DNA of 64,000 nt from Dehalococcoidia bacterium (GCA_965237935.1 CBDEGW010000004.1:477340-541339), one strand, 5' to 3'; counted from the stretch's first letter, positions 1-64,000 are shown. The notes: generated by a model not told the origin, from the letters alone. Translations and numbers: made by a program.

Positions 1-576
1 CCCGCTGGCCCCGCCGTAGCGAACCCGGCTCACCGTTTCACGCAGGAAGTGGGCGGCGACGGCCAACAGCGGGTGATAGCCCCGCTTGCCGGTATAGCCG
101 TGGTGGCGTGCGTCCTCCTTGGCCAGTCCGTAGGTCTCGCAGATGGTGGAGTCCAGGTCAATGGTCAGGGGCCCGTCGCCGGGTCCCGCCCCGGCCTGCC
201 AAGCCCGGGCCAGCAACTCGCGGCTCACCCGGTCGAGTTGACGGACGTGGCCCCACCGGAAGCTGCGCAGGAAGGTGCCCAGGGTGGATGGCGCCTTGAC
301 CGTGCCGCCCAGGGTGCAGGCCGTCCCCCCGGTGCGCAACACATCGGCGTCGTCAATGCAGTCGCCCCCAGCCAGCGCAGACGCCACCAGCATCATCATC
401 TTGTCGCTCGTGTTCGCCCGCCCCGGGGCATCGCCCAGGTCGAGGCGCTGCCGGACGAGTTCGGGCAGGCCGAGGTGCCGCGCCAGGGTGGCCGGAAGGA
501 GCAGCCCGGCATTGGCCACCAAGCGGCGGTCGTCGAAGGTGATTTGGATCCGGTCGGGGTGGTTACGTGGTAGCAT
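1..576 (-). CDS. IS1380-family transposase, N-terminal part (partial)
   Basis: Minus-strand ATG at 576 reads MLPRNHPDRIQITFDDRRLVANAG, homologous to 40376-41701 (MLPQNKPDRIRILFDDHRLVANAG). Not in the ORF track because it has no stop inside the window. Confidence 0.88.
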   Translation of the reverse strand, partial: MLPRNHPDRIQITFDDRRLVANAGLLLPATLARHLGLPELVRQRLDLGDAPGRANTSDKMMMLVASALAGGDCIDDADVLRTGGTACTLGGTVKAPSTLGTFLRSFRWGHVRQLDRVSRELLARAWQAGAGPGDGPLTIDLDSTICETYGLAKEDARHHGYTGKRGYHPLLAVAAHFLRETVSRVRYGGASG

Positions 577-697
577 CTATCGGGTGCTCCTTTTCCGGGG
601 TCGGTTTTTTGCTACAAAACCATTATCCCAGAAGCACAGGAGCACCTTCTTGCCGCTTCAGGACGCTAACCCGACGCCCTCCTTCGGTGGATTCGGG
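1..697 (-). mobile_element. IS1380-family element, left part (runs off the window start)
   Basis: Terminal IR CCCGAATCCACCGAAGGA on the minus strand ends at 697 and is the same IR as the complete copy at 40255-41958. Outer flank is CTTAC (GTAAG on the element strand). Confidence 0.9.
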
Positions 698-752
698 CTT
701 ACACTATGGAACGCATCTGAAACAGTCATTGCTAGAGGGAGGTCGCTGGACC

Positions 753-2462
753 ATGCTTTTGAGAATTAGCCGATTCGCAATCCCAATTATGCTCGTCGCA
801 CTGCTGGCTGTGACCGCGTGCGGTGGCTCGGACGAATCCACAGGATGGGATTTGCTTCGCAGCAGTGACGAATCTGCTGGGCATCCGGGTGTGCCGGGTG
901 TGCCGGGTGCACCGGGTGTGCCGGGGGCGCCAGCAGCCCCCGCAGCAGCAGCGGCTCCGGCACCTAGGGAAGTAGTCGTGAAGAAGGCCATGGCGGCACC
1001 TGCCGCTGCACCGGCGGCCCCTGCGCAACCGCCGGCCCCCACGTCAGCTTCGGCCCCCGCTCCTAGGTTAGTGAGAGTTTCAGAACAAGCTGCTGCGGCC
1101 GACATCGAGGCTCCGTCGGAAACGCTCGCGCAACCCGTAAATCAGGAGCGGATCATCGTACGCACTGTCGAGGCCACGATTGTGGTGACCGAAGTGCAGG
1201 GCTCAATGGACCGGATCACGGCGATGGTCAGAGGGCTGGGCGGTTGGGTCGTATCCACCAATCGATTCGAGAAGCACCGTGGATTCATCTCCTTCCGTGT
1301 TCCGGCTGAAGCCCTGGATAAGGCGACCGCGCGTCTGAGGGAGATGGCCGTCGAGGTCAAAGCGGAGGTCTCTGACAGCCGAGACGTGACCGATGAGTAC
1401 TTCGACCTGAGGGCGCGGCTGGACAATCAGAAGGCCACGGAAGAGGCGCTGCTCAAGCTATTGGGGCGCGCCGAGACCGTCGAGGCCGCTTTGAAGGTCC
1501 AGCAGACCTTGACCGGAGTCCAGGAAGAGGTTGAGCGCCTGCAGGGTAAGATCAAGCTTCTTGAGGAGACTTCGGCGTTTTCGCTGGTGAGCGTCAACTT
1601 AGAGCTTGAGCCAGTTGACATGGCGGTGGAGAAGATAGCAGACAAGACGACCGGTGTCGGCGAGAGGGTCAGGTTCCGTGCCTTTTTCAAGCCGCCCGAG
1701 GGGATCGAGGACTTCAGCTACACGTGGGACTTCGGTGACGGTGAGAGCATTCGCGGCCATCAGACGGCGCCAACGGAGGAAGAAGATACCCGGGTCACGG
1801 CGACTGTGACCCATAGGTACAGAGACGAAGAGGACTCGCCATACATCGTTCAGTTCGAGATACAGGGCAGCGGCGAAGCGGGTGCCGCCGAAGGCGATAC
1901 GACCCTGATGGTCGAGGTCACCAGGATTCCCGACATCGTTGTCTTCGCCGGCGAGAGTATCGCTGTGGACGAGGGCGAGGAGGTCGAGTTCAGTGGGTCC
2001 TTCACTCGGCCGCTGGGTCTGAACGAGGTCGAGTACAGGTGGGACTTCGGCGACGGCTCCGAGCCTGCCACGGGAATGCTGGGAGTGGGGATCACCACCG
2101 CCGTAGCGACTCATGTCTATGAGCACCACCGGCCTTTCTCGTATCAGGCGACGCTTACGATAACGGCCGAGAGTGAGGCGGGTACTGTGGAGGACTCCAG
2201 CTCGCTCGACGTAAGGGTTAGAGAGATGCCGGGCTGGGTCATCACGGGTTTGAGCTTCAGCGACCAGGGCAAGACCGCTGTGAGGATCCTGTCCGCGGTT
2301 GGTCAGGGGGCACTGATCGGAGTCATCTGGGTGGCCATACTCAGTCCTGCGTGGCTGGTCGTTGGAGGCGGAGGCTACTGGCTGATACGCAGGTACAAGG
2401 GCCGGCGGCGTAGCACGTCCGCTGGCTCCTCCGACGTTCGCGAATCGCAGGGCGAGCAGTAG
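753..2462 (+). CDS. DUF4349-domain lipoprotein with two PKD domains and a C-terminal TM helix
   Basis: RBS GAGGGAGG then ATG 753; lipobox AVTAC; (GxP)n and Ala/Pro linker (9-bp repeats 885-929); DUF4349 core (RIIVRT...DVTDEYFDLRARL...); two WDFGDG PKD motifs; hydrophobic C-terminal helix. Confidence 0.8.
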   Translation: MLLRISRFAIPIMLVALLAVTACGGSDESTGWDLLRSSDESAGHPGVPGVPGAPGVPGAPAAPAAAAAPAPREVVVKKAMAAPAAAPAAPAQPPAPTSASAPAPRLVRVSEQAAAADIEAPSETLAQPVNQERIIVRTVEATIVVTEVQGSMDRITAMVRGLGGWVVSTNRFEKHRGFISFRVPAEALDKATARLREMAVEVKAEVSDSRDVTDEYFDLRARLDNQKATEEALLKLLGRAETVEAALKVQQTLTGVQEEVERLQGKIKLLEETSAFSLVSVNLELEPVDMAVEKIADKTTGVGERVRFRAFFKPPEGIEDFSYTWDFGDGESIRGHQTAPTEEEDTRVTATVTHRYRDEEDSPYIVQFEIQGSGEAGAAEGDTTLMVEVTRIPDIVVFAGESIAVDEGEEVEFSGSFTRPLGLNEVEYRWDFGDGSEPATGMLGVGITTAVATHVYEHHRPFSYQATLTITAESEAGTVEDSSSLDVRVREMPGWVITGLSFSDQGKTAVRILSAVGQGALIGVIWVAILSPAWLVVGGGGYWLIRRYKGRRRSTSAGSSDVRESQGEQ

Positions 2463-2521
2463 GTGGCTCTAGAGATGTGGGTTAGCAAGTTCGAGGTGAC
2501 CCGAGTCAGCGAGGTGTCGAC

Positions 2522-2863
2522 ATGCTTATAGTTTTGTCACTGAACGTGATCGTGTTTATTGCGATCGCCGTTGCACTCTTCTGGAAGTACCGCCTCACTC
2601 GAGACGCCAGCTTCCTCTGGTTCAGCGCCGCGATCGTCGTGTGGCCGCTCGTTAGCGCCGGAGTAGTGTTTGGGATGGACCGGCTGAGTTCAGAGTCGGT
2701 GCCTTTCTCCCTTAGCCCGGGCGAATTCGTTGCTGGCATGCTATACATTCTCGAGTTGATCGAGCGGATTCTGTTCTTGGTCGCGATCATCTACCTGTAC
2801 AGGGGCCGAGTCCTCGACGTGAGGGAAGAAGACTCATCACAACCGGTCCCGGCGATGCCCTAG
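2522..2863 (+). CDS. small integral membrane protein (about 3 TM helices)
   Basis: Three hydrophobic stretches; co-oriented with the DUF4349 gene. Confidence 0.6.
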   Translation: MLIVLSLNVIVFIAIAVALFWKYRLTRDASFLWFSAAIVVWPLVSAGVVFGMDRLSSESVPFSLSPGEFVAGMLYILELIERILFLVAIIYLYRGRVLDVREEDSSQPVPAMP

Positions 2864-2931
2864 GTAAGAGGTGGTCTCGTTTGTCTGAACAGCGCTGCCC
2901 GGTTTGATAAGTGGAATCGCGCTGCCGTGCG

Positions 2932-3759
2932 TTAGGCCGCCGCGGACTCGGCAGGCGCTCTGTCAAAGAACTGGTCCGGCGTCATTCCCCCAAGGCTCGA
3001 ATGGGGCCGTCCGGCATTGTAAAACTCGAAGTACCGCCCGAGTCCAGTTCTGGCTTCCGGGACCGATTCGTAGGCTCTCAGGTACACCTCCTCGTACTTG
3101 ACGCTCTTCCACAGTCGTTCGACGAACACGTTATCCTTCCAGCTCCCCTTCCCGTCCATACTGATCTGGATCTCACTGGCTTTCAGCAGGCCGGTGAAGG
3201 CATCACTTGTGAACTGGCTTCCCTGATCTGTGTTGAATATCTCCGGCGCGCCGTGGCGTCCCAGGGATTCTTCGAGCGCCTCCACGCAGAAGTCTGTGTC
3301 CATTGTGACCGATACCCGCCAGGCCAGCACCTTGCGGCTATGCCAGTCCATCACTGCGGCTAGGTACACGAACCCCCTGGCCATCGGAATGTACGTGATA
3401 TCCATTGCCCACACCTGGTTGGGCCTGCTCACCTCAAGCCCACGCAGCAGGTACGGATACACCGTATGGCCGGGCCGTCGCCGGCTGGTGTTGGGCTTGC
3501 GGTACAGCGCCTCGATGCCCATCCGCCGCATCAGTGTGGCGATGTGTCTACGCCCGGAGGAGAGTCCCTCCTGGCGGAGCAGGCCTCGCATCATCCTACT
3601 GCCTGCAAACGGATACTCAAGGTGCAGCTCATCGATGCGGCGCATCAGTCCGAGACCGGCTTCGCCCACCGACCGTGGCCGGTAGTAGATGCTCCCGCGG
3701 CTGATGCCCACTGCCTTTGCCTGGCTGGCGAGAGGCAGCTTGTGATCGCGGTCGATCAT
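2932..3759 (-). CDS. IS3 transposase OrfB (rve/DDE integrase core)
   Basis: [31 protein letters not shown] motifs. Confidence 0.95.
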   Translation of the reverse strand: MIDRDHKLPLASQAKAVGISRGSIYYRPRSVGEAGLGLMRRIDELHLEYPFAGSRMMRGLLRQEGLSSGRRHIATLMRRMGIEALYRKPNTSRRRPGHTVYPYLLRGLEVSRPNQVWAMDITYIPMARGFVYLAAVMDWHSRKVLAWRVSVTMDTDFCVEALEESLGRHGAPEIFNTDQGSQFTSDAFTGLLKASEIQISMDGKGSWKDNVFVERLWKSVKYEEVYLRAYESVPEARTGLGRYFEFYNAGRPHSSLGGMTPDQFFDRAPAESAAA

Positions 3760-4061
3760 CGCCTTGCGCCCGGCAATCCCGCCTTCGTGAGCGCGGCCTC
3801 TAAAAAATCGTTCTCCAACGCAAGCTCACCGATCTTAGCGTGAAGGGCCTTCATATCTACCGGCTTTTCAGCCTGCCCTGTCCCGGCGCCAAATAACTGC
3901 GCCGCCCGATCCAGCAACTGGGTCTTCCATTGCGTGATCTGGTTCGGGTGCACGTCGAACTGGCTTGCCAGTTCCGAAAGTGTCCGGTCGCCGCGCACTG
4001 CGGCAAGAGCCACCTTCGCCTTGAACTCTGCCGAGTGGTTACGGCGGGGTCGTCTGCTCAT
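3756..4061 (-). CDS. IS3 transposase OrfA (HTH)
   Basis: [13 protein letters not shown]...ENDFL; T6 run near the OrfA/OrfB junction; ATGA overlap with OrfB. Confidence 0.93.
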   Translation of the reverse strand: MSRRPRRNHSAEFKAKVALAAVRGDRTLSELASQFDVHPNQITQWKTQLLDRAAQLFGAGTGQAEKPVDMKALHAKIGELALENDFLEAALTKAGLPGARR

Positions 4062-4236
4062 CTCTCGCTCCTGTCTCCGAGAGCACTATCATGCCCTCAA
4101 CCAGGCAGCGATTCCACTTATCCCCCTGTTCAGATTTCCGGAGCCACTTCTGTAGGCTGCGGAATGGAACAAGCCGACCACGCTTTTCGTCACTACTACT
4201 GAAGATCAGAGAATAATTGGACGAGGAGCAACGGAA

Positions 4237-4395
4237 ATGAATACGAGAATGGGGATAACCACCTCGCTAGTCGTAAGCCTTTTGCTGTTGGCGATCATCG
4301 CGTGTGCGGAGACGGCTCCGTCTCCTACACCGGCCCGTACTGTGGTCTTGCAAATCGCAACGTCCAGCTACGGCCACCGTGTGGGCTCTCAATGA
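4237..4395 (+). CDS. 52-aa lipoprotein-like ORF, possibly a truncated gene
   Basis: RBS GAGGAG, ATG 4237, signal peptide with lipobox IIAC, then ETAPSPTP; TGA at 4393-4395. Below the ORF-track length cutoff. Confidence 0.4.
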   Translation: MNTRMGITTSLVVSLLLLAIIACAETAPSPTPARTVVLQIATSSYGHRVGSQ

Positions 4396-4506
4396 AGCTG
4401 AGCTATATTTGAGACCGAAAGTACCGAGTTAGCGTTTGTGCGGCTGTAGTACTAGGCGGGGGCGGAGCGTGAGCGTGCCATCAGCAACCCGGTGGCGTTC
4501 ATCCTT

Positions 4507-5505
4507 TTACTTAGGCTCGTCCGAATCGCCGGAATATAGAGATAGCCATACATGCCTCCAACCCTCGTGCGAGGGCGCCACCACCAGCTTGCCGTGCCAC
4601 AGCAGCCCCTCGCCGTCGAGGACGGTCCAGGAGAACCAGCCAAATTCTCCGGAGGAGCCTTCGTCGAGAATATCCCAACTCGGATGCTTCAGACCGTCGC
4701 GGTAGACGCGCACCAACTCGGCGCCCGCCGCGTCCGTCTCCAGCTCGGCATAAATGCTGACTAGATTGGGGCCACCTGCCATAGAGCCGCTGCTGCTGAA
4801 GCTGGAACCGAAAGTTTCAGTACTGAAACCGCCGTGCACGACCCTGGTTCCCGGCACTGCCGCAAGAATATCCTCGCGCCGTTCCAGGTCCAGGCCGGGA
4901 ATCTGCGGGAATTGGCGCTCGCGGCCTTCGGGTCCAGAGGGCCGTTCAGATGCGACATACGGGCAGCTTTCAGCGGTCAAACCGGCAGGGAAACCTGCCC
5001 GCCACTCTCCTTCTTCCAGCGCCACGGGCCACGGAAAAGATAAAGGCACCTCTGGCCCCCCGGCATGCTGCCTGGCGGTTATTTCGGCAAAGGCCCGGCT
5101 GGGGTCGGCAACATCCAGAAACACCGAGCGCACTTCGGCCTCCGCTAAGAACTCCTCACCTTGGTCGAGCCAGGACTGCAATCCTTCCAACCCGCAACTC
5201 CCGGCCAACTGTCGCGTCAAAAAGGAATGGAAAAGCGCAGCGTCCCTCTCCCGGAGCGCCCGGTTCCAATTATCGAAGAGCTGCTGCACCGCATCCTTAA
5301 CCTCATCATCGCCGTGCCTCTCGGCGACAGTCGCCTCGGAAGCCGGAGGCGTGACAACTTCCGTTGCCACAGGCTCAAGCCCCATAGTTGGCGTCGGCAT
5401 TGGCGTCTGCCCGCAGGCCAGCAACATAAGCAGCGCGGAAAGGAGTATCACCAGCGCAGGCAGCCTGGAAATCACGGGAGGCACTTTGCAGCCACTTGGG
5501 ATCAT
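4507..5505 (-). CDS. putative lipoprotein (Pro/Thr linker, possible NTF2-like domain)
   Basis: Lipobox LLAC, TPMPTPT linker, helix VQQLFDNWNRALRERDAALF typical of NTF2/SnoaL-like folds. Confidence 0.6.
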   Translation of the reverse strand: MIPSGCKVPPVISRLPALVILLSALLMLLACGQTPMPTPTMGLEPVATEVVTPPASEATVAERHGDDEVKDAVQQLFDNWNRALRERDAALFHSFLTRQLAGSCGLEGLQSWLDQGEEFLAEAEVRSVFLDVADPSRAFAEITARQHAGGPEVPLSFPWPVALEEGEWRAGFPAGLTAESCPYVASERPSGPEGRERQFPQIPGLDLERREDILAAVPGTRVVHGGFSTETFGSSFSSSGSMAGGPNLVSIYAELETDAAGAELVRVYRDGLKHPSWDILDEGSSGEFGWFSWTVLDGEGLLWHGKLVVAPSHEGWRHVWLSLYSGDSDEPK

Positions 5506-5731
5506 CGCTTGCCTTCTGGGCTGGCATCAGCAGGACTCATGCTTTCTGCGGCTGCGGGCTGTCTCAGACAAAGAATCTCTGTTGCTCCTTGCGCAGAGCG
5601 TTGACCATACACCCCGCAGTCAAGCGCAACGGTAACACCGCCGCAATGCCTCCATCTACACGTGACGACCGTGCTGTGCCCAGCAACTAGCTCACTCGAG
5701 CGGGGATGGCGCTTCCTGGATTCAGCTCAAC

Positions 5732-5827
5732 TGAGGTGGTACCCAAAAACTAGACAACTGGCTAAGAGAGAGTCCAGCTCCTAAAATAACCGGCAACTAA
5801 CCGACGTGGAGGAGCAGGACATGAAGC
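5732..5827 (+). repeat. 96-bp duplicated left end of the IS3 type B element
   Basis: Identical to 5828-5923 (TGAGGTGGTACCC...GGACATGAAGC). Confidence 0.95.
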
Positions 5828-5916
5828 TGAGGTGGTACCCAAAAACTAGACAACTGGCTAAGAGAGAGTCCAGCTCCTAAAATAACCGGCAACTAACCGA
5901 CGTGGAGGAGCAGGAC

Positions 5917-6201
5917 ATGAAGCAGACGAGGAATAAGCACAGTCCGGCGTTCAAGGCCAAGGTGGCCCTGGCCGCCCTTGCGGGGGAAGAGACCATCGCC
6001 CAGCTGGCCAGCCGATTTGAGGTCCATCCCAGTCAGATTCACGCCTGGAAAAGGGCCCTGGTGGAAGGAGCCCCGGAGCTATTTGCCACCAATCAGAAAT
6101 CCCAGGAGAAAGCCAAGGAAGCTCAGATTAACCACCTCTACCGGCACATCGGCCAGCTGAAGGTGGAACGCGATTTTTTGTCGGAAAGGTCCGGTCTATG
6201 A
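5917..6201 (+). CDS. IS3 transposase OrfA
   Basis: [31 protein letters not shown]...ERDFL; T6 run near the junction. Confidence 0.93.
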
Positions 6202-7133
6202 GTCGCAGCATACGGCGAGCCATGATAGACCGAGACCACCAGCAGCTGTCTTTGGTGCGTCAATGTATCCTGCTGGACGTCAGCCGGGCCTCGGTGTACT
6301 ACCGGCCGGTACCGACCAGGGCAGAAGACCTGGAGTTGATGGCCCTGATGGACCGTCAGTATTTGAAGACCCCCTTCTACGGCTCCAGGAAGATGAAGGC
6401 CTGGCTGCTGCAACAGGGCTATCTGGTGAGCCGAAAAAGGGTTCGAAGGCTGATGCGGTTGATGGGTCTGGAAGCGATCTACCGGCGTCCCAACACCAGC
6501 AAACCAGCGCCGGGACACCGGATCTTTCCCTATCTGCTGAAGGGAGTGGAGGTTAATCGGGTCGACCAGGTCTGGGCCGCGGACATCACCTACATCCCCA
6601 TGGCGAAGGGCTTCCTGTACCTGGTGGCCATCATGGACTGGCACAGCCGGCACGTGCTGGCCTGGAAGCTCTCCAACACCATGGACACCAGCTTCTGCGT
6701 GGCGGCGTTGGAGGAAGCCCTGGGTAAGGGACGACCGGAGATATTCAACACCGACCAAGGGAGTCAGTTCACCAGTGAGGCCTTTACCCAGACGTTGCAG
6801 GAGCAGAGGGTCCAGGTCAGCATGGATGGTAAGGGTAGGTACCTGGACAACATCTTCGTGGAGCGGCTGTGGCGGAGCATCAAGTACGAGGAGGTGTATC
6901 TGAAAGCTTACCAGACCGTCGCCGAGGCCCGAACTGGGATCAATGCCTACCTGGAGTTCTACAACCGGCAGAGGCCTCACCAGGCTTTGGGCTACCGGAC
7001 CCCAGCAGAGGTGTACCAACATGGCCAGGAAGAAAGGGGAGCAGCAGCTGAAGAAGCAGGGCTGCCATCGGGCTTGGTGAAACCTAGCGCAGGGGTGGGA
7101 GACTCTCTTAATTTAGCCCTCGTGCTGTCTTAA
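6198..7133 (+). CDS. IS3 transposase OrfB
   Basis: [31 protein letters not shown]. Confidence 0.95.
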
Positions 7134-7183
7134 TAATGGGGTCCACCTTACTTGTGAAACGTATGCCGTGGTGACCATCTACC

Positions 7184-7660
7184 TTGGGAATGACTACTGT
7201 ACCTTGCTGTTTAGACATGAGACCTTCTCCTACGCTTAAGCTACGCGACCCTAGGCGGCGCAAAACGCTCCAGACTATGATACGGCACGCAGCGTCTATT
7301 TCGTCTGTTCACCCACCCTGTATTACTTTCTACATGTCTCTCAAGGCTGATCAGCTCGTCAAACATGCCCTGGCCTTGCAGACACGAACTAGGCTTGGCA
7401 AGGAATATGCGGCTCTGTCGCCCATCCTCTTCTACCTGTATGCCGAACCTGACCTCTTGCCTAATTCAAACAAGCCCATTGACGATGAGGCGAAAGCCGC
7501 TCATCGAGATGAAATCAAGCAATTCAAGAAGAGCGTCGAGGGAGACGAGGTAAGATTCGTTGCCTGCACGTATCGCGACCTGCTGGCGACGTGGGAGCGC
7601 AGTGAAAACCCGGAGGTACGAGAGCACGCCAAGGCCGTAGCTTGTCGCTTCTCGCCCTAA
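7184..7660 (+). pseudogene. C-terminal fragment of a putative restriction endonuclease (PGN_0703-like)
   Basis: LKADQLVKHALAL...LFYLYAEP...HRDEIKQF...RFVACTYRDL resembles this family from memory; the 5' part is cut by the IS3 right end. Confidence 0.45.
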
Positions 7661-7853
7661 TACAGACTGGACAAATCGAGAACCTTCAGCCTGTGGTTCC
7701 GTTCGCCCGTGTGGAATGTGGCCCGTTCCCCCGGGCACGGATAATCGTGCGAACAAGAGAGTGATCAGAAACCGTATGGCTTGATCAAAGGAAGCAGGGG
7801 ATGGGGATTCTGATACACCCATCCAGCAGGGAGATCGGAATAAACGTCTATGG

Positions 7854-8546
7854 TTGTCCGTCAGATGGCTGGCCACCCCTCCAAATCAAGGCCTTGTGGG
7901 TGGAATAGTCGACGACGCCAGTCAGATTTGGCGGGTCGTTGGGACTGGCAAGCCGCAAGACCCGGCCAGCGCGAAATGCTTGCAAGGCGTAAACAACCTG
8001 AAAGCAAGGGCCGGTCACCTGCTTATCACTGATGGACAACGCAACACCACCGCGCGTCTAACAGCAGTAGCAAGCGATAGCACCTACGTGGGAGTGGGCT
8101 GGATGCCCGTCACAAGATTCTCGCCAGAAGAGTCGAAGGCAATCGCGGTGTTCCTTAACTCCACGATAGGCCGAATACAAATTATGTCCAACGCGGGCCG
8201 AACATTGGAATTCCCAATGTACAGGCCAGCGACATACGCGAACATCCGCATCCCCGACATCAAGAGCGCCCGCATCCGCGACATCCTGGCCGATTGCTGG
8301 GAGCGCACCAAGGACATGGATGTGCCGCAGTTCCGCGACGGAGAGTGCGAAGTCCGCTGCCTGTGGGACGAGGCTGTCGCTGAGGCAATGGGCTGGGACG
8401 CGGATGAGCTGGCACGCCTGCGCAACCTACTTCACAACGAGCCCCACGTTCGGGGTCTTGGCTACAACCAGTATGCCGACGAAGTAGCCGATTCCGAGGA
8501 CGTTGATGACGATATTGACGATGAGTCTACCGACGACCAGGATTAG
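7854..8546 (+). pseudogene. C-terminal fragment of a restriction-modification methyltransferase/specificity fusion (type IIG-like)
   Basis: KAIAVFLNSTIGRIQ...IRIPDIK...LWDEAVAEAMG...LHNEP resembles target-recognition C-termini; no methyltransferase motifs in the window; acidic tail. Confidence 0.45.
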
Positions 8547-8851
8547 GGTTGCCCCTAGTGGCACCTGAAACAGCTCGATTCCCTCAAGTCTCATACTTTC
8601 ATCACGGCCGAACTAGCTGGCACCGCTGGTAATGCACACGCCACGGTCAACCACACCCTGACGGACCGGTCGGCTGTCGGTATCGGCGGACGGGTAAGCC
8701 ACGGTACCCCCCAACTGTCGTTGGGAGGAATGGCTACTAGCTTTGACAGCAGACTCGCGTGCTCATCATATAGCAGAATTCCCAGTGGCCGTCGGTCCCT
8801 CGCTCTTGCTCTTACTGTCTGACATCATCTTGAACTAATCCCTAATAGTAC

Positions 8852-8880
8852 TTGACATTGTCATCTTCCTATGCTATGGT
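8852..8880 (+). promoter_or_regulatory. sigma70-type promoter of the QueC operon, with an overlapping palindrome
   Basis: TTGACA (8852-8857), 17-bp spacer, TATGGT (8875-8880); palindrome TGACA-T-TGTCA at 8853-8863; RBS GGGAGG upstream of ATG 8902. Confidence 0.65.
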
Positions 8881-8901
8881 GCTGAATGGGAGGGCTACAC
8901 A

Positions 8902-9539
8902 ATGCCAGACTTAGACCGCTTCGAGAGAACCTTCCAAGTCGGAGGATGGCGAGGTGCCTACCGGCTGGCCCGAGAAAGGGTCGCCTCTACGGAGGAGGTC
9001 GGCGACAAGCTGGTGAAATCTCTCGCCAAGACCCTACGCGCAAACGGGGGTGTACCCGAACTACCAGCAATGGCTGAAATCGTCGAATCGTCAAACGGGA
9101 CTTCGCTTCTGGAGCGGTTCAGTGCCTGGATGCCATCGTACGGGCTCAAGATGGACATCGCCCTACCAAAATCGCTGCTGGCGTTGCGAAGACCTTCCTC
9201 GTCCAGCAGGATGCGGCTAACGGAGGGTCCGTACCCAGCAATGCAGTTAGTCGATTTGGCGAGGAGGTATGTGCTGCCCTCGTGGAGCACTACTTCTTTG
9301 CCAACGCGCGCCAACACCTGATTACCCAGGACAGGTTGGCGAACCATGAAGAGGCCCGACGGTGGCAGGGCGAGGTGGAACAAGCCATCCGGCCGGACAT
9401 TGAGAAGGTCGCTCGCCAGCTTGTTCAGGACCCTGGCGCCAACTACCTGCGGGCTCCAAAGGGCATCGTGAAGAAGGAGTCTACCAGCACTCTTCTCGAA
9501 GAAGAGTTGGTCCACTCCCGGCCTGGGGTGCCAGCGTGA
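8902..9539 (+). pseudogene. hypothetical QueC-partner protein (about 212 aa), broken by a 1-bp frameshift near 9125
   Basis: Frame 1 reads MPDLDRF...LLERFSA; the second frame is open from 9078 to 9539 (LDAIVRAQDGH...PGVPA). Adding one C at GCC|TGGAT fuses them (SALDAIVR). The stop overlaps the GTG start of the QueC gene (GTGA). Confidence 0.7.
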
Positions 9540-10909
9540 CGGCTACGCACTACTCCTATGACTTCGCTGACCAAGTTCAGCCGGTGGAGCTCGACAGCCA
9601 CTACTGGCTGAACGGTCAGCGTTTGTCGCGAGCGTTCTGCCGGGCGCTTAGTGCCAGCTTGGCGGACCTGCTGGACGTAGTCATGGCTGTGTATGCCGCC
9701 GATCGTCGTTCACCGCGCAACTTCAAGGGAGCAGCGGCCGGACATCGGCGTATCAGCGTTCGGATTGGAGTGAGGAATCCCGGACTCTGGTCAGCTGCGG
9801 AGATGGTTGAGAGACTCCAGGATCTGTTGTACTGGCTGAGTGAGGATGAATGGTCCCTTCATTTCGTGCAGCGCCTAGCGGCTCCCTCAGCCGCAGAATC
9901 GGAAAACTTTCTATTCCAAATGGCACCCAGAGAGCCCGTCACGGTGTCCCTGTTCAGCGGCGGCCTTGATTCCCTTGCCGGTTTGGCCTCGCACGCTCTG
10001 GAAGGTTCCGGAGGATCGCGTGTCTTGGTCTCTGGCTATACCAACAACCGGTTGAGGCATCAGCAACGGTCGCAAGTCGATCTCGTTAGGGCCGCATGGG
10101 GACACGCCGAGGCGTTCGAGCACAGCCCTGAAGTGCACCATATAGCCGTCCCCTTCGGCATCCGCAAGCCAATCGGACATCAGGAGGAGAATAGCCAGCG
10201 GACGCGCTCACTTGTATTCCTTACTCTCGGCGTGGTCACGGCGCTGCAAGGAGGCGCCGATACGCTATGGGTCTATGAGAACGGAGTTGGGGCGCTGAAT
10301 CTCCCGATGAATGAAACCCAACTTGGGATGGACAACTCTAGAGGGGTCCACCCACGCTCCCTGGTGCTGGCCGAAGATCTTATTAGTATGGCGCTGGAGC
10401 AATCTGTCCGGATAAGGAACCCCTTCCTGTTCAGCACGAAGGCTCAAATGTGCAAGGCTCTGACCAATAGCGGGTTTGCGGACGCGGTGAGCTATACCGT
10501 CTCTTGTGATGGCTTCCCGCAAAGAATGCACAACCAACCGTCTCAGTGTGGTCGTTGCACTTCCTGCATACTCCGCCGGCAGTCCCTACAAGCCAGTGGC
10601 TTGGCACGGCATGACCAAGGTTACCGCTACGACGTGCTCAGGCCCCAAACGATTAGAGACGAGTGTCATCTGTACGACTTCGAAGCTATGCGTGGCCAAG
10701 TGCACAAGATCGGCCGCTGCCTTGCTACAGAAGACCCTTGGCGCTCGTTGTGCGCTTCGTTTCCTGAACTGGCGAGAACGCATGCGGAGCTTGTGGTACG
10801 CGAAGGGCTTGGGGACCGAACGTATATCGGCGACCGTATGGTCGACTTGTATCGGGGCTATGCCTGGGAGTGGGGGTGGTCCATAGAGTCACTCATCAAA
10901 GCGGCATAG
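9536..10909 (+). CDS. long QueC-family (7-cyano-7-deazaguanine synthase-like) protein, QatC/Cap9-like
   Basis: PP-loop SLFSGGLDS, QRTRSLVFL, YENGVGALNLP, NPFLFSTKAQM, Zn site SC...CGRCTSC; 457 aa with an N-terminal extension of ~135 aa, about twice the size of housekeeping QueC. Confidence 0.9.
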   Translation: MTATHYSYDFADQVQPVELDSHYWLNGQRLSRAFCRALSASLADLLDVVMAVYAADRRSPRNFKGAAAGHRRISVRIGVRNPGLWSAAEMVERLQDLLYWLSEDEWSLHFVQRLAAPSAAESENFLFQMAPREPVTVSLFSGGLDSLAGLASHALEGSGGSRVLVSGYTNNRLRHQQRSQVDLVRAAWGHAEAFEHSPEVHHIAVPFGIRKPIGHQEENSQRTRSLVFLTLGVVTALQGGADTLWVYENGVGALNLPMNETQLGMDNSRGVHPRSLVLAEDLISMALEQSVRIRNPFLFSTKAQMCKALTNSGFADAVSYTVSCDGFPQRMHNQPSQCGRCTSCILRRQSLQASGLARHDQGYRYDVLRPQTIRDECHLYDFEAMRGQVHKIGRCLATEDPWRSLCASFPELARTHAELVVREGLGDRTYIGDRMVDLYRGYAWEWGWSIESLIKAA

Positions 10910-10917
10910 GGGGGGCC

Positions 10918-12147
10918 ATGCAACAACATGCGATTGAGACCACTGACCCAAGGGATCTGGGACGACGTCTCCAGGAAGCTAGGAAAGCCCGAGGCTTTAC
11001 TCAGCAAGAGGTCGCTGAGTCCTTGGCAGTTGCCCGAACGACGGTCACCGCGCTAGAGAAGGGGGAGCGTCGGCCACGGCCTGATGAACTCATACAGATG
11101 GCGCGGCTCTACGGTCGTCAGGTGGGTGATTTTGTTGGTCAGAGGGAGCCCATAGCGGACTTCACGGTGCAATTCCGCACGGCACTCAGAGGACTAGGTT
11201 CCGCAGGTGCTCAAAAGGAGCTGGGTGTGGCAGTCCAGGAATTCCAGAGGCTGTGCGAAGACTATCTGTACCTTGAGAATCTGAACGGCGCACCACTTCG
11301 ACAAGACTATCCCCTCCAATACTCCATTGAGGGAACCACTCCCGAGGATGCCGCTGAGGACGTGGCCTCGTCCGAGCGCAACCGGCTGGGCCTCGGCGAC
11401 GGCCCAGTTCTGCGTTTGAGAGAGACGCTTGAGAGCGATGTGGGTATTCGTGTTTTCTCCATCGAACTGCCTTCCAAAGTCGCAGGCATCTTCTCCTACA
11501 CAGAGGAGCTGGGCGGCTGCATTGCTGTGAACGCTCGACACCCCGAAGAGAGGCGAAGGTGGTCAATGGCTCATGAATACGGCCATTTCCTGACGCGGCG
11601 ATACCAGTCAGAGGTATCCCTGCTGGGCATTTACAGCCGTGTTCCTGCTGCCGAGAGGTTCGCCGACGCCTTCGCTTGCTCTATGCTGATGCCATCTGTC
11701 GGTCTTCGGCGGAGGTTCAATGACCTATCCCGCGCGGTGGACGGTAGGGTCACCGTAGCGGATGTATGCCGGCTCGCTCACTACTACTTCGTCTCCGTGG
11801 AAGCGATGATGCTTCGTTTGGAGGACCTCCGTCTTCTTCCTGGAGGCACCTGGGATAGGCTACGGGATAGGGGCTTCAAGGTCAGGGAGGCCCAGGCGGA
11901 ACTGGGTTTGTCTCCTCGTTCTTCTGACGACAGAGTCCTCCCACTTCGCTATCAACTCTTGGCCGTTCGGGCCTATGAGGAAGGGAGCCTTACCGAGGGC
12001 GAATTGGCTCGGCTTCTGCGGGTTGACCGAGTGTCGGCGAGACGGATAGTCCAGGAACTAACCCATCCTATTCACCTACTTAGTGAAGGCGAGGTCGGTT
12101 CACTCCCCGTTGATCTTGCCAGCAGCATTAGCGGACAACACCCGTGA
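10918..12147 (+). CDS. XRE-family HTH fused to ImmA/IrrE (DUF955) Zn-metallopeptidase
   Basis: LGRRLQEARKARGFTQQEVAESLAVARTTVTALEKGERRP HTH; HEYGH zincin motif; ERFADAFA; ATG 9 bp after the QueC stop. Confidence 0.92.
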   Translation: MQQHAIETTDPRDLGRRLQEARKARGFTQQEVAESLAVARTTVTALEKGERRPRPDELIQMARLYGRQVGDFVGQREPIADFTVQFRTALRGLGSAGAQKELGVAVQEFQRLCEDYLYLENLNGAPLRQDYPLQYSIEGTTPEDAAEDVASSERNRLGLGDGPVLRLRETLESDVGIRVFSIELPSKVAGIFSYTEELGGCIAVNARHPEERRRWSMAHEYGHFLTRRYQSEVSLLGIYSRVPAAERFADAFACSMLMPSVGLRRRFNDLSRAVDGRVTVADVCRLAHYYFVSVEAMMLRLEDLRLLPGGTWDRLRDRGFKVREAQAELGLSPRSSDDRVLPLRYQLLAVRAYEEGSLTEGELARLLRVDRVSARRIVQELTHPIHLLSEGEVGSLPVDLASSISGQHP

Positions 12148-12162
12148 TGAGGGCCGACCACC

Positions 12163-12732
12163 GTGACGAATCCTCCACGACCTCTTCTCCTCGACGCTAG
12201 CTGCCTTCTCAATCTCTACGCAACTGGACGACTGCGGGAGATTGCCGCCGCTCTGCTCTATCAACTTGGCGTGGCCGATTACGTACTTGAACGAGAAGCT
12301 CTTTACACTTGGGTTCCAGACCCTGCCGGGACTGGTGAGCGCAAGGAACCAGTGGACCTTTCTTCGCTTGTGCGTGAGGGACTGTTTCACGTGTTGCGGT
12401 TAGAACACTCAGAGGAAGAAGTCACCTTTGTGGACCTTGCCGCCTCGATTGACGACGGGGAGGCAATAACAGGCGCCCTTGCCTTCCACCGCGGTTGCTC
12501 AGTGGCCACCGATGATCGCAAGGCGCACCGCGTTCTTCAGGAGCAGGTTCCCACAGTGCCATTAGTATCTACTCTTGAACTCCTCAAGCTATGGGCCGAG
12601 GAGGCCTCAATTCCAGATACTGAATTGCAAGCCGCAATGATGTCGATGAAGTCATGGGCCAGTTACATACCTGGAGACCGTGACCCTCTTTATGTGTGGT
12701 GGCAAGAGATCATGCACGGCAGTGCGTCCTAA
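12163..12732 (+). CDS. PIN-domain protein (putative RNase)
   Basis: LLLDASCLLNL, DDGEAIT, ATDDRKA PIN acidic motifs; starts 15 bp after the peptidase gene. Confidence 0.8.
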   Translation: MTNPPRPLLLDASCLLNLYATGRLREIAAALLYQLGVADYVLEREALYTWVPDPAGTGERKEPVDLSSLVREGLFHVLRLEHSEEEVTFVDLAASIDDGEAITGALAFHRGCSVATDDRKAHRVLQEQVPTVPLVSTLELLKLWAEEASIPDTELQAAMMSMKSWASYIPGDRDPLYVWWQEIMHGSAS

Positions 12733-12922
12733 CTCAGAATCCTCCCCGTGCATGTCCGAGTGAGAAGAACCCACACGGTTTGCTCCCACTAGTCGTCGAC
12801 CGTTTCAACTGTTGTTTTCACCGGCGACATGGCTCTCGCACCAACCAGCAGGGGCGGTGGAAACCCTTCGAGGCAGGTCCTAGAACCTTCGAACTTTCCT
12901 CTACGTTGTTCAGGGCAACCTT

Positions 12923-13083
12923 GATTCCCTCGCAAAAACCCGTTTTGAGGAAGTTCCAGCGATTTAGCACATCTGAGCGCTACCGTATGTTGGGGTAGCA
13001 TACGGAACAGAGACTGTATATTGTACCCAGGTGTGGGTACGTTTGTTCTAATTCGGCCTGCACAGACTTTTTACGAGAGAATC
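12923..13083 (+). mobile_element. 161-bp MITE, copy 1
   Basis: TIR GATTCCCTCGCAAAAA / TTTTTACGAGAGAATC; 6-bp direct repeat AACCTT (12917-12922 and 13084-13089); near-identical to 30431-30591 inverted. Confidence 0.9.
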
Positions 13084-13242
13084 AACCTTGCGCTTCCCCA
13101 GTCGCGCTCCGGCCGCACAGCACCAGGAATCCCTCGCCCCTACCACAAAACGACTTCGTATACAAGGGCTTGCAAGGCCTTACCCTGGACGAATTTCCCG
13201 TTCAAAATGAGATGTTGGGCCATTGCCGACTGGAGCAGTTGA

Positions 13243-13661
13243 TTGGTCGTCGCGGAGCCAAGAACACAACCATTGAACGGCACGACACAGGCCGGACCGG
13301 ACCTCGAGGAGGCGATCCGGGACTACGTGCGTGTCTACGTGTGGCGGCATGGGCGGCGGGAGACAGCCGAGGTCCTCGGCGTGTCCCGCCACACCCTCTG
13401 GCGCTTCCTCGAACGGGGCCACGTGGGGCGTGCCGTGCCCTCCGCCGTCCAGAACGCTGTCGGCGGGAGCGTCACGGCGCTCGAGGCGGCCACGCTGGAA
13501 ATCATCATCGACTTAGAGGGCCTGCGACCGGACCCCGCCCTGCGTCACCTGCGCCAGGGACTTGAGGAGGCGCTCCTGCTGCTCTGCGCATCGCCCCTGG
13601 CCACCGTGGAGGAGCTGTCGCGCTTCGGGCGCGTTCCGGCCTCCACGCTGAGAGAGCGTCT
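13243..13661 (+). pseudogene. truncated HTH-containing mobile-element protein N-terminus
   Basis: RRETAEVLGVSRHTLWRFLERG HTH; a second HTH-like ATVEELSRFGRVPASTLRERL ends abruptly at the recombinase junction. Confidence 0.45.
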
Positions 13662-13721
13662 TGGCAAGACTTATCCACGACGTTGGCCATCAAGCCACGG
13701 ATCTGCTCCAGTTCGGAGCCA

Positions 13722-15181
13722 TCCGCAGGATGATAGACGAGGCCAAAAAGACCAAGGCCCCTTTCAACGAGATACTCGTCTGGAAATTCTCCCGCTTCAC
13801 CCGCAAGCGGGAGCACGCCGTCGCCCTGAAGTCCATGCTCCGGCGCCAGGGCGTCCGCGTCGTCTCCATAACCGAGCAGGCCGAGGACAACCCCACGGGC
13901 AGGCTCCTGGAAGGCATCATCGAGAGCGTGGACGAATTCTACAGCGAAAATCTTGGCCAGGAGGTCGTGCGGGGTATGAGGGAGGCCTCATCCAGGGGAT
14001 TCTGGGTCGCTCCCATGGCCCCCTACGGCTACAAGAGGGTCAAGGTGCTGGACGGGGCCAAGGAGAGGCCCACCCTGGAACCCGACGAGGACGCCGCCCT
14101 TGTCGTCAAGCGCATCTTCGACCTGGCCGAGTCCCGCAAGGGGATGCTGAAGATCGTCCGCATCCTCAACGACGAGGGGATCGCCAGCCCCAGGGGTAAG
14201 CTCTGGAACAAGCCCACCGTCCACAACATCCTCAGAAACGAGGCTTATTTGGGCACACTGGTCTGGGGCAACAACGCCAAGGACAACGCCGACCCGGTGC
14301 GGGTGGAAAAGGCGTTCCCCGCCGTCGTCACCAAGGCCCAGTTTGACCGGGTGAACAGGATAATGCGCTCCCGCGCACCCAAGATCACCCACCCCCGAAG
14401 GGTGGGAAGCTCCTTCCTGCTGAGCGGCCTCATCAAGTGCTACAGGTGCAAGAGGGCGCTCTCGGGCCGCTACTCCAGCAGGGGGACGTTCCCCTACTAT
14501 GTATGCCACTCCTTCGTCAAGCGCGCCCCCGGCGCCTGCGATTCGCCCAGGGTGGACGCCCGCCAATTCGAGGAGCTGGTCGTCAACTCGATTCGCTCCA
14601 ACATCCTCACCGAGGGCAACATTCGGAACCTGGTCAAGGTCGTGGACGAGCAGATGGACGACGTGGCCGGCGAGGAGCGCAAGCGGCTGGAGACCATCGA
14701 GTCGGAGCTTGCCGACGTGCGGGGCAGGCTCGACTGGCTCTACGACCTCGTGGAGACGACGACCGAGTTCAACATGGCCGACTTCGCCCATCGTATCCGA
14801 GACCACAAGGAGCGCCAGCAGCGCCTTGAGTCCGCCGCGGAGGGGGCGAGGGCAATCCTGGCTCAGCGCAGGGCGGTCCTCGACGACGTCAAGACCATCA
14901 CCGCCTACGCCCAGGACATGAACAGGTTCCTGCAAAAGAGCGAGCTGACCGAGCGCAGGGCCTTCATCGAGACCTTCGTCAGGGAGATCGAGCTCCTGCC
15001 CGACAACGCCGTCGTCCGCTACACCATCCCCATTTCTCAATCGACACCAAAAACTGAGCTATTCTTGGGCGGTCGATTTGGACACAACCAAGTAAGGTCA
15101 GGCGGATCGACAGGTGGGCGTGCCACCTCAACCCTGATAGCCGGTTCGATCCCTCACAGATGGGCCCTCCTTGACGGTTAG
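13722..15181 (+). pseudogene. large serine recombinase, 5'-truncated (copy 1)
   Basis: VWKFSRFTR, SVDEFYSENLGQEVVRGM, PYGYK, Zn ribbon CYRC...YYVC, coiled coil; lacks the N-terminal YARVS catalytic serine motif. Confidence 0.85.
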
Positions 15182-15328
15182 CAGCAACCCAACTATCAGT
15201 CTCCCCGGATTCTGCGCGCTGCCGGTCTTTGTGTTGAATTGGCTGCCATACGAGGCGAATGCAGCTTGAGGTCATCACGGCTCCATTGATGGCATATCAG
15301 CAGCGCGATTCTAGCCCTCCTTCCGCAG

Positions 15329-15865
15329 CTAGTTCTGCTCCCCTTCCGGCGAGAAGGGATCCTGCTCACTAACCAACGCCTGTGACTCCACGATGGACAA
15401 TCCCCGACTGGTCTTGTCGCCCCAGAGACTCTTTACGTACGTGAGCACTTCGATTATCTGCTCATGGCTGAGCCGGTCACCAAATGCCGGCATGGCACTC
15501 TTGAAGCCCGGATAACTAGGGTCTTCCAGCATCTTTCCGCCCTGGCTGACAATTTCGTACAGGAGGCCGTCCGCATGGTGCCAGGTGTGCCCATCGCCAT
15601 TCAGAGGTGGTGGCGGCAGGGTGTCATCCGTCTTCCTGACATGCCAGTCGGGCTGACCCTCGCCATCGGCTCCATGACAGGCAGCACAATTTGAGGCGAA
15701 TATCTCCCCGCCAGTAGGGGCAACCTCCACTGTTGAAGTGTTGCCGGGTGCTGGTATGTCTTCGCCAGGAGAAGACGAGCAGGCAACCACCAAGACTGAG
15801 GCGAGCACCAGTATGGCAAGAGCGGCAAAGGACAGTTTGAGTTTCACGGTGCTGACCTTACTCAT
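15329..15865 (-). CDS. cytochrome c lipoprotein (mono-heme)
   Basis: Lipobox LVVAC, CAACH heme motif, PPLNGDGHTWHH, MPAFG distal Met. Confidence 0.88.
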   Translation of the reverse strand: MSKVSTVKLKLSFAALAILVLASVLVVACSSSPGEDIPAPGNTSTVEVAPTGGEIFASNCAACHGADGEGQPDWHVRKTDDTLPPPPLNGDGHTWHHADGLLYEIVSQGGKMLEDPSYPGFKSAMPAFGDRLSHEQIIEVLTYVKSLWGDKTSRGLSIVESQALVSEQDPFSPEGEQN

Positions 15866-16131
15866 GCTCTCCTCGATGACCAGCTCCACATTTCTCATGC
15901 GTTTAGCCTCCCCGTGCAACTTGTACCTCCTGATAGGGGGCCTTTGCTCCCGACCCCGTTCTCCCCCGGTGCGCAACTTGCCCCTTTCAACTTCGGCCCC
16001 TGCGCTCACGACGTGGAAGGAACCCCGGAACCAGATATGGCTGAGCGTGCACAATATCGGCAGTCCCGCCCGCCCGCTGACTTACCGTCGCAGTTGGTGT
16101 AAGGTTCTGGATATTGTGTAGTTTGGTGGAA

Positions 16132-18321
16132 TTATCTCTCCAATATGATGTCGCTCATCTTCGCGTCAAGCATCGTCGCTGCTCTTTGAACTGAGACGCT
16201 GGGTTGTGTGCCAGGCAGACTGTAGGAGTACACGACTCCGACGAGGTTTCCGCGCCTGAACATGATGAGTTCTACTCGTAGCCGTGTTCCTTCGGTGGTG
16301 AATTCTAGATATGCGCCAAACGAGTTGGCGCCTACCGTCGACGAATCCAGCAATCCACTCTCATGAAGCTCGACACCCTCTTGGCCTGCACTTTCCGTGG
16401 AAAGGAATCCTTGCACTACGTCATCCAGAATCGTATCAGACGACATCTCCAGATCTAGCGCCTTACGCTCAGGTTCGCTAATCTGTCCACTTGCCGCCAT
16501 AATCATCTCGAATGGATCTGCGTTGAGGAAAACTGCAAGATCCCTGAAGTAGTACTCCAATCCCAACGCTTCAATCGAGAGTTCTAGGTCTGCTGGTTCC
16601 ACTCCTTCAAATGAGGCAGGCAGCCCCGCGAAGGCCGACCTCAGTTCAGCCAGCCGGAAATCGGAGGGTGTACCTGTGGTAGAGGTAGCATCTAGTTCCC
16701 CGAATAGGGAGGCACGCGTCATTGACGTCGTTGTCGCATCCGGGCCAGCCGAATCCATTGTGATGACGTATCCGCCGGGAGCGTAAAGGTTGGCGGCCTC
16801 CACAACCAGAAAGTAGCTCCCCGTATGAGACGCTCGATAGATGATCATTGAATCGAGGCCGAACAAGCCGCCCCCGCTGTCGTCATCAATGATTATCTGT
16901 TCATCTACCGCTCCCACATAGTCAATAGTGAGGAAGGTGTCAACCAGGGTCGATCGCGCTACAATCTCAATTGTCTCTCCTTCCTTTAGATGAACGAATA
17001 GGTAGTCAATGTCCCCGGGGAAGTCTATGTTCCCCTGAACGGATTGTCCTACTTGGATTTGCCTGCCATCGTCCGGGTCGTGGAGGGGTATCAACCGGCG
17101 GTTACCAGTAAAAGTGAAGTCACCTGGTGTCTCTGACAATTGCCATGCAATCAAAAAGTGAGGCCCATCGTATTCGGTGACAAGCGAACCAACCTCAGCA
17201 CCTGTGCTTTCATCGTCGAGATAAAGCAGCTCCGTACCAAAGGAGTCGTATGCCGTGAGTGCGCCGTCGTTTTCGCCAGTAAACTCGAAGTCGATCACCG
17301 TTCCAGACGGCTCGTTGACCACATAGGCGCGCTGGGTCCAAAAGTTCCGCAATGCAACTTCGTGGCTTAAGTCTCCTCCTTCCAGAGAGACGCGCCTGCC
17401 ACCTAGTCCAGACGGGTCCCCGCCAGTGATGATCTGCCTGACCCTCGGCGAGATGTCGGCCGATGATGCAACAATTCCGAAATTCCCTTCTGTGAACGCT
17501 AAGCCGCTGATGCCGATCACTTCACCCATGTTCGAAACGGCCGCTCCTCCGCTCTGGCCACCTATAACGGGGGCGTCAGTCTGAAGATAGGTGATTCCAA
17601 TAGATTCCCACTCTCGGACACGAGAGAGCAGGCCCCGTGCAATTGTTGGCTGAGGGAACTCTTCGACCTCGCCTGGGTACCCGATCAAAAACATATCTGT
17701 GCCTATGGGCAAGCTCTCACCATCGACTAGCGCCAGGGTATCAGTGGGCGCATCAATGGGCCCGAGCACTGCCAAGTCTGCCAGCAGGTCCCAGCCCTTC
17801 ACCGGTACCCCGTGGAACTCTGAACCATCAGGGAATACGACGCGCACGGTATCGAATGGCCAGACTACGTGCGCGTTTGTTACTACGTATCCGCCATCTA
17901 TCAGTACGCCACTGCCTGTGCCAGTCACTGTTTCTATGAATGCGATGGACGGAGAAACCTTATCGAAAATCTGGGGGGGAGTGAGTGGCCCCGGCGTGGC
18001 CGTGGGTTCTGGAGGTGGCGTGGCCGTGGGTTCTGGAGTCGGCGTGGCCGTGGGTTCTGGAGTCGGCGTGGCTGTGGGTTCTGGAGTCGGCGTGGCTGTG
18101 GCCGTCGCAGTTGGTATCGAGGTGAGCGTGACAGACGGCGTAGGGGTCGATGCTGCTAGTGGAGTAGGCGTGTTGGTCGGTTGCGTTGTAGCTGTGGGTA
18201 CGGGCTCGTCATCACACGCCGCCAGGAGAGCAGCGGTCGCCACACAGATCAGGACGACGCACACGACCCGGCGGCATGCCGGTGGTAGTTTGGGACCTAC
18301 CAAGCGACAAGTTACTGCCAT
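16132..18321 (-). CDS. trypsin-like (S1C) serine protease lipoprotein with Pro/Thr linker and PPC-like domains
   Basis: Lipobox LLAAC; TNAHVV, ADLAVL, GGQSGG triad motifs; DDDSGGGL..S PPC motif. Confidence 0.88.
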   Translation of the reverse strand: MAVTCRLVGPKLPPACRRVVCVVLICVATAALLAACDDEPVPTATTQPTNTPTPLAASTPTPSVTLTSIPTATATATPTPEPTATPTPEPTATPTPEPTATPPPEPTATPGPLTPPQIFDKVSPSIAFIETVTGTGSGVLIDGGYVVTNAHVVWPFDTVRVVFPDGSEFHGVPVKGWDLLADLAVLGPIDAPTDTLALVDGESLPIGTDMFLIGYPGEVEEFPQPTIARGLLSRVREWESIGITYLQTDAPVIGGQSGGAAVSNMGEVIGISGLAFTEGNFGIVASSADISPRVRQIITGGDPSGLGGRRVSLEGGDLSHEVALRNFWTQRAYVVNEPSGTVIDFEFTGENDGALTAYDSFGTELLYLDDESTGAEVGSLVTEYDGPHFLIAWQLSETPGDFTFTGNRRLIPLHDPDDGRQIQVGQSVQGNIDFPGDIDYLFVHLKEGETIEIVARSTLVDTFLTIDYVGAVDEQIIIDDDSGGGLFGLDSMIIYRASHTGSYFLVVEAANLYAPGGYVITMDSAGPDATTTSMTRASLFGELDATSTTGTPSDFRLAELRSAFAGLPASFEGVEPADLELSIEALGLEYYFRDLAVFLNADPFEMIMAASGQISEPERKALDLEMSSDTILDDVVQGFLSTESAGQEGVELHESGLLDSSTVGANSFGAYLEFTTEGTRLRVELIMFRRGNLVGVVYSYSLPGTQPSVSVQRAATMLDAKMSDIILER
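17993..18100. repeat. 24-bp tandem repeat (about 4.5 units) encoding the TPEPTATP linker
   Basis: GGCGTGGCYGTGGGTTCTGGAGKY units inside the protease gene. Confidence 0.9.
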
Positions 18322-18551
18322 ACCGTATCCACTGCCATCGTGTGCTCAATCCCCACAGCTGCCTTTACATCAGGTCGTATTCCCTATTCGCTTTCGCTGT
18401 TGAGTATGGCTATTGACATCCCAAATTATAGCAGGCTGCGGAAAAACTCTGTTGTTTACTGGGGGTCCGAAATAGCCCAACGATAAACGTCGCCTAATTG
18501 CGTTTGCCGAATGAATGGTGCGATGTTGACTATGATGTGACGAATGCCGTC

Positions 18552-19924
18552 GAGTAGAGTCCCAGGAAGTGGTGTAAGAGGGAGAGGGTCTGGAGAAAGA
18601 GAGACCACCGAGTCATCCTTAGCGGGCAAAGAAGAAAGCTCGAGAAAGGAGGACAACAGTGGTCAAGGAAAGGATGGACCTGCTGGAGCTATTGCGCAAG
18701 GGGGGAATGGACGGTGACGTGGACTTCCTACGGGAGGCACTGAGAGTGCTGGTAGAGGGGATCATGGATGCGGAGGTGTCATCGAGGATCGGTGCTGAGT
18801 ATGGAGAACGCAGCCCTGAGCGGGTGACCCAGCGCAACGGGTATCGGTCCCGGGCGTGGGATACCCGTGTAGGGACGATGGATCTGCACATCCCGAAGCT
18901 TCGAGAGGGGAGCTACTTCCCGAGCCTGCTGGAGCCACGGCGTCGCAGCGAGCGAGCTCTGCTGGCGGTGATCCAGCAGGCCTACGTGGAAGGTGTATCC
19001 ACAAGGCGGGTGGACGATCTGGTCAAGGCCCTGGGGTGTGAGGGTATCTCCAAGAGCCAGGTGTCGCGCATCTGTCAGGAACTGGACGTGGTGGTGGATG
19101 GTTTCATGGGCCGTCCGCTGGACGGTGGACCCTACCCCTACCTGTGGCTGGACGCACTGACCCAGAAGGTCAGGGAGGCCGGCAGGATCGTCAACGTCAG
19201 CGTGGTGGTGGCGACGGCGGTCAATGGCGAGGGCAAGCGGGAGATCATCGGGATGGACGTGGGTACGAGTGAAGACGGCGCCTTCTGGCTGGCCTTCCTA
19301 CGCTCGCTGTCCGCCAGGGGCCTCGGCGGGGTGGAACTGGTGGTATCGGACGCTCATCAGGGACTCCGAGGCGCCATCGCCGCAGTCTTCGGCGGAGCCA
19401 GCTGGCAACGGTGCCGCACCCACTTCATGACCAACCTGCTCACTCGGGTCCCCAGGCGCGCCCAGCCATGGGTAGCCACCATGGTGCGCACCATCTACCA
19501 GCAACCCTCCCCCGATGAGGTACACGCCCAACTCGACAGGGTGACCGATCAACTCCAGAACCGGTTCCCTCAGGTCGCCTCTCTACTGGACGAGGCCGGA
19601 CCCGACATCCTGGCCTTCTCCAACTTCCCACTCGCCCACTGGAAGAAGATCTGGTCCAACAACCCACAGGAGCGTCTCAACAAGGAGATCCGGCGACGCA
19701 CCGATGTGGTGGGCATCTTCCCTAACCGGCCGGCCGTGCGCCGCCTCGTTGGCGCCGTCCTGGCTGAGCAGCACGACGAATGGGCCGTTGGCCGTCGATA
19801 TCTCACACCTGTCGTGCTGACCTTCAACGAAGCTCTTCCAGAGGCCGATCTCGCGGAGGGGACAGCCGCCTAAACAACATCAACAGGATGACGCACTCTT
19901 ACACCACTTGACGGGACGTGACCC
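18552..19924 (+). mobile_element. IS256-family element
   Basis: 29-bp imperfect IRs ending AAGTGGTGTAAGAG; flanks ATGCCGTC and CCCTGTAG do not match, so no target duplication. Confidence 0.9.
18659..19873 (+). CDS. IS256 (mutator-family) transposase
   Basis: RNGYRSR, GVSTRRV, YLWLDA, SDAHQGL, WQRCRTHF, SNNPQERLNKEIRRR. Confidence 0.96.
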   Translation: MVKERMDLLELLRKGGMDGDVDFLREALRVLVEGIMDAEVSSRIGAEYGERSPERVTQRNGYRSRAWDTRVGTMDLHIPKLREGSYFPSLLEPRRRSERALLAVIQQAYVEGVSTRRVDDLVKALGCEGISKSQVSRICQELDVVVDGFMGRPLDGGPYPYLWLDALTQKVREAGRIVNVSVVVATAVNGEGKREIIGMDVGTSEDGAFWLAFLRSLSARGLGGVELVVSDAHQGLRGAIAAVFGGASWQRCRTHFMTNLLTRVPRRAQPWVATMVRTIYQQPSPDEVHAQLDRVTDQLQNRFPQVASLLDEAGPDILAFSNFPLAHWKKIWSNNPQERLNKEIRRRTDVVGIFPNRPAVRRLVGAVLAEQHDEWAVGRRYLTPVVLTFNEALPEADLAEGTAA

Positions 19925-19996
19925 CCCTGTAGCTCCCTCACCCACCCCCTTCCGCTGTCCTCACGCCGTCCATCCGTGTCCTTCGGTGGATTCGGG
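19925..19996 (+). mobile_element. IS1380 right-end relic (72 bp)
   Basis: Matches 41887-41958 with one mismatch; ends in GGTGGATTCGGG followed by GTAAG. Confidence 0.9.
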
Positions 19997-20019
19997 GTAA
20001 GTTCCAGTGGATGCTCGCA

Positions 20020-20772
20020 CTATGGACTCTGGGTGGTCGGTGGGGCTCCAGCGCTGCCTACGTCAGCGCCCACATCTCCATCTTCTTGCGATGGCTCTTC
20101 TCCTGGCGGAGGCATAGGCGCGCCATCGCTGTCGTCGGCTAAAGGCTCCTGCGATATGCGCTTTCTCACCGACACGAGGAACGCAACGACCGCCAGGATG
20201 AGTCGCAACGCAAACTCTACCGCTATGAGAAACAGCAGGTAGTAGAAGATGCTCTCTCGGTGGTCATTGGCCTCCTTCAGCGCCTCCAGGGACTCGGCAA
20301 TCTTAAAGAAAGACGCATCAATTAGGAAGATCGCCAGAACCGCGAAGGGTAGTATCTTGGCCATGTCCCGGGACAGTTCTTCGTTGTAGTATGCGGCCAA
20401 GCGGATGGCGCTGACGGTGGCAAAGGCTATCAGCAAAATGTCCGAAAACGACCTGTCTTTCGAAAGGAGGGTCAGGATTAGCGTGAGGGCTGCGAACCAG
20501 AAGTAGGCGAACACCGGAAACAAAATAATGTACTTCGCGCCGTATAAGACGAGGTGGAAGAAGTCTCGCACCCACGGATAGCGCGACTCTTCATTCTTGG
20601 ACAGGTCCAACTCAAACATGTCCCGGGAGGCAATGAATCGGTAGAACTTGAAAACAAAGAAGCCATATATAGCCATGCCGAGGATATAGAACGCTGCAGG
20701 CCACAGCAATTTAAGGGCGTCATCAATATCTAACCCGTTAGGGAAGATGGCTTCAATATCCATCAATTCCAT
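20020..20772 (-). CDS. hypothetical integral membrane protein
   Basis: RBS GGATAGGAG; about 5 TM helices; acidic/Pro C-terminal tail. Confidence 0.7.
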   Translation of the reverse strand: MELMDIEAIFPNGLDIDDALKLLWPAAFYILGMAIYGFFVFKFYRFIASRDMFELDLSKNEESRYPWVRDFFHLVLYGAKYIILFPVFAYFWFAALTLILTLLSKDRSFSDILLIAFATVSAIRLAAYYNEELSRDMAKILPFAVLAIFLIDASFFKIAESLEALKEANDHRESIFYYLLFLIAVEFALRLILAVVAFLVSVRKRISQEPLADDSDGAPMPPPGEEPSQEDGDVGADVGSAGAPPTTQSP

Positions 20773-21181
20773 CTCCTATCCCGCGACCCGTGCAATGAGA
20801 CGCGGCCTGCGGATAGTTAGGGGTAAGGGTCGGGACAAAGGCGGGACTCCCAATACGTACGTAAGCTGGCGATGGAGGGGCGTCGCTGCCCACACAGGCG
20901 TGGGCAACGGACGGTGAGTTCGCCGCATCTACCATTCCATCAGATCGGCTTCGATGGTTTGACGCCCGTAATTCTATGAAAAGCTCACCATCTCGTCAAC
21001 CAACAGCGCCCGGTCACCCGGGCCTTTAAATTGGGGATTGAGTTTGTCTCATAGACCGGTGGGGGAGCTGACTAACACAGGTGTGGGAGCGATGGGCCTC
21101 AAGGGAGGTCGGCCCGTCCAGTTCCACCGGCCGCTTGTCGGCCCCCAGAAAGGTCGTCTGCCTCTCTTAGTTCCATGGGGC

Positions 21182-21763
21182 CTAGGCCCAGCCCCAAGGG
21201 GCTTGGCCCCTGCGCCATAGCTTGAGCAAGTTATGAGTCATCCCTGCCAGCGACCACTCACTCTGTGCAGCGCCCAACCCCCGTCTCATAAACCGTCGGA
21301 ACCCCTGACCTTCCTTGACCTGTCCGAACACCGGCTCCACCAGTACACCCCGCTTCTTGTACAGAGCTCGGCCTCGCTTTGTCAGCAGCTTGCGCTCCAT
21401 CCTGTCCCTCGGGCTCAGTCCTTTTGGTATACGTCCTCTGGGACACCCTTTCTCCCGTAGCATCTTCCGCTGTTTCCAATCCTTGGTGGTGGCAATAAGA
21501 AGCTCAGGCATATCTGGCCAGGAGCAAGCCCTGATGTTGGCCTCACTCCAGTACCCGGCATCGGCCAGGCCCGGACCGAAAGCTGGATGCCAATGTGGCT
21601 CGGGATGCTCGTGACAGTCCCCACCGGCAACCCGGAGTTCGCCGCCGTGCTCAAGGTGGTTCGCGCCCGGGGCCTGTGGCTCCGGTACCGCAGCTACCGC
21701 AGGAAGGGACGCATTGTGAGGGCTCTGCCATCGACGAAACCCGTGTAAAGTCTGCCAGTTCAC
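21182..21763 (-). pseudogene. IS1182-family transposase C-terminal fragment
   Basis: ADAGYWSEAN, LYKKRGVLVEPVFGQVK...FRRF..RGL...EWSL...HNLLKLWR; N-terminal half absent. Confidence 0.85.
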
Positions 21764-21857
21764 TATAGAGCCTCTTCAGACCGGCATGGTACTATCGCTG
21801 TGGCGAAAGCGCATCAGCTTTGACAAGAAACGGATCATTTGATCGACAGGATCTAAC

Positions 21858-24800
21858 GTGAAGAAGGTACTCTGTCTGGTAATGGCGATAGCTCTGGCAT
21901 CCGCAGTGCTCGTTGCCTGCGGCAAAGACCCCACACCGACAGAGCCTGCTCCGACAGCCGAACCTACTTCCATGCCTACTGTCATCCCTACACCAATGCC
22001 CACGGCAACGCCGACTCCGACGCCTACTGCCATCCCCACGCCAATGTCCACCGCAACGCCGACACCAATGCCTACACCCACACCCACGCCAGCCCCCACG
22101 GCAACGGCCCCAATGGACCCCATGTCCAAAATGGACGGTGATATCGACCTTCCCGCGGACTGTTTGCCCGGCGGCATGCTGGACGACGCCGCAACGGTCT
22201 CTTCGTGCAACGCGCAGGCCATGCAGCAGGTCAAGAGCTTCTCCTTCGACGGGGAGTTCAATCTGCTGGCTATCTTCCCCGTGGAAGGCCCCAACGCTGG
22301 GGAGGGCTCCATACGGATAAGCGGCGCTATTGTCCTGCCGGACAGGTTCAGATTCAAGATATCCCTGAACCCCGACGGGGAGATGATCGAGATGAACGGC
22401 GTGGTCATCGGAGAGGACAGCTACATCCGTGACCCTGAGTCAGCCCAGTGGTTCAAGGGAAGTCCCCCTGAAGATGACTTCCTGGGCGTCGTGCAGCTGG
22501 TCGGATTGCTTCACCTGCCGAACGACGCTAGCGCAGCTCTGAACGAATCCATAGACCTTGACGATGGAACCAGAGGCTACGTGCTTGTCTCCGATCAGAC
22601 CGGTATGGGGAGCGGGATGGAGGGATTTGAGTTCCCAGGGGGCAACCTCATCAGGGTTGTGGGCGCCGATGACTTCCTGACCAGGGAGATCAGGGTCGCT
22701 GTTGAAGGCGTGGAAGATGAGATGCGCGATCTCATCACCATCAGCTACCACGGCTACAATGAGCCGCATGAGATTGAACCGCCTGCGGAGTATGTAATCC
22801 TTCCGGGCGAGTCGATGGAGTCGGGCGCTATGGGAGCGCCGACAGTTGTGGGATTGGTCAGGAATGAAGAGGGTGATGTCGAGGTGACGTTCAGTGAGCC
22901 TGTCCATGTTCAGGGCGAGGTCGAGCTGTATGTCCTAGACCCCGAGACCGGAGGCTGGGGTCTCCCTCTTCTTGACGGGAGCGGTACGGACACTCTCACC
23001 TTCGACGCGGACGCAGAGGACAGGCCTGCACTGATCGTTGGCGAGAGTCAGCTCGCCGGGTTCGCCTTCCCAGCGCCAGACTCGCAGATAACAGATTCCG
23101 ATGGCACTTGGGTGATCCTGAACTTCGATCTATGGACGTACGACACCGGGACCACACCTGCCGCTCAGACCATGGTCGTAGACCAGCTCAAGAAGAATGC
23201 AGAGGAGTTCGAGTACGCCATTGGAAGACCGGGCGGCATCCGGACCTTGGCGACCGTTTCCGAGCCGCTCACACTCAACCTTGCCATCGCGAACGACGCC
23301 TCGTCATCGGGCGTCCTGGGATATCTCTTCGAGGGGCTGACCGAGACCTCGTGGCTGACCGACCGGGTGGAACCGGCGCTGGCGGAGTCCTGGGAGCGTT
23401 CGGATGACGGGCTGACGTGGACATTCCATCTTCGCAAGGACGTGAGGTGGCACGACGGTGAGCCCTTCACCGCCCACGACGTGGACTTCACCTTCAACAG
23501 AATCATCTACAACGACGACATCCCCGCCAGCAGCCGCTCGTCATTCAACTTCCGGTTCCTGGACGAGGAGAGCGGCGAATGGAGAGAGGAGAAGATGACC
23601 GTCACGGCGCCGGACGACCATACGGTCCAATGCGTTCTCCCCGTGTCGTTCGCCCCCTTCCTCCGCTCCATGGGCACCGCGATATATCCCAAGCACATCC
23701 TTGAGAAGCACGTGGACAATGGCACCTTCGCATCGACGTGGGACATCGACACGTACCCATCCGAGATCGTCGGCACCGGCCCATTCACCATAGAACGTTA
23801 CGTTCCAGGCGAGCGTGTGGTCATGAGGCGCAATCCGGACTACTGGCTCAAGGACGATGCGGGCAACAGCCTGCCGTACCTGGAGGAAGTGATTCACGTC
23901 ATCGTCCCGGACTTCGAGGCGGAGCTTGCCAAGTTCCTGGCGGGTGAGGCGGATTCCCACGGCGTGCTGGGCGAGGAGCTTGCAGAGCTGGAACCGCTCC
24001 AGGAGGAAGGAAACTTCACGATATACAGGCGAGGCCCCGCTTTCGGGACTACGTTCCTGGGATTCAACATGAACCCCGGCAAGAATCCGGGGACCGACGA
24101 ACTATATATCGCGCCCGAGAAGCTGGAGTGGTTCCGGAACACGCAATTCCGCCAGGCCGTCGCGCACAGCATCGACAAGGATGCGATCATCAACGACGTG
24201 CAGCACGGCCTAGGCTACCCGCAGTGGTCGTCCATAAGCCCGGCCGCGGGCGACTTCCACAACCCGAACGTCCGGAAGTACGAATATGACTTGGACAAAG
24301 CCAACGAAATCCTGGACGGCCTCGGCTGGACGGATACCGACGGGGATGGGATACGGGAGGACGGCGAGGGCAACGAGATAGCGTTCTCGCTCGTGACCAA
24401 CACGGGCAACACTGTGCGTGAAAAGGTCGGTACGATAGTCAGTCAGGGTATGGAGGAGATCGGAATCAAGGTGAATTATAGGCTGATCGAGTTCGGCGAC
24501 CTCGTCGCCCAGCTAACCGATTCCTATGACTGGGAGACCATGGTCATCGGCTTCACCGGCGGATCGGACCCCTACAGCGGCATCGGCTTCTGGCACAGCG
24601 GGGAGGACCTGCATCTCTGGTACCCTAACCAGCCGGAGCCGGCGACGGAATGGGAAGCTGAGATCGACGAGATGTACATCATGGGCAGCCAGGAGTTGGA
24701 CCGTGACAAGCGCGTTGGGTACTACCACCGCGCACAGGAAATCGCCGCCGAGAACGTACCGGTGATCTACACGACGCTCTCGGAACGGCTGAGCGCAGTC

Positions 24801-25280
24801 CGAAACGTCTTCGGCAACGTCACGCCCACCCTGTATGCGCTATGGGACATACGTTATCTGTACCGGACGGACCAGGAGGATGAGCCCGATCAGTCGGAGC
24901 TGATTAAGGACGACCCGGTCGCGTATACCAAGGCCTTCGTCCAAAGGGCCATCCAACGCTACGAGCGGGACGGCAGGCAGGCGACGATAGACTACTACAA
25001 CTCTACCGAGAGCGTGGACGGAGAATGGTACGTGTTCATCATCGACCAGGATGGCTTCACGATCTCTCACCACAACCCTCAGTTCAGAGGTCGGGACCCC
25101 AGCCTCCGCGTGGATGCTACCGGCTATTTCTACGGTGACGAGCTGCTGGGGGCTACGGAGGAAGGCCGCTGGGTCGACTATGTTATACTGAACCCTGAGA
25201 CAGGAGAGAACGAGCAGAAACATACGTGGGCGGTGCGCCACGAGGGGCTGCTGTTCGGCTCCGGTTGGTACGAGCAGTAA
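21858..25280 (+). CDS. multidomain lipoprotein: Pro/Thr linker, LppX/LolA-like domain, unknown domain, ABC family-5 substrate-binding domain, Cache-like C-terminal domain
   Basis: Lipobox LVAC; LFEGLT...EPALAESW...TWTFHLRKDVRWHDGEPFTAHDV, GTGPF, FRQAVAHSIDK (SBP_bac_5); C-terminal WYVFIID...GRWVDY...HTWAVRHEGLLFGSGWY (Cache-like). Confidence 0.85.
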   Translation: MKKVLCLVMAIALASAVLVACGKDPTPTEPAPTAEPTSMPTVIPTPMPTATPTPTPTAIPTPMSTATPTPMPTPTPTPAPTATAPMDPMSKMDGDIDLPADCLPGGMLDDAATVSSCNAQAMQQVKSFSFDGEFNLLAIFPVEGPNAGEGSIRISGAIVLPDRFRFKISLNPDGEMIEMNGVVIGEDSYIRDPESAQWFKGSPPEDDFLGVVQLVGLLHLPNDASAALNESIDLDDGTRGYVLVSDQTGMGSGMEGFEFPGGNLIRVVGADDFLTREIRVAVEGVEDEMRDLITISYHGYNEPHEIEPPAEYVILPGESMESGAMGAPTVVGLVRNEEGDVEVTFSEPVHVQGEVELYVLDPETGGWGLPLLDGSGTDTLTFDADAEDRPALIVGESQLAGFAFPAPDSQITDSDGTWVILNFDLWTYDTGTTPAAQTMVVDQLKKNAEEFEYAIGRPGGIRTLATVSEPLTLNLAIANDASSSGVLGYLFEGLTETSWLTDRVEPALAESWERSDDGLTWTFHLRKDVRWHDGEPFTAHDVDFTFNRIIYNDDIPASSRSSFNFRFLDEESGEWREEKMTVTAPDDHTVQCVLPVSFAPFLRSMGTAIYPKHILEKHVDNGTFASTWDIDTYPSEIVGTGPFTIERYVPGERVVMRRNPDYWLKDDAGNSLPYLEEVIHVIVPDFEAELAKFLAGEADSHGVLGEELAELEPLQEEGNFTIYRRGPAFGTTFLGFNMNPGKNPGTDELYIAPEKLEWFRNTQFRQAVAHSIDKDAIINDVQHGLGYPQWSSISPAAGDFHNPNVRKYEYDLDKANEILDGLGWTDTDGDGIREDGEGNEIAFSLVTNTGNTVREKVGTIVSQGMEEIGIKVNYRLIEFGDLVAQLTDSYDWETMVIGFTGGSDPYSGIGFWHSGEDLHLWYPNQPEPATEWEAEIDEMYIMGSQELDRDKRVGYYHRAQEIAAENVPVIYTTLSERLSAVRNVFGNVTPTLYALWDIRYLYRTDQEDEPDQSELIKDDPVAYTKAFVQRAIQRYERDGRQATIDYYNSTESVDGEWYVFIIDQDGFTISHHNPQFRGRDPSLRVDATGYFYGDELLGATEEGRWVDYVILNPETGENEQKHTWAVRHEGLLFGSGWYEQ

Positions 25281-25504
25281 GGGTTTATCCGGCCAACTGT
25301 GCGAGGATGTTCCCGCACCTTTTCCAATGGGCTGAAGCCTTCAGGGTCGAGGCAGTTCCCTATGACTTCAACGATGCCTTGTTGAGGTTCACTATACCAC
25401 CACCCACTCAGAAGTTTGCAGTACAGTCCCACTTAGCCCGCTCGCGGGGGATTGAACCACCCTAGGCTCTGTGAGCAATCGTCGTGGTCAACTGCCTTCA
25501 AGCC

Positions 25505-25542
25505 CAACCGCCCATGTATACCTAAGTTTTTTGTGTCGATTG
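25505..25542. repeat. 38-bp inverted repeat, left arm, upstream of LSR copy 2
   Basis: 32/38 identical to the reverse complement of 26642-26679; inner 18 bp are perfect. Confidence 0.85.
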
Positions 25543-25555
25543 GATAACTGATATC

Positions 25556-26695
25556 CTCGCCCAGGAGGTCCTGCGGGGGATGCGGGAGTCCGCCTCTCGC
25601 GGCTTCTGGATCGGCAGCAGGAAGCCCTACGGATACAACAGGGTCATGGTGCAGGATGGGGCGAAGAAGAGGCCCACATTGGAACTCGACCCGGACACGT
25701 CTCCCGTGGTCGAGCGCATCTTCGACATGGCACAGGCCGGAAAGGGGATGCTGCCCATCGCTGAGACCCTCAACGACGAGGGTGTCGCCAGCCCCGCAGG
25801 CAAGCTCTGGTCCAAGAACACCGTCCACTTCATCCTCAAGAACGAGGTCTACACGGGCACGCTGATCTGGGGCGCCAAGTCTAAGGACAAGGCAGAGCCG
25901 GTGCGGGTGGAGAAGGCGTTTCCTGCCATCGTCTCCAAGACCCGCTTCCGCCGGGTCAACAGCCTGATGCGCTCCCGCGCACCCAAGATCGCCCACCCTC
26001 GGAGAGTCGCAAGCTCCTACCTGCTCAGCGGACTCGTCAAGTGCAAGGCCTGCAACAGGGCGCTGAGCGGACAGGACGCCAAGAGCGGGCAGTTCTCCTA
26101 CTACGTCTGCCAGTCGATCATGAAGCGCGGCAAGGATGCCTGCAAGACTCCCAGGCTCAACGCCCGCCGCTTCGAGGAGATGGTCGTGGGCAAGATTCGC
26201 TCTAACGTCCTCACCGATGGCAACATCCGCGCCCTGGTGAAGGTAGTCGACGAGCAGATGGACGGCGTGGCCCAAGAGCAGCGGACGAAGCTAGAGACCA
26301 TCGAGGATGAGCTTGAGGACGTGAAGCGGAAGCTGGGCCGCATCTGGCACTTCATAGAGACAGCCGACAACGTCGAGATGACCGACGCCTCAGACCGCAT
26401 CAGGGAGCACAGGGACCGCCAGGAGCCCCTGGAGGACTTGGCGGCCGAGGCCAGGGCCATCCTCTCGCAGCGCAGGGCCGACCTGGACGACGTGGAGACC
26501 ATCGCGGCCTACGCCCAGGACATGAGCGAGTTTCTGAAGGAGAGCGAGCTGACCGAGCGCAGGGCCTTCATCGAAACCTTCGTCAAGGAGATCGTCGTGA
26601 TGTCCGGCGACGCCCTACTGCGCTACACCATCCCCATTTCTCAATCGACACAAAAAACTGAGCTACTCTTGGGCGGTCGACCTGAAGAGTTCTAG
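25556..26695 (+). pseudogene. large serine recombinase, 5'-truncated (copy 2)
   Basis: Starts at (N)LAQEVLRGMRE; KPYGY, CKAC...YYVC Zn ribbon; entire catalytic domain missing. Confidence 0.88.
26642..26679. repeat. 38-bp inverted repeat, right arm (also at 15038-15075)
   Basis: CAATCGACACAAAAAACTGAGCTACTCTTGGGCGGTCG; 26621-26680 matches 15017-15076 at 58/60. Confidence 0.85.
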
Positions 26696-26797
26696 GTAGA
26701 TAATGAAGCTGAAGCTTCCAGCCAGTTGGTTTGGGATGTGGAGGGGAGACTGCATGGCGAAGAAGGTGAAGGAGGCCTTCTGGTAGTCTCACATAGA

Positions 26798-26949
26798 CCC
26801 CAGCCACATCTCGAAGATGGTACTGCCTACCGTCCACTCAGGCCCGCCCGGAGAGGCTCGAACTCCTTGTAAGTGTCGCTGTGCAAGGCTCACAGAGCCC
26901 CCAACCACATCTCGAAGACGGTACCTCCTACTATCCACTTAGGCCCGCC
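26798..26949 (-). repeat. two 51-bp direct repeats (26798-26848 and 26899-26949), probable recombinase 3'-end relics
   Basis: 44/51 identical; minus strand reads GGPEWTVGSTIFEMWLGSM* and GGPKWIVGGTVFEMWLGAL*. Confidence 0.7.
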
Positions 26950-27217
26950 GAACTATACAAAATCAAGAACTTTCGCGCCCAGGTTTAGGTTGGCGCTTTA
27001 GCGACATGTCAGTAAACGGGGCGAAGTCGAGAACCTTGTAGAGGTTCGTTTTGGATGTAATTGACCAATGGCCTTGCCCCGCGACGCGCGAGCTCGCCCT
27101 GCGTGGATGGACTGGTCCCAATCCCACAAAAACTGGCATTTCTGGTGGATCAGTTTTCGGAGTGAGGACTAGGTCTACCTAAATGAACCCAAGCCTTTCA
27201 CCCGCATAACGTATGGA

Positions 27218-27538
27218 TTACGTCTTACTGGAAAAATCTTCTTTAGCGCCCATATGTGTGGCTACCATATAGGTGCGTGTTGCTCCCCCCGAGTCCATCA
27301 CGATTACCGTACGGCCCATTGAGGTGAGTTCATCAATATCGGCCTTTACAGCGTCGAGGGTCTCTGTGGGTATCCCTTTGTAATCATAAGTAGGGTGTTC
27401 GCGGACCAAAATGTCGAGGTCCTTGTGATGGCAGTCCAACCACTCCTGGAATATCAGACTATCCCTAGGTTCTGAAGATGTGTCACATCCACCGCAAAAG
27501 GTATAGAGGGAGAATTCACTTTCTCCTTCGGGCCCGTT
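27218..27538 (-). pseudogene. 5'-truncated hypothetical protein with a phosphatase-like loop (VIVMDSGGATRT)
   Basis: The ORF starts inside the IS3 right end; HPTYDY...VIVMDSGGATRT resembles the PTP/DSP CX5R region. Confidence 0.4.
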
Positions 27539-27555
27539 TAAGGTGGACCCCATTA

Positions 27556-28491
27556 TTAAGACAGCACGAGGGCTAAATTAAGAGAGTCTCCCACCCCTGC
27601 GCTAGGTTTCACCAAGCCCGATGGCAGCCCTGCTTCTTCAGCTGCTGCTCCCCTTTCTTCCTGGCCATGTTGGTACACCTCTGCTGGGGTCCGGTAGCCC
27701 AAAGCCTGGTGAGGCCTCTGCCGGTTGTAGAACTCCAGGTAGGCATTGATCCCAGTTCGGGCCTCGGCGACGGTCTGGTAAGCTTTCAGATACACCTCCT
27801 CGTACTTGATGCTCCGCCACAGCCGCTCCACGAAGATGTTGTCCAGGTACCTACCCTTACCATCCATGCTGACCTGGACCCTCTGCTCCTGCAACGTCTG
27901 GGTAAAGGCCTCACTGGTGAACTGACTCCCTTGGTCGGTGTTGAATATCTCCGGTCGTCCCTTACCCAGGGCTTCCTCCAACGCCGCCACGCAGAAGCTG
28001 GTGTCCATGGTGTTGGAGAGCTTCCAGGCCAGCACGTGCCGGCTGTGCCAGTCCATGATGGCCACCAGGTACAGGAAGCCCTTCGCCATGGGGATGTAGG
28101 TGATGTCCGCGGCCCAGACCTGGTCGACCCGATTAACCTCCACTCCCTTCAGCAGATAGGGAAAGATCCGGTGTCCCGGCGCTGGTTTGCTGGTGTTGGG
28201 ACGCCGGTAGATCGCTTCCAGACCCATCAACCGCATCAGCCTTCGAACCCTTTTTCGGCTCACCAGATAGCCCTGTTGCAGCAGCCAGGCCTTCATCTTC
28301 CTGGAGCCGTAGAAGGGGGTCTTCAAATACTGACGGTCCATCAGGGCCATCAACTCCAGGTCTTCTGCCCTGGTCGGTACCGGCCGGTAGTACACCGAGG
28401 CCCGGCTGACGTCCAGCAGGATACATTGACGCACCAAAGACAGCTGCTGGTGGTCTCGGTCTATCATGGCTCGCCGTATGCTGCGACTCAT
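27556..28491 (-). CDS. IS3 transposase OrfB
   Basis: Protein identical to 6198-7133. Confidence 0.95.
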
Positions 28492-28772
28492 AGACCGGAC
28501 CTTTCCGACAAAAAATCGCGTTCCACCTTCAGCTGGCCGATGTGCCGGTAGAGGTGGTTAATCTGAGCTTCCTTGGCTTTCTCCTGGGATTTCTGATTGG
28601 TGGCAAATAGCTCCGGGGCTCCTTCCACCAGGGCCCTTTTCCAGGCGTGAATCTGACTGGGATGGACCTCAAATCGGCTGGCCAGCTGGGCGATGGTCTC
28701 TTCCCCCGCAAGGGCGGCCAGGGCCACCTTGGCCTTGAACGCCGGACTGTGCTTATTCCTCGTCTGCTTCAT
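28488..28772 (-). CDS. IS3 transposase OrfA
   Basis: Protein identical to 5917-6201. Confidence 0.93.
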
Positions 28773-28861
28773 GTCCTGCTCCTCCACGTCGGTTAGTTGC
28801 CGGTTATTTTAGGAGCTGGACTCTCTCTTAGCCAGTTGTCTAGTTTTTGGGTACCACCTCA

Positions 28862-29310
28862 AGAAGGCCCAAGATGGGGATCTAACAACAGCCGAAATGC
28901 ATCTTATGGTTGTAGGCTTTGACCAAGCGGAGCTCTATCAGATAGAACTGGAGCGCGACTTATCCATTACACTGCTAGAGGAACGGCTCGCTAAGTACAA
29001 GTTCAAGAACTGGAGAAAAACAGAAACCACGGGCAAGAGAGTTAGCCAGGCCAAACGCCGCAGTCGGGCAAAAGAGATAGCAAGCGAACTCAATAACACG
29101 TCGAGATGGAAGTCACACGGGTATGGCATTTCAATTGAAGAATTGAGAAGAGTTCTGAATCTGCGTATAGATGATTATGACTCTAACCCAGCGAAGCCAG
29201 GGCTAGGAAACCAGATCAAGAGCTACTATAATCTGCTCGACGATTACATGATGAGGCGAACACACCGAGGAGTGGTACATATGGCCGGAGCTTACCTTCC
29301 GTTTACCTAA
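28862..29310 (+). pseudogene. C-terminal half of a ClpP/SDH-family serine protease, truncated by IS3
   Basis: Frame open from the IS edge (KAQDGDLTTAEMHLMV...); LNNTSRWKSHGYGISIEEL resembles the SHxxxI motif of Clp-fold SDH proteases. Confidence 0.6.
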
Positions 29311-29322
29311 AGGAGGACAGCC

Positions 29323-29547
29323 ATGCCGGAATCCGTGAATGTCGAAGAGATAATAAAGAATAACCGCTCCGTTGACCCTGCTGTGCTAGCTGAAATTATG
29401 AAGCTGTACAAAGAACTGCTAGAGAGTGGACTTCCGATGAGAGGCTATCGGCTTATTCCGCCATATGGCGGAAGGCGAATAATCGTTGGTGATGCCGACG
29501 AGAATGACGACCCTCGAACGAAACATCTCAGCACACGATTAGCCTAA
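29323..29547 (+). CDS. hypothetical protein (74 aa)
   Basis: RBS AAGGAGG, 12 bp after the protease fragment. Confidence 0.6.
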   Translation: MPESVNVEEIIKNNRSVDPAVLAEIMKLYKELLESGLPMRGYRLIPPYGGRRIIVGDADENDDPRTKHLSTRLA

Positions 29548-29567
29548 ACGAGAGAATAGGTAAAAGG

Positions 29568-29596
29568 GTAAAAGGGGCCAATTTGGCCCCTTTACT
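29568..29596. terminator. intrinsic terminator (possibly bidirectional)
   Basis: GTAAAAGGGGCCAA-T-TTGGCCCCTTTTAC hairpin with T/A tails. Confidence 0.8.
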
Positions 29597-29699
29597 ATTT
29601 GGTCGCTACTTTGCTTGACAGAAAGAATTTAAACAACGTAAGTTGCTGAAACCGATAAATAGTTTGTAGAGAGCTACAACACAGATGGGAGGAGTCTTC

Positions 29700-30092
29700 A
29701 TGGAACGCCACTACATCAACCCGCCTGATATCGCTCCCCCTCCTGGCGACCTATACCATTACGTGGTCAGGGTGGGAAACACTGTGTATATATCCGGCCA
29801 GTTATCCAGGGGGTCGGACGGTCGTGCGGCCCACGTTGGTGATCCGAGTGGCCAGGTACGCCAGGTGTGGGCGAATATCGAAAAAGCAATGACATCTGTT
29901 GGCGGCTCTGTTAGGGATATAGTGAAGACCACCACCTACGTGGTAGGTGCTGAGAACTTGCCAGAGGTACGCCGTGCGCGCCTGGAAATTCTACCGCCTG
30001 AAGAGCGTCCCACCAGTACTATGGTGGTGGTAGCGGGCCTGGCCGACCAGGAGCTGGTGGTGGAGGTGGAAGCTGTCGCCGTCCTGCGGTAG
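29700..30092 (+). CDS. RidA/YjgF/YER057c family protein
   Basis: YHYVVRVGNTVYISGQ, DIVKTTTYV, PTSTMVVVAGL...VEVEAVA. Confidence 0.9.
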   Translation: MERHYINPPDIAPPPGDLYHYVVRVGNTVYISGQLSRGSDGRAAHVGDPSGQVRQVWANIEKAMTSVGGSVRDIVKTTTYVVGAENLPEVRRARLEILPPEERPTSTMVVVAGLADQELVVEVEAVAVLR

Positions 30093-30142
30093 GGGGCATC
30101 GGTGAGTCACCAGGGGCGGGCGGATACAAGCCTGCGTGCGAG

Positions 30143-31598
30143 CTACCTGGGCGTCCCCAGGGCGTACTTTACCGTGCCGCTGAGGGGGCCCTTACTAGAG
30201 ACCTCGAAGTAGGCGATGTGAGGCCGGCCCTGGGAGTCGAGCTTCAGGGACACCAACTGCCCAAGGGTCTTGGAGCCCGCGTCCACAACGCTATCGATCT
30301 TCCAGTCGGAGCCGTCCCAGACGGCCAGGTTCAGCCGCTTTTCGTCAGAGTAGGCAATCCAGGGATTGCCCTCGCCATCCAGGGCCAAAGACGTAATGTT
30401 CCTTGCGCCAACGAACCCGAAGGCAAGCTTGATTCTCTCGTAAAAAGTCTGTGCAGGCCGAATTAGAACAAACGTACCCGCGCCTGGGTACAATATACAG
30501 TCTCTGTTCCGTATACTAGCCCAACATACGGTAGCGCTCAGATGTGCTGAATCGCTGGAACTTCCTCAAAACGGGTTTTTACGAGGGAATCAAGCTTGCT
30601 CAGAGTATCCACGTCGCGTATCTCCCAGGTGGGCTCATCAGGGCCCCTGGTAGCGTACTTGACCACGCCGGATGAGGGGACTCCTTGAGGAAATAGCTGA
30701 TGTGAAAGCGGCCACCCTGGTCTATCACCAGCGAGGAGAATAACCCCGTGTCGCCGTCGTCGTCCACGGTGTCGAAGATCCATCCAGAGTCGTCTCTGCT
30801 GGCCAGGGTCAGGCTCTGGTCTTTCTGATCGAAGTAGGAGATGTGCGGGCTACCATCGGGATCGATGGCGATGGAAGTAGCGTACTTATAGGTTATGGGT
30901 CCGGTGCCTATGGTCTCCACGGTCCAATTTCCCGCGTCGTCCTGACCGTAGTACTCGACGCCTTTACCTCCGAATTCCTCAGGGTCTATGGCACTCATGT
31001 GGGGCCGGCCCTGGGCATCAGTGGTTATCCGGTTGTCCCATCCATCGTGACCCTGATCAAACACAGCCTCAACGTCCCATCCGCCATCATTCAGGACAGC
31101 GTAGATAGCATCGCCCTTGGCCGGTCTGAACTGCTGGGCGTCCTGGTGGTCGTGATACGAAATGTGGGCGACGTCATCTGGGCCGATGGCTATGTCCAGG
31201 GGTCCGTAAAAGTTACCTTCGGCAACGGTGGTGACGTCCCATGTCGAGCCGTTGCGCACCGCGTTCTTCACGAATCCAGGCATGGCCTCCAGCATATAGG
31301 CGATGTAGGCAACGTCGCCGCTGGTCAGGGCCAGGGCAGGCTTCGTACCTGCGTCAACGTCCTCTATCTCCCATGAGAAGGCTCCCTCTTCTTGAGCGCC
31401 ATCGTCGGCTGGAGGCTGGGGAATCGCCGTCGGCGTGGGCTGAGCCGGAAGGGGAGTCGGGGCCGCTGCTGCTGGCGGGGTAGTAGGCTGTGGGGCCGGC
31501 GTAGGAGTGGAGGCTGCACCGCCGCACGCCATAGCGACAACGGCCACGAACACGCCTAGCAGCGAAATGACGTATCGGCTGTGGTCAGGAAACCTCAT
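30143..31598 (-). pseudogene. beta-propeller-like repeat lipoprotein, disrupted by a frameshift (~30678) and a MITE
   Basis: Lipobox AMAC; repeated W.IE.VD / SLA(L/I)D..G.PHI(S/A)Y units; frameshift in the G4 run 30676-30679; removing the MITE and one AAGCTT restores TLSKLAFGFVG. Confidence 0.8.
30431..30591 (-). mobile_element. 161-bp MITE, copy 2
   Basis: TIRs as copy 1; 6-bp duplication AAGCTT (30425-30430 and 30592-30597). Confidence 0.92.
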
Positions 31599-31899
31599 GT
31601 CACAATCCTCACTTCCACCACTTCGCTGCTCATAGAGACGGCGATCAAGCACCCCAATGGGCTGCGAGCGGTGATTGGATTTATCAACACCTGGTTAGAT
31701 GCCAAGGGGCCGAGAGGTGATGCACAGGTGTCCCAAGTCGTGGGAGGAACACCCCTGGGCCAACTCAACGCATAGCGTTAAATAGGCGTGCGGTACATTC
31801 GCGCCAAGCCCCGATGCTCATGCGAGGGGCATCGCCGCACTGATGCTTGTATGGGGCCGCAGCGAGACATGCTCGGCGTGGGCTCCAGGTAACGCCGGT

Positions 31900-32997
31900 T
31901 CAGGCCGAGGGGGAAAACCCCCTGCTGGACCATGCACTTAGGTCGCTCCCGAACCACTCGTCAGGGATGCGCTGGCCAACGCCCTGCTCCACTGCCTTCT
32001 GGTAAATTACGGCTCCCGCCGCCGACATCTGGATTCCCATGCCTGTACTGTTCTTGTAGTAGACGATTTCCTCCGCGGGGTTCGCTGGGCGAGCATTTCC
32101 CAGCACTACGTCCCCCAGCTCGTGGATCTTCTCCCAACCTATGAGGCCCCGCTCGATGGGGTCCAGGAGCTCCTTCTGGTTATTGCTGAACACGCTCTCC
32201 CTGTCGTTGATGCAGATAAAGTCACTGCGGACGAAAGTGGTCTCGTCCACCTCACTCTTGAGGAAATTTGCGTCGCTGTTCTGAAGGGAGACCACCAGTT
32301 GGCCCTTCTCCAGCCAATGCCCGTCAAAGACGGGCTCCCCGCTGACGTACCCGGCGTTGGTGGCACAGTACACGATGTCAACACCGTCCACGGCCTCCCG
32401 GGGAGTGTCCACCGCCGTTACGTCGATCTCCAGCAAGGCGCTCATTTCCTGAGCGAAGTCCTGACGATGCTGAGGCGTTGGACTGAACACCTTGACGCGC
32501 CGAAGGGGACGCACAAGCGCCAGGGCCTCAAGGCTCGTCCGCGCTAGCTTGCCACTGCCGAGCATCCCCAGGGTCTCGGCGCCCTCGGTAGCGAGGTACT
32601 TCGCCGCCAGTCCCGATGTGGCCCCGACCCGGATACCTGATAAAGCAAACTCCTGGACCAGCGCCAACAGCTGGCCCGTCTCCATGCTGATGAGGCAGAT
32701 GAACCCCCAGTTGCGGTTTTCATAGTGCGGGTCTTGCAGCCCCTCCTGCCTGGCCCCGAGCTTCCGCGGCCTCCCCCCGATGCGTATCGCGGCCATGTTG
32801 AGGGTCGGCGTCGTCCCAATGTGAATGTTGGAGCTGTAAACAGTCTCGGGGTCTGCTGTGGCAGACCTGTACCGAATTCTCGGAAGATTGATGGCTCCGC
32901 CCTTACCGTAATCGGCAAAGGCAACCTCCATGGCCTGGATGCACTCCTCCATAGGCAGTAGCCGCTGGACATCGGCATCTTGAAGCACAAGCGTCAT
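31900..32997 (-). CDS. ornithine cyclodeaminase/mu-crystallin family protein
   Basis: IRVGATSGLAAKYLA, GMLGSGKLA, YYKNSTGMGIQ. Confidence 0.9.
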   Translation of the reverse strand: MTLVLQDADVQRLLPMEECIQAMEVAFADYGKGGAINLPRIRYRSATADPETVYSSNIHIGTTPTLNMAAIRIGGRPRKLGARQEGLQDPHYENRNWGFICLISMETGQLLALVQEFALSGIRVGATSGLAAKYLATEGAETLGMLGSGKLARTSLEALALVRPLRRVKVFSPTPQHRQDFAQEMSALLEIDVTAVDTPREAVDGVDIVYCATNAGYVSGEPVFDGHWLEKGQLVVSLQNSDANFLKSEVDETTFVRSDFICINDRESVFSNNQKELLDPIERGLIGWEKIHELGDVVLGNARPANPAEEIVYYKNSTGMGIQMSAAGAVIYQKAVEQGVGQRIPDEWFGSDLSAWSSRGFSPSA

Positions 32998-33030
32998 GAC
33001 TAGCCTCCCAAGATCAGTGCTGAGGTGGCG

Positions 33031-33603
33031 TTAGACGGGCAGGGTTGGCTCCTGCTCGGGGCGGGTGTCGACTTCGAAAGCATTGAGGGCGCATGCGATG
33101 TAGCAGTAATAGCCGATGCTGCCCACCAGGTCCGTCAACGCCTTCAGTCCGAAGCGGTCCAAGGCCTCCTGCCAGGTGTCCTTGGAGACACGGTGATTAC
33201 GCAGCAGCTCCGAGGTGAAGTTCCATACCAGGGCCTCATCTCCTACAAAGCCCTCAGGAGCGCGACGGTGTTTTATAGCGTCAATGACCTCGTCACGGAC
33301 ACCTGCGCCACGAGCCCCGCTTTCGTTGACCGTCCATTCATACACACAGTCGTACTCCCTGCCGACTATCAGCGCGGAGAGACGCCCCACCTTCTCCGGT
33401 AGCGAGGACTCGAAGCGCATGTATGCTCCCAGATGGGCGGCGCGCGCCGCTGGGACGGGGCTGTGCAGCAACACCCTGAAGGGCCCGCTAGGGGCGCCTC
33501 CACGACTATCCGCAATCTCGTCAAAGATTTGACGGTACACAGGGGCAACGTCTTCTCTGTTGCGAACTTCAGGTACTCTGGCCATGGGCATCTCCTTTGG
33601 CAT
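33031..33603 (-). CDS. carboxymuconolactone decarboxylase-family protein
   Basis: GPFRVLLHSP, YEWTVNE...GV, DLVGSIGYY. Confidence 0.85.
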   Translation of the reverse strand: MPKEMPMARVPEVRNREDVAPVYRQIFDEIADSRGGAPSGPFRVLLHSPVPAARAAHLGAYMRFESSLPEKVGRLSALIVGREYDCVYEWTVNESGARGAGVRDEVIDAIKHRRAPEGFVGDEALVWNFTSELLRNHRVSKDTWQEALDRFGLKALTDLVGSIGYYCYIACALNAFEVDTRPEQEPTLPV

Positions 33604-33636
33604 GTTGAGGTGGCGGTATTATACCCCTTCCTTTTG

Positions 33637-34329
33637 GAGATAGGGGAGCCCTGAACTCGCAGTTACTTGTTAGTGGCAACACTTGATAGTGTAATGGTTT
33701 GAGGTTTGCCCGACGGGATTACCTTCAAATAGCTTGAAGCAACTCAGGTATGTATGGGCTAGCTAATTCGAGCTTGTCAACTTCAGTGAGGCGTACCCAG
33801 GCTATTTCTGAGTGTTCATGCTCTTGTAAGTTACTGGGCGTACCGGTCCATTGCGTGACGTAATAGCTGTGCAGAAGGAGCCCCTCGGCGTTCAGCGGAT
33901 GGATGGGCAGCTCCCTGTACTTAACAGGAACGACGCCGAGCTCCTCCGCCAGCTCCCTCACCAGAGTCTGCTCGGGCATCTCCCCATCTTCACTATGGCC
34001 GCCCGGGAAGTCCCACACTCCAGGATAAAACGCCCTGGACGCTGCTCGTTTCACGAGAAGTACGCGGTCCCCACGAAGGAGAATACCGACAACCACGACT
34101 CTGCTCATTAATCGGCCCCTTGTTGACGTAGTGGGTGACCCATGTGACTACCCAATTATGCCAGAACGGGCGGGGACGAGCTACGTTGGCAGGGGTCCAT
34201 CGAGAGGGGTGGCTGGCCACCCAGAAGCGATTCCCAAGCTCCCAAAGCCTCCAACTGCAAGCGCCCCTCTTTGGCTAAGGGACTCTAATATGGTTTTGTG
34301 CGTCACCGAGATCAGGGAGCCCTGAACTC
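33637..34329. repeat. 22-bp direct repeats (33637-33658 and 34308-34329) flanking a NUDIX gene
   Basis: GAGAT(AG/CA)GGGAGCCCTGAACTC, 20/22 identical with a 15-bp perfect core. Confidence 0.7.
33725..34108 (-). CDS. NUDIX hydrolase
   Basis: Nudix box GGHSEDGEMPEQTLVRELAEELGV. Confidence 0.9.
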   Translation of the reverse strand: MSRVVVVGILLRGDRVLLVKRAASRAFYPGVWDFPGGHSEDGEMPEQTLVRELAEELGVVPVKYRELPIHPLNAEGLLLHSYYVTQWTGTPSNLQEHEHSEIAWVRLTEVDKLELASPYIPELLQAI

Positions 34330-34371
34330 CACCTGAAACGCGACCTAACCGTGGTGGTTGCCGCCTGTGGC

Positions 34372-35235
34372 TTAGCCGTTGCGTCCCGTAACCTGGAGCA
34401 CTTTCTCCAGACCTGCATAGGTACGCGTAGGTGAGGCCATCAGGAACCTGAAGCCCTGCTCCACAACCCGCTGGGCATTGCTGGCGTCAACGTGAGGGTG
34501 CCCGCACGGCACGCCCTGCTCTTTACAGTGGGCCAGAATGGTGCTCATGGCCTCCTGCACAACGGGATGATCGTACTGGCGAGGGTAGCCCAGGTTCTGG
34601 GAAAGGTCGCCCTCGCCGATGACCACTACCCCAACGCCGGGCACAAGCTTCAAGATGTCTGGCAAGTTATCGATGGCTTTCACGTCCTCGCACATGATCA
34701 TCACCAGGATCTCCCCCTCGGGGCTTAGCGGCCAGACATCGGCCTTGGCGTAGTATTCCTGCTGGGTTAGTCCCCAATAGCGTGCCGCTGCGGTGGGCGC
34801 ATCTCCTCGGATTCCCCGGGGCTCCAGGTGCTCGGAGTCATCCGGCCGGGCGTAGCGGCAGGCGGCGACGGCATTGTAGGCCTCCTCCACCGTGCTCACA
34901 TGGGGCCAGAGCACCCCGTACACGCCTGAGTCCAGCACCTGCTTGGCATGCCATTGGCTCATCTCGCCGCCATTGGGCGGGATGCGGACCGCCGGCGTCA
35001 CGGCTGGGGCAATGGAACCCGACTGGGCGATCTGTCTCCGGTTAAGCAGGTACTGGAGGCCGTGGCGCAGCCCCGCGTTATCATAAGGGTTGTGCTCCAT
35101 CTCGAAGATAACCCCGTCGTACCTGGAGGTGGACAAGGCAATGGCCGACTCTATGTCTGCCGATGAGAAGCAGACCGCGGCAGTGCCTCCATCCTCCAGT
35201 GCCCGGATCATGCCGTTGAGCCTCTGGCCTGCCAT
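34372..35235 (-). CDS. HpcH/HpaI aldolase family protein
   Basis: FEMEH, QVLDSGVYGVLWPHV, PRGIRG, IGEGDLSQNLG. Confidence 0.9.
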   Translation of the reverse strand: MAGQRLNGMIRALEDGGTAAVCFSSADIESAIALSTSRYDGVIFEMEHNPYDNAGLRHGLQYLLNRRQIAQSGSIAPAVTPAVRIPPNGGEMSQWHAKQVLDSGVYGVLWPHVSTVEEAYNAVAACRYARPDDSEHLEPRGIRGDAPTAAARYWGLTQQEYYAKADVWPLSPEGEILVMIMCEDVKAIDNLPDILKLVPGVGVVVIGEGDLSQNLGYPRQYDHPVVQEAMSTILAHCKEQGVPCGHPHVDASNAQRVVEQGFRFLMASPTRTYAGLEKVLQVTGRNG

Positions 35236-35255
35236 CTTTGTTACCTCCTTGGTGC

Positions 35256-36266
35256 CTAAGCTGTAACAGCCAGGCGCTGGTTGAGCCTGCTGTATACCTT
35301 GCGAGCGTTCCCCTCAAAAATCTTCTGGCGGTCCTCCTCTGTAAGCCACGCTATAGCGTCTATTAAGGGCTTGGTATCGTCGAACCACCTGCCTGTGTCG
35401 GGATTGATGATGTGCACCGCGCCGATCATCTCGGTTGCAAACATAATGTTATCTACTCCCACGGCCTTGATCAGCATCTCCATGGCGTCCTGGCTGTACA
35501 CCGTTGTGTCGAAGTAGAGCTGCTTTAGCCCTTCTTCCAGGGACCTTCCGCCACCTATCATCCTTATGGCACGCCAGCGCGCTACCTGTGCCGGCAGAGC
35601 GCCGGCGCCGTGGGGAATAACCAGCTTCAGGGTGGGAAAGTTGTCGAAGACGTTGGACTCTAGCAGTTGATACGTGGCTGCGGTATCACCGGTGAGATAG
35701 TAGACGGCTACGGATTGAAGGCCTGGGTTCGTTGAGGCGCTGACGTGGATCATGGCGGGCACGTCCAACTCCACCAGCTTCTCGTAGATCGGATGCCACC
35801 AGGGGTCGCCCAGGCTTGGAGTCACTGCTGTTCCGCCCGACGGGTCTGGGTTGAGGTTACAGCCAACGAAGCCGAACTCGTTAACGCAGCGCTCTAGCTC
35901 GGCCACGCAGTTGGCCGGGTTCACTCCCGGCGATTATGGAAGCTGGCACACCCCTATGAACTGGCCGGGGTACAGCTCACATATGCGGGCTATTAGCTCG
36001 TTGTTGACCTGAGACCAGTAGAGGCTGATGCGTTCGTCCCCATAGTGGTGCCCCATTCCGGCTGCCCGCGGCGAGAACAGCGCAGCATCTATCCCCCACT
36101 CCCTCTGGAGCTTAAGCTGTCCGTTCTCCAACGACTCGCGGATCTGGTCGTCGCTGATTCTAAGGGACCCCTTAGAGGGCCGGGCAAGGGTAGTAACCTG
36201 GTTCCCCCTGTAAGCCATCAGCTCCGGCGGGGACGTAGTGTAGTGGCCGTGGACATCAATGATCAT
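35256..36266 (-). pseudogene. 4-oxalomesaconate hydratase-like amidohydrolase (LigJ-like) with an internal TAA
   Basis: MIIDVHGHYTT, GVCQLP*SPG (in-frame TAA at 35934-35936), MIHVS, IPHGAG, YFDT. Confidence 0.85.
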
Positions 36267-36324
36267 TGTCTAGCGCTCCACTGTTCGCTCATAGGATGCT
36301 CCCGGACCTGGTCCAATCGCGAAC

Positions 36325-37263
36325 CTAAGCCAGGTTCAGGGTGCTGGCGGCGAACACGTCTTCTACGTTGACTTTCTGGGGTATTACTTTCTGATCCAAC
36401 GTAAACTGAATGAAGGTCTCCAAAGTCTTGCGGTTGGCCGCAATGCCGAAGGGAAGTGGATCGTTTCCGACCACCGATTGCATCTGTGCCATGGCTTGAT
36501 CGGGGGCATCGAGTTGCCCACCTCCCGATAGGCGCGGCAGGTAGGTCTCTTTGGCTGCCTTGAATACCGAGAAGAGCTCTTCGGCGAGCCAGGGGTTGGC
36601 GGCCAGGTGTTCATTCTTGACGACGACGGTGTGATTGATGGGATAGACCTCCGTGGCCTTGTAGTGAGCAACTGCGGCTTCGCGGGCATCCGGAATGAGA
36701 GGTCTCACTTCGGGCGAGTCCACGGGTGGCAGTCCGATGGCAGCGTCGATCTCCCCCGAGAGCAGCATGCGAACCAGGTCGCCGTCCCCCTCCGCAGGCA
36801 CTACGTTGGGGGGCGCCACATATTCCGCCACGTGTTCATCCCATGAGAGGACCCAGGTGACCTTGTCCAGGTCTACGCCGTAGGTGGTCTGAAGGAAGCC
36901 TCGCACCCACACTCCTGTGGTCACCGTGTACCCTCTCACACCTACTTTCCGCCCCTCTATGTCCTTTGGTGTCTTAATCCCGGATTTGGTGTTGTATACG
37001 ATGGCGCCATGATGGAAGCCCCGGGTCACAAACACGGGGATGGCAGTGATGGGCTTGCCATGTGCTCGGGCACAAAGGTAGGTGGACAGAGCCATCTCGG
37101 AAACGTCAAACTCCAGATCGCGGATCATCCTCCGAAAGATGCTGATAACGGGCAGGACCTCTATATGATTCATCGACAACCGCTCTGATGTAATAGTCCC
37201 GTCCTTCAGGGGCATCGTATGCCCGTAACTGCCCACTGCGGTCTTCACTGTAAGTTTCTCCAT
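36325..37263 (-). CDS. 4,5-dihydroxyphthalate decarboxylase-like protein (periplasmic-binding-protein fold)
   Basis: FRRMIRDLEFDVSEMALSTYL, IPVFVTRGFHH, YPINHTVVV, PFGIAANRKTLE. Confidence 0.8.
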   Translation of the reverse strand: MEKLTVKTAVGSYGHTMPLKDGTITSERLSMNHIEVLPVISIFRRMIRDLEFDVSEMALSTYLCARAHGKPITAIPVFVTRGFHHGAIVYNTKSGIKTPKDIEGRKVGVRGYTVTTGVWVRGFLQTTYGVDLDKVTWVLSWDEHVAEYVAPPNVVPAEGDGDLVRMLLSGEIDAAIGLPPVDSPEVRPLIPDAREAAVAHYKATEVYPINHTVVVKNEHLAANPWLAEELFSVFKAAKETYLPRLSGGGQLDAPDQAMAQMQSVVGNDPLPFGIAANRKTLETFIQFTLDQKVIPQKVNVEDVFAASTLNLA

Positions 37264-37435
37264 GGCTTCTACCCCCTGTTCCGTCGGCTTGTGTCTGAAC
37301 TGAGACTTCTACGCTCACGCCTGGTGAAGGTTGGCGCGAGGAACCTTCTCGTCACCCGTAATGGTAGCCCCATAAGCGACTCGATTGCTGAGTTGATGAT
37401 TACCTGAGGCTAAAACCCGCTAGACCCCGCCGAGC

Positions 37436-38356
37436 CTACTCCCAAGCGCGGTTGTCTACCACCGACTCATAGGTGGCACCGGGAGTGACCAGATCAGGAT
37501 AGCCCAGCATCCACTGGTAGGTGTGCTCGAATCGCTCCAGGGTGTAGGGAACTGGCGGAGCGTAAAGGAGGCGCCAGGTCTGGAGTTCGTGCGGCTCAAG
37601 CAGCCCCCGAGCTTCCTTCGTGATGTGATGGGCGTATCGGTCTGGGTTGGCGGTGATCATTTCCGCTGCCTTGGCTTCGGCCCGAAACATGGCCGCCAGA
37701 GTCGGACCGTCCAGCTCGTCGCCAGCCGCCTCGCTGCGAGTGGAGTGGTTCTCCATAATGATCCGGAACCCTTGTTTTTGGGCCACGCTGATCCAGGGCT
37801 CGTTGAAGGTAGCGGCGGCCAACTCGCCTCCGCTCAGGGCCTCCAGCCGTTCAGGCATGGTCCCGGCATTGGTGACTTTGATTTCGTCCTTCCTAAGAAA
37901 ACCTTCCAACATCTTCAGAGTGGTGAAGTGGGAACCGTTGTACACAGTCACAGCCACGGAAGTACCCTTGAGCTGTTCCGGCTCCAGGACGCCGCTATTA
38001 GGGGCTGCCACAATGGCAAACGTAGACATGGCTGCGCCTAGGGCGACGATCTTGGCGGGTCGCTGACCGCTCACCTCCGCCTCCACCGAACGCTTCATGA
38101 CGCCCCACTCACACAGGCGGAACTGGTCCACCCCTCCGCTGTTGTACAGGGTCTCCAGGGGGCGCTCGAAGATGGCGTCCCGCACGTCCTGCCGGTCCGT
38201 ATCGACATGGGCTGAGCCCGGCGTCTTCACGAGCTCCACATCCAGACCTTGGTCGCGAAAGAGGCCTTCTTCATGCGCAACTATGACCGCCAGAGAGTGG
38301 ACCGCGTTGCTTACGGATAGCCGAACCTTCTTCAATGTCACGTCAGTCGTCATCAC
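37436..38356 (-). CDS. ABC substrate-binding-fold protein (NMT1/SsuA-like)
   Basis: VAHEEGLFRDQGLDVEL, LKGTSVAV, AATFNEPW; no signal peptide evident. Confidence 0.75.
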   Translation of the reverse strand: MMTTDVTLKKVRLSVSNAVHSLAVIVAHEEGLFRDQGLDVELVKTPGSAHVDTDRQDVRDAIFERPLETLYNSGGVDQFRLCEWGVMKRSVEAEVSGQRPAKIVALGAAMSTFAIVAAPNSGVLEPEQLKGTSVAVTVYNGSHFTTLKMLEGFLRKDEIKVTNAGTMPERLEALSGGELAAATFNEPWISVAQKQGFRIIMENHSTRSEAAGDELDGPTLAAMFRAEAKAAEMITANPDRYAHHITKEARGLLEPHELQTWRLLYAPPVPYTLERFEHTYQWMLGYPDLVTPGATYESVVDNRAWE

Positions 38357-38549
38357 ATATCCCCTCGAAAATTGCTCGGTTGCGCTCTGCTCTGGCTCGG
38401 AAAAATTGTGCTGAGGCAGTTGTAAAGCGGAAGCGTACAGGTAGGCTCACATAGTGGAAAATACCACCAGCACCTCGCGACGTCAAGGCGTTGGACCTGG
38501 CAGCCACGGACCGCGAGGCCGCGGGTATAGAAGAGCACACAATAAAAGG

Positions 38550-39668
38550 TTAATCCCGGATGTCCTGCAGGAGCCACTCCGTCGGGATTTCGTGTCCTAG
38601 GCCGCGCTCCAGGGCAAGCTGGTAGACCCTGGGCCCAATGGCCGCAAACTGGAGGGCGCTGCCTGCCACGTTGTAGAAACATGTGACTTGGCGCTCATCC
38701 GTGCGGCCGGGTGTCTGCCCACCGATGACATGCATCAGCAGGGGCATGTGCTCGAATCCCACGGATGCCGGGTTGCGTTCCTGCCAACTCTCCTTGGAGC
38801 GCTCCGCAAGCTCCGGGGCCGCATAGACGGCAACCGGCCCCTCGAAGTGACGAACCGATAGGGAAGCTCTATTCACCGCCTCTGCTCCCAGCCGGTCGGC
38901 TCCAAAGGTCGCCAGGTGCATGCCCTCACTCACCCAGGAGGCGTCCTCGAAGATGGGGGTGGACGAGTCGGTGCAATCGGCCACAATGTCGGCCCCTTTC
39001 ACAGCCTCGTACGGCGTTGCGGCCACTACGACAGGTATCTCCAGCTGAGCGCTCATCTCCTCCGCGAAGGCCTCGCGGTGCGCGGGAGTTGGGCTATAGA
39101 CCTGGATCCTCTCGATGGGCAGCAGGGCACGGTACGCTGCGCTGTAGGTACGGGCCATGCCCCCGGACCCGAGCATCCCCACCACTCGGCTGTTCGGCCG
39201 GGCCAGATACTTGGCCGCAATGCCTGCAGTAGCACCAACGCGAAGATGCTGAAGCACTCCGTCGTTGAGGATAGCCACCGGTTCGGCGTTGTCTATGCGG
39301 GCGAGGAGGATCAGCCCGCAGAAGGTTCCAGGCTCGCGGCAGTACTTCTCATGTGTCACGGCCCCATCGGGATGTGTGAGGCTGTACTGAATGTCGAACT
39401 TCATCCGTAACGCGAACATCCCGAATTCGGGGACCACTCCAGCCATGGCACCCCAGATAAAGCGACGGCCCTCCTCGGGGCCTGGCGACGGCGCCACGAC
39501 GTCCATACGACCGCCTTCAGGGAACTGTGCTCCCCTGCCGACGGCAGCTTCATGGTAAGCCTTCTCGATGAGGCGTATGGACTCTTCAATACCTAGCAGC
39601 CCGTCGAGATCCGCATTGCTCAGGAACAGCATGATGACCTTCTCCCCGCTTCGATATTTCGAACACAT
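38550..39668 (-). CDS. ornithine cyclodeaminase/mu-crystallin family protein (start probably 39632)
   Basis: HLRVGATAGIAAKYLA, GMLGSGGMA, FYNVAGSALQF. Confidence 0.9.
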   Translation of the reverse strand: MCSKYRSGEKVIMLFLSNADLDGLLGIEESIRLIEKAYHEAAVGRGAQFPEGGRMDVVAPSPGPEEGRRFIWGAMAGVVPEFGMFALRMKFDIQYSLTHPDGAVTHEKYCREPGTFCGLILLARIDNAEPVAILNDGVLQHLRVGATAGIAAKYLARPNSRVVGMLGSGGMARTYSAAYRALLPIERIQVYSPTPAHREAFAEEMSAQLEIPVVVAATPYEAVKGADIVADCTDSSTPIFEDASWVSEGMHLATFGADRLGAEAVNRASLSVRHFEGPVAVYAAPELAERSKESWQERNPASVGFEHMPLLMHVIGGQTPGRTDERQVTCFYNVAGSALQFAAIGPRVYQLALERGLGHEIPTEWLLQDIRD

Positions 39669-40254
39669 TGTAGCCGTTCTTCACGCAGCGAGCGACAGTT
39701 ACAAGTTGAGGAGCGAAACCCACCGCTCTGGCCCCGATTCTCGCCCTGCCATGCAATGCCACAGCCCGTTACCCTATTTTCCGTATAATCGCCATCGCCG
39801 TATCATGGAGCATCTTTGACACGTTGGAGATCGTCTGAAGTAACTGCTGCTGCTTTTGAAGTGCGTTCTGAAGGTCAATGTTCGCCAGCTGCGCGTCGTC
39901 GCCAATGCTGCTGATCTGCTCTTCCCACGCCACGATTTCTGCCTCTACTTCAGCATAGCGCTGAGTTATCACCTCCGGTCCAGCCGCGGCGGTGGCTTGC
40001 TGGAGCGTCCGGGACGCCTCCACCAGCGGCGACAGGTCGATATCGAGGAGGACAGGGCCAGTCTCGCCCCGGGACCGCTCGGAGGAGACGAGCCTCAGGA
40101 TGTCTACCTCTTCGTCAAACGCTGTCAGTAGGTTGTTCTGGCACTCGGCAAGTGACGCCTTGAGGGTATCCCAAGCCGTGGGGCTCAGTTCCCACTCGCC
40201 TGAGGGAATGGCACAGGCCTCGGCCACGGTGTCGAGCAGCGGGTGGTAGGTAAA

Positions 40255-41958
40255 CCCGAATCCACCGAAGGACGTCCTTGGGGACAGCCCTTGAAGAAGG
40301 CAGAGGGTGCTCCTCTGAATCTGGGATAATGGTTTTGGAACAGAAACCCGCCCGGAAACAAGGAGCACCCAATAGATGCTGCCACAGAACAAACCCGACC
40401 GTATCCGCATCCTCTTTGACGACCATCGCCTGGTGGCCAATGCCGGCCTGCTCCTGCCGGCCACCCTAGCCCGGCACCTGGGCCTGCGGGAACTCGTCGA
40501 CCATCACCTTGACCTCGGCGGAGCGCCGGGACGGGCGAACACTGGGGACAAGATGCTGACGCTGGTCGCTTCCGCGCTGGCAGGCGGCGACTGCATCGAC
40601 GACGCCGATGCGCTGCGCGCTGGTGGGACGGTCGGTGTTCTAGGCTGCGTGGTCAAGGCGCCATCCACCCTGGGGACCTTCCTGCGCAGCTTCCGGTGGG
40701 GGCATGTCCGTCAACTCGACCGCGTGAGCCGCCAGTTGTTGGCCCGGGCCTGGGCCGCTGGGGCCGGACCCGGCGACTCGCCCCTGACCATCGACCTGGA
40801 CTCGACCATCTGCGAGACCTATGGACTGGCCAAGGAGGGAGCGCGCCACCACGGCTATACCGGCGCCCGCGGCTATCACCCACTGCTGGCCATTGCCGCC
40901 GGCACCGGCGAAGTGCTGATGTCCCGGCTGCGCGAGGGCCGGGCCAACACCGCCCGTGGCGCCGCCCACTTCCTGCGTGAGACGGTGTGGCGGGTGCGCT
41001 ACGGCGGGGCCAGGGGACAACTCACGGTGCGGGCCGACAGCGGCTTCTACGCCCACACTGTCGTTGCCGCCTGCCGGGAAATGGATGTCCGCTTCTCTAT
41101 CACCATCCGCCAGCGCGCCAGCCTGCGGGACCTGATCGAGGCGATACCAGAGGAGGACTGGACTCCCATTCCCTACTGGATGGACGGTGCCGCCGATGTC
41201 GCCGAGACGACTTACACCCCGTTCCAGACCAAGCCGGACGCCGCGCCGGTGCGGCTCATTGTCCGGCGGGTGAAGCCGACGCCCGGTTCCCAGCTCGCCC
41301 TCTTCGCCAGATACAGCTATCACGCCTTCATCACCGACCGCGATGGGGAGACGCTGGAACTGGAGGCCGATCATCGCCGCCACGCCGAGGTCGAGAACGC
41401 CATACGCGACCTCAAGTACGGCGTCGGGCTGAACCACATGCCGTCGGCGCGCTTCGCCGCCAACGGCGCCTGGCTGGCGGGCCAGGTGATGGCGCATAAC
41501 CTGGCCCGCTGGACGGCGCGGATTGGTCTGGGCGAGCGGACCGTGATCACCAAGACCCTCAGGCGGCGGGTCTTCGCTCTGGTGGGACGGATCACCCGCT
41601 CGGCGCGCCGCCTCACTTTGCATCTCCCCCGGCGCTGGCCTTGGGAAACCCAGTTCAGTCGCGCCTTGGCCCGGCTGCAAGCCATTCCGTTCCCGGCCTG
41701 ACGGCCAGCCTGCAACTGACCCAACGTCCCCGCAATCTCGCGCCACCCCGGTCGCGAGAGTCCCCTGCTGCGTATCCTCTCGCCATCCCGCGCATCGCAA
41801 CTCCCGCATAGGGCCTTAGGGGCCCTGTGCGGCGACTGAAGACCGTCCGCCGGCCTCTCATCTACCCCAAGACCCCAGGCCATCTCCCCTGTAGCTCCCT
41901 CACCCACCCCCTTCCGCTGTCCTCACGCCGTCCATCGGTGTCCTTCGGTGGATTCGGG
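40255..41958 (+). mobile_element. IS1380-family element, complete
   Basis: IRs CCCGAATCCACCGAAGGAC at both ends; 5-bp target duplication GTAAA (40250-40254 and 41959-41963). Confidence 0.95.
40376..41701 (+). CDS. IS1380-family transposase
   Basis: LVANAGL, TIDLDST, RADSGFY, RRHAEVENAIRDLK. Confidence 0.95.
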   Translation: MLPQNKPDRIRILFDDHRLVANAGLLLPATLARHLGLRELVDHHLDLGGAPGRANTGDKMLTLVASALAGGDCIDDADALRAGGTVGVLGCVVKAPSTLGTFLRSFRWGHVRQLDRVSRQLLARAWAAGAGPGDSPLTIDLDSTICETYGLAKEGARHHGYTGARGYHPLLAIAAGTGEVLMSRLREGRANTARGAAHFLRETVWRVRYGGARGQLTVRADSGFYAHTVVAACREMDVRFSITIRQRASLRDLIEAIPEEDWTPIPYWMDGAADVAETTYTPFQTKPDAAPVRLIVRRVKPTPGSQLALFARYSYHAFITDRDGETLELEADHRRHAEVENAIRDLKYGVGLNHMPSARFAANGAWLAGQVMAHNLARWTARIGLGERTVITKTLRRRVFALVGRITRSARRLTLHLPRRWPWETQFSRALARLQAIPFPA

Positions 41959-42797
41959 GTAAAGGGCCCGCTGGCCGCGCCAGATTCCGAGCCTGCCGGG
42001 GTTAGGCGGATGAACACGTCCACCGGCGACGTTGTGCCCAAGTCCTGTGTCGTATTCCACACGAAGGTGTGCGTCATCCCTTCTACCGCAACCGAGCCTG
42101 TGGTGCCGGACTGCCTCCCGATCAATACAGGTGGCGCCTCGTCTATCAAGGTTGCCGACAGGAACGTGCCACCGCCGTCCACGGAGAACTCGAACTGCAC
42201 ATTGGCCAGGTCGGCGGTAGAGTCGGCCAGCGTGAACTGCACCGCTACCTGCCCACCCACCATGCCCGTGCCCGGAGCCAGTATCCGTATCTCCGGAGGG
42301 TCGTTCCCTACTGAGAAGGTCGCTGTCTGGGAGCGGCTCTCTAGGCCGGTGTTGTCTGTAACTACTAGCTCGAACTTGTAGATGCCCTGCTGCTGCGGCG
42401 CGAAGACAGGCGCCTCGGCATGCGGGTCGCTCAGAGTTACCGTTGGCCCCTCTACTTGGATCCATTGGAAACTGGCCACTGTTTGATCATCAACGCTTCC
42501 GGAGCTGGGAAGCCTCAACAGTGCGCCGGGGCTCTCCCGCACCTCGAATGCCGGAGCCGCTTGGACCTGGGACGTCGGGATGGGCTCCGCAACTTGGACC
42601 GTTGGCGTTAGCGTGGGTGAAGGCGTTGCCTACGAGTCAGACTGGGTGCATGCCGCGAAGCTGATGGCCAGTACAACAAATATGAAAGGCGCAAAGGAGA
42701 CTGTTCGCATGATTCATATTATAGCTGAGTGGGGGGGTGCCGTTGCACTTTTTGACAACGGCAAGGGCGGACCCGGTAAAGGTTCAAGTCTGAATAT

Positions 42798-43169
42798 TCA
42801 CCTGCGCTTTAGTGCGCCCGCGGGCAATGCTCCGATGAATGCGCCAGAGGACGCAGACGCCAAGGCTGCTGCAATGTACATCGCTTGATACCCAGGGCCG
42901 ATGTCCTTCCCCAGAAGAACCACTATAAAGACTGCGGGTATGCTAACCGAGATGCCCCAATGCCACCAGGGAACTGTCTGCCAGATTAGCCTGCAGAAGA
43001 AGCTGAATATCGCCCCCACGACCAGATAGGCGGCGACCACAGGGACTATCCGTTCAGCGCTCAAGATAGGAGGGCCATCTGCAAATACAGCTGCACCAGC
43101 CACGAATGATGCAGGTACTCCTACCAGAAATGCGATGATGTGGGCAATGGCCCTTGAGGTTCTTCCCAC
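42798..43169 (-). CDS. hypothetical membrane protein (4 TM helices)
   Basis: Four hydrophobic segments. Confidence 0.6.
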   Translation of the reverse strand: MGRTSRAIAHIIAFLVGVPASFVAGAAVFADGPPILSAERIVPVVAAYLVVGAIFSFFCRLIWQTVPWWHWGISVSIPAVFIVVLLGKDIGPGYQAMYIAAALASASSGAFIGALPAGALKRR

Positions 43170-43285
43170 TACGGTCCACCACGGTTTCCGCCATAGGACC
43201 GAATTTCAATAGTTAGTAACTGCCACAACCTCCACCTCTGCAAGGGAGCTCCCTGCGACCCAGGCCTCCAGCTACTTTAGCCAGG

Positions 43286-45562
43286 CTATTTTCCATCACC
43301 TCTGTCGCGTAGGGCCCAGAAGACACGCTCGGGGTCCATGGGCGTGTGAGTCATTCGGACGCCGGTAGCGTGATAGACGGCGTTGGCCACGGTGGCGGGG
43401 GGTGGCACCGCCGGGCCCTCCCCGACGCCCCGGGTCCCTAGAGGGCCGTCCTCGGCGGGGACCTCCACGATCTCCGCGTCGATCATGGGCACGTCCAGGG
43501 AGGTGGGCATGCGATAGTCCAGAAGCGTTGGGTTTCGCATCAGGCCCTGGTCGTCGTACAGCATCTCCTCCGTGAGGGCCCATCCCAGGGCCTGGGCGGC
43601 CCCGCCCTGCATCTGGCCCTCCACCAGCGTCGGGTTGATGACTCGCCCCACGTCCTGGAAGGTAGTGTACTTCAGAATGGCCACCTTGCCCGTGTCCGGG
43701 TCCACCTCAACGTCGGCGATGTGCAGGCAGAAGACGGGTGCGCTCTTCAGTTTCGGGTTGCTGCCGTAGGCCATGAGGGCCCCCCCGGAGCGCACAGAGA
43801 GAGAGGCGATCTCCTTGAAAGTGATGCTCTTGTCGAGCTCCTTGCCGGCGTGGAAAACGCCATCGGCGTATTCCACCTCCTCCGGCGGAAGGTCTAGCCT
43901 CTGGGCGGCTCGCTTCTTCATCTGCTGGATCAGCTCCTGGCAGGCGAGATGGATGGCCGTCCCCATGGTGTAGGTGATGCGGCTGCCGCCGGTGGTGTCG
44001 GTGTGGCCTACGGTCTCCGTATTGCCGGTGGTCACGTGGACCTCCTCCGGAGGGATGCCCAGGGCATCGGCGCAGATTTGCACAAAGCCGGTCCGGGTGG
44101 TGGACATGTCCACGGAGCCTACCGTCAAGGAAACGGAGCCGTCTCCCATGACGGTAACGTGGCAGCTTGATGTGTTGACGCCGCCCGGCCAAAAGCCCAC
44201 TGCGACGCCTCGACCCTGGTTGGTCCCCTGGGGCAGCGGCGAAGTCCACGCCGGGTGGCTTCTGGCCTGCTCTATCACCTCGCGCAAGCCGATCTTATCG
44301 AAGGGCAGGTTGATGGGCTGCGGGTCCCCGGTTTCGACGGCGTTCAGCAGTCGAAACTCCAGCGGGTCCATCTTCAGGGCCTCCGCCACCTCGTCCGCCA
44401 CCGATTCCGTGGCGAAGCAGGCGGGAGGCGCTCCCGGGGCCCGCACCGAGCCCACCCTGGGCCTGTTGGTCACTACGTCGAACCCGTCGATCTTCAAGTT
44501 GGGGGTCTTGTAGGGGGCGAAGCCCACCAAGACTCCCGCCGACACCGCCGCTCCCGGGAAGGCCCCGGCGCCGTAGACCAGGCGGCCCTGGATGGCGGTG
44601 ATGTGTCCGTCCTTCTTAGCTCCCATCTTCACCGTTATGACGGCCTCGGGGGCAGGTGGCGAGGCCTTCAGCACCTCGTCTCGGTCCAGAAGGATCCTTA
44701 CGGGCCGGCCACTCTTCTCCGAGAGCTTGACGCAAATGGGGGCGATCAGGGCGTACATCTTTCCGCCGAAGGCGCCCCCCAGCTCTGTGGGGTTGACCTT
44801 TATCCTGTTGGCGGGAATGTCCAGCAGTATAGCCATCTGATTGCGGTGGAAGAAGATGCCCCGGGTGTTGGGCCACGCCTCTATGTCTCCGTTGGGGTAG
44901 ACGATGGCTGTGTCGGCCTCGGGCTCAATGTAACCTGGATGGTTGATATGGGCGGTGAAGGTTCGCTCCTTAATGACGTCGGCCTCTCGAAAGCCGGCCT
45001 CCACGTCTCCTCTATCCAGCTCCATATGCAGGGCCACGTTGCTGGGCTTTTCGCTAACGCCGCCCAGGGTGCGAGTGAACAGGTCATTGTGAAGGATTGA
45101 AGCATTGGGTTCCATCGCCTGGATGGGGCCGTTGACAGGCGGCAGGAGCTCGTACTCCACCTCGATGAGTCCCAAGGCCTCCTCAGCGACTTCACGGCTG
45201 GTGGCTGCCACCGCCGCCACGGGGTGGCCGTGGAAGAGGGCCTTGTCTCGAGCCATCATCAGCTTGCTCATGTGGTACATCCCCATCTCTACTTCGCCCA
45301 TGGGCACGAAGGCATCTGTGCTGATGGAGGGAAAGTCCGCGCCGGTGACCACGGCCTTGACGCCGGGCAATTCCAGGGCCGCGGAGGCGTCTATGCTAGT
45401 TATGCGAGCATGGGCATGGGGGCTTCTGAGGATCCGTCCGTGCAGGACCCCCGGGGTTTTCACGTCGGCGCTGTACTGGGACCTGCCCGTGACCTTGGCC
45501 AGGGCGTCCACGTTGGTGTAGCGTTCCCCAATAACTCCCTTCCTCTTCTCGCTTACTACCAT
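43286..45562 (-). CDS. xanthine dehydrogenase-family molybdopterin-binding subunit
   Basis: KVTGRSQY..D, LRSPHAHARI, LGGAFGGK, VRAPG, GQMQGG, GTRGVGE. Confidence 0.93.
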   Translation of the reverse strand: MVVSEKRKGVIGERYTNVDALAKVTGRSQYSADVKTPGVLHGRILRSPHAHARITSIDASAALELPGVKAVVTGADFPSISTDAFVPMGEVEMGMYHMSKLMMARDKALFHGHPVAAVAATSREVAEEALGLIEVEYELLPPVNGPIQAMEPNASILHNDLFTRTLGGVSEKPSNVALHMELDRGDVEAGFREADVIKERTFTAHINHPGYIEPEADTAIVYPNGDIEAWPNTRGIFFHRNQMAILLDIPANRIKVNPTELGGAFGGKMYALIAPICVKLSEKSGRPVRILLDRDEVLKASPPAPEAVITVKMGAKKDGHITAIQGRLVYGAGAFPGAAVSAGVLVGFAPYKTPNLKIDGFDVVTNRPRVGSVRAPGAPPACFATESVADEVAEALKMDPLEFRLLNAVETGDPQPINLPFDKIGLREVIEQARSHPAWTSPLPQGTNQGRGVAVGFWPGGVNTSSCHVTVMGDGSVSLTVGSVDMSTTRTGFVQICADALGIPPEEVHVTTGNTETVGHTDTTGGSRITYTMGTAIHLACQELIQQMKKRAAQRLDLPPEEVEYADGVFHAGKELDKSITFKEIASLSVRSGGALMAYGSNPKLKSAPVFCLHIADVEVDPDTGKVAILKYTTFQDVGRVINPTLVEGQMQGGAAQALGWALTEEMLYDDQGLMRNPTLLDYRMPTSLDVPMIDAEIVEVPAEDGPLGTRGVGEGPAVPPPATVANAVYHATGVRMTHTPMDPERVFWALRDRGDGK

Positions 45563-45780
45563 GATTCCCTCCGTAGTATGTTAGATGGGATGATATTATC
45601 CTTAATCAACCTTTGCCTTGCATGAACCGGGCTATCATGTTACCGCAAGTCGCCTGGGTAGTCGAGAAACACGACGAAAGTAATGGAGGGTGTTCCCGCG
45701 CACCGAATTGTTGTACTTGAAGGTGAGAGGCACTAACATATTTGGCAGCCCTTGGTCGAGCCGGAAAGGTAGGTGCTGAA

Positions 45781-46644
45781 ATGCTGGTCGATACCCACGT
45801 CCACATCGTATCCGATGATCACCAGAGGTATCCCCTTGAGCCGACGACGACTCAGGCAACGTCTGTGTCTTCCCCCTGGCATCGTGAAATGCCGGTGACC
45901 GCCGAGGAGCTGCTGCAGCTCATGGACAACGCCGGCGTGGACCGGGCGACCCTAGTCCAGGCCATGTCCGCCTACCGTTTTGGCAACGACTACGCCGCCG
46001 ATGGTGCCAGGCAACACTCGCAGAGGTTCACCAGCGTCTGCATCATCGACATGCTGGCAGAGGACGCGGCGGACCGGCTGAGCCACTGGGTGCAGGAGCG
46101 AGGGATGCGCGGAATCCGCATCTTTACTAATGTGGTGCCGGAGCTCCAGGTAGATGACCCCCGCACCCTTCCCGTATGGGAGCGGACGGCCTCCCTGGGC
46201 ATCCCTGTCTGCATTAACGTGAGACTCCATCAGGCTCGGGGGCTGGGCCACGTCCTGGAGCGCTTCCCCAACGTTCCTGTGGCCCTGGACCACCTGAGCA
46301 ATCCAGAGGTGGAGGATGGCCCACCCTACTAGAGCGCCCAGCCCCTTTTCGAACTGGCGAAACATCCCAACCTTCACCTGAAATTCTCAACCGTTAACCT
46401 GTACGCCCTACAGAAGGGTAGGGCCGACACCCAGGACTTCCTACAGCGACTAGTGGACCGTTTCGGAGCCCGGCGCCTCATGTGGGGGTCCAACTTCTCG
46501 GCCACCCACGACCGCAGCTACGAGGAGCTGGTGGAGATGGGGCGCCAGTCCGTCTCCTTCCTGTCCGACGAAGAGCAACGCCTGATGCTGGGTGAGAACG
46601 CCCTGAGGCTGTGGCCGGAGCTTGCATCAGATAATAAATCCTAG
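45781..46644 (+). pseudogene. amidohydrolase-family protein with an internal TAG
   Basis: DTHVHI, VALDHLSNP, GPPY*SAQPLF (TAG 46330-46332), then in-frame LKFST and RLMWGSNFS. Confidence 0.85.
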
Positions 46645-46731
46645 TACTTCCTTGCGAAAAAGCGCGGTATGAAAAGCCGCTCATGGTGAGCCCGTCGAAC
46701 CACGAGCGGCTCACCGGTCTCCTCTTAAGGG

Positions 46732-47736
46732 TTATTTAAACTGCGGCGCCACCTGCTGGCCGAAAAGCTCAAGCTGCCGAATTACCTCGCGGTGTGGCAT
46801 GCCGGGCCACTGCATTCGGAAGAGCATGTGGGTGACGCCGAGCTGGTCCCGGTAGCGCTGGATCTCCCGCACCACCTCCTGGGGCGTCCCAATGAGGAAG
46901 CGGTCTCTGGCAAGCTCATCGAAGGGCATGTGGAAGGACTCCTCCTCTGGCAGGGCCTGGTCCTGGCCCCAGGCTGCGTAGGCCTGATATTTTGGCTCCA
47001 AGTACGGTCGCGCTCCCTCCAGTGCAGCCTCTGAGTCGGTGTGCAGGTACAGCTCCCTCATCATGGGGAGGTCCACCACGTCATCTCCTCCCGACTGCTC
47101 GAGAGTCTCCCGGTACATCCGCACCTGGCGCTGGACGGTTGATACGGTAGCGTGAGGGTTGACCAGCCAGGGGTAGCGGTGCCGGGCGGCGCGCCTGACG
47201 GCCTGGTCGCTGTTGGCCGCCACCCAGATGGGGGGGTGCGGCTTCTGTACCGGTCTCGTAACGGGTTTGACGGGCGGAATGGTGTAGAACCTGCCGTGGA
47301 ACTCCACCTCCGGCTCCGTCCAGAGTAGCTTCATTATCTCCAGGGACTCCAGCAGGCGCGGCACTCGCTCCTTGGAGGGGGACCCGAAGGCGATGTACTC
47401 CTCCTCCCTGTATCCCAGACCGACCCCCAGGATGAACTTGCCGCCGCTGATGGCGTCCAGGGTCGCCACCGATTCCGCCACCTCTACTGGCGATAGCAGC
47501 GGCAGCAGCAGGACAGTTGCCGCCAGGTGCATGCCCTGAGCCTCCGGGGCCAGACGCGCCAGGAAGTGCAAAGACGTCGGCATTTGGTAGGGGTACGATA
47601 GGAAATGCTGGCCCGTAGCTATGAGGTCGAAGCCCGCTTCTCTGGCGGCGCGCACCTGCTCCACCGCCTCGCCTATCTTGGCGGACATGTCCTCTTCAGG
47701 CAGCCACTGGTCCAGAACAAAGAAGCCAAATCGCAC
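46732..47736 (-). CDS. LLM-class flavin-dependent oxidoreductase
   Basis: GTG start (MRFGFFV), GQHF, VAESVATLDAISGGKFILGVGLGYR, PVQKPHPPIWVAA. Confidence 0.92.
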   Translation of the reverse strand: MRFGFFVLDQWLPEEDMSAKIGEAVEQVRAAREAGFDLIATGQHFLSYPYQMPTSLHFLARLAPEAQGMHLAATVLLLPLLSPVEVAESVATLDAISGGKFILGVGLGYREEEYIAFGSPSKERVPRLLESLEIMKLLWTEPEVEFHGRFYTIPPVKPVTRPVQKPHPPIWVAANSDQAVRRAARHRYPWLVNPHATVSTVQRQVRMYRETLEQSGGDDVVDLPMMRELYLHTDSEAALEGARPYLEPKYQAYAAWGQDQALPEEESFHMPFDELARDRFLIGTPQEVVREIQRYRDQLGVTHMLFRMQWPGMPHREVIRQLELFGQQVAPQFK

Positions 47737-47765
47737 TGGGGCCTCCTTACGTGGATGAGCTGGAT

Positions 47766-48722
47766 TTATCGACGTCCTACCGCCCCGTCGATTTGGGCCA
47801 ACAGAGCCGGGGTCAGCGGGCCCTTCTCCTCCGCCGCAATACATTCGCGGAGCTCGGCCTGATTTTTTACTCCCAGGACCACCGTGCCCACACCCTCCAT
47901 GGACAGGGAGTACCTGTGGGCCAGGGACGCCGCAGACTCCCCCATCTCCAAGGACAGCCTCCGAAAAGGCTCAGCGCGCCTGTAGTCGGCCATCTCCGGG
48001 TGGTCGTCCGGTAGCTGACGGTCAAAGGTGTCGGTCAGGGCCCCTGCCTGCACCGCACGGATGCCCATAACTCCGATTCCCCTGGCGCTGGCGGCGTCGA
48101 TGATTTCGCGGGGTCGCGCTGGCCCCTCGAAGCGTTTCAACCCTCCAGGAGAGTCCAGCAGGTTGGCTATGGCCTGGACTGCCGCGGGCGGTGGGTTTTC
48201 TTGTAGGGTCTCCAGGATAGCTGACGGCTCTCCGATGCCGGAGATGCCCCACGCGCCGACGCGGCCCTGCTGGACCAGCCGCTCCAGGGCCGGACGAACA
48301 GCCTCAACGAAAAGGCTGCGGGTAGTTCCCGGGGAGACGTCGGCGGCGCCATTGGGGACGATCTGTCCGTGCAGGAAAAAGAGGTCGACCCTCTTCAGTT
48401 TCAGACGAACGAGGCTCTCATCAAGGCTCCGTTCCAGCAGAGGCATGACCTCTTGAGGAGAAGGGTTGCCGACTCTACATTTGGTGGAGATTCGTACCCC
48501 TTCTGGAAGCCTGCCGGAGAAGGCCTCTCCGATGACCGACTCCGCTTCGCCGTTGCCGTAGGTCGGCGCCATGTCTAAGAAGGTGATGCCGGCCTCGACG
48601 GCCAGACGCGCACATTCGACGGCCTCCTCCCGGCTGGTGTGCCCCCACACCTGGCCGATGCCCCCTCCACCGAGGGTCAGTGCGCTAACCTCTCCCAGCC
48701 TACCGAAGATGCGCTTCTGCAT
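47766..48722 (-). CDS. aldo/keto reductase
   Basis: LTLGGGG, GITFLDMAPTYG, ISTK, RVDLFFLH. Confidence 0.92.
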   Translation of the reverse strand: MQKRIFGRLGEVSALTLGGGGIGQVWGHTSREEAVECARLAVEAGITFLDMAPTYGNGEAESVIGEAFSGRLPEGVRISTKCRVGNPSPQEVMPLLERSLDESLVRLKLKRVDLFFLHGQIVPNGAADVSPGTTRSLFVEAVRPALERLVQQGRVGAWGISGIGEPSAILETLQENPPPAAVQAIANLLDSPGGLKRFEGPARPREIIDAASARGIGVMGIRAVQAGALTDTFDRQLPDDHPEMADYRRAEPFRRLSLEMGESAASLAHRYSLSMEGVGTVVLGVKNQAELRECIAAEEKGPLTPALLAQIDGAVGRR

Positions 48723-48778
48723 GGGTGCAAAGGTAGTGGACTATGCTGTGCCTGTCAACATCAGGAGAAAGGCCGCCC

Positions 48779-49354
48779 TCACTCTTGTGGCGCCAGAAAG
48801 CAGGTGGTGACGTGGTCATTGACCATGCCCACGGCCTGCATGAAGGCGTAGCAGATGGTGGGGCCCACGAATTTGAACCCACGGCGAGCCAGGTCTTTGG
48901 ACATGGCCTCCGACTCCACCGTCTTGGCGGGCATCTCTTCGAAGGTGAGCACTCCCGGCCTTCGTAAAGTTTTGCGGCCCGTGAACTGCCATATGTAGTG
49001 ATCGAAGGCGCCGTACTCCTTCTGGGCCGCCAGGAGGCGCTGAGCGTTGTTGATGACGGCGTCTACCTTGAGGCGGTTGCGCACGATGCCGGCGTCGGCC
49101 AGCAGTCGCCGCCTGTCGGCCTCTCCATAGGCCGCGACCTTTGCCGCGTCGAAGTTGTCGAAGGCCCTGCGGTAGTTTTCGCGCTTGTGCAGAATGGTCC
49201 GCCAGGAGAGCCCTGCCTGGGCCCCCTCCAGGGCCAGGAACTCGAAGAGAAGCCGGTCGTCGTGGACGGGTACGCCCCACTCCTCGTCGTGGTAGCGCAT
49301 CATCAGGGGGTCCTCTGGTCCTCCGAAGCAGCGGGTCTTCTGGGGTTCCTGCAT
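48779..49354 (-). CDS. tag: DNA-3-methyladenine glycosylase I
   Basis: YHDEEWG, LEGAQAGLSW, IVRNRLK, FVGPTICYAFMQAVGMVNDH..C. Confidence 0.96.
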   Translation of the reverse strand: MQEPQKTRCFGGPEDPLMMRYHDEEWGVPVHDDRLLFEFLALEGAQAGLSWRTILHKRENYRRAFDNFDAAKVAAYGEADRRRLLADAGIVRNRLKVDAVINNAQRLLAAQKEYGAFDHYIWQFTGRKTLRRPGVLTFEEMPAKTVESEAMSKDLARRGFKFVGPTICYAFMQAVGMVNDHVTTCFLAPQE

Positions 49355-49403
49355 AAGTGCACCTATATTGGCCTTGCACTAAAAGCCCAACGCTTCTTTC
49401 CCA

Positions 49404-49482
49404 CCCACCCGCCCAGAGGTTTTATCCAAAGGGGGACACCCCCTTTAGCCCCCGACAGGGAACCCGGTTCCCTGTACCCTCC
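49404..49482. repeat. intergenic REP-like hairpin repeat, copy A
   Basis: CCCACCCGCCCAGAGG...AAGGGGG-ACA-CCCCCTT...CCTGTACCCTCC, shared with 53027-53146. Confidence 0.8.
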
Positions 49483-49645
49483 TAGGGGTTTTGTGCAAAG
49501 CACCTTATATTGAGGGAACACACCACGCCATAAATCTAGCCAGGTTCCTCGAGATTCCCCTGCACGTCCACAATCCTCATGACGAAGAGTAGCAGGTCCT
49601 TCGCTGAGTGGGATTGCTTCCTCGGCCGCGAAGCAGTTCTCGGCT

Positions 49646-50071
49646 CTATCCTGGAGGGGGTATAGCGCCTAGCTGTTGCATCAAGCTTAGCAAGTCCACC
49701 TCGCCCCAGTGCTCCACTATCTTCCCGCCGTCAATACGCATGATATCGATGGCGTCAAAGCGCACCTCTTTGTCGGTGGGCGCTACGCCGAAGAACCCAC
49801 CCTTGTGGGTGGCGTGAAAGGTCTTGCGTGTCACCACCTTGTCGCCTTCAGCCACCTGGTCGTGGACGTGGGCATGCACGTCTGGGAAGGCCGTCAACAG
49901 CATCGAGAAGAACTCCCTGAAGCCTTCGATCCCCTGAGGCGGCGGCATCCCGCCAGGCCCAGCATGGTTCACGAAGTTGGGGTCGAATATCTCAGGTAAT
50001 ATATCCAAATTGTGCTGGCTCTGTACCTCCTCAACGAAACGGCGTACCAGCGCCTTGTTCTCCTCTGACAT
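49646..50071 (-). CDS. SnoaL-like ester cyclase family protein
   Basis: NKALVRRFVEEV, AFPD, VAEGDKVVTR, THKG.F.GVAPT.K, IVEHWG. Confidence 0.9.
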   Translation of the reverse strand: MSEENKALVRRFVEEVQSQHNLDILPEIFDPNFVNHAGPGGMPPPQGIEGFREFFSMLLTAFPDVHAHVHDQVAEGDKVVTRKTFHATHKGGFFGVAPTDKEVRFDAIDIMRIDGGKIVEHWGEVDLLSLMQQLGAIPPPG

Positions 50072-50091
50072 GGAGCCACCTCCTGTGAGGG

Positions 50092-50316
50092 CTAGACCGT
50101 TATCGACTCTATGACCCCACTGAGCCCGCTGCGCAGCTCCGGAGTGTCCTGGTGCCCGTGAGTATGGATGGCGTGGGCGGCCGCCGCTTCCACTAGGTCG
50201 TCGCGTTGGCTCTCGGGGGCCATCAACACCACCTTGCAGTTCTTCTCGCTGGGGTAATTACCGCAGTTGGCTACAAGCCATTGACCACTGGTTAGACCTA
50301 GCTCTTTTAGCTCCAT
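50092..50316 (-). CDS. small DUF1059-like protein
   Basis: C...C and H..H pattern (AAAHAIHTHGH); RBS AGGAG. Confidence 0.65.
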   Translation of the reverse strand: MELKELGLTSGQWLVANCGNYPSEKNCKVVLMAPESQRDDLVEAAAAHAIHTHGHQDTPELRSGLSGVIESITV

Positions 50317-50438
50317 CTTTTCTCCTCCTTTTGTTTGTGCTCTTTAATGTAGCGCTCTTCACCCTACGTGTCTACTCTTGTTGACTTCCTTATATACGTC
50401 CACCATAACCAAGCCGCGGGAGTCCACTATTAGCAGTT

Positions 50439-50579
50439 CTACGCAGCCACCACCCTCTCCGCGCCGGCATAGATGTTGAAGCTGTCTCCGCGGGCGAAGC
50501 CCACCAGGGTCATGCCGAACTCCTGGGCCAGCTCCACCGCCAGGCTGGAGGGGGCGCCCACCGCCACCAGCATGGGGAC
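50439..50579 (-). pseudogene. fdhD: 3' fragment of the formate dehydrogenase accessory protein FdhD
   Basis: Minus strand reads [45 protein letters not shown]; not in the ORF track. Confidence 0.8.
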
Positions 50580-50877
50580 TTGGGGATCTTGTCGTCCGCG
50601 CATGGGGAGCACCTCCGAGGAGAGGTACTCCTATTCTACATGGGAAGTGCTTCCAACGGGCTTCGCCAGGGAGTATTTCAGCAGCCTGTTAGACGAGCTA
50701 GCTCCCATGGTTGCCCCTCCTGGCTTTATTGCAAGTTCAGCAATATCGGCTGTCCTTCTGTGGACGACGGCAACAACTAAATGCTTCACCAAAAAAATCA
50801 TTTGAATCCCACCCACCCTCGCAGTTAATGAATGAGGGGCCGCGCCCCTCATACTCCCTGAGGGTGCCACGATTCCA

Positions 50878-52086
50878 TTACGTCTTGAATCTTGTGGCTT
50901 TGTCTGAACCGCCGGTGGTATCTCCTTCACTGTAGGAATGCGCGCCCGCACCAGCAAGATGGCCATCTTGGACGATGAGGTATTCGTCCCTGATTGGCCT
51001 ACCATCAAACCAACACTCCAGGATCTCCCGAACTCCAGCCGCGTAACGAGCCTGGGCTGAAAGTGAAGTGCCAGATGTGTGCGGGGTCATCGCATGGTTG
51101 GGCATGGTCCGCCAGGGATGGTCCTTTGGCGGCGGCTGCGGGAACCAGACATCGCCCGCATAACCGGCTAACTGGCCGGTCTCGAGCGCCTTCACGATTG
51201 CGTTCCGCTCGCAGATCTTCCCCCTTGCTGTGTTGACGATATACGAGCCTCGCTTCATTTTGCCGATGAGATCGTCGTTAAAGAGATGCTCTGTTTCTGG
51301 ATGCAATGGGCAGTGAATGCTCACGACATCGCATACTCTGACCAAAGATTCCACATCGGAATGGAACGTCAGACCGAGCTCTTCTTCAACTTGGGTGGGC
51401 AGCCGGTGGCGGTCAGTGTAGTGTAAGGCTACATCGAAGGGTTTCATGCGCTTCAACACCGCCAAACCAATACGCCCACTCCCAACGACACCGACGCTCA
51501 TCCCCTCGATGTCGTACGACCTTGATATGGCGTCCGCGATATTCCAACCGCCATTCACTACCAAGTGATATTGCGGAATGTAGTCCCGGACCAGCGCGAG
51601 GATCTGCATTACCGCGTGCTCAGCAACGCTGATACTATTGCAATAGGTGACTTCACAAACGGTGATATTCCTATTGATTGCCGCCTGCAGGTCAACGTGG
51701 TCAGACCCGATTCCCGCGGTAATAGCCAGCCGCAAGTTAGGCGCTTTCGCTATTCGATCCGCAGTAATGTAGGCGGGCCAGAACGGCTGAGAGATCACCA
51801 CATCAGCGTCCACGAGCTCCTTCTCAAGGATCGAATCAGGTCCATCTTTATCAGCGGTAATAACCAAGCTGTGGCCACGACTTTCAACGAAGTTGCGCAG
51901 TCCTAGTCCGCCTGAAACCGATCCGAGTAATTCCCCAGGAACAAAGTCGATTGCAGCCGGAGAGGGCATAGTCTGACCACCCGGGTATGCCGCGAGTACA
52001 GGTATACTCTGTAGTGCATACTGAGGTGGGTAACCTCCCACGGGATTATCGTAGAGTACACAGACGATTTTCTGTTTCGCCGCCAT
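50878..52086 (-). CDS. fdh: NAD-dependent formate dehydrogenase
   Basis: KIVCVLY, PGELLGSVSGGLGL, SQPFWPAY, AGIGSDHVDL, GDVWFPQP, HTSGTSLSAQARYAAG. Confidence 0.96.
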   Translation of the reverse strand: MAAKQKIVCVLYDNPVGGYPPQYALQSIPVLAAYPGGQTMPSPAAIDFVPGELLGSVSGGLGLRNFVESRGHSLVITADKDGPDSILEKELVDADVVISQPFWPAYITADRIAKAPNLRLAITAGIGSDHVDLQAAINRNITVCEVTYCNSISVAEHAVMQILALVRDYIPQYHLVVNGGWNIADAISRSYDIEGMSVGVVGSGRIGLAVLKRMKPFDVALHYTDRHRLPTQVEEELGLTFHSDVESLVRVCDVVSIHCPLHPETEHLFNDDLIGKMKRGSYIVNTARGKICERNAIVKALETGQLAGYAGDVWFPQPPPKDHPWRTMPNHAMTPHTSGTSLSAQARYAAGVREILECWFDGRPIRDEYLIVQDGHLAGAGAHSYSEGDTTGGSDKATRFKT

Positions 52087-52574
52087 TTTTCCTCCTAACA
52101 AACCGGAATTCCCCATTTTTGCTTGCCTCAGGCATCGTTGTTAGCCCAACGGAGGCGGCCACATTGTAAGCGAGTCTTTCGATGCCGGTCAATTCCAGGC
52201 ATCTCCAACAGAACAACGATTTCAGTCTAAACCACCATTCTCTTGTCCATCTTGATCGTCATTGCGGCCCGCCAGTAACTTCTTGAGCCCCCTCAAGGGG
52301 ATATGACATCGTCTTGGAGATTAAGGTGCAACGCACAAGTGATCCTTGACTTGTGCCATACCTACATCATAGCTGTGTAACAGATTGTGTTGTTTGCGTG
52401 ACAATGAACTTGGTGGCCGCGACGAGCACAAGCATCCTGCGGTACCGCTGGCTGCCCTGGCCTGTTGGTCTGCTTGGCATCCCACCTGACTGTTCTCCTG
52501 GTTCAACTGGAAGATGTGGCTGAGGGTGTGCCAATAGTTCAAGTGGGAACTCTCTGGTATAATCCCCTCATTCT

Positions 52575-52910
52575 TTGTACAGGAGGACCCGCATGCAGTT
52601 TGTTGCCATCATGCAGCACACGCCCTCGCAGTGCCCGGGCCACGTAAGGGAGCTTTTCGATGAGGTCAGCGCAGCCATGCCCAGGATGCAAGAGATCGAG
52701 CAAAAGCACGGCGCCAAGACCCTGGGCTTCTACGGGCTGCTCTCCGCTCATAGGACTGTCATAGTCATGGACGCTCCAAGCTATGATGCAGTGGAGAAGG
52801 TCCTCTTCGAGCTGGGCCTTATGGCCTGGAATACCACGGAGATTGCGCAAGCCACGCCCATCGAGGACGCGATGAAGATGGCGGCGGAGCGCTTCGGTAT
52901 TGGCGGCTAA
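52575..52910 (+). CDS. small GYD/DUF3303-like protein
   Basis: HTPSQCPG, AHRTVIVMDAPSYDAV; RBS AGGAGG. Confidence 0.6.
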   Translation: MYRRTRMQFVAIMQHTPSQCPGHVRELFDEVSAAMPRMQEIEQKHGAKTLGFYGLLSAHRTVIVMDAPSYDAVEKVLFELGLMAWNTTEIAQATPIEDAMKMAAERFGIGG

Positions 52911-53026
52911 GGCTGGTGCGGCCGGGTTCCGCTAGGCCTGCGCGGCAAGACGGGAAGTCAACGATGCCATTCTTCGGGGGTCTGCTTGCAGCCACCCTCA
53001 TTACAGGCGAAGGTCTCTTTATCCCG

Positions 53027-53146
53027 CCCACCCGCCCAGAGGTTTTATTCAAAGGGGGACACCCCCTTGAAGCCCCGAGAGGTTTTATTCAAAAGGGGAC
53101 ACCCCCTTGAACCCCCGACAGGAAACCCAGGTTCCCTGTACCCTCC
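53027..53146. repeat. intergenic REP-like repeat, copy B, with an internal 40-bp tandem duplication
   Basis: Units at 53038-53077 and 53078-53117; otherwise matches 49404-49482. Confidence 0.8.
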
Positions 53147-53184
53147 CGAAGGTTCAGCTAAGCCTAACTCATCCGATAGTATCA

Positions 53185-53814
53185 TCAGGCCTTCATTCGA
53201 TCTGCTACCCCTTGCGCCAGCGCAAGGTCCTCTTCGGAGTTGACGTTGAGGAAGGAGTGGAGGCTAGGGTCGAGATCCACTAGCTCGTCCTCCTCTACAT
53301 AACGTGTGTTAACCCGCTCCAGCAGGCCGTGAAGGGAAGCCCGGCCTTTGAGAAGCCTCTCCAGGACCGGGATACAGTTTTGGCCGTACACCGCGTGGAG
53401 GGGCTGGGCGATAAGCTCTCGCTCCCTGGAGTTGCGCCAGCTCCCGCCCACTCTGGGGACCACGGCGTCGTATCCATGGGCGAGGCCCATCAGAAAGCGC
53501 AATACCTCGGAGTTGAGGAAGGGCAGGTCGCAACTAAGGGCCTAGGCGTGTTGGGTGCGCGAGGCCAGAAGGCCGGCGTAAAGCCCTGCCGCGGGGCCTC
53601 TTCCGGCGTGCATGTCGTGGACTACTCGTACCAGAGGGTGAGAAGGTATGCGCTGGCGAGGCTGGTCGGGAGCCGTCACCACCACGATATCGTCGGAGAC
53701 CTGGGCAAGGGCGTCCACTACCCGCTGCAGGAGGGTGCGTCCGCCCACCATCTCCAGGGCCTTGTCTCGCCCCAGACGGCTGCTGCCTCCACCAGCGAGG
53801 AGAATTCCGGTCAC
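53185..53814 (-). pseudogene. mobA: molybdenum cofactor guanylyltransferase with an internal TAG
   Basis: GILLAGGGSSRLGRDKA, GPAAG, HA*ALSCDLPFL (TAG 53542-53544), QPLHAVY, NVNSEED. Confidence 0.9.
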
Positions 53815-53824
53815 GTCGTGCCCC

Positions 53825-54373
53825 TCATTCGGGAAGGAGGGGTGTCAGGTCCGTTTCCAGATCCACTTCCAGGGCGGCCAGAACGTGTCCCAGCAGCATG
53901 AAGTAGCCGATGGTCACGGCCAGGTCGATGGCGCCCTGGTCTCCTATGAGATGGACGATGGCCTGGTGAGTAGCGTCTGTCACCTTGTGGCTGCGAATCA
54001 GCTCCTGGGCGTACCGCACCCAGACCCCCTCCTTGGGTGGAAGGCCCCAGGGGGCTCGGCGCTCTCGAATGGCCTGGATGACCTCATCCCGCACGCCCGC
54101 CTGCCGAGCGACGGGCTCATGGTGTGTCCACGCGTACTGGCTGTTTAGCTCGCGGGCTGTGGCCAGGATGGCTATCTCCCTCACCGCTGGCTCCAGGGCG
54201 GAGTTGTACCTAACATACTCTCTTAGGGTCGCCACCGCTTCCGCTGCCTGAGGGTGATTGAAGAGGGCCTTGAACACGTCGGATACGTATCCTCGGGTCT
54301 GTTGAAACCTGTCGTAGGCAGGCCTTCCGTTGGGAGGAAGCTCCTCCCTGGAAAGGTAAGGTACTCGGGCCAT
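53825..54373 (-). CDS. carboxymuconolactone decarboxylase-family protein
   Basis: REIAILATARE, YAWTHH, DLAVTIGYF. Confidence 0.85.
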   Translation of the reverse strand: MARVPYLSREELPPNGRPAYDRFQQTRGYVSDVFKALFNHPQAAEAVATLREYVRYNSALEPAVREIAILATARELNSQYAWTHHEPVARQAGVRDEVIQAIRERRAPWGLPPKEGVWVRYAQELIRSHKVTDATHQAIVHLIGDQGAIDLAVTIGYFMLLGHVLAALEVDLETDLTPLLPE

Positions 54374-54439
54374 GGGAGTCCTCCTATCTCGTATCAGGCT
54401 CCCCCGCCAGGCCTTTGGAGTGGTGGGGACTTTGGGGCG

Positions 54440-55039
54440 CTATCGGAGGAAAGGCAACATGCTGGAGAGCGGGTCCCAATCGTCTGGTGGCCAGGGGTAG
54501 CGGATCCACGCCCTGCCCACGACGTTCTCCACTGGAACGGTCCCCCACTTCCTTGAGTCGTCGCTGGAGCGCCGGTTGTCGCCCAGGACGAAGATGGCCC
54601 CCTCTCCCACGTTAATCGGTTTCATTGAGGACTTGTCTGGACGCTTTACATAAGGCTCGTCTAGGGGAACGTCGTTGACGTATACTTGACCTCGCTTAAT
54701 CTCTACGGTATCGCCGGGCAGGCCTATGGCCCTTTTGACGAAGTCTCGCTCAGGGTCTATGGGGAAGTGGAATATCACTATCTCGCCTCGTCGAGGCAAG
54801 TGAAAAAGGAAGGTTTCTCTGTCGTTATCGAAATCCACAAAGGGAATTACCTTGCTTATCCTGTTAGGGTTAAAGTGGGTGTACACCAGCTTGTTGACTA
54901 TGAGCCGTTGTCCGTCGGAGAGGGTGGGCTCCATGCTGGAGCCATCGACCTTAGTAGGCTGCACGCTGAACTGAAGGAGCAGGAAGATCCCCAGCGCCAG
55001 AATCAGCGTCTCCATTGTCTCCCGGACTATTGCTCTCAT
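54440..55039 (-). CDS. lepB: signal peptidase I
   Basis: GSSMEPTL (Ser), DFVKRAIG (Lys), GDNRRSSDDSR. Confidence 0.95.
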   Translation of the reverse strand: MRAIVRETMETLILALGIFLLLQFSVQPTKVDGSSMEPTLSDGQRLIVNKLVYTHFNPNRISKVIPFVDFDNDRETFLFHLPRRGEIVIFHFPIDPERDFVKRAIGLPGDTVEIKRGQVYVNDVPLDEPYVKRPDKSSMKPINVGEGAIFVLGDNRRSSDDSRKWGTVPVENVVGRAWIRYPWPPDDWDPLSSMLPFLR

Positions 55040-55267
55040 AGCTTTACCCGGCCAGTGGAAGTATCGCTCAAAATTAGTATACCTAGGCTACCCCATAGGT
55101 TGTCTCGACGCAAGACTATATCTCAGGACGCTGTTGGAACGTAATTTGTTCCAAAATAAGATGCGCCTCATTTTCTCCTTCTGGATCAGCTTTATACTTA
55201 GCCCATATAAGGCAGCTCCATTATACTTTTACAGAGATTTACTCCTACAGTCGGCGGTCACGACGGT

Positions 55268-55858
55268 ATGACACAAGAGCCTGAAAGGACCTTAGTACAA
55301 CTCAGCCAGCAGGGGGACCTGCAAGCGTTCAACGAGTTGGTCCTTAGCTATGAAAAGCTGGTCTTCAACATGGCGGCACGTATGCTTAGCGATGCCGCCG
55401 CCGCCGAAGATGCCACCCAGGAGGCCTTTATATCGGCCTTCAGGAACATCAGGAAGTTCAGGGGCGATAACTTCAGAGCATGGCTGCTGCGCATAGCGGC
55501 CAACGCCTGCCACGACCAGTTGCGCTCTCCGCGGAGGCGCAGGGAAGTCTCCCTGGACGCCTCGGTGGCGGATTCGCACTTCGACGTGCCCTCCAACCTG
55601 GAGTCGCCGGAGAACTACGCCCTCCGGCAGGAGCTGGGGCATGAGATACAGCGGGGTCTTGCAACCTTACCCGACGATCAACGCCTGGTCCTGGTGCTCA
55701 TCGACTTGCAGGGTCTGAGCTACGAAGAGGCGGCCGCTTCAACAGGCTCCTCCCTGGGCACCGTCAAGTCCAGGCTGAGTCGTGCCAGGGCCAGGCTCAG
55801 AGACCACATGCTTCAGCGGCGGGAACTTTTACCTCAGGAATTCCGTCTTTCAAGGTGA
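55268..55858 (+). CDS. ECF RNA polymerase sigma factor (SigW/SigE-like)
   Basis: AEDATQEAF, WLLRIAAN, LSYEEAA...GTVKSRLSRARARL. Confidence 0.95.
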   Translation: MTQEPERTLVQLSQQGDLQAFNELVLSYEKLVFNMAARMLSDAAAAEDATQEAFISAFRNIRKFRGDNFRAWLLRIAANACHDQLRSPRRRREVSLDASVADSHFDVPSNLESPENYALRQELGHEIQRGLATLPDDQRLVLVLIDLQGLSYEEAAASTGSSLGTVKSRLSRARARLRDHMLQRRELLPQEFRLSR

Positions 55859-55867
55859 AGGGGTAAT

Positions 55868-56760
55868 ATGACCTGGTTTGTACCTTTGCGGGGACACGGT
55901 AGGCTACGGCGCTTGCTGTCCTCATATATAGATGGGAAGGTAAGCGAAGCGGAGAGAAGGGCCTTAGAGCGCCACCTCTCTGGTTGTGAAGCCTGCCGAT
56001 GGGAGTTGGATAGCCTTCGAGCCACGACGGGGCTTCTGCGAGATGTACTGCCCCTGGAGACTCCTCGCTCCTTTATATGCTGACGGAAGCCCCTGCTCCA
56101 TTGCCCTATTCACCTCCCTATGTCAGGGCGGTAGGCGTTGCGACCTCGGTGGCCGCCGTGCTGCTGATAGCCCTGCTGGCCGGCGACCTAACGGGATCTT
56201 TATCCCAGTCCGGCCCCGGCATCCCGAAACTTGAACCGCCTCCCGCCTTTCAACAGCAGGTGCCCGCGACAACGGAGCCCGTGGAGGGACTTGCGGAAGT
56301 GGCGGGTACTGCCGAGGAGGAGGCACCCGCGGCGGCATCTGCACCTCCTCAAGAGGGACCCACCATAGAAGCCACCTCAGCCGAGGAGCAGCCTGACCTG
56401 GAACCAACCCTGGCCACGCCTGAAGAGGAAACACCGTCTGACCTAACAGCGCCGTCGGGGGGTGCTGGAACGACCGATGTAGGCCCGCCCAGATTCCTAA
56501 CACCTACCCCGACACCTGAGCCCGCTCCCACGGCAACGCCGGAGCCGACCCCTACCGCAACTCCGGAGCCCAGTCCCACCCCCGTCCTGGAGCCCACCCC
56601 TCAGCCTCCGGCGGAAGAACCACCGGAGCCCGCACTGGTGCCCATAGAGGCCCCCGAATCTGATGAGGGGGTAGAGTTGCCACTGTGGCAGCTTGAGGTA
56701 GCCATGGGAGCCGCGCTGGCTGGTCTGATTGCGGCCATAGTGTGGACCAGGAGGAGGATG
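55868..56760 (+). pseudogene. zinc-finger anti-sigma factor, frameshifted at ~56076
   Basis: LLSSYIDG...HLSGCEAC (zf-HC2); TATATG slip separates it from the TM/Pro-rich/TM remainder (ATG 56077); the 3' end is uncertain because the ORF runs on antisense into the next gene. Confidence 0.7.
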
Positions 56761-56799
56761 ACGAGACCCTTAATTTTTGGCCTACCATTTCAGCGGGTA

Positions 56800-58017
56800 T
56801 CAGGTCAACCGGAGGAAGCTCTCCGCATTGCCGCCCATGTACTTAGCCTTGGTGCTTTCGGGAAACTTCTCCCAGATGGGCCAGTCCATGACCATTTGCG
56901 CAGTGTCGGGGAAGTGGGCTTCCGCATGCGGATAGTCCGACTGATGCATCAGGCCATTCTCTCCCAACAGTTCAAGGCAGCACCTGGTCATCTCATGCCC
57001 TTCAAAGGGCTCGGCGCAGCAAAGGAAGCGCCCCATCTGGGCATACTCAAGGGGCTTGTACTTGGTGGGTACCGTGGTGCCCGATACGTAGAAGACCATC
57101 TCGCCCAGGCGGATGAGCCAGTGAGGGAACCATCCCTGGCCTACCTCCGCCACAGCGCCCTTCAGGTTGGGATAGCGGTCTAAGAGGCCGGAGCATATTA
57201 GATAGGCGCAGAGGCGTGCCGCCCCCCAGGGGTGGGCTGCCGTCCGGCTGATGGCCGAGTTGCCCCACATGTCCCGATAGCCGGGGAACCAGGGGTAGCC
57301 CGTGTAGAAGCTGTGGTGAATCAGGGGCAGCTCCTGGTCGTTCATCACGGCATACAGGGGGTCCAGGGTGGGATCGTCAACGGGGAAGTCCACGGGAAGC
57401 TGTAGCCAGACCGCCGTGGCCCACTTCTTCTGGGAAAGGGTCTTGACTGAGTTTATGGCCTGCTCCACATCGCCGGCATGCACCAGGATGTGGCTGCGCA
57501 GCCTCTCCGGCGACACGGAAGTGTAGTCGTCCAGGAAGCGGTGGTAGGCGTCATAGAACCCCTGGCACAGGGTCGGGTCTCCCAGGGACATGACGCCGGC
57601 GCTATTGGCTCCGAACATGAAATCGATATCCCTTCCCTCTTCATCCATGTCCAGGAGCCGGCCTGCGGAGTTGGTCTGCTCCACGCCCCGCTGGACGTGC
57701 TTCCTGTGGTGGCCCTGCAGGCCTTCGCCGCTTATCTCCTTGACGAAGTCGGCCTTTCCTCCCGTGGTGACCTGAGTGTGTTCGGGAAGAAGGGGCGTAT
57801 TTGGGTACCGATTGAATTGCATCCCTGGGAAGGAGAAGCTCTTGCCTCCCGTGGGCGTGCCATCGGGACGAGGCTGGCCACCCTCGGTGATCTTGATATA
57901 GGGAGCCATTTCCTCCTCGTACCGGGCCTTGAAGCTCGGATCCATGTACTCGTCCAGCGTTGTTAGCCTTGGGCCAACGTGGGTGTCCATGTCGATGATC
58001 TTGAACCCGTCTATCAT
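56800..58017 (-). CDS. amidohydrolase-family protein
   Basis: IIDMDTH, LDMDEEGRD, IHH, AEVG.GW, MHQSDYPH. Confidence 0.9.
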   Translation of the reverse strand: MIDGFKIIDMDTHVGPRLTTLDEYMDPSFKARYEEEMAPYIKITEGGQPRPDGTPTGGKSFSFPGMQFNRYPNTPLLPEHTQVTTGGKADFVKEISGEGLQGHHRKHVQRGVEQTNSAGRLLDMDEEGRDIDFMFGANSAGVMSLGDPTLCQGFYDAYHRFLDDYTSVSPERLRSHILVHAGDVEQAINSVKTLSQKKWATAVWLQLPVDFPVDDPTLDPLYAVMNDQELPLIHHSFYTGYPWFPGYRDMWGNSAISRTAAHPWGAARLCAYLICSGLLDRYPNLKGAVAEVGQGWFPHWLIRLGEMVFYVSGTTVPTKYKPLEYAQMGRFLCCAEPFEGHEMTRCCLELLGENGLMHQSDYPHAEAHFPDTAQMVMDWPIWEKFPESTKAKYMGGNAESFLRLT

Positions 58018-58218
58018 GCAGAACCTCCTACTTGTACCGTTACGCCCGTTATTCTACCACTACCCTATCGCCTGTCAAAGGGGGTCATCGCAGGCTTGGA
58101 ATCCATTATAGCATCGATGCCCCTGTTCTTGAAAACCTGGAGGAAGTCCCAGGCAGCGCCTGTATACAATGTCCATTCAGAAAAGTCAAGTGCAGTGGCG
58201 CTCGACCTATTCATTCTC

Positions 58219-59127
58219 CTAGCTCTCTTTCGCTTCATCCCGGGGCCTGGAGCGGGGACCGAAGGGCTCGGGCTGGAAGGGCCCGTCGCGCACCCCGAGG
58301 AAGGCGCGCATGCCGCCCTCCTTGGCCGCCTCCAACATCTCCTTGCGCCGGAAGTCCGGCCGCTGCGAGGAGTGGGCTATGGCCGATAGAAGCCAGTTGG
58401 TAATCAGGGCATTGCGCAGCCCCATCATCTCCAGCCCCAGGGTGGCGATGTACTTGTTGGCCGCCAGGGTCTCCGGCGAGTTCAGCGCCATGCGATTAGC
58501 CAGACGGAAAGCCTCCTCCATTAGGCTCTCCCTGTCCGGCAACACCTGGTTCACCAGGCCGATGCGAAGGGCCTCCTGGGCGTCCAGGTGGTCTCCAGTG
58601 AGGGAGTACCTTAGCGCGTTCTTGTGGCCTGCCAGCAGCGTCCAGAGGAAGCTGGTGTTGGATATGTGGCGCACCTCGGGCTGGCCGAAGACGGCATCGG
58701 CGGAGGCCAGGGTAAGGTCACACGTAAAGGCTATCCAGGTGCCTCCTCCCATGCACCAGCCGTGGACGGCGGCAATTACCGGCTTCGACAGCTCCAGGAT
58801 GTGGGTCTGGTTCAGGACCATTTTGCGGTCGTTGGCGAACCACCGATTGATGTGTTGCGCGGCGGTGCTCCCCCTGGCGATCATGGACTCCGGGTCGATC
58901 TCCTGAGCCTCTCTTACGGTCGACATATCGTATCCGGCGGAGAAGGCCCTGCCCGCGCCTGTGATGATAATCACTCGCGTCTCTTCTTCGTCTTCTGCCA
59001 CGTCCAGGGCATGGTGAAGCTCCTCCTCCATTCCATCGCCGATGGCGTTTAAAACATCGGGTCTGTTCAGGGTGATGAGCCGGACTGGCCCTCGCTTCTC
59101 ATAGAGGATGGACTTGTACTCCTGCAT
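58219..59127 (-). CDS. enoyl-CoA hydratase/isomerase family protein
   Basis: ITLNRP, FSAGYD, KPVIAAVHG.CMGGG, FGQPE, EALRIGLVN. Confidence 0.92.
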   Translation of the reverse strand: MQEYKSILYEKRGPVRLITLNRPDVLNAIGDGMEEELHHALDVAEDEEETRVIIITGAGRAFSAGYDMSTVREAQEIDPESMIARGSTAAQHINRWFANDRKMVLNQTHILELSKPVIAAVHGWCMGGGTWIAFTCDLTLASADAVFGQPEVRHISNTSFLWTLLAGHKNALRYSLTGDHLDAQEALRIGLVNQVLPDRESLMEEAFRLANRMALNSPETLAANKYIATLGLEMMGLRNALITNWLLSAIAHSSQRPDFRRKEMLEAAKEGGMRAFLGVRDGPFQPEPFGPRSRPRDEAKES

Positions 59128-59364
59128 AGCGTGCTTCTCCTCGGTTAAAAGTGTGGGGCCATTCTACTTCCGCTGGGAGAAGTTTCCAACTCGGCTATTC
59201 TCGCTTCTCTAACCTTTCCGAATCCCTTGACCGGTCTACCTGCCAACTGCTACACTTTTATTGAATTTCTGCTATCTAAAGGGGCGCAGGATTCGGCTTT
59301 ATCCCTTTGACCCCAGCCCCGTAATGCAGGCTGGGGTCAGCCTTTGACAGGAGAAGTTAGACGT

Positions 59365-60084
59365 ATGCCGTACAAAGATGGTTACACCACCGCCATGGTC
59401 GTGGTGGCTCACCCTGATGACGCCGAGTTTGGCTTCTCCGGCACCATAGCCAAGTGGTGCATGGAGGGCATGGACGTCTTCTACGTCCTCTGCACCGACG
59501 GCAGCCACGGCACCAGCGACCGGGAGTTGCCCAGGGAGGAGCTGGCTCGCATTCGTGCCCAGGAGCAGAGAAACGCATGTAAGGCCCTGGGAGTCAAAGA
59601 CGTGGTCTTCCTGGACTACGAGGATGGCTACCTTCAGCCCACCCTGGAACTGCGCAAGGAGATAAGCCGGGAGATACGCCGCTACAGGCCTGACGTCCTC
59701 ATATGCCAGAACCCAGCCCGCACCCTGGATGGGCGCACTTATGTGGGGCACCCGGACCATCAGGCGGCGGGAGAGGCAACCCTGTCCGCCCTCTTCCCCA
59801 GCGCGCGAGACCACCTGACTTTCCCAGAGCTCCTGGATGAGGGCTTTGAGCCCCACAAGACCAAAGAGGTGCTCATCTCGGGCCACCCGCAGCCGGACGT
59901 ATGGATCGACGTGAGTGACTCCATGGAAACGGCTATCAAGGCCATCATGGAGCACAAGAGTCAGATAGGAGACCGCGACCAGGAGCAGATGAGCCTGAGG
60001 ATGAAGGATGGCCGAGGGCAGAACGGCTTCGGGCGCGGCATGAAGTACGCAGAGAGTTTCAAGTCTTTCACCTTCCGCACTTAG
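59365..60084 (+). CDS. PIG-L/LmbE family deacetylase
   Basis: AHPDDAE, TDGSHG, HPDH. Confidence 0.92.
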   Translation: MPYKDGYTTAMVVVAHPDDAEFGFSGTIAKWCMEGMDVFYVLCTDGSHGTSDRELPREELARIRAQEQRNACKALGVKDVVFLDYEDGYLQPTLELRKEISREIRRYRPDVLICQNPARTLDGRTYVGHPDHQAAGEATLSALFPSARDHLTFPELLDEGFEPHKTKEVLISGHPQPDVWIDVSDSMETAIKAIMEHKSQIGDRDQEQMSLRMKDGRGQNGFGRGMKYAESFKSFTFRT

Positions 60085-60189
60085 CGGGCGTTCTTCACTC
60101 CTGGGGAACGCCTCCACAGCTTAGGGTGACTGTACCTCTTCTACCCATATACTGTTCAGGCAAGATGCATCATTTTTTGAGGGAATCCA

Positions 60190-64000: not shown

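What the first reader, a model, noticed from the sequence alone, without database searches (positions are those of the whole stretch)
8852..12732. Candidate undescribed QueC-based defence operon: partner protein + QatC/Cap9-like QueC + XRE-IrrE peptidase + PIN nuclease
Seen: four co-oriented genes behind one consensus sigma70 promoter, tightly coupled (GTGA overlap, 8-bp gap, 15-bp gap). The QueC protein is 457 aa with an intact PP-loop and Zn site. The block sits among restriction-enzyme fragments, ISs and recombinase relics. Known: long QueC proteins act in QatABCD (with QatA ATPase, QatB, TatD) and in type IV CBASS (Cap9, with CD-NTase and TGT-like genes), where they are reported to attach a deazaguanine base to the N-terminal Gly of a partner; HTH plus IrrE-type peptidases (CapH/CapP logic) regulate defence operons. 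None of QatA, TatD, CD-NTase, TGT/Dpd or queDEF is present here, and the partner begins MPD, not MG. Inference: a distinct system in which QueC modifies the small partner (or another substrate), the XRE-peptidase senses damage and the PIN RNase is the effector.
Basis: partly seen in the sequence, partly recalled or inferred. Interest (0 to 1): 0.9.

Follow-up and report, generated by a model that had tools for sequence, protein, structure and literature searches.

The report
Qat-like enzyme pair joined to protease-gated PIN toxin
This is a real four-gene cassette, conserved across at least eight bacterial phyla and on plasmids, that joins a Qat-type protein-modifying enzyme and its partner to a repressor-protease-antitoxin protein and a PIN nuclease; the combination is not covered by the defence-gene models or papers I could search, and is probably an undescribed anti-phage or toxin-antitoxin-type system.

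Summary
Window 8852-12732 carries a promoter and four tightly coupled + strand genes:
- a 212-aa partner, with one 1-bp homopolymer frameshift that is probably an assembly error;
- a 457-aa QatC-family PP-loop enzyme;
- a 409-aa XRE-HTH/M78 peptidase protein with a UPF0175-like tail;
- a 189-aa PIN nuclease of the COG2405/DUF3368 type.

The juxtaposition is not chance.
- The same gene order recurs in 53-57 species-representative genomes from seven phyla and on 25 alphaproteobacterial plasmids. Co-occurrence on the plasmids is 25/25 in both directions.
- The flanking genes are not conserved.
- The QueC-like proteins of the cassette form one clade, apart from the QatC of qatABCD.

Three features were new to me.
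- An 11-bp palindrome, TGACA-N-TGTCA, overlaps the promoter in 34 of 42 loci. It occurs once in 843 kb of flanking DNA.
- The partner's N-terminus is M-P-[D/E]-x-D-R-F-E, never the M-G of QatB.
- The enzyme pocket changes with it: QatC's essential TxT becomes [Y/T/S]x[G/A].

Genes 3 and 4 are a known type of pair (Rosmer-like, HTH-DUF955 plus PIN). Genes 1 and 2 are Qat-like. I found the four-gene combination in no model library or paper. The mechanism and the defence role are inferred. I class it as a new variant of a known kind, interest about 0.7.

The parts
8820..8880 (+). Promoter/operator region. It holds an upstream TGACA half-site (8820-8824) with a -10-like TAATAG (8843-8848). The -35 TTGACA lies at 8852-8857. 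The palindrome TGACATTGTCA (8853-8863) overlaps that -35. The TG-extended -10 TATGGT lies at 8875-8880.
   Evidence: The promoter scan scored it 10/12, and the sequence was read directly. The palindrome TGACA(N0-1)TGTCA lies within 150 nt upstream of the partner start in 34/42 orthologous loci. It occurs once in 843 kb elsewhere in those loci and once in the whole 64-kb window, at 8853.
8902..9539 (+). Partner gene, in the QatB position. Orthologues are about 212 aa and all alpha-helical. The N-terminus is M-P-[D/E]-x-D-R-F-E-R. A conserved C-terminal motif reads LRAPxR...T..LL.E.L. In the window a 1-bp deletion at 9125-9126 breaks the frame.
   Evidence: One search shows the single-base gap against L001 and L002, and one search shows the downstream frame is open. 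Intact orthologues precede every QueC-like gene. The AF2 model has pLDDT 83 with nine helices. The family has 520 clusters at 50% identity, and their matches are anchored at residue 1. The gene has no hit in Pfam, NCBIfam, PADLOC or PDB by sequence.
9536..10909 (+). QatC-family QueC-like PP-loop ATPase, 457 aa. It has the N- and C-terminal extensions, an intact SGGLDS loop, a Cys4 Zn site, and the D44, D56 and R61 equivalents of QatC's conserved residues. At the position of QatC's TxT, the pocket reads D-N-S-R-G.
   Evidence: PADLOC QatC scores 9e-52, and NCBIfam QatC scores 191 bits against a cutoff of 280. PDB QatC entries 9vlk and 9zee match at E=3e-34 over residues 43-354. Clade monophyly is shown and residue statistics.
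10918..12147 (+). Three-domain regulator/antitoxin, 409 aa. It has an XRE HTH (about 13-69), a linker, an M78/ImmA-IrrE peptidase (about 174-301, with HEYGH at 219-223), and a UPF0175-like C-terminal domain (about 310-409).
   Evidence: Pfam gives Peptidase_M78 at 2e-17 and HTH_3 at 1e-14. PADLOC gives RmrA at 2e-29, capP at 8e-18 and capH at 9e-9. H219 and H223 are invariant and E220 is at least 80% conserved. Sub-threshold UPF0175 hits occur in 18/27 orthologous tails. This is the most conserved protein of the cassette.
12163..12732 (+). PIN-domain nuclease of the COG2405/DUF3368 type, 189 aa. It is the likely toxin or effector.
   Evidence: AF2 pLDDT is 92.5. Foldseek hits VapC/PIN structures 1y82, 5h4g and 1v96 with probability 1.0 and TM up to 0.70. 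Many orthologues carry a precomputed PF11848 hit.

Best explanation
The cassette is one self-contained, self-repressed mobile operon built from two known kinds of module that have become obligately linked.

**Module 1 (genes 1-2)** is Qat-like. The QatC-family PP-loop enzyme binds the small helical partner. By analogy with Cap9 and QatC, it uses ATP to modify the partner's exposed N-terminus. After Met removal that N-terminus is Pro (sometimes Ala, Val, Ser or Thr), not Gly.

**Module 2 (genes 3-4)** is a Rosmer-type protease-gated toxin-antitoxin pair.
- The XRE domain of gene 3 binds the TGACA-N-TGTCA operator over the promoter and keeps the operon low.
- The UPF0175-like tail of gene 3 holds the COG2405-type PIN nuclease inactive.
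- The M78 peptidase of gene 3 is the switch.

On infection or DNA damage the peptidase is activated, either directly or by the state of the partner/QueC-like complex. It then cleaves the regulator. This derepresses the operon and frees the PIN, which cuts RNA and arrests the cell.

**Shown:** gene content, folds, catalytic residues, strict linkage, the operator, the conserved N-terminus and the co-varying pocket.

**Inferred:** every biochemical step, the order of events and the defence role.
For: - **Strict linkage.** The order partner, QueC-like, XRE-M78, PIN is found in 53-57 of the best 58 genome loci. On plasmids the co-occurrence is 25/25 in both directions.
- **One clade.** All cassette QueC-like proteins form a single NJ clade that excludes the QatC of qatABCD.
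- **Self-contained unit.** No flanking gene is shared by more than 4 of 53 loci. In distant relatives, DNA similarity to the window starts at the partner start codon and ends at the PIN stop.
- **Operator.** The palindrome is present in 34/42 loci, against 1 occurrence in 843 kb elsewhere. Variants occur on alphaproteobacterial plasmids.
- **QatC kinship.** The N-terminal extension and catalytic residues match.
- **Partner N-terminus.** Its most conserved residues are P2 and D5. The second residue permits Met removal in 171/177 representatives; the other six look like start-site miscalls.
- **Pocket covariation.** The pocket is TxT where the partner starts MG (qatABCD 18/19, third class 45/61). 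It is [Y/T/S]x[G/A] where the partner starts MP, MA, MV, MS or MT.
- **Published Qat work.** QatBC alone suffices for defence, and QatB's N-terminal Gly and QatC's T278/T280 are essential (PMC13279940).
- **Gene 3.** The peptidase HExxH is conserved. The tail matches UPF0175 in 18/27 orthologues, and UPF0175 is reported only next to COG2405 PINs (PMC5499597).
- **Genes 3-4 as a known pair.** RmrA-type protease antitoxins and HTH-DUF955+PIN operons are described.
- **Neighbours on plasmids.** They include Shedu, Lit and AbiE genes.
Against:
- Homology of the partner to QatB is not shown. PADLOC QatB gives no hit while a true QatB scores 3e-75. hhalign gives probability 18%. Foldseek places QatB at rank 4 but with E=0.75 and TM 0.20.
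- The partner lacks QatB's long disordered N-terminal tail; a helix starts at residue 3 in the model.
- QatC's own chemistry is unresolved, so 'modification of the N-terminus' is an analogy to an analogy.
- The UPF0175 signal is below Pfam's threshold in every sequence.
- The flanks of the genomic loci are a mixture of mobile-element, restriction-modification and housekeeping genes. They are not clear defence islands.
- Only 1 of 76 viral-collection QatC-like loci carries the cassette.
Confidence: 0.5

Rival explanations
1. Two functionally independent modules travel as one cassette. The partner/QueC-like pair is a minimal Qat-type defence unit acting on its own. The XRE-M78 protein is only its transcriptional switch, following CapH/CapP logic. 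The PIN is an addiction toxin that stabilises the cassette on its replicon. There is no biochemical cross-talk between the pairs.
For: - QatBC alone gives defence in P. aeruginosa (PMC13279940).
- CapH+CapP regulate many unrelated immune operons.
- HTH-DUF955+PIN pairs exist on their own in many genomes.
- 68 further plasmids carry more distant XRE-M78 homologues without the QueC-like gene.
- The operator explains co-regulation without any protein-protein coupling.
Against: - Within this clade the linkage is absolute over very long divergence. At 30-35% QueC identity the order is unchanged.
- Independent modules would be expected to separate or swap partners.
- All four genes are translationally coupled or nearly so.
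Confidence: 0.27
2. The cassette is a stress- or DNA-damage-responsive toxin-antitoxin or regulatory module of mobile elements, with no role in phage defence. It might serve plasmid or ICE maintenance, or growth control.
For: - It sits on conjugative plasmids and next to IS elements and recombinases.
- IrrE and ImmA relatives respond to DNA damage or element induction.
- The genomic flanks are not consistently defence genes.
Against: - Both parent module types (Qat and RosmerTA) are experimentally validated anti-phage systems.
- Plasmid neighbours include Shedu, Lit and AbiE.
- An ATP-dependent QatC-family enzyme with a dedicated partner is hard to explain in a plain addiction module.
Confidence: 0.13
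3. The QueC-like enzyme makes or installs a 7-deazaguanine derivative on nucleic acid or as a free small molecule. The 'partner' is a scaffold or immunity factor rather than the substrate.
For: - It belongs to the QueC superfamily, with an intact PP-loop and Zn site.
- RefSeq annotates the plasmid copies as 7-cyano-7-deazaguanine synthase.
Against: - TIGR00364 QueC scores 25 bits against a cutoff of 150.
- The canonical YxD deazaguanine-recognition residues are not kept.
- No TGT, DpdA or queDEF gene is conserved nearby.
- QatC does not complement a queC deletion (PMC13329287).
- The partner's conserved N-terminus covaries with the pocket.
Confidence: 0.05

Closest known systems
qatABCD anti-phage system (QatB-QatC core)
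   Same: - Gene 2 is a QatC-family enzyme: PADLOC QatC 9e-52, PDB QatC E=3e-34 including the QatC-specific N-terminal extension, and the D63, D75 and R80 equivalents are kept.
- A small all-helical partner is encoded immediately upstream with overlapping stop and start.
- The partner has a strongly conserved extreme N-terminus.
   Different: - There is no QatA (KAP NTPase) and no QatD (TatD).
- The partner is not recognisably QatB.
- It starts MP[D/E]xD rather than MGTS and lacks the 30-90-aa disordered tail.
- QatC's essential T278/T280 are replaced by [Y/T/S] and [G/A].
- The protein falls below the NCBIfam QatC cutoff.
- It forms a separate clade.
RosmerTA / HTH-DUF955 (COG2856) + PIN 'three-component' toxin-antitoxin systems
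   Same: - Gene 3 matches RmrA models (2e-29) with an HTH plus a conserved HExxH peptidase.
- Gene 4 is a PIN of the COG2405/DUF3368 type, exactly the pairing described by Matelska et al. 2017 and Makarova et al. 2009.
   Different: - The pair is always preceded by two extra genes in the same operon.
- The PIN hits no PADLOC RmrT model.
- Gene 3 has an added UPF0175-like C-terminal domain.
Type IV CBASS Cap9 (QueC-like) deazaguanylation of the CD-NTase N-terminus
   Same: A QueC-superfamily enzyme is paired with a protein whose free N-terminus is the likely acceptor. The chemistry is ATP-dependent.
   Different: - Cap9 is about 185 aa and keeps the canonical YxD pocket.
- The cassette has no CD-NTase and no Cap10/TGT.
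- The acceptor residue is not Gly.
CapH/CapP (and ImmR/ImmA, DdrO/IrrE) repressor-peptidase switches
   Same: An XRE repressor plus an M78 peptidase sit at the head of an immune operon, and an operator overlaps the promoter. capP and capH models hit gene 3.
   Different: - Here the two are fused in one polypeptide.
- No GAF domain was detected; CapP's cysteine switch was not examined.
- A third domain and a cognate PIN toxin are present.

Membership tests
qatABCD | QatC: QueC-like PP-loop enzyme with N- and C-terminal extensions | tested here: inconclusive
   The family-level match is strong: PADLOC 9e-52 and PDB QatC 3e-34. However, the NCBIfam equivalog scores 191 against a cutoff of 280, the protein lies in a separate clade, and the essential TxT is not kept.
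qatABCD | QatB partner with conserved MGTS N-terminus and long disordered tail | tested here: not met
   PADLOC QatB gives no hit, while the control QatB from L068 scores 3e-75. hhalign probability is 18%. The N-terminus is MP[D/E]xD. A helix starts at residue 3.
qatABCD | QatA (KAP-family NTPase) in the operon | tested here: not met
   tblastn with QatA from L068 finds it next to classic QatC loci only. No flank gene is conserved in cassette loci.
qatABCD | QatD (TatD-family nuclease) in the operon | tested here: not met
   The same test as for QatA applies. The downstream genes are XRE-M78 and PIN instead.
Type IV CBASS | CD-NTase plus short Cap9 plus TGT-like Cap10 | tested here: not met
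   No such genes lie in the window block or in conserved flanks. The enzyme is 457 aa and of the QatC type.
RosmerTA | RmrA: HTH plus ImmA/IrrE zinc peptidase antitoxin | tested here: met
   Fifteen PADLOC RmrA models hit, the best at 2e-29 over residues 16-308. HExxH is conserved.
RosmerTA | RmrT toxin adjacent, in a two-gene system | tested here: inconclusive
   The adjacent gene is a PIN-fold protein, but it hits no PADLOC model. The unit always has four genes. PIN partners of ImmA-type antitoxins are noted in PMC10440598.
HTH-DUF955 + COG2405 PIN three-component TA (Matelska 2017) | HTH and DUF955 peptidase co-transcribed with a COG2405/DUF3368 PIN | tested here: met
   The domains are shown. 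The PIN fold is shown and PF11848 on orthologues. The gap of 15 bp and the conserved order are.
Canonical QueC (preQ0 synthase) | Equivalog-level match and YxD (YPDC) substrate motif | tested here: not met
   TIGR00364 scores 25 bits against a cutoff of 150. Pfam QueC covers only residues 279-353. The pocket reads D-N-[Y/S/T]-R-[G/A].
CapH/CapP | Separate HTH repressor and peptidase-GAF protein with a cysteine switch | tested here: not met
   The protein is a single fused polypeptide. No GAF domain was detected, and the C-terminal domain is UPF0175-like. The peptidase domain does hit the capP model at 8e-18.

The most novel reading that the evidence does not exclude
A QatC-family enzyme has been re-tuned to modify an N-terminal proline, or the adjacent acidic P-[D/E]-x-D motif, of a dedicated partner protein. 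Its pocket has changed from TxT to [Y/T/S]x[G/A]. The modified or unmodified state of that partner is the signal that fires an M78 peptidase, which releases a tethered PIN toxin. This would be a protein-modification-based immune trigger distinct from both Qat and CBASS deazaguanylation.
Probability: 0.22. Interest if true: 0.85.

Novelty: new variant of a known kind. Interest (0 to 1): 0.7.

Why it matters
QueC-family protein modification is a very recent discovery (Cap9 in 2025, QatBC structures in 2026), and QatC's actual reaction is still unknown.

This cassette is a third, widespread context for that enzyme family. The partner family has 520 clusters at 50% identity, and the cassette occurs in eight phyla and on conjugative plasmids of Rhizobium and Agrobacterium.

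Two natural 'experiments' come with it. The acceptor N-terminus has changed from Gly to Pro together with the pocket residues that are essential in QatC. The QatA/QatD accessory genes have been swapped for a protease-gated PIN toxin.

Comparing the three classes gives direct, testable constraints on what the enzyme recognises and on how a Qat-type core is wired to an effector. It also supplies a conserved operator for studying how such operons are switched on.

Practically, current annotation calls these genes 'hypothetical protein', '7-cyano-7-deazaguanine synthase' and 'XRE regulator'. As a result the system is invisible to the defence models I could test.

Tried and rejected
**1. Partner is QatB.** Not demonstrated.
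- A profile search against PDB sequences found only designed helical repeats.
- Foldseek gave no hit at E<=0.001; QatB 9y01_A came at rank 4 with E=0.75 and TM 0.20.
- hhalign against a QatB alignment gave probability 18%.
- PADLOC QatB gave no hit, with a positive control that worked.

**2. PIN by sequence.** Pfam, NCBIfam and PADLOC gave nothing for the window protein, and a PDB profile search gave nothing. Only 6/37 orthologues had weak Pfam PIN hits. The question was settled by fold instead.

**3. Operator by tool.** The inverted-repeat tool found nothing in the window's upstream region at seed 6. The 11-bp palindrome was found by reading aligned upstream regions and by a regex count.

**4. 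Chance juxtaposition.** Rejected.

**5. Extra conserved genes beside the four.** None were found.

**6. Phage-borne cassette.** Only 1 of 76 IMG/VR QatC-like loci carries it.

**7. 'Restriction-enzyme fragments' upstream.** No support.

**8. Defence-island enrichment of genomic flanks.** A Pfam survey of 120 flanking ORFs gave a mixed picture of transposases, integrases, type I R-M S subunits and housekeeping genes. I had no control set, so I do not lean on it.

**9. Real pseudogene.** Rejected as the likelier reading, because an independent contig of the same allele is shifted at a different homopolymer. QueC-like genes in L029, L033, L036 and L042 are similarly split.

**10. tRNA or Rfam elements in the window.** None.

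**11. Literature.** Searches combining QueC/QatC with PIN, ImmA, IrrE, Rosmer, CapP or M78 found no paper describing the combination. Subscription-only papers are not covered.

Full report
**What is in the window**

Between 8852 and 12732 on the + strand there is a sigma-70-type promoter. It reads TTGACA, 17 nt, then TG-extended TATGGT, scoring 10 of 12. Four genes follow it.

- The partner gene starts at 8902 behind a GGGAGGG Shine-Dalgarno sequence. It ends at 9539, overlapping the GTG start of the next gene by GTGA.
- The QueC-like gene (9536-10909, 457 aa) is followed after 8 bp by a 409-aa gene (10918-12147).
- After a further 15 bp comes a 189-aa gene (12163-12732).

The partner reading frame is split in the window (8902-9321 and 9282-9539). 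Alignment with the two closest relatives shows a single missing C in a CCC run at 9125-9126. The downstream frame is open to the stop.

A separate public contig carries the same allele, with its first 75 residues and its out-of-frame tail identical. That contig has the C-run intact and is shifted about 16 codons later (P0177). Several related assemblies have split QueC-like genes. I therefore read the frameshift as a long-read homopolymer error, not as gene decay.

**What the four proteins are**

Gene 2 hits the PADLOC QatC model at 9e-52. It hits the NCBIfam QatC equivalog at 191 bits, below the cutoff of 280. Canonical QueC is hit only weakly.

A profile of the family matches the solved QatC structures 9vlk and 9zee at E=3e-34 over residues 43-354. 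That stretch includes the QatC-specific N-terminal extension. The PP-loop, the four Zn cysteines, the RR pair and the equivalents of QatC D63, D75 and R80 are invariant.

Gene 3 has an XRE HTH domain and a Peptidase_M78 (ImmA/IrrE) domain. It matches 15 RmrA (Rosmer antitoxin) models, as well as capP and capH. H219 and H223 of its HExxH are invariant, and E220 is at least 80% conserved.

Its last 100 or so residues give sub-threshold but consistent UPF0175 hits in 18 of 27 orthologues.

Gene 4 has no sequence-library hit. Even so, it folds confidently (pLDDT 92.5) into a PIN domain whose best structural matches are all VapC-type toxins. It keeps invariant D11, D98, E100, D117 and D118. Its orthologues carry PF11848/DUF3368, which is the COG2405 PIN family.

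Matelska et al. report that UPF0175 occurs only next to COG2405 PINs. They also report that HTH-DUF955 genes are co-transcribed with COG2405 PINs as a predicted three-component TA (PMC5499597). Makarova et al. 2009 and Ernits et al. 2023 describe the same logic.

Gene 1 has no hit anywhere by sequence. It is predicted to be an all-helical protein of nine helices, with two long C-terminal ones (pLDDT 83).

**Is the arrangement more than chance?**

A scan of one genome per species (GTDB) with a profile of the QueC-like protein returned 80 loci. In 53-57 of the best 58, the same four genes follow each other in the same order with the same tight spacing. This holds down to about 31% QueC identity.

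The organisms belong to seven phyla:
- Chloroflexota (Dehalococcoidia, Caldilineaceae, Tepidiformaceae);
- Acidobacteriota;
- Verrucomicrobiota;
- Actinomycetota (Nonomuraea, Propionicicella, Micropruina, Solirubrobacterales);
- Gemmatimonadota;
- Deferribacteres;
- Myxococcota (Sorangium).

The window itself is most like Dehalococcoidia MAGs (91% identity).

No flanking gene is shared by more than 4 of the 53 loci. In all but the closest relatives, DNA similarity to the window begins at the partner's start codon and ends at the PIN stop.

The cassette also occurs on alphaproteobacterial plasmids of Agrobacterium, Rhizobium, Sinorhizobium, Labrenzia, Methylocystis and Roseomonas. There its neighbours include Shedu, Lit and AbiE genes.

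tblastn with the plasmid QueC-like protein and with the plasmid XRE-M78 protein each returned the same 25 records, at adjacent coordinates.

In a neighbour-joining tree of 146 QatC-like proteins, all cassette proteins fall into one clade of 58 leaves. The two leaves without the full context are a contig end (L069) and a copy disrupted by an IS (L020). All qatABCD proteins lie outside the clade.

**A conserved operator**

Aligning the upstream regions revealed the palindrome TGACA-N-TGTCA. It usually lies 41-54 nt before the partner start codon, with a further TGACA about 30 nt upstream and a -10-like box between them.

The palindrome is present within 150 nt upstream in 34 of 42 loci. It occurs once in the remaining 843 kb of those loci, and once in the 64-kb window, at 8853, where it overlaps the -35 hexamer. 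Variants (TTGACATGTCA, TTGACTTTGTCA) sit at the same place on the plasmids.

The only well-conserved DNA-binding domain in the cassette is the XRE domain of gene 3, which is also the most conserved protein. I infer that the whole four-gene operon is autorepressed. Binding has not been shown.

**The partner's N-terminus and the enzyme pocket change together**

Across 177 full-length cluster representatives the partner begins M(174)-P(142)/A/S/V/T-[D/E](160)-x-D(159)-R-F-E-R. The six exceptions look like start-site miscalls. Profile hits are anchored at residue 1 of the protein.

Every second residue is one that permits Met removal (established MetAP specificity, from my own knowledge). A free Pro, or Ala, Val, Ser or Thr, is therefore exposed.

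In qatABCD loci from the same scan the gene in this position begins MGTSSSY. In a third class it begins MGH-x-RLG-x-LP.

Gao, Wassarman and Kranzusch showed two things. QatB's N-terminal Gly motif is essential. QatC's invariant T278 and T280 stand where QueC and Cap9 have the deazaguanine-binding Tyr and Asp, and they are also essential (PMC13279940).

At the equivalent columns the pattern divides cleanly:
- qatABCD proteins have TxT in 19 of 19;
- the third class has T/S-x-T;
- the cassette clade has Y(32)/T(11)/S(9)-R-G(35)/A(16), preceded by D-N.

The class-level correspondence between Thr at position 270 and a Gly N-terminus, and between Gly/Ala at 270 and a Pro-type N-terminus, has no exception in my sample.

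This is the strongest indirect evidence that the partner's N-terminus sits in the active site. It also suggests that the acceptor, the adduct or both differ from Qat.

**What I could not establish**

- Homology of the partner to QatB.
- Any physical interaction; no co-fold was possible.
- The reaction catalysed. QatC's own reaction is unresolved.
- The trigger of the peptidase.
- A defence phenotype.

Genomic flanks are a mixture of transposases, integrases, type I R-M specificity subunits and ordinary metabolic genes. The cassette is rare in the viral collection, at 1 of 76 QatC-like loci.

**Most likely mechanism, with steps marked**

Shown:
- four co-transcribed genes;
- strict linkage;
- intact catalytic sites in all three enzymes;
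- the operator;
- the conserved N-terminus and the co-varying pocket.

Inferred:
1. The XRE domain represses the operon at the palindrome.
2. The UPF0175-like tail of gene 3 neutralises the PIN.
3. The QueC-like enzyme binds the partner and modifies its N-terminus with ATP.
4. A signal of infection or DNA damage activates the M78 peptidase. The signal might be sensed directly, as in CapP/IrrE/ImmA, or through the partner/enzyme complex.
5. Cleavage of gene 3 derepresses the operon and frees the PIN, which degrades RNA.

The main rival is that the two halves are biochemically independent and merely co-regulated.

**Comparison and novelty**

The cassette works like a Qat core wired to a Rosmer-type protease-antitoxin/PIN pair.
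- It is not a member of qatABCD: QatA, QatB and QatD are not met, and QatC is met only at family level.
- It is not type IV CBASS.
- Genes 3-4 on their own do meet the published description of HTH-DUF955+COG2405-PIN systems.

I found the four-gene combination in neither PADLOC v2.0.0, NCBIfam nor Pfam.

I also did not find it in the four 2026 Qat/QueC papers. One of them notes that only about a third of QatC-cluster genes sit next to qatA or qatD, and leaves the rest undescribed.

Full-text searches for the combination also found nothing. I could not run the current DefenseFinder, and I cannot see subscription-only literature.

Verdict: a real, widespread, apparently undescribed variant of a known kind. 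Interest 0.7.

Noticed in passing
window 12917-13091 (+) and 30424-30598 (-); L009 18245-18419: A repeat of about 175 bp with sharp ends and terminal inverted repeats (CTTGATTCCCTCGTAAAAA ... TTTTTACGAGAGAATCAAG). The L009 copy is about 92% identical to each of the two window copies. It looks like a MITE. One copy lies 185 nt after the PIN stop and contains the predicted terminator hairpin at 13022-13041. It has no tRNA or Rfam match.
   Followed up: partly
L062, L066, L074, L085-L153 (mostly IMG/VR contigs): A third class of QatC-like loci. The partner is about 260 aa and begins MGH[I/T/V]RLGxLP[R/K]T. The QatC-like protein keeps the [T/S]xT pocket but is often 600-800 aa, with an extra C-terminal region that has no Pfam hit. 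Primase/helicase genes (DUF3987, D5_N, Toprim) follow, which suggests a mobile-element-borne Qat-like pair with no qatA or qatD.
   Followed up: partly
L020 11896-13587; L015 8396-10001: In two related genomes the cassette is interrupted by insertions. L020 has about 1.7 kb inside the XRE-M78 gene. L015 has about 1.5 kb between the partner and the QueC-like gene, containing a 408-aa ORF. These are natural knock-outs, and they suggest the cassette can be lost without killing the host.
   Followed up: no
L081-L083 (alphaproteobacterial plasmids), QueC-like genes: In the plasmid versions the PP-loop reads S-[N/D/E]-G-L-D-S instead of SGGLDS; the first Gly is replaced. The partner begins M-[S/T]-D-G-P. 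It is unclear whether ATP binding is retained.
   Followed up: no
window 13243-15181 and 25580-26695: Two large-serine-recombinase genes or relics. The first lacks the first 50 or so residues of the resolvase domain, and an ORF in another frame overlaps its start (13243-14199). The second has no resolvase domain at all. With IS3-family (2932-3759, 5902-7133) and IS256-family (18659-19873) transposases, this marks the region as a graveyard of mobile elements. Some breaks may be assembly frameshifts.
   Followed up: partly
PDB 9vzy_A compared with window 10918-12147: A solved 393-aa 'HTH cro/C1-type domain-containing protein' aligns with the peptidase region of gene 3 (residues 188-330, E=6e-5). 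It may be the closest structure of a fused XRE-M78 protein. I did not identify what system it comes from.
   Followed up: no
L001 14657-16609 (-) and one other cassette flank: ThiF-family (E1-like) proteins appear in two flanks of cassette loci, DUF6361 proteins in two, and type I R-M specificity subunits in three. These are possible neighbouring defence genes and were not examined further.
   Followed up: no
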